A DNA stretch of 16,387 nt from a virus. Lineage: Duplodnaviria > Heunggongvirae > Uroviricota > Caudoviricetes. Under the pieces are notes generated by a model. It saw only the letters and a program-made list of their open reading frames with translations. It did not search any database and was not told the origin of the DNA. Each line of letters starts with the position of its first letter. Position 1 is the stretch's first letter. A program made the translations under genes and the position numbers. Below, piece by piece: positions 1 to 16,387 of this stretch. The stretch is from the IMG/VR virus record IMGVR_UViG_2711768071_000023; one strand, 5' to 3'.

Positions 1-1461
1 ATGAAAAAATTACTGCATCTTTTTTTCCCGCTCTCGCTGCGGGTACGTTTTCTGTTAGCAACGGCAGCAGTAGTATTGGTGCTTTCGCTTGCCTACGGAA
101 TGGTTGCGCTGATCGGTTATAGCGTCAGTTTCGATAAAACCACGTTTCGGCTGTTACGTGGCGAGAGCAATCTGTTCTATACCCTTGCGAAGTGGGAAAA
201 CAATAAGTTGCATGTCGAGTTACCCGAAAATATCGACAAGCAAAGCCCCACGATGACACTAATTTATGATGAGAACGGGCAGCTTTTATGGGCGCAACGT
301 GACGTGCCCTGGCTGATGAAGATGATCCAGCCTGACTGGCTGAAATCGAATGGTTTTCATGAAATTGAAGCGGATGTTAACGATACCAGCCTCTTGCTGA
401 GTGGAGATCATTCGATACAGCAACAGTTGCAGGAAGTGCGGGAAGATGATGACGACGCGGAGATGACCCACTCGGTGGCGGTAAACGTCTACCCGGCAAC
501 ATCGCGGATGCCAAAGTTAACCATTGTGGTGGTGGATACCATTCCGGTGGAGCTAAAAAGTTCCTATATGGTCTGGAGCTGGTTTATCTATGTGCTCTCA
601 GCCAATCTGCTGTTAGTGATCCCGCTGCTGTGGGTCGCCGCCTGGTGGAGTTTACGCCCCATCGAAGCCCTGGCAAAAGAAGTCCGCGAACTGGAAGAAC
701 ATAACCGTGAATTGCTCAATCCAGCCACAACGCGAGAACTGACCAGTCTGGTACGAAACCTGAACCGACTGTTAAAAAGTGAACGCGAACGTTACGACAA
801 ATATCGTACAACGCTCACCGACCTGACCCATAGTCTGAAAACGCCACTGGCGGTGCTGCAAAGTACGCTGCGTTCTCTGCGTAGTGAGAAGATGAGCGTC
901 AGTGATGCTGAGCCGGTAATGCTGGAGCAAATCAGCCGCATTTCACAGCAAATTGGCTACTACCTGCATCGTGCCAGTATGCGCGGCGGGACATTGCTTA
1001 GCCGCGAGCTGCATCCGGTCGCGCCACTGTTGGACAATCTCACCTCGGCGCTGAACAAAGTGTATCAACGCAAAGGGGTCAATATCTCTCTCGATATCTC
1101 GCCAGAAATCAGCTTTGTTGGTGAGCAGAACGATTTTGTCGAAGTGATGGGCAACGTGCTGGATAACGCCTGTAAATATTGCCTCGAGTTTGTCGAAATT
1201 TCTGCAAGGCAAACCGACGAGCATCTCTATATTGTGGTCGAGGATGATGGCCCCGGTATTCCATTAAGCAAGCGAGAGGTCATTTTCGACCGTGGTCAAC
1301 GGGTTGATACTTTACGCCCTGGGCAAGGTGTGGGGCTGGCGGTAGCCCGCGAAATCACCGAGCAATATGAGGGTAAAATCGTCGCCGGAGAGAGCATGCT
1401 GGGCGGTGCGCGGATGGAGGTGATTTTTGGTCGCCAGCATTCTGCGCCGAAAGATGAATAA
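1..1461 (+). CDS. phoQ: Sensor histidine kinase PhoQ (complete)
   Basis: 486-aa ORF, ATG at 1, TAA at 1459-1461. Translation shows an N-terminal TM segment, periplasmic sensor region, second TM, H-box ([13 protein letters not shown]) and HATPase motifs ([15 protein letters not shown]). Near-identical to enterobacterial PhoQ as I recall it. Confidence 0.95.
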
Positions 1462-1543
1462 ATATGTCCTTTTATCACCAAATTAAGATAAGGCATTGAT
1501 TTAATTAAATAATTTGCACTGCAAAAAGTGCCAAAAATCGCAA

Positions 1544-1567
1544 ATTAACTACACCATTAACTACACC
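1544..1567. repeat. Perfect tandem direct repeat ATTAACTACACC x2 in the phoQ-proximal junction
   Basis: Two adjacent identical 12-mers read directly from the sequence, followed at 1584-1600 by AACAA motifs spaced 10 bp apart. Confidence 0.6.
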
Positions 1568-1932
1568 GTTCGGTGCACTGTATGAAACAACGTGGAACAA
1601 ATAGACACAAGAAATATACAGGCGGGTCATCTTTCCAGGGGAAAGCACGCCAATTCATGAGGGGCGTTAATGTCGATATGGGGATCCCCATAACGGGGCT
1701 ACCTGGCTTTTTTTCCGGTTAAATGTCAATCAGGCTGGTGGGTTTTACATACCCTTGATCACCGTAATGATGATTCAGATCTGCACCTTTCCACCAATGG
1801 TGGAAAAGCCCACAGCAGGCCGCCCAGCCTCCCCCAATGGGGGATTGTGGAAGAATCAACGGGTTAGGCCTTAATCATCTGCGTAATCATAAGTAATCAT
1901 AATGTTCATTCATCCAGCGCAATTTTGCGTTA

Positions 1933-1956
1933 TCGGGAATATCAAACAGTTACCGC
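1933..1956. repeat. 24-bp direct repeat, copy 1 (TCGGGAATATCAAACAGTTACCGC)
   Basis: Matches 2077-2100 at 23 of 24 positions; lies in the non-coding junction 144 bp from copy 2. Confidence 0.7.
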
Positions 1957-2076
1957 GCCGACTTCCTCAAATTGAGGTTTCCGAAAATATCAGCGGGTTA
2001 GCGATTAAGCTGACCATTAATTAAACTGCGAAAATGTCGTAGTTGTGAGGGGTGTAGCCAACCCATTTTTGGACCG

Positions 2077-2100
2077 TCGGGAATATCAACCAGTTACCGC
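2077..2100. repeat. 24-bp direct repeat, copy 2 (TCGGGAATATCAACCAGTTACCGC), spans the stop codon of the terminal island gene
   Basis: One mismatch relative to 1933-1956; includes the TAA (2094-2096, minus strand) of the 97-aa ORF. Confidence 0.7.
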
Positions 2101-2387
2101 CGCAACCGCTCCGGCTTCTTCCAGTGGTAAGTAATTTTTTCTTTCTCCTGGAACATCTCCACGCGGCGACGATATGACAACAACTCCAGAACTCTGGTGC
2201 GTATATTGCGTATATCCACGCCGTTAAGCTCGATACCGTCACGGCGCATCACCTCAGCCACCACACGCGCGTAATTTTCGGCTATCACGCTGTCCGGCTG
2301 CGTGGCCTCCTGTTTGCCTGCTTCCTGGCTGATTCCGGTAACGCGGCGGATTATTTTTAGTAGTTCGGTTTCGCTCATTCTCGTCAT
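2094..2387 (-). CDS. Hypothetical small basic protein (97 aa), last gene of the packaging operon
   Basis: ATG at 2387 overlaps the terL stop as ATGA (translational coupling). Arg/Lys-rich C-terminus. No family recognised. Confidence 0.6.
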   Translation of the reverse strand: MTRMSETELLKIIRRVTGISQEAGKQEATQPDSVIAENYARVVAEVMRRDGIELNGVDIRNIRTRVLELLSYRRRVEMFQEKEKITYHWKKPERLRR

Positions 2388-4045
2388 ACCCCATCAAACG
2401 CCGCAAGCCGCTCTTTGTGGCTGTCGCTCATATCAAATGCAAATTCCTCATGCTCTGCCTGGAATGTGCCAAACGCCATCAGCGCCGCAACGCTCGGGTC
2501 TATCTTGTTGGATGATTTTTTCTTGTTCGGCTTGATATTGGCGTTCGCGTCACTCTGCATCACAACATTACTCATTGACCAGGCCAGCACCGGATCGCCA
2601 CGATGCACAATCACCTTCCGGTTAACAAAAACTTCGAACGATTTCGCCGCCGGACTGAAACGAAGGTATGTTTGCGGGAACGGCTCCACCTCAAATCCTG
2701 CCCCCTGTAGCTGCGTCCTCAGGTGCGTGGCGTTCCATGTATCGAAGCCCACCAGCCTGATATTGAAATTCTCTGCATCCGCCATGATGTCATCACGGAT
2801 ACGGTCATAATCAATGCAGTCACCCGGTGTTGTGCGTATCCAGCCCGCCTTTACCCACTGGCGATAGATGGCGCGGTTTTTATTGGCGGGGTTCTGTAGC
2901 TGAAATTCCGGCAGATAGTGACGGGAAACCAGCATAATCTTTTTACCGACCGGAAAGGCATAGCACACGCTGGAAATATCGCTGGTTGATGATAAGTCCA
3001 GCCCCGCGTAGCACTCCTGCCCGTATAAATCCGCCTCCGCGAACGTTCCGGCGCACTCCGCCCATGCACCGTTACCCATCCACGGCGTAGCCCCCTGACA
3101 CCAGATATTGAATCGCTTGGTGAGCATTTCCACCCACTGCGACGGAATACCCCGCGCTTTCTGGATGGTTGAGGCCAGTTTTTCACGATCGACGGAAACA
3201 TCGATATTGGGATTCGCCTTTATCCACATCGCCGGATCGTCAACCTCGCTTTCATCATCCAGCTCGTAAATCAGCACGAACATGGATTCGTTCACCTCTT
3301 CACCATCCAGTATCTGGCAGCAATAGTCATAGTGTTGTTTACAGGCTGAAACAACGTTGCTCCCCGATGTGGTGATGGCAAATAACAGCCCCTCCGGACG
3401 CGCCCCCATTCCCAGTTCAAGCGCGGAATAAACCCCGTTGTCAGGGTGCAGGTGATATTCATCCACAATGGCAAGACTCGGGTTTGTACCTTCAATGGTT
3501 GCCGCTTTTGCTGCCAGTGGCTTTAACAGGCTGTTGGTTTTCGGGTGTATCACCTTGTGTGCCTGAATATTTACCCGCTTTCGTAACGGTCGGGATAAAA
3601 GGCACATCTGACGCGCATCATCAAACACGATCCGCGCCTGATCACGACTCACGGCGGCGGTGTAAATATCCTGCTGCCCGTTTTCCATAACCAGAAACCA
3701 GTTAGCCAGGATAGCGGCGACCGTGGATTTGGCATTTTTTCGCGGCACTTCAATGAATGCGCTGGTGTATTTGCGCCGTCCGGTGGCCTTAACCTTAAAG
3801 CCCAGGATGCACGCAAAGGCGAACTGCTGCCACGGCTCCAGCTCAATGGGGCTACCGCGCATTGCGCCTTTTACGTGCGGACACACCCTGGAAAAGGCAA
3901 TAAACCGCTCCACGACCTCCGGATCGAACGTGTAAAGGGGGTTTTCAAGGTCAGAAAAATACCGTTTAACGGCCTGTTTCAGTCGTTTACAGGCCGTAAT
4001 TTTGCCGTTTTTTACGCCTTCTGCGTACTCATGCCAGGCGGTCAA
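2384..4045 (-). CDS. terL: Phage terminase large subunit (553 aa)
   Basis: Long ORF whose translation has terminase ATPase and nuclease domain character. Lies directly downstream of terS with a 17-nt overlap. The ORF-track start at 4045 is a TTG codon, so the exact start is uncertain. Confidence 0.88.
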   Translation of the reverse strand: MTAWHEYAEGVKNGKITACKRLKQAVKRYFSDLENPLYTFDPEVVERFIAFSRVCPHVKGAMRGSPIELEPWQQFAFACILGFKVKATGRRKYTSAFIEVPRKNAKSTVAAILANWFLVMENGQQDIYTAAVSRDQARIVFDDARQMCLLSRPLRKRVNIQAHKVIHPKTNSLLKPLAAKAATIEGTNPSLAIVDEYHLHPDNGVYSALELGMGARPEGLLFAITTSGSNVVSACKQHYDYCCQILDGEEVNESMFVLIYELDDESEVDDPAMWIKANPNIDVSVDREKLASTIQKARGIPSQWVEMLTKRFNIWCQGATPWMGNGAWAECAGTFAEADLYGQECYAGLDLSSTSDISSVCYAFPVGKKIMLVSRHYLPEFQLQNPANKNRAIYRQWVKAGWIRTTPGDCIDYDRIRDDIMADAENFNIRLVGFDTWNATHLRTQLQGAGFEVEPFPQTYLRFSPAAKSFEVFVNRKVIVHRGDPVLAWSMSNVVMQSDANANIKPNKKKSSNKIDPSVAALMAFGTFQAEHEEFAFDMSDSHKERLAAFDGV

Positions 4046-4385
4046 GCTCGTCCTCTTCCTCTGTTTCCGGTGGATTTCTGCGGCGACTTACCGGGTCAAA
4101 ACCCAGCAAAGAAGCCATTTTGATCATTATTCTTTCAGCGTCAGCCTTTGCGCTCAGGGCGGGGTTTCTGCTCTCGCTGCCCTGACTGTTAACAATGCTG
4201 AACCCGCGCGTGGCAAGGTCTTCGACGGCTTTGCGGTATATGGAGTAGTTAACACAATACAGCTCCAGATTGCTCCAGTCGGCGGGGGTAAGGTCTTCCC
4301 GTCCGGAAAGCTGGCGCGATTTTTCCTTCCACTGCCTGACCGCGATTTCATCCAGGTAAGCGGGGGCTTTTGGTGGTCTTGCCAT
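4029..4385 (-). CDS. terS: Phage terminase small subunit, P27 family (118 aa)
   Basis: Internal ATG at 4385 gives MARPPKAPAYLDE... with the conserved P27-family pattern (W..L...G.LT.AD...LE.YC..Y, C-terminal GF.P.SRRR). The 47 upstream codons of the track ORF look non-coding. Confidence 0.85.
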   Translation of the reverse strand: MARPPKAPAYLDEIAVRQWKEKSRQLSGREDLTPADWSNLELYCVNYSIYRKAVEDLATRGFSIVNSQGSESRNPALSAKADAERIMIKMASLLGFDPVSRRRNPPETEEEDELDRLA

Positions 4386-4673
4386 GTTCTTTTTTCGCCC
4401 AATTATTTTCAAAAAAATTCCCGTGCACAAAAATTTGAGGAGGCGGTCGGTGTCCGGCAGGGACGGTTTCGTCCTGAAAACCACCCCCACCCCCTCTGAC
4501 GGCCTCACCAGCGATTGCGAAAACATTCCATGACCTCGCGGTCACGGTCGGTTAATTGCTTCGCTGTGGTGCGTTCTGTGCGCCCTGTCCTGTTGGCTTT
4601 GTGCCCTGTCTCCTGTGTCTTCCATAAGTCACGCTGCCTTATCAGTCCACGTATCAGCCTGGTTTGCTCCTGT
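4386..4673. other. Candidate cos / terminase-recognition region between HNH and terS
   Basis: 288-bp gap in an otherwise overlapping operon. Contains a GC-rich run CCACCCCCACCCCC (4481-4494), short hairpin 4458-4476, and direct repeats TGTGCGCCCTGTC / TGTGCCCTGTC (4577-4589, 4600-4610). HNH-cos-terS is the usual arrangement in HK97-like cos phages. Confidence 0.35.
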
Positions 4674-5114
4674 TCAGTCATCATCGCCATACATCCAGTC
4701 GTTACGGTGTGCTGCCCGTTCTTCCTGCTCGCGATACATGCCCGCCTTACGGTTCGCTTTCGTGGCTGGATCTTCCCGTGTCGTCTTACGGTTGTGGCAC
4801 GTCTGGCACAATGCCTGGTGGTTCCACTCAGGCCAGAAGAGAACATCACCGCCGCCATTGATGGGGATGATGTGATCCACCACAAGAGCTGGCGTATAAA
4901 TCCCCTTAGCCAGACAACGCACGCATAACGGGTTTTTGCTCAGGTACAGGGCGCGGTATTTGTCCCACTGTCGGGAATACCCGCGCGCGCGGCGGTGTCC
5001 CCGTCTGGCATCCTCTGCACGCCATACAGCCCGTCTGTGCTCTTCACACTTGCCGGACTTCACGCGCTTATTACAGCCCGGCTCAGTGCATCGCCTTAAT
5101 GGTTGCCACGGCAT
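4674..5114 (-). CDS. HNH endonuclease, packaging-associated (146 aa)
   Basis: Cys-rich N-terminus (CTEPGCNKRVKSGKCEEH) and HNH core (VVDHIIPINGGGD ... NHQALCQTCHNRKT). ATG at 5114 overlaps the connector stop by 1 nt. Preceded by SD GGGGGTG. Confidence 0.85.
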   Translation of the reverse strand: MPWQPLRRCTEPGCNKRVKSGKCEEHRRAVWRAEDARRGHRRARGYSRQWDKYRALYLSKNPLCVRCLAKGIYTPALVVDHIIPINGGGDVLFWPEWNHQALCQTCHNRKTTREDPATKANRKAGMYREQEERAAHRNDWMYGDDD

Positions 5115-5416
5115 CAGTACACCCCCACATCACGATAAACCGACCAGAGCGCAGAAATAGCCATAGGCAGTTCAGACTGCTCCACTGGTGAAACTGCTTC
5201 CCTGTTCTCGTACAGGAAAGCGATGTACATCAGGCAACCAACACGCATTGCCGGGGTAAATTCCAGCCCGTCTTCAAAACGTTTCCCGATATGCTTCTGG
5301 CAGGCTTCCAGCGCCGCATCGGTATACATTTTCAGAAGTTCGCCTTCACCGGATAAATCATCATCAAGTCGAAGATGTGCCCTGACTTCATCAGGTGTAA
5401 TTCTGGCTTCACTCAT
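5114..5416 (-). CDS. gp6-like head-tail connector / DNA-packaging protein (100 aa)
   Basis: Internal ATG at 5416 with strong SD AAGGGAG. Small acidic protein with the pattern typical of gp6-like head-tail connectors. Overlaps the portal stop by 8 nt. Confidence 0.65.
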   Translation of the reverse strand: MSEARITPDEVRAHLRLDDDLSGEGELLKMYTDAALEACQKHIGKRFEDGLEFTPAMRVGCLMYIAFLYENREAVSPVEQSELPMAISALWSVYRDVGVY

Positions 5417-6623
5417 CTTTTCTCCCTTTAATTTCCACAGTCTGTTTCCATGCCTGGCTGAACTCATCACCACCTTCACGCGGCGGCATACCCTCGCGTT
5501 CGCGAGCTTCGTTCGGATTCATGATCCCGCTCTTAATCCCTTTCTCATACGTGGCATAACGTTCGGTGGGTGTGGCGCGCAGTAAATCGGCTGAATCAAA
5601 CTCAACCAGATAACGGGTACCAGGTACGGGAGAAGTCACCAGCAAAGCGGCCTTGATTTGCTGTTCGAAGTTCGCCAGCCACGGGCGCATTGTCATGGTC
5701 AGAAATGCGCGGCTCGCCTCACTGAAATTGCTGTAGGTGCTGTTGCTGTATTCCTGAAGAAAAATCGGCGACACGTTGAACATCCTGGCGATGTCTTCAA
5801 TGGAGAAGCGACGGGAGGCCAGCCATTCCGCATCCTGGTTACTCATCCCCAGCTGCCTGTAATCCATGCCCCCTTCAAGGATTGGCGTTTTTCCGGCATT
5901 TTTCGCCCCCTTGTAGCGTTCCAGTGCGTCTAATGCCTGTTTACCTTTCACGCCGTCCAGCCATTCACCTGACGTGATAATCCCTGCCGCCATCATGCCA
6001 TCTTTCATAATGCTGGCTCCGTGACGCTGTTGAGCAAGGCCAAGCCCCAGCGCCTCACGGCAAATCGTGACGGGGGAACGCCCCAGAAAGCCATCATCCG
6101 AGGCATAGCGGAGATGCAGAACTTCTTCCTGTAAATACGTGCGCACCGTTCCTGTACAGGGTTCGGTGATGGTATAGCGGTATTTGTGTGTGCCTGTGCG
6201 TTCCGGTACAACACACCCCGGCGCATAAGGATGAAGTGATTTTGGCTGCCCGTCCCGCCCCCACTCAATAACCGCATAGGCGTTACCGTTCAGCAGGCAG
6301 TGACGCATCATTGTGCGTTTAAACTGGTAAGGTGTCAGGCACGAATTAGGCTGCTCATTCAGCAGAATATCTACCGGGTGACTGTCCAGCCATTCCCGCG
6401 CCTCTCTGCCCTTATCATTGCGTACCAGATACAGGTAACACGGCATCGTGGCCACCGCCTCAGCGATGACAGAAACCGCGTTCATCACAGCAGGCAATGA
6501 TTCAGCCGTCCCGGCAGAAACATATTCTCCGGATCCGGTATTTGGTACACCAGACAACGCCAGAAAATCATCAATGGACAGGTTACGCAGATCGCTTTTT
6601 TTACGACTAAAAGGCCACCACAT
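5409..6623 (-). CDS. Phage portal protein, HK97-like (404 aa)
   Basis: Internal ATG at 6623 (MWWPFSRKKSDL...). Size and sequence character typical of HK97-family portals. Lies between protease and connector. Confidence 0.88.
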   Translation of the reverse strand: MWWPFSRKKSDLRNLSIDDFLALSGVPNTGSGEYVSAGTAESLPAVMNAVSVIAEAVATMPCYLYLVRNDKGREAREWLDSHPVDILLNEQPNSCLTPYQFKRTMMRHCLLNGNAYAVIEWGRDGQPKSLHPYAPGCVVPERTGTHKYRYTITEPCTGTVRTYLQEEVLHLRYASDDGFLGRSPVTICREALGLGLAQQRHGASIMKDGMMAAGIITSGEWLDGVKGKQALDALERYKGAKNAGKTPILEGGMDYRQLGMSNQDAEWLASRRFSIEDIARMFNVSPIFLQEYSNSTYSNFSEASRAFLTMTMRPWLANFEQQIKAALLVTSPVPGTRYLVEFDSADLLRATPTERYATYEKGIKSGIMNPNEAREREGMPPREGGDEFSQAWKQTVEIKGRKDE

Positions 6624-6624
6624 A

Positions 6625-7185
6625 TCACAACCCCGCCAGTTCAGCCCAGCGATGACGATTATTTCCTGCCGGGCGTAATTCAGGGTACTGTGCAAACAAC
6701 GAACGGTGGGCAATCTCCACGCCGGATTCGGGATAAGCAGGCATCGATGTTATCGTGATTTCACGGAGTTCTGCTGCGGTTACAGTACGCAGATACGGTT
6801 TTTGCGCGATATTCCACTCCTCGCATAATGCGCGAAAGCCAAAGCTCATTCCTGTAATATCGCCACGTTCCACCAGCGTAAGCACATCTTTTCCAAGCTG
6901 GGTATTTGGCGGTGTCAGTTCAAAACGTAGCCCGGTGTTATCCTCAGTCAGTACCAGTGAGCCGGATTTGGTACGCCCCAGCAGTTGGGTATAGTCATGC
7001 TCATACAGACAGCGCACATCATTACCTGCCGCCAGATAGTCAGCAAAAGCCCCCGGCGTGAACTGTTCGCGAAACTCGTCCCAGATAATTTCTGAAAGGC
7101 TGTTCCAGCGAACGGCATAACCCACCAGTTTTTTATCGCTGGCGGTCAGTTCAGATGTACGGATTTCAAAATCGGTGTTTTTCAT
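6625..7185 (-). CDS. Prohead protease, HK97 family (186 aa)
   Basis: Internal ATG at 7185 (MKNTDFEIRTSE...) with SD GGAG. Translation resembles HK97-type prohead proteases (GYAVRWN..., ...GMSFGF...). Stop lies immediately upstream of the portal start. Confidence 0.85.
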   Translation of the reverse strand: MKNTDFEIRTSELTASDKKLVGYAVRWNSLSEIIWDEFREQFTPGAFADYLAAGNDVRCLYEHDYTQLLGRTKSGSLVLTEDNTGLRFELTPPNTQLGKDVLTLVERGDITGMSFGFRALCEEWNIAQKPYLRTVTAAELREITITSMPAYPESGVEIAHRSLFAQYPELRPAGNNRHRWAELAGL

Positions 7186-7234
7186 CGGTGTACTCCATAA
7201 AGCTGAAAAAGGAGGCCGAAGCCCCCTTTGCTCA

Positions 7235-8380
7235 TTACTTGCCAGCCTGAATTTCCAGAATCTTGATGGCGTTCGAATCCACCACACCACCGCCCAGATA
7301 TTTCTGGGTATAGATGTTAATGAATCCAGGCTCGCTGAAATCCGGACGGGTACGCGTACCGGTTTTATGGTCAACGATGAAATAACCGCGCTTAAAGTCA
7401 CCGACTGCAATCACACCGTCCGGCATAAATTCCAGATATTCAACCGGAAGCCCCAGCAGAGAATCAGGATCACCAGCCTGTAAACGATCGCGCCAGATGT
7501 AATCACCAGTGGCATTTTTCAGTTTTTGTGCGGAGGCGGCTGTATTTGAGTTCATCACCCATACAGCTTTTTTGCGGTACTTATTGCGCAGCGTAAATTT
7601 CAGGTCAATCAGCATATCGGCGCTGAGACTGCCAGTCACTTTTTTCGTCTGGAGCGTACCGAAAGGACGGGTTTTGTCATTATCCGTAGTGCGCGGGAAA
7701 GTCAGGAAACCTTTGGCTTTTTTCTCGCCATCACCGGAAACCAGATCCGTTTCTTCGGTATCAACGAAAGTGTCGCCAATTTCAGAAGATAACCAGCCCA
7801 TAATATCGACTTCGGAAAAATCGATAATTTCCTGAGTGGTTTTCGGGTAAGCGTAGATCGGATACAGGCGGATACTGACTTCATTCAGTTTTGGGGTTGC
7901 CGTCTGGTTACGTGCCGCACCTTCTTCGCCGTGTCCCACGACCGCACCCCCGGCAGAAACCAGTTGCTTAAATTCATTACTGTGAATGGTTTTAACAGTA
8001 CAGATTTTACGCATCACCGACTCATCAGAAAGCTGACGCATAATTTCTCTGTTCAGTTCCGGGATAACCGTATAACCACCATCAGCCGGGACACTGCCGG
8101 ACAGGTTGCGGGTTTCCCCGGTCAGAATGTAAGAGCGTAGTTCGTCTTTGGTGATTTTCTCTTCGACGGAAACACCTGGCTGGTTACGTTCTTCATCCGC
8201 AACAGCTTCAAGACGGGAGATTTCTGTGTCGAGGGAATCGGCTTTTGCACGCAGTTCATCAAACTGTTTGCCTTCGTCATCGTTCAGGCTGCGGTTTTCA
8301 CTGTCGGCTTTTTCCAGCAGGGATCGCATCTGGTTTTTCAGGGCGGTTTTTTGCTGGCGGAGTTCGATTAATTTCTTCAT
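7235..8380 (-). CDS. Major capsid protein, HK97 fold with N-terminal delta domain (381 aa)
   Basis: ATG at 8380. First ~100 residues are a coiled-coil-like scaffold segment (LRQQKTALKNQMRSLLEKA... LDTEISRLEAV) followed by an HK97-type capsid body. Confidence 0.9.
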   Translation of the reverse strand: MKKLIELRQQKTALKNQMRSLLEKADSENRSLNDDEGKQFDELRAKADSLDTEISRLEAVADEERNQPGVSVEEKITKDELRSYILTGETRNLSGSVPADGGYTVIPELNREIMRQLSDESVMRKICTVKTIHSNEFKQLVSAGGAVVGHGEEGAARNQTATPKLNEVSIRLYPIYAYPKTTQEIIDFSEVDIMGWLSSEIGDTFVDTEETDLVSGDGEKKAKGFLTFPRTTDNDKTRPFGTLQTKKVTGSLSADMLIDLKFTLRNKYRKKAVWVMNSNTAASAQKLKNATGDYIWRDRLQAGDPDSLLGLPVEYLEFMPDGVIAVGDFKRGYFIVDHKTGTRTRPDFSEPGFINIYTQKYLGGGVVDSNAIKILEIQAGK

Positions 8381-8573
8381 GAAGGTTTTCTCGTATTGGT
8401 TAAGATTCAGGACGTGAAACCAACACGGAGGGAGCGCCGCCCGACACTCTCGGCATCTCGCAGATCAACCCGGCATCGCGCAGGGGGTCAGGCGGCATTG
8501 TGGCGGCTCACGTCTGAGTGCCACACGCCAACATATACATAAAAATCAGTATGTAAACATCAGCCAGAATCAC

Positions 8574-8602
8574 CGAACAACCTGGAACAACCACGAACAA
8601 AT
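8574..8602 (-). promoter_or_regulatory. Three 10-bp-phased TTGTTC repeats upstream of the capsid operon
   Basis: Plus strand reads cGAACAAcc tgGAACAAcc acGAACAAat, i.e. TTGTTC x3 on the coding (minus) strand at exact 10-bp spacing. Sits just downstream of the 8615-8644 terminator and about 190 bp upstream of the capsid ATG. Confidence 0.45.
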
Positions 8603-8614
8603 AATTTACAAAAC

Positions 8615-8644
8615 CTGAAAAAAGGCCCGGAAAAAATCCGGGCC
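8615..8644 (-). terminator. Intrinsic terminator after the replication/accessory operon
   Basis: Perfect 8-bp stem GGCCCGGA / TCCGGGCC (8624-8631, 8637-8644) with a 5-nt loop, followed on the minus strand by TTTTTTC. Lies 10 bp past the stop of the 8654-8902 ORF. Confidence 0.7.
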
Positions 8645-8653
8645 TTTATCGCT

Positions 8654-8902
8654 TTATTGTTTCACTGGCTCCCGCATTCTGCGTCTTATTTTCCACAAAT
8701 ATTCGATCATCGCTTCCACCTGCTCACGGTTGGTTGCGAAAATTTCCCCGGTCAGTGAGCTACGCAGAAAATCATGATGATCCACAAAAAATAACGCATC
8801 GGAAGAAAGCAACCGACGATATTTTTTTGCTGTCGTGGTTTCCAGATCATCAAAACCATGAAGCTTTTTATGTTGCTGAACTTCTTCAAATGTCACTGGC
8901 AT
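8654..8902 (-). CDS. Hypothetical protein (82 aa)
   Basis: ATG at 8902 with strong SD AAGGGGGAT. Overlaps the stop of the ProQ/FinO-like gene by 10 nt. No family recognised. Confidence 0.5.
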   Translation of the reverse strand: MPVTFEEVQQHKKLHGFDDLETTTAKKYRRLLSSDALFFVDHHDFLRSSLTGEIFATNREQVEAMIEYLWKIRRRMREPVKQ

Positions 8903-9423
8903 GTATCCCCCTTTGCTGCCCGGCGCTGGCGCTTGTGCTTCTCATTCAGCACCATCAGCCGTGTTTCTGCCTCCTGCTGTTCCTGTGGTGTCACTTCCCC
9001 ACATGGCTGGCCTTTCAGATCGTAACGTGCGCCACCAGCTATCAGGGCGCGGTAATAGCGCGGAGACTGCGCATAGGATGCCAGCGTCGCACGTAATACC
9101 CCCGGCCCGAATGCCAGCCCCCTGACGGCGATATCCTGCATCAGGTCGTCGAATATCCCCACCTTAAGCGGCTTCGGTGCTTTATGGCTGAATAAGTCAG
9201 GCCACATCTCAGTGAGGCGGTTAACGCGTCGGCGGTTTTTGCGCTGCCTTTTGGTCATATGCTGCCACGGTGTCGCCCCTGTGGGCTTCTGCTGTGCGTT
9301 CTGATTGCCGGGTATCACTTTATGCGCCGATGTGGTTTTATCCTGCTCTTGCGCCGCCTGCGTCGTTTTCTGCGGCGTGCCGTAAATGCCTTTCGGCTTC
9401 CGGTTAATGGTCAGCGTTGTCAT
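8893..9423 (-). CDS. ProQ/FinO-domain RNA-binding protein (176 aa)
   Basis: C-terminal two-thirds aligns by eye with the ProQ N-terminal FinO-like domain (PLKVGIFDDL ... LRATLASYAQSPRYYRALIAGGARYDLKGQPCGEVT vs ProQ PLKIGIFQDL ... [35 protein letters not shown]). SD GGGGAAGG precedes the ATG at 9423. Confidence 0.8.
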   Translation of the reverse strand: MTTLTINRKPKGIYGTPQKTTQAAQEQDKTTSAHKVIPGNQNAQQKPTGATPWQHMTKRQRKNRRRVNRLTEMWPDLFSHKAPKPLKVGIFDDLMQDIAVRGLAFGPGVLRATLASYAQSPRYYRALIAGGARYDLKGQPCGEVTPQEQQEAETRLMVLNEKHKRQRRAAKGDTCQ

Positions 9424-9459
9424 GCCTTCCCCTGTAATTACTCTGTTCGCTGTTGTGAA

Positions 9460-9885
9460 TTAAAACGGTATGTTATCCCCGTACGGGTCATCGTGCTGGC
9501 TTGTCTGTTGTTTTGCCCTGTTCAGTGCGTCAGTGGCCTGGCCCTGTTGACCTTTTTTGCCGCCCGGTCGCGCCGTTCGCGCACTGATTACGCTGTCTGC
9601 AATAACCTGCCAGCCCTGCCGCGTTTCCCCGTTCTGGCCTGTCCACTGGCTCACCTGCATGTTACCCGCCACGCTCACCAGTTCGCCTTTGTGGTGTTTT
9701 GCCAGTGCGTCGGCCTGTCTGCCAAACGCCAGGACAGATAACCACATCGTCGCCGTTCCGTCATCTGCCTGGCTGCACGGCAGGGGAACCGCCATACTCG
9801 CCATCGCCATTTGTGTCCCTTTGCTGGTGGTCTTTAACTGCGGGTCAGCCACCAGCCGCCCGTAAGCCGCTATCTGTGCTGTCAT
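9460..9885 (-). CDS. ssb: Single-stranded DNA-binding protein (141 aa)
   Basis: OB-fold pattern comparable to bacterial SSB (GRLVADPQLK..., WLSVLAFGRQADALAKHHKGELVSVAGNMQVSQWTGQNGETR) and an acidic C-terminal tip ...DDPYGDNIPF resembling the SSB DDDIPF tail. ATGA overlap with the upstream ORF. Confidence 0.75.
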   Translation of the reverse strand: MTAQIAAYGRLVADPQLKTTSKGTQMAMASMAVPLPCSQADDGTATMWLSVLAFGRQADALAKHHKGELVSVAGNMQVSQWTGQNGETRQGWQVIADSVISARTARPGGKKGQQGQATDALNRAKQQTSQHDDPYGDNIPF

Positions 9886-10127
9886 GCTGTCTGCTCTCCG
9901 GTTTTAACGTTGATGGTTGTCACCTGTTCCGCTTCGGCAATCTCCCGTTCTGTCAGCGTGGCAAAGTTTGCTGCCGCCGTGGTCATGAATGCGCTTATCA
10001 GTTCGGGATGTGCTTTTGCGTACCCTTCTCCCGCGTTGCGGTCGATGATTTTTATCGCCACCCTCAGCCAGTGTTCTGTCAAATCAAGGGCGTGAGATTG
10101 TGGTTTTTTTGCGTGCTTCGTTGTCAC
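9882..10127 (-). CDS. Hypothetical protein (81 aa), GTG start
   Basis: Track ORF starts at a GTG (10127) preceded by SD GAGGT. Translationally coupled to ssb. No family recognised. Confidence 0.45.
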   Translation of the reverse strand: MTTKHAKKPQSHALDLTEHWLRVAIKIIDRNAGEGYAKAHPELISAFMTTAAANFATLTEREIAEAEQVTTINVKTGEQTA

Positions 10128-10178
10128 AGGCTTTACCTCACAGCAATAAAATAAAATTTTTGCATTTTAACCCTTCAC

Positions 10179-10401
10179 CTGTTCACCTTTTGAGATTTTC
10201 CCTTTTTATTCATAATGTTAAGGGGTGAACAGTTTCACAAAAACTATTCACCAACTGTTCACCACTGTTCACCCTTAAAGCTCAATAAATAATCAAAAAG
10301 GTGAACAGTGAATAGTTTGGTGAACAGTTCACAAATAACTGTTCACCCTATAATGTACTGATATAAAAGATATTTATAACAGGGTGAACAGTGGTGAACA
10401 G
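10179..10401. repeat. Iteron cluster, candidate replication origin
   Basis: Nine perfect copies of GGTGAACAG in both orientations (GGTGAACAG at 10224, 10300, 10319, 10383, 10393; CTGTTCACC at 10179, 10255, 10265, 10339) plus degenerate copies, several pairs at 10-bp phasing. An AT-rich stretch (10350-10380) is embedded. Lies immediately 3' of the primase-helicase gene. Confidence 0.75.
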
Positions 10402-10414
10402 TTATTCCATAAGT

Positions 10415-12229
10415 TTAATTTTTGCTGTCGTCATTTGTGACCGATGCACATGATGGCATACAGTCTTCTGAATCCTCTGTCAGTGTCACATTTGAACGCA
10501 AACCGTGCTTCGTTTTCCGTTTTATATACTCCCTGCCATATTCCGCCATTGCCCCCGGCATATCTTTACCGAAGCGCGTCAGTGTTACAGGTTTACCGAA
10601 TCCGTGTGCCCTCATATATGCCAGATAGGCGTGATAAAGATACCTGCGCGGACTGAACGGAATAATTTCGGCATTACCCACTAACAGACCATCACACATT
10701 ACCGACGACATGAGATAGCCACAGAAGTCCACCAGCGAATCGCCCTCGCGTTTTATCACCAGAGCTTCTTCTGATTTCTGCTGCTCATACAGCAGGCGTT
10801 TAGCTTCGTCCTGGTCAGAAAAACGAGTAAGCAGATGGCGAATCACAACCGCCAGCTCTCCTTCTATTTTTTCTGCCAGCATGGGGTCGCGCTCGTTCTC
10901 CGGTACAACCTCCGAAAAATTGAATATCACCCGACGACGTGAGATCCCCCCGCTGCGGTCACTGAATGACATGGCGTTATTGTTCACCGCCAGCACGACC
11001 GCCTGAATGCGTGTTGAGTAGGGGGCTTTATGCTTCGGGTCGATTGCCACCTTGTCACCGCCTGTAATGGCCTTAATTCCTGCGCCATCACCAGCGTAGC
11101 GGGTCATATCCGGCATGATAATCAGCGAAAAGCCAACCACTAACGCGCGTTCCCTTGCATCTTCCAGCGCCTTCATGCTTGCCGATACTGTGTTGGCCTT
11201 ACCCGCCAGCATAGTGCAAATCTCCGCCATCACGCTTTTACCACTTCCCCCTGGACCTGTTACCTCAATGAATAACTGCCAGTCGTACCGGTTCGCCAGC
11301 ACCATGAATAATGCAGCCAGCACGCGATCCGTCTTGCGGTCATTCTCTGCCACCGAGCAGCGTAACCACTTCCAGAAATTCGGCGCATGTGTTGCCAGCG
11401 TTTCCCCCTCTGCTGGTGGGCTGAAAGGTAATTCACTGGCAATTAACAACCAGTCGTTTTTGTTATGCTCCCGAAAATTACCTGTTCTGGTATCAAATAC
11501 CCCGTTACTGAATCCAATCAGGTTACGGGCTGTATTCCCCATTACAGGCAAACTTAACTTCATGGTATCGACCGCCGATTTAATGGCGTTCTGCGAATAG
11601 CTGATCTCCGCATCAATGAAAATCTGCGCCATAGCACGCTGTAACTCTTTATCCTGAATCGGCTCCCATACAACGCCGTTGTAATGGTGAACAGTGTCAG
11701 AGTCGGCATGAATCGCCAGTTCACCGCCATAATGTGCCAGGAGAACTTCGCCGCGCTGGCTTGCTCCCATCTGGTTAAGCGCCAGTGGTGCGGCGCTGTC
11801 TTCTGTTTTTTTCTTAACAGGAAGCTGAATCACCAGACCATCAGAAAGATTCTGGCGCTCACGGGCCAGATATTCGCGCCAGTTCTGCACCTCCTGACCG
11901 TGCATACCCTCAGGATAAAAATTTGCATCCTGTACGCCTGCCGCCGCCAGCTTCTGACCAATCGCCTTTATCATTACTGGCGCAAGATATCCGGCCCTGA
12001 ATATGCGCACGGATTTTCTGCCTTCCGGCACAATTTGCAGCTTATCCAGTTCGGATAACTGCTGCTCCCCAAGCCACACAGGAGGCTCATTATCTCCGGC
12101 CATACGCGCGTCATGTTCCTGCCATTGTTTTGCGTGTGACCAGGCATCACTACCCGCAAAAATAATGACTTCTGTTTCTTTGTGTTTTATGCCGCGTGAC
12201 TGCTGTTTTACGTTCGGTGCCAGTTTCAT
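10415..12229 (-). CDS. Replication initiator primase-helicase, P4-alpha/D5-like (604 aa)
   Basis: Walker A motif GPGGSGKS and downstream helicase-like region in the C-terminal half. Strong SD AGGGGGT. Position next to the iteron origin matches a pri-rep gene. Confidence 0.85.
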   Translation of the reverse strand: MKLAPNVKQQSRGIKHKETEVIIFAGSDAWSHAKQWQEHDARMAGDNEPPVWLGEQQLSELDKLQIVPEGRKSVRIFRAGYLAPVMIKAIGQKLAAAGVQDANFYPEGMHGQEVQNWREYLARERQNLSDGLVIQLPVKKKTEDSAAPLALNQMGASQRGEVLLAHYGGELAIHADSDTVHHYNGVVWEPIQDKELQRAMAQIFIDAEISYSQNAIKSAVDTMKLSLPVMGNTARNLIGFSNGVFDTRTGNFREHNKNDWLLIASELPFSPPAEGETLATHAPNFWKWLRCSVAENDRKTDRVLAALFMVLANRYDWQLFIEVTGPGGSGKSVMAEICTMLAGKANTVSASMKALEDARERALVVGFSLIIMPDMTRYAGDGAGIKAITGGDKVAIDPKHKAPYSTRIQAVVLAVNNNAMSFSDRSGGISRRRVIFNFSEVVPENERDPMLAEKIEGELAVVIRHLLTRFSDQDEAKRLLYEQQKSEEALVIKREGDSLVDFCGYLMSSVMCDGLLVGNAEIIPFSPRRYLYHAYLAYMRAHGFGKPVTLTRFGKDMPGAMAEYGREYIKRKTKHGLRSNVTLTEDSEDCMPSCASVTNDDSKN

Positions 12230-12513
12230 TTTTTACCCCCTGCGACCAGCATTTCACGAATTTTGCGGATATGACTTGCTGCACGTTTCTGATTTACGGC
12301 TTTACGATGGCCCACCAGCGTGAAATCACGCCGGAACTGATAAACAGGCATCACGCAGTCATATTCGTAGCCATCACGGCGGTAAGTGATGCGCCGTTCT
12401 GCCACGCCTTTTATCGTTACCGTGCCGCCATAGTTATCCCGGAAAATATCGCCGGGGCGGATTTCAGGCCGAGCGGGGCCGCTGGCAGTAAAGCCAGAAT
12501 TTTTCTTTTTCAT
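12226..12513 (-). CDS. Hypothetical protein (95 aa)
   Basis: ATG at 12513. Stop overlaps the primase start as ATGA. No family recognised. Confidence 0.5.
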   Translation of the reverse strand: MKKKNSGFTASGPARPEIRPGDIFRDNYGGTVTIKGVAERRITYRRDGYEYDCVMPVYQFRRDFTLVGHRKAVNQKRAASHIRKIREMLVAGGKK

Positions 12514-12519
12514 GTTTTT

Positions 12520-12738
12520 TTACTCCAGAGGCAGCTTTTTAGCGGCGAGCTCAATATCAGATGTCAGAGAAACCTGTGTATTTGCCAGGTCTAACAACAA
12601 AGAAATAAGAATTTCTTCTCTGCTATCGGATTTATCGGTGCTAAGGCTGTTCATCCACATATTGACGACTTCCCTGATTTTTTTCGCAGAGTGCAGGGCT
12701 TCAAATGCCAGGTCTTCAATATCATGTTTATTTCGCAT
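12520..12738 (-). CDS. Hypothetical small acidic protein (72 aa)
   Basis: Internal ATG at 12738 with SD GGGGG. Overlaps the upstream gene stop by 11 nt. Confidence 0.45.
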   Translation of the reverse strand: MRNKHDIEDLAFEALHSAKKIREVVNMWMNSLSTDKSDSREEILISLLLDLANTQVSLTSDIELAAKKLPLE

Positions 12739-12940
12739 AATCGCCCCCGCGTAGCTGGTCTGCACTAACACCCGATTTAGTGAGCATTTCAGAAAATCCC
12801 GCAAGAGTGCTGATAAATTCGTTTTCCATTAAACGGCACTGACATTTAACCCGGCCTTTTTCCAGATACACCAGTACGCGCCCCGTATAATCTGACGGCA
12901 CATTCAGCACTACAGGTAAGTGCGATTCATGATTATGCAT
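12728..12940 (-). CDS. Small protein, paralog B of a tandem pair (70 aa)
   Basis: SD AGGGGGTGA. Shares a motif with the adjacent 69-aa protein (TGRVLVYLEKGRVKC vs TGQLLVNVDKGRVVC). Confidence 0.55.
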   Translation of the reverse strand: MHNHESHLPVVLNVPSDYTGRVLVYLEKGRVKCQCRLMENEFISTLAGFSEMLTKSGVSADQLRGGDYAK

Positions 12941-13142
12941 GTCTCACCCCCTGAATATTCGCATTAATCATTCCGGCACGTTCTGCGAGTTCCTGTAATG
13001 ATTCCCTTGTTGCGACAATGGCTTCATCTGGCAGGTGGTAATTACACACCACGCGACCTTTATCCACATTGACCAGTAGCTGCCCGGTAAATTTCTCACG
13101 AAACTGAACGCGGTTAAGGTCGGTAAGTGACAGGTTAATCAT
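12933..13142 (-). CDS. Small protein, paralog A of a tandem pair (69 aa)
   Basis: SD AGGGGG. Paralogous to 12728-12940. 8-nt overlaps on both sides. Confidence 0.55.
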   Translation of the reverse strand: MINLSLTDLNRVQFREKFTGQLLVNVDKGRVVCNYHLPDEAIVATRESLQELAERAGMINANIQGVRHA

Positions 13143-13338
13143 GGTGTTCCCCCTGGCGAATACGGGCAGCGAATACCATCACGCAGCCATCAGGAGATTG
13201 CTGACGCGCTTCCTGTTCGCTGGTGGCCTCAATGGTAATCACGCGCGGTTGTGCCGTGCTCAGGGCGATAAAACGCCAGATGTATTTATTCAGGTTGTGC
13301 GAGTCCCGCCCTTGCGGGTGTGTGGTATGATTTCTCAT
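13135..13338 (-). CDS. Icd-like small protein (67 aa), first gene of the leftward early operon
   Basis: In-frame ATG at 13338 with SD GAGGT inside the 473-codon track ORF. Translation MRNHTTHPQGR...VITIEATSEQEARQQSPDGCVMVFAARIRQ resembles the Icd-like proteins of P4-type prophages as I recall them. Family assignment is from memory only. Confidence 0.5.
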   Translation of the reverse strand: MRNHTTHPQGRDSHNLNKYIWRFIALSTAQPRVITIEATSEQEARQQSPDGCVMVFAARIRQGEHHD

Positions 13339-13446
13339 AGCTACCTCGATACTCTCGTTATCGTTGGTGGTTAGAAGCCCCGTTACTGCTCCAACAGTGC
13401 GGGGCTTCGTCGTTTCAATTGCTGAATTGCATGTATCAGCACTTGT

Positions 13447-13500
13447 GGTATTCACATTACATTTAGGTGAATACCATTTCAAGTCTTTTTTGGTATTCAC
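13447..13500. promoter_or_regulatory. Operator-like repeats in the divergent control region
   Basis: Perfect inverted repeat GGTATTCAC-N11-GTGAATACC (13447-13475) plus a third direct copy TGGTATTCAC (13491-13500). Lies between the minus-strand Icd-like start (13338) and the plus-strand regulator start (13544). Confidence 0.5.
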
Positions 13501-13543
13501 TTTTGTATTACACTGCATCCCGTTATTAATGGGAGGTGCAAAC

Positions 13544-13849
13544 ATGTCCAGGAGTTCTGTTAACAATAAGTCACAGCAACTGAATGCCAGATTTCCACAT
13601 GAAGTAGTGAGTGGCATTGAGGCATCCCTACAGCCAGGGGAAACTAAAGCGAATTTTATAGTTACGGCTGTACGCGGTGAGATCGCCCGGCGCCAGGCAG
13701 AAGGAAGTGGAGAAAATCCCCTGGTTTCTTCGCTCGATGCACTGGCGCAGGTGGAAAAACTCGGAATCAAAGCCGCCGAGGAGATCGGGCAGCTCGTCAC
13801 TGTCGCACGTGAAGAACTCCAGCGCCGCAAGACCAAAGAACCAGAGTAA
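13544..13849 (+). CDS. Ribbon-helix-helix (Arc/MetJ-type) DNA-binding protein, candidate island repressor (101 aa)
   Basis: ATG at 13544 preceded by GGGAGGTG at 5-nt spacing. N-terminus QQLNARFPHEVVSGIEAS...ANFIVTAVRGEIARRQ fits the RHH beta-strand plus two-helix pattern. One of only two credible plus-strand genes inside the element. Confidence 0.6.
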   Translation: MSRSSVNNKSQQLNARFPHEVVSGIEASLQPGETKANFIVTAVRGEIARRQAEGSGENPLVSSLDALAQVEKLGIKAAEEIGQLVTVAREELQRRKTKEPE

Positions 13850-13906
13850 TCACCATCAGCGCCGTGGTGTAAGGTATTACGGCGCATTGCTATGCAGGAC
13901 AACACA

Positions 13907-14080
13907 ATGACCGATAAAGAATTGACCAAAACATTATCACCGGCACGGAAAAGACGGCGCAGAAAGATAGAGCATGAATCAGAAAGATTCGCGCCATGTG
14001 CTTTTGCCCTTGAGCAATTCCTTAAAGAGTACAGGGAAAAGCGCTCATTGCAGGTATGGCAACGAACTGAACCAGACTGA
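13907..14080 (+). CDS. Possible small basic protein (57 aa)
   Basis: ATG at 13907 (MTDKELTK...) in the same transcriptional direction as the RHH gene. Weak SD. No family recognised. Confidence 0.3.
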   Translation: MTDKELTKTLSPARKRRRRKIEHESERFAPCAFALEQFLKEYREKRSLQVWQRTEPD

Positions 14081-14256
14081 TTGCATTGCCCACCAGCCGC
14101 AAATGTGGCATTGTTGGCAATGCTCATGCGTTGGGGATAACGTGTAGCTTGTGTCGAGGGGCCACCGTAGCGGGTGGCCTTTGTTTTGCCCGTTATTCGG
14201 CAATTGTGGCGCTTCTCCACATGGTTGATATAATCCCACTGCTCAGATTCATTTTT

Positions 14257-14556
14257 TGCGCAGTAGGTTAATTGTTCACAAAGGCGCTCCGGCAACGGGG
14301 CGCTTTTTGTTTTTATTAGTTTGTAGAAACCTGACTCAGAGATAATGCTCATATTCTGATTGCCGTCAGGGGTGTAAGTTAAATTTACTCCCTTTTTATC
14401 ATCAAACATCTGCAACGCTCTGGCGTTAACAATATTGGTTTCACTCCCGCCAGTAAGGCCGGAAATAACCGGAATAATTTCGGCAAAATTTTGCAGATTC
14501 TGTTTTTCAGGACGAACGAAGCCCCGCCCTTGTTCGGGAGAATATCCAGTATTCAT
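14257..14556 (-). other. Possible coding segment: N-terminal ~100 codons of the 473-codon ORF, 3' end unresolved
   Basis: ATG at 14556, 52 bp downstream of alpA. Residues ~60-90 (TPDGNQNMSIISESGFYKLIKTKSAP) resemble the core of Bro-N-type domains. The frame has no stop until 13135 and runs antisense through the RHH gene and the 14284-14314 terminator. Confidence 0.3.
14284..14314 (+). terminator. Intrinsic terminator on the plus strand
   Basis: Stem GCGCTCCG / CGGGGCGC (14284-14291, 14296-14303; 7 Watson-Crick pairs plus 1 GU) with GCAA tetraloop, followed by TTTTTGTTTTT (14304-14314). Confidence 0.6.
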
Positions 14557-14608
14557 GGTTAGATCTCTGTATTAGTGGATGGGTGGCGGCTGTGTGCCGC
14601 CAGCCTGA

Positions 14609-14797
14609 TTAGTGAACTGCCTCGCAGCTGTCCTTCCATGCCAGAACTTCGGATAAAGACCAGCCAACGGAACGACCGCCCAGCTTACGCCGTGATGGGA
14701 ATTGTCCGGCTTTTTCCAGGCGGTACCGACATGAGCGGCTCAGGCCTGTAAGTTGCTGACATTCTTTTTCACGTATAAAGCGATCTGTGCTTAACAC
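14609..14797 (-). CDS. alpA: AlpA-family transcriptional regulator (62 aa), GTG start
   Basis: Translation MLSTDRFIREKECQQLTGLSRSCRYRLEKAGQFPSRRKLGGRSVGWSLSEVLAWK matches the AlpA family HTH pattern. GTG start at 14797 preceded by AAGGGGGAA. Confidence 0.8.
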   Translation of the reverse strand: MLSTDRFIREKECQQLTGLSRSCRYRLEKAGQFPSRRKLGGRSVGWSLSEVLAWKDSCEAVH

Positions 14798-15070
14798 AAT
14801 TCCCCCTTTGTTGTTTCTTAAAGAGTCATTGGGTGGATTATTGGGTTGTGTCGGATTGTGTCAGGGTGTTTGTGGAATGGCAAACACTGGCGGCGGTCGT
14901 TTTACAGAAGCAGGGGGAATGAGAATAAAAACTCTTTTAATTCATTATGATGCAAAGGCATAAAATTTTACTTTTACGCCTTTTTTACATATTTTTAAGA
15001 GTGATTCGCCAGTGTATAAAAAAACAGTACACCTATAAAAATCAAATGGTTATTACGATGGCTGATTTTT

Positions 15071-15130
15071 AACCCGTTGTTCCATTTTGTTCCTTGTTGT
15101 TCGTCGTTGTGTCTCGTTGTTTCACGTTGT
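15071..15130. repeat. Six direct GTTGT repeats at exact 10-bp phasing between int and alpA
   Basis: Consecutive 10-mers aacccGTTGT tccatTTTGT tccttGTTGT tcgtcGTTGT gtctcGTTGT ttcacGTTGT. The same motif family recurs at 14846-14862, 8575-8600 and 1585-1600. Confidence 0.65.
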
Positions 15131-15157
15131 CCGCATCCTGAAAAATCGCAAAAAAAA

Positions 15158-16387
15158 TTATATTTCTCTGGCTATTGGCAATGTGGTTACGTTTTCATGT
15201 GTTCCCGCCAGTATCCCTAACCGCTCCGTCCACATATCCAGCGCGTCACGTTTCGCATCCAGATAACGGGAATGGTTATAGACTCGTTGCATCCCTGGCA
15301 TCTGATGACCTGTAAGCTGCTCCACGACGTGAGGATCCACGCCTAAATCGTTCAGCATCGTTGTAAAGGTGCGCCGGATGTCATGCAGTGACCAGTGAGG
15401 GTGTTTTAGCCTCCTGTGCGCTAATCTGCCGTACTGCGACACGCTTGTTTCCTGTTTCACTTCCCCCAGCAATAAGCCCGTGTGCCTGTTCTGCTCCACC
15501 AGCTGCGTGACGAACGGCAGTATTGCTTCCGGTATGGGCCGGAATATTGCCACCTTCGTTTTGCTGTGTTCTTTCGGCACGGTCCAGAGCATTTCGGTAA
15601 AATCCCACTCGCTGATCTCCGATAACCTCAGTTCTACCGTCCGGCATCCGAAAACAATCAGGAGGCGGATTAGTGCGACGTAGTAAGGGGAAAATATTTT
15701 TTTGTCCAGTGCCTGCAATAATTCGCCAAGTTCTTTGGTGCTTAAGACACGCTCGCTTATATCCGGTTTTTTCCCAACGTCCGCCACACTCATATCATCA
15801 AGAACGTTGCTGATTGCATAGCGCCGCCTCCGGCAGAACTTAAGCGCCTGTTTGCACGTCTGTAGCAAGAATCCGGCAGTAACAGGCGTTCGCTTTGCCA
15901 CCTGGTCAAAACAGGCCAGCCAGTGCCGTAGCTCGCATTTATCCAGCGGCATAGCACCAATGTGCTGTATTACGTGATTATTAAGGCGCTTTTTCAGGGC
16001 GGCATAATCCACGCGGTTTTCCTTTACGTAAGACTCAAGCCAGTAGGTAAGCGCATCGCCAACCGTTACGGGCTTTAACGCTTTCTGTACGGTGTAATTC
16101 ATCTCATGACGTGGATTTTTCCCCTCAGCAAGCCAAGCGCGACACTGTGCCGCTTTTTCCCTGGCAGCTTTCAGACTCAGATCAGGATAATTTCCCAGCT
16201 TAATCCGTTCCGGTCGTGCTCCCCTTCCCGTTCCGGCCCTGTAGGTGAAATACCAGGTTAAAAGGCCGCTGGTTGAATGCCTGACGCTCAGGTTTCCACC
16301 GTCATTAAGAAAGGCTGTTTTTTGGGCGGGTGTGCCGTTGATTTTCCTCAGCTGTGTATCGCTCAGTTTGTTAAGTGCTCTGCTCAT
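15158..16387 (-). CDS. int: Tyrosine integrase, P4 type (409 aa)
   Basis: ATG is the last three bases of the window; stop TAA at 15158-15160. N-terminal arm-binding-type region (LSDTQLRK..., GLLTWYFTYRAG...) and C-terminal catalytic region with HDIRRT and a tyrosine near the C-terminus. Transcribed inward, so its att site lies beyond 16387. Confidence 0.9.
   Translation of the reverse strand: MSRALNKLSDTQLRKINGTPAQKTAFLNDGGNLSVRHSTSGLLTWYFTYRAGTGRGARPERIKLGNYPDLSLKAAREKAAQCRAWLAEGKNPRHEMNYTVQKALKPVTVGDALTYWLESYVKENRVDYAALKKRLNNHVIQHIGAMPLDKCELRHWLACFDQVAKRTPVTAGFLLQTCKQALKFCRRRRYAISNVLDDMSVADVGKKPDISERVLSTKELGELLQALDKKIFSPYYVALIRLLIVFGCRTVELRLSEISEWDFTEMLWTVPKEHSKTKVAIFRPIPEAILPFVTQLVEQNRHTGLLLGEVKQETSVSQYGRLAHRRLKHPHWSLHDIRRTFTTMLNDLGVDPHVVEQLTGHQMPGMQRVYNHSRYLDAKRDALDMWTERLGILAGTHENVTTLPIAREI

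Follow-up and report, generated by a model that had tools for sequence, protein, structure and literature searches.

Helically phased TTGT sites at the att arms, alpA control region and capsid operon of a capsid-forming PICI: candidate AlpA boxes

A family of short units, TTGT(T/C)C, spaced one helical turn apart, is found in the att arms, the alpA control region and the promoter region of the capsid operon of a capsid-forming PICI. The family is real, confined to the island and conserved. The units are candidate boxes for the island's own AlpA and would link excision, feedback on alpA and transcription of the capsid operon; we put the probability of this reading at about 0.55. Among the three binders that have been proposed (AlpA, the integrase and a helper-phage activator), AlpA appears to be the best fit on comparative evidence. 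The sites are most likely a conserved but familiar kind of control element, with AlpA as the putative ligand. A first-pass annotation of this DNA had described one phased family shared by these same regions, and that description is borne out; the interpretation placed on it is, taken as a whole, partly supported.

The island and its groups of sites

The window, by which is meant the whole stretch of 16,387 nucleotides that was analysed, contains a 15.1-kb capsid-forming PICI (cf-PICI) satellite between phoQ and roxA. phoQ occupies the left end (1-1461). The att core, AAATATGTCC, is at 1460-1469 on the plus strand, as mapped against complete relatives and the empty attachment site of K-12, which reads AAATATGCCC. 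A second copy of the core is found at the roxA-side junction, 172 bp past the right end of the window, and the island measures 15,099 bp from core to core. The element has what marks a cf-PICI, an int-alpA-primase module together with its own capsid, protease, portal, HNH and terminase genes; its body matches capsid-forming PICIs, and its gene order is that of annotated relatives and of the EDL933-type element. Its int-alpA stretch shares 99.7% identity with 1377930-1379822 of E. coli CFT073, the location of EcCICFT073, the prototype Gram-negative PICI.

The genes that matter here are all on the minus strand. The int gene (15158-16387), whose start codon ends the window, encodes a tyrosine integrase with an N-terminal Arm-DNA-bind_3 domain of the P4 type. 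alpA (14609-14797) encodes a 62-residue protein of the Pfam Phage_AlpA family, an excisionase-type winged helix-turn-helix and the proposed binder of the repeats. The primase gene (12229-10415) lies downstream of int. After an intergenic region comes the operon for capsid, protease, portal, connector, HNH and terminase (8380 to 2384).

Five groups of sites share an exact 10-bp register, and all four groups claimed at the outset were found where they had been placed. The largest is a six-unit array at 15076-15135 (nTTGTTyS-nn in plus-strand notation, GAACAAC when read along int and alpA transcription). It lies 28 bp past the int stop codon and precedes a conserved hairpin; the alpA start is 280-335 bp downstream. 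In order, its units are GTTGTTCCAT, TTTGTTCCTT, GTTGTTCGTC, GTTGTGTCTC, GTTGTTTCAC and GTTGTCCGCA. Six GTTGT repeats had been described at this place; the spacing and the location stand, but the count is five GTTGT (15076, 15096, 15106, 15116 and 15126) and one TTTGT (15086). The invariant core of the array is TTGT, present in six copies, one each 10 bp, from 15077 to 15127.

Some further features surround the array. The hairpin, at 14954-14983 on the minus strand between the array and the alpA promoter, was read from the alignment; it is probably an int terminator or a leader structure, because the substitutions found in it keep pairing (G.U) only in minus-strand RNA. Phased T-tracts occur close by, at 14972-14997. 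A weak alternative alpA promoter downstream of the array, TTTATA-N17-TACACT near 15039-15011, is a possibility noted by eye and was not called by the promoter scan.

The proximal pair, TTGTGTC-gga-TTGTGTC (14845-14864, the copies 10 bp apart), overlaps the predicted core promoter of alpA. This promoter, TTGCCA-N17-CACAAT with a TG extension (14855-14883, minus strand), comes from the promoter scan and from allele alignment: in six diverged alleles the -35 hexamer TTGCCA is invariant, and the -10 varies as (C/A)ACAAT. The pair had been described as lying "just upstream of alpA". The motif and its coordinates (14846 and 14856) are correct, but the copies sit over -10/+1 of the conserved predicted promoter. 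Such a position would suit repression better than activation.

Upstream of the capsid operon, a block at 8574-8613 reads GAACAAC, GAACAAC, GAACAAA and an in-phase TTTACAAAA. The three GAACAA copies reported there were confirmed at 8575, 8585 and 8595, and a fourth in-phase ACAA is found at 8608. The promoter scan predicts a capsid-operon promoter at 8530-8557 on the minus strand (TTTACA-N16-TATGTT), and from its start the four units are centred at about -55, -65, -75 and -86. A hairpin followed by a T-run at 8624-8644, read by eye and not called by the scan, closes the operon that lies upstream of the capsid operon.

The remaining groups are in the att arms. On the phoQ side, at 1584-1613, there is a triplet of AAACAAC (1585), GAACAAA (1595) and GACACAA (1605). 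The earlier description, two AACAA copies at the phoQ-proximal end, had the place right and was one phased unit short. The fifth group, ACAAC, GAAACAAG and GGAACAAG, is in the int-side arm just past the right end of the window, and a weaker second block, GAACAA, GAAACA and GAAACG, is found nearer the core in the same arm; these int-side groups were read in the CFT073 locus (L001, 17959-17985 and 18022-18047). The family is not confined to the arms: distances from the att core are 1.3-8 kb for the array, the proximal pair and the capsid block. With respect to transcription, its units are found in either orientation, and they are also present in the untranscribed arms. In repeat searches, they were the sole repeated element common to the alpA spacer and the att arms.

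Phasing and conservation of the sites

It is the spacing of the units, not the abundance of the word, that departs from chance. A scan for excess frequency had been suggested as a check on the motif, and by this measure the word itself is at shuffle level: with at most one mismatch, GAACAAC has 58 matches in the window, compared to 52 ± 7 in 1000 dinucleotide shuffles. Overall word enrichment was dropped as an argument, only the phasing being non-random. Same-strand pairs of GAACAAC at exactly 10 bp number 6 where 0.09 are expected, and none of the 1000 shuffles reaches 6. Nearly all of the short spacings between matches are multiples of 10. In a motif-free search of the window for any 4-mer phased at least four times, only the array and the capsid-upstream block were recovered; 5-mers phased at least three times add only a phased T-tract and the iteron-like repeats after the primase gene.

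The second part of the frequency check came out in favour of the sites. In six related loci (217 kb), which include long chromosomal flanks, phased runs of at least two units number 27 in 70.6 kb of island versus 1 in 146.5 kb of chromosome, and runs of at least three number 10 versus 0. In all of these islands the runs are found at homologous positions. For sites that are phased in this way, confined to islands and conserved, the sensible reading is the one first suggested, a protein that occupies one face of the DNA.

Conservation is concentrated in the core of the units and in their register. The int-alpA spacer alleles, down to about 75% identity, all retain five or six units in register. 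For the 18 distinct array units in diverged alleles, TTGT (positions 2-5) carries 1.7-2.0 bits and the spacer positions 0.2-0.3 bits, and both the TTGT core and the register persist where the flanks have diverged. In one relative (L008), the proximal pair has lost a single unit through a deletion of exactly 10 bp. Upstream of the capsid operon, a block of 39 nt made up of TTTTGTAAATTA and then three units matches that of an EDL933-like cf-PICI at 38 of 39 positions, compared to 43% identity over 270 alignment columns for the rest of the intergenic region. EcCICFT073 and the EDL933-type cf-PICI bear the same boxes. The conservation of the core and the 38/39 match at the capsid block are counted in favour of selection acting on the sites.

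An island with another int/alpA type gives a comparison. A cf-PICI at the fis site of E. coli, with a different Int and a different AlpA and a homologous capsid operon, has no such boxes anywhere. Because of this, the binder would be encoded by the island and not be a host factor. A host protein that binds direct repeats, such as a response regulator of the OmpR/PhoB type, is a very unlikely reader of the units, and so is the absence of any reader, with the repeats acting through intrinsic curvature or as a CA-rich RNA tract in a 3'-UTR or leader. Response regulators do bind direct repeats of 10-11 bp, and some arm units (TGAAACA) are, we assume, similar to OmpR sites. The array also lies in the transcribed 3' region of int, before the hairpin and near the phased T-tracts at 14972-14997. 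But phased runs are essentially absent from the 146 kb of flanking chromosome, and the fis-site element lacks the units in the same species. An RNA role fits poorly with units that occur in both orientations and in untranscribed arms, and exact helical phasing is a property at the level of DNA, not RNA.

Integrase, helper phage and AlpA as binders

Each att arm contains a second kind of repeat. The 12-mer ATTAACTACACC is doubled at 1544-1567 on the plus strand, and an identical pair is found on the other side, 22 bp outside the int start codon and past the window. The centres of the pairs are 91 and 142 bp from the att core. In both arms, the pair is followed 16-18 bp on by a TTGT-type triplet in the same orientation (16 bp on the phoQ side). 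A similar layout occurs in other elements that carry other doubled words. The annotated 'arm sequence repeats' of P4 attP are doubled 12-mers, TTGGGGGCAT, with centres 134 and 75 bp from the core. In helper-embedded PICIs (HE-PICIs), TGTATTGC is doubled with a 12-bp period and co-oriented in both arms, 132 and about 81 bp from the core (Tommasini et al. 2023; PMC10111431). The fis-site cf-PICI has GTTTATACA twice, and in the distant AlpA-bearing islands the doubled motif is different in each. The ATTAACTACACC pairs are probably integrase arm sites because of this layout and because the doubled 12-mer covaries with the integrase family, which the TTGT/TGTTyC units do not. Together the pairs would supply four sites, the number needed by an Int tetramer whose subunits have Arm-DNA-bind_3 domains. 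A doubled 12-mer accompanied by a phased triplet also makes a practical signature for delimiting the att arms of AlpA-bearing islands.

The presence of these pairs bears directly on the integrase as a candidate. If the TTGT units were themselves arm-type sites for the N-terminal Arm-DNA-bind_3 domain, constitutive Int on the arms, the array and the alpA and capsid promoters would be both the recombinase and the missing repressor of the island. Several features are consistent with this. The triplets in both arms adjoin int and are phased at 10 bp, a spacing shared by the tandem P' arm sites of lambda; islands with three different AlpA alleles and with several core sites have them unchanged; and the proximal pair has a repressor-like position. 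Repression of its own promoter is also known for P4 Int and for IntS of KplE1 (for KplE1, PMC2951348). However, the doubled 12-mers already provide four arm sites in the layout of P4, HE-PICIs and fis PICIs. TGTTyC pairs persist in distant AlpA loci where both the doubled motif and the Int N-terminus are quite different. Short, degenerate and cooperative-looking units are atypical of arm sites, and the TTGT units are neither restricted to the arms nor matched to the integrase family. In addition, the alpA promoter fusion of EcCICFT073 has low activity when Int is missing and responds to AlpA (PMC6092414), so that Int is not needed for the off state. The integrase arm-binding domain, one of the candidates named at first, is disfavoured by the separate, P4-like set of 12-mers that changes with its family, and we consider it distinctly unlikely as the reader of the phased units. 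Islands at other core sites (smrA/abgR, yifB and tqsA) were considered as a way to discriminate between Int and AlpA; they were uninformative, with homologous arms that keep both repeat families.

AlpA itself has the features of a repeat-binding excisionase. It belongs to PF05930 (Phage_AlpA) with an E value of 3e-18, and a single-sequence AF2 model (pLDDT 88.5) is a winged helix-turn-helix. In Foldseek comparisons, its best solved match is the GIsul2 excisionase 8c3t (TM 0.78/0.85), followed by MerR-type domains, RdfS, TorI and BldC. A literature search found no paper that cites 8c3t. RDFs (recombination directionality factors) such as lambda Xis, 186 Apl, P2 Cox and P4 Vis recognize direct repeats with a spacing of one helical turn, at promoters as well as at att, and proteins of this type bind such repeats cooperatively, head to tail (PMC7498355, PMC11963761). 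The island has the corresponding parts: 10-bp direct repeats, an arm site beside the integrase arm-type sites and a gene for a winged-helix protein of the RDF type.

Published work on AlpA points the same way in part. Overexpression of AlpA in EcCICFT073 without a helper leads to int-dependent excision and replication, and the expression of an int promoter fusion is unchanged by AlpA (PMC6092414). Since AlpA activates the alpA fusion and drives excision, sites for it should exist in the int-alpA spacer and, if it is an RDF, in the arms as well. In GIsul2, overexpressed AlpA makes mobilization readily detectable, which the authors credit to more circular intermediates. PICMI AlpA is necessary and sufficient for excision and does not alter transcription of its element. 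In E. coli PICIs the protein is termed a master activator; in other elements it is termed an excisionase. No mapped operator was found in the accessible literature on AlpA. The int-side arm boxes fall in the int upstream region, and the fragment limits of the published int fusion are not given (PMC6092414).

Distant islands provide a broader view of which sites accompany AlpA. These loci were recovered by AlpA homology, with a sampling of 20 loci and 19 proteins in which recombinants are thin. A weight matrix derived from the array was too narrow for them, as it insists on TTGT at a position where they have CTGT. Of 13 distant AlpA-bearing loci, 8 have GTT(T)C pairs spaced exactly 10 bp apart no more than 260 bp upstream of int, and the other 5 have none. 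Their density in the 13 loci is 10 per 3.4 kb near int versus 12 per 117 kb elsewhere, about 29-fold higher, for a test motif that was picked post hoc after inspection. An unbiased tally of phased 4-mers gave GTTC, TGTT, TTCA and GTTT as the top words, with 5 loci each versus 0.003-0.17 in control windows. The excisionase-type fold, the format of the repeats and the TGTTyC pairs that accompany AlpA in distant islands together rank AlpA first among the candidates.

Whether the motif follows the RDF has a mixed answer, in that 8 of the 13 distant loci have TGTTyC pairs, yet closer islands carry arrays of other words. In islands at the clpS/cspD site (L010/L034 and L035), where AlpA is 56-60% identical, both arms have perfect GAACAA triplets, unchanged from those seen here, and the array position holds other phased words, either GATATT three to four times or CGAACTT twice. 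The putative DNA-contact residues of AlpA in these islands are largely conserved. Either the specificity of AlpA is conserved and another factor occupies the arrays, which is possible, or the arm boxes do not belong to AlpA.

These other-word arrays are counted against AlpA as the reader. The same holds for the repressor-like position of the proximal pair, given that the published effect on alpA is activation, for the EcCICFT073 int fusion that AlpA leaves unaffected (PMC6092414), and for the unchanged transcription of the element with PICMI AlpA.

The different arrays also bear on the third candidate, a protein of the helper phage. The array, and perhaps other promoter-linked copies, might be the landing site for such a protein, which would turn on alpA, while the arm copies would be separate RDF sites that happen to share the word. 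We regard this as unlikely. Other alpA modules with other array words and unchanged arms are what would be expected if the arrays were tuned to different helpers. Induction of alpA requires a helper phage, not SOS (PMC6092414). In EcCIMP1, a helper still induces the alpA promoter fusion in a delta-alpA strain, which indicates that a helper-responsive, AlpA-independent element exists upstream of alpA. There is a precedent in P2, where Cox binds 10-bp-phased Cox boxes upstream of P4 PLL, the promoter that drives the AlpA homologue Vis (PMC7498355). Phased boxes upstream of the vis/alpA gene of a satellite are likewise present in the island. In P4, three tandem 10-bp units, CCACTTAAAG, TCATTTAAAG and CCACTTAAAG, lie upstream of vis; these are the Cox boxes of the established P2/P4 literature.

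Against a helper protein, the six-unit array has the word and the phasing of the arm triplets, and any reader of these triplets would bind it too. The same block is found at the capsid operon, conserved with the alpA/int type. The known inducers are also diverse: lambda and phi80, with HK106 and HK446 for EDL933. lambda was the helper checked, and the Xis region of its attP has no phased TTGT cluster. Its Xis sites are unlike the array, with one weak match at X2 (score 6.3), and the array was rejected as a mimic of these sites (X2 = TATGTTGTGTTTT). A helper-encoded activator, as had been suggested for the motif, is tenable for the array alone in view of the P2 Cox/P4 PLL precedent; it leaves the arm and capsid-operon copies unexplained.

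Known systems and a possible induction circuit

Cox boxes of P2 and the Apl operators of 186 are the closest parallels to the sites. In these systems, too, short and degenerate sites follow one another as direct repeats once per turn, in rows of three to seven, and they occur at promoters as well as in an att arm. Their reader is a small winged-helix excisionase with a second role in transcriptional control, which binds them head to tail (PMC7498355). Boxes upstream of P4 PLL even allow P2 Cox to activate the promoter of a satellite. The differences are several. The presumed binder in this case is a satellite protein of the AlpA family (PF05930), the boxes are in both arms instead of one, and a set is found upstream of a capsid/terminase operon. 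Cox and Apl mainly repress, whereas the published net effect of AlpA on its own promoter is activation.

P4 resembles the island in its integrase family, its attP layout and the doubled 12-mers of both arms. Its vis gene occupies the equivalent regulatory position in the satellite, and Vis is an excisionase as well as a regulator of the late and int promoters (PMC11963761). In contrast, Vis is only 42% identical to AlpA, and a reading of the P4 sequence showed no phased TTGT array, either in the arms or in front of vis.

For TorI of KplE1 (CPS-53), a structural neighbour of AlpA, the int-side arm holds two blocks with five RDF sites between them, three of the sites forming one block with 2-nt gaps; their core, GTTCG, is similar to TTGTTCG, and the sites overlap the int promoter (PMC2951348). 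In this system, sites are described only at the int-side attL, TorI represses int, copies at a late operon are not reported, and the protein is of a different sequence family (PMC2951348).

The HE-PICI motif TGTATTGC has been proposed to bind either Int arm domains or AlpA; it was reported only in HE-PICIs, and the paper describes no 10-bp-phased units (PMC10111431). Its counterpart in the island is the ATTAACTACACC pair of each arm and not the TTGT family. In the accessible PICI literature, no description of 10-bp-phased TTGT units was found. By analogy, the arrangement would work like Cox boxes, Apl operators, TorI sites and Vis sites on an attP skeleton that is that of P4. What is new is that a candidate operator of the Gram-negative PICI master switch is pointed out; the kind of element is well known.

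With AlpA as the reader, a simple course of induction can be suggested. A helper signal would lift alpA transcription, and AlpA would then fill the boxes, one monomer per unit, head to tail along a single face of the helix, with neighbours cooperating and bending the DNA. At the att arms, an AlpA filament beside the ATTAACTACACC pairs may shape the excisive intasome together with Int. In the int-alpA spacer, the six array boxes and two promoter boxes would mediate AlpA feedback on alpA. At the capsid/terminase operon, AlpA could switch on the packaging genes from the boxes, three to four in number, that lie at about -55 to -86. The sign of the AlpA effect at each promoter is one that we infer. 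Through a single site family, AlpA raised by a helper would trigger excision and capsid production together, which would amount to the compact induction circuit imagined at the outset.

A wider and decidedly more tentative proposal is that AlpA-family excisionases across Proteobacteria have a single, ancient 'AlpA box' code in common, with TGTTyC recurring at each helical turn beside doubled integrase arm sites. In this PICI lineage it might have been copied from the arms to the alpA control region and the capsid promoter, and a 62-residue excisionase would be the whole induction circuit. If this were true, AlpA alone would cover excision, self-amplification and late-gene activation, and shared boxes would let unrelated islands or satellites cross-activate or cross-excise one another.

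The sites are concrete, mutable targets in two prototype elements, EcCICFT073 and the EDL933-type cf-PICI. They allow AlpA to be tested as both an RDF and a transcription factor and helper input to be separated from AlpA feedback at the alpA promoter. They also open the question of how a capsid-forming satellite times its capsid operon.

Other known repeat systems were considered and set aside. Replication-origin iterons do not fit sites that are dispersed over arms and promoters instead of clustered at an initiator gene, and separate iteron-like repeats occur past the primase gene, at 10242-10273 and 10378-10402. The antiterminator binding element (ABE) of the Pseudomonas AlpA was also rejected. 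P. aeruginosa AlpA is an eight-helix, Q-like protein, and its element has GGGACG between -35 and -10. The name that it shares with the 62-residue AlpA is a coincidence; the two proteins are unrelated.

The array and the alpA region

The window's array has six TTGT-core units in exact 10-bp register (15076-15135). In most alleles, a perfect 16-bp palindrome, CAGTATGCGCATACTG, separates the int stop codon from the array (columns ~36-52 of alignment A3); this palindrome, on the int-proximal side, is listed for L006, L007, L008 and L037. An extra repeat unit takes its place in the window and in the related locus L005. In islands at the clpS/cspD site, the phased arrays directly after the int stop codon are built from different words, either GATATT x3-4 or CGAACTT x2 (L034 2278-2303, L010 12509-12534 and L035 ~2283-2315). 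These accompany different AlpA alleles, and the GAACAA triplets (TTGT-type units) are retained in the att arms.

The array lies ~221 bp, or ~21 helical turns, from the proximal pair, the two TTGTGTC units (14845-14864) that overlap the predicted alpA promoter. Between array and promoter, a hairpin, AAAGGCATAAAA/TTTTACGCCTTT (14954-14983), is kept in all alleles. Its pairing survives substitutions, through G.U pairs, in the minus-strand transcript only, and it probably serves either as an int terminator or as a leader structure of alpA. The same interval contains three T-tracts (TTTTA) with 10-11-bp phasing (14972-14997), a spacing that suggests intrinsically bent DNA.

Immediately downstream of alpA is a minus-strand ORF of 473 aa (13135-14556) for which no Pfam match was found; in the close relatives L002 and L005 its counterpart is annotated as truncated or pseudogenised. 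Modules with an additional gene between int and alpA occur in L013-L016 and L036. Just upstream of alpA these loci carry a GC-rich hairpin followed by a T-run (GCCCTCGAAC...CGAACGAGGGC TTTTT), which may act as a terminator or attenuator and includes two CGAAC words 10-11 bp apart.

Doubled sites in the att arms

Both att arms carry a doubled ATTAACTACACC as a co-oriented tandem. One pair is at 1544-1567 in the window, and the second, read in L001 (17916-17939), lies 22 bp outside the int start; measured from the core, the pairs are centred at 91 and 142 bp. Variant forms, AGTGACTACACC and ACTGACCACACA, are found in relatives. Since the layout is the same as that of the P4 arm repeats and of the doubled motif of helper-embedded PICIs, the ATTAACTACACC pairs are, by analogy, probable integrase arm-type sites.

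Other phased repeats and hairpins

Directly downstream of the primase gene, tandem repeats of 10-11 bp form two sets, AACTGTTCACC x3 and AACAGTGGTG x2.6 (10242-10273 and 10378-10402). They look like replication-origin iterons, and their word differs from the TTGT family. The upstream replication/accessory operon ends at a minus-strand GGCCCGG/CCGGGCC hairpin with a T-run (8624-8644), immediately before the phased GAACAA boxes of the capsid operon (8574-8613); a scan for consensus terminators did not call this hairpin. L010, a non-capsid-forming relative, has four GTCAC units with 10-11-bp phasing upstream of its small-terminase gene (3052-3087), possibly a site used by another factor for packaging or regulation.
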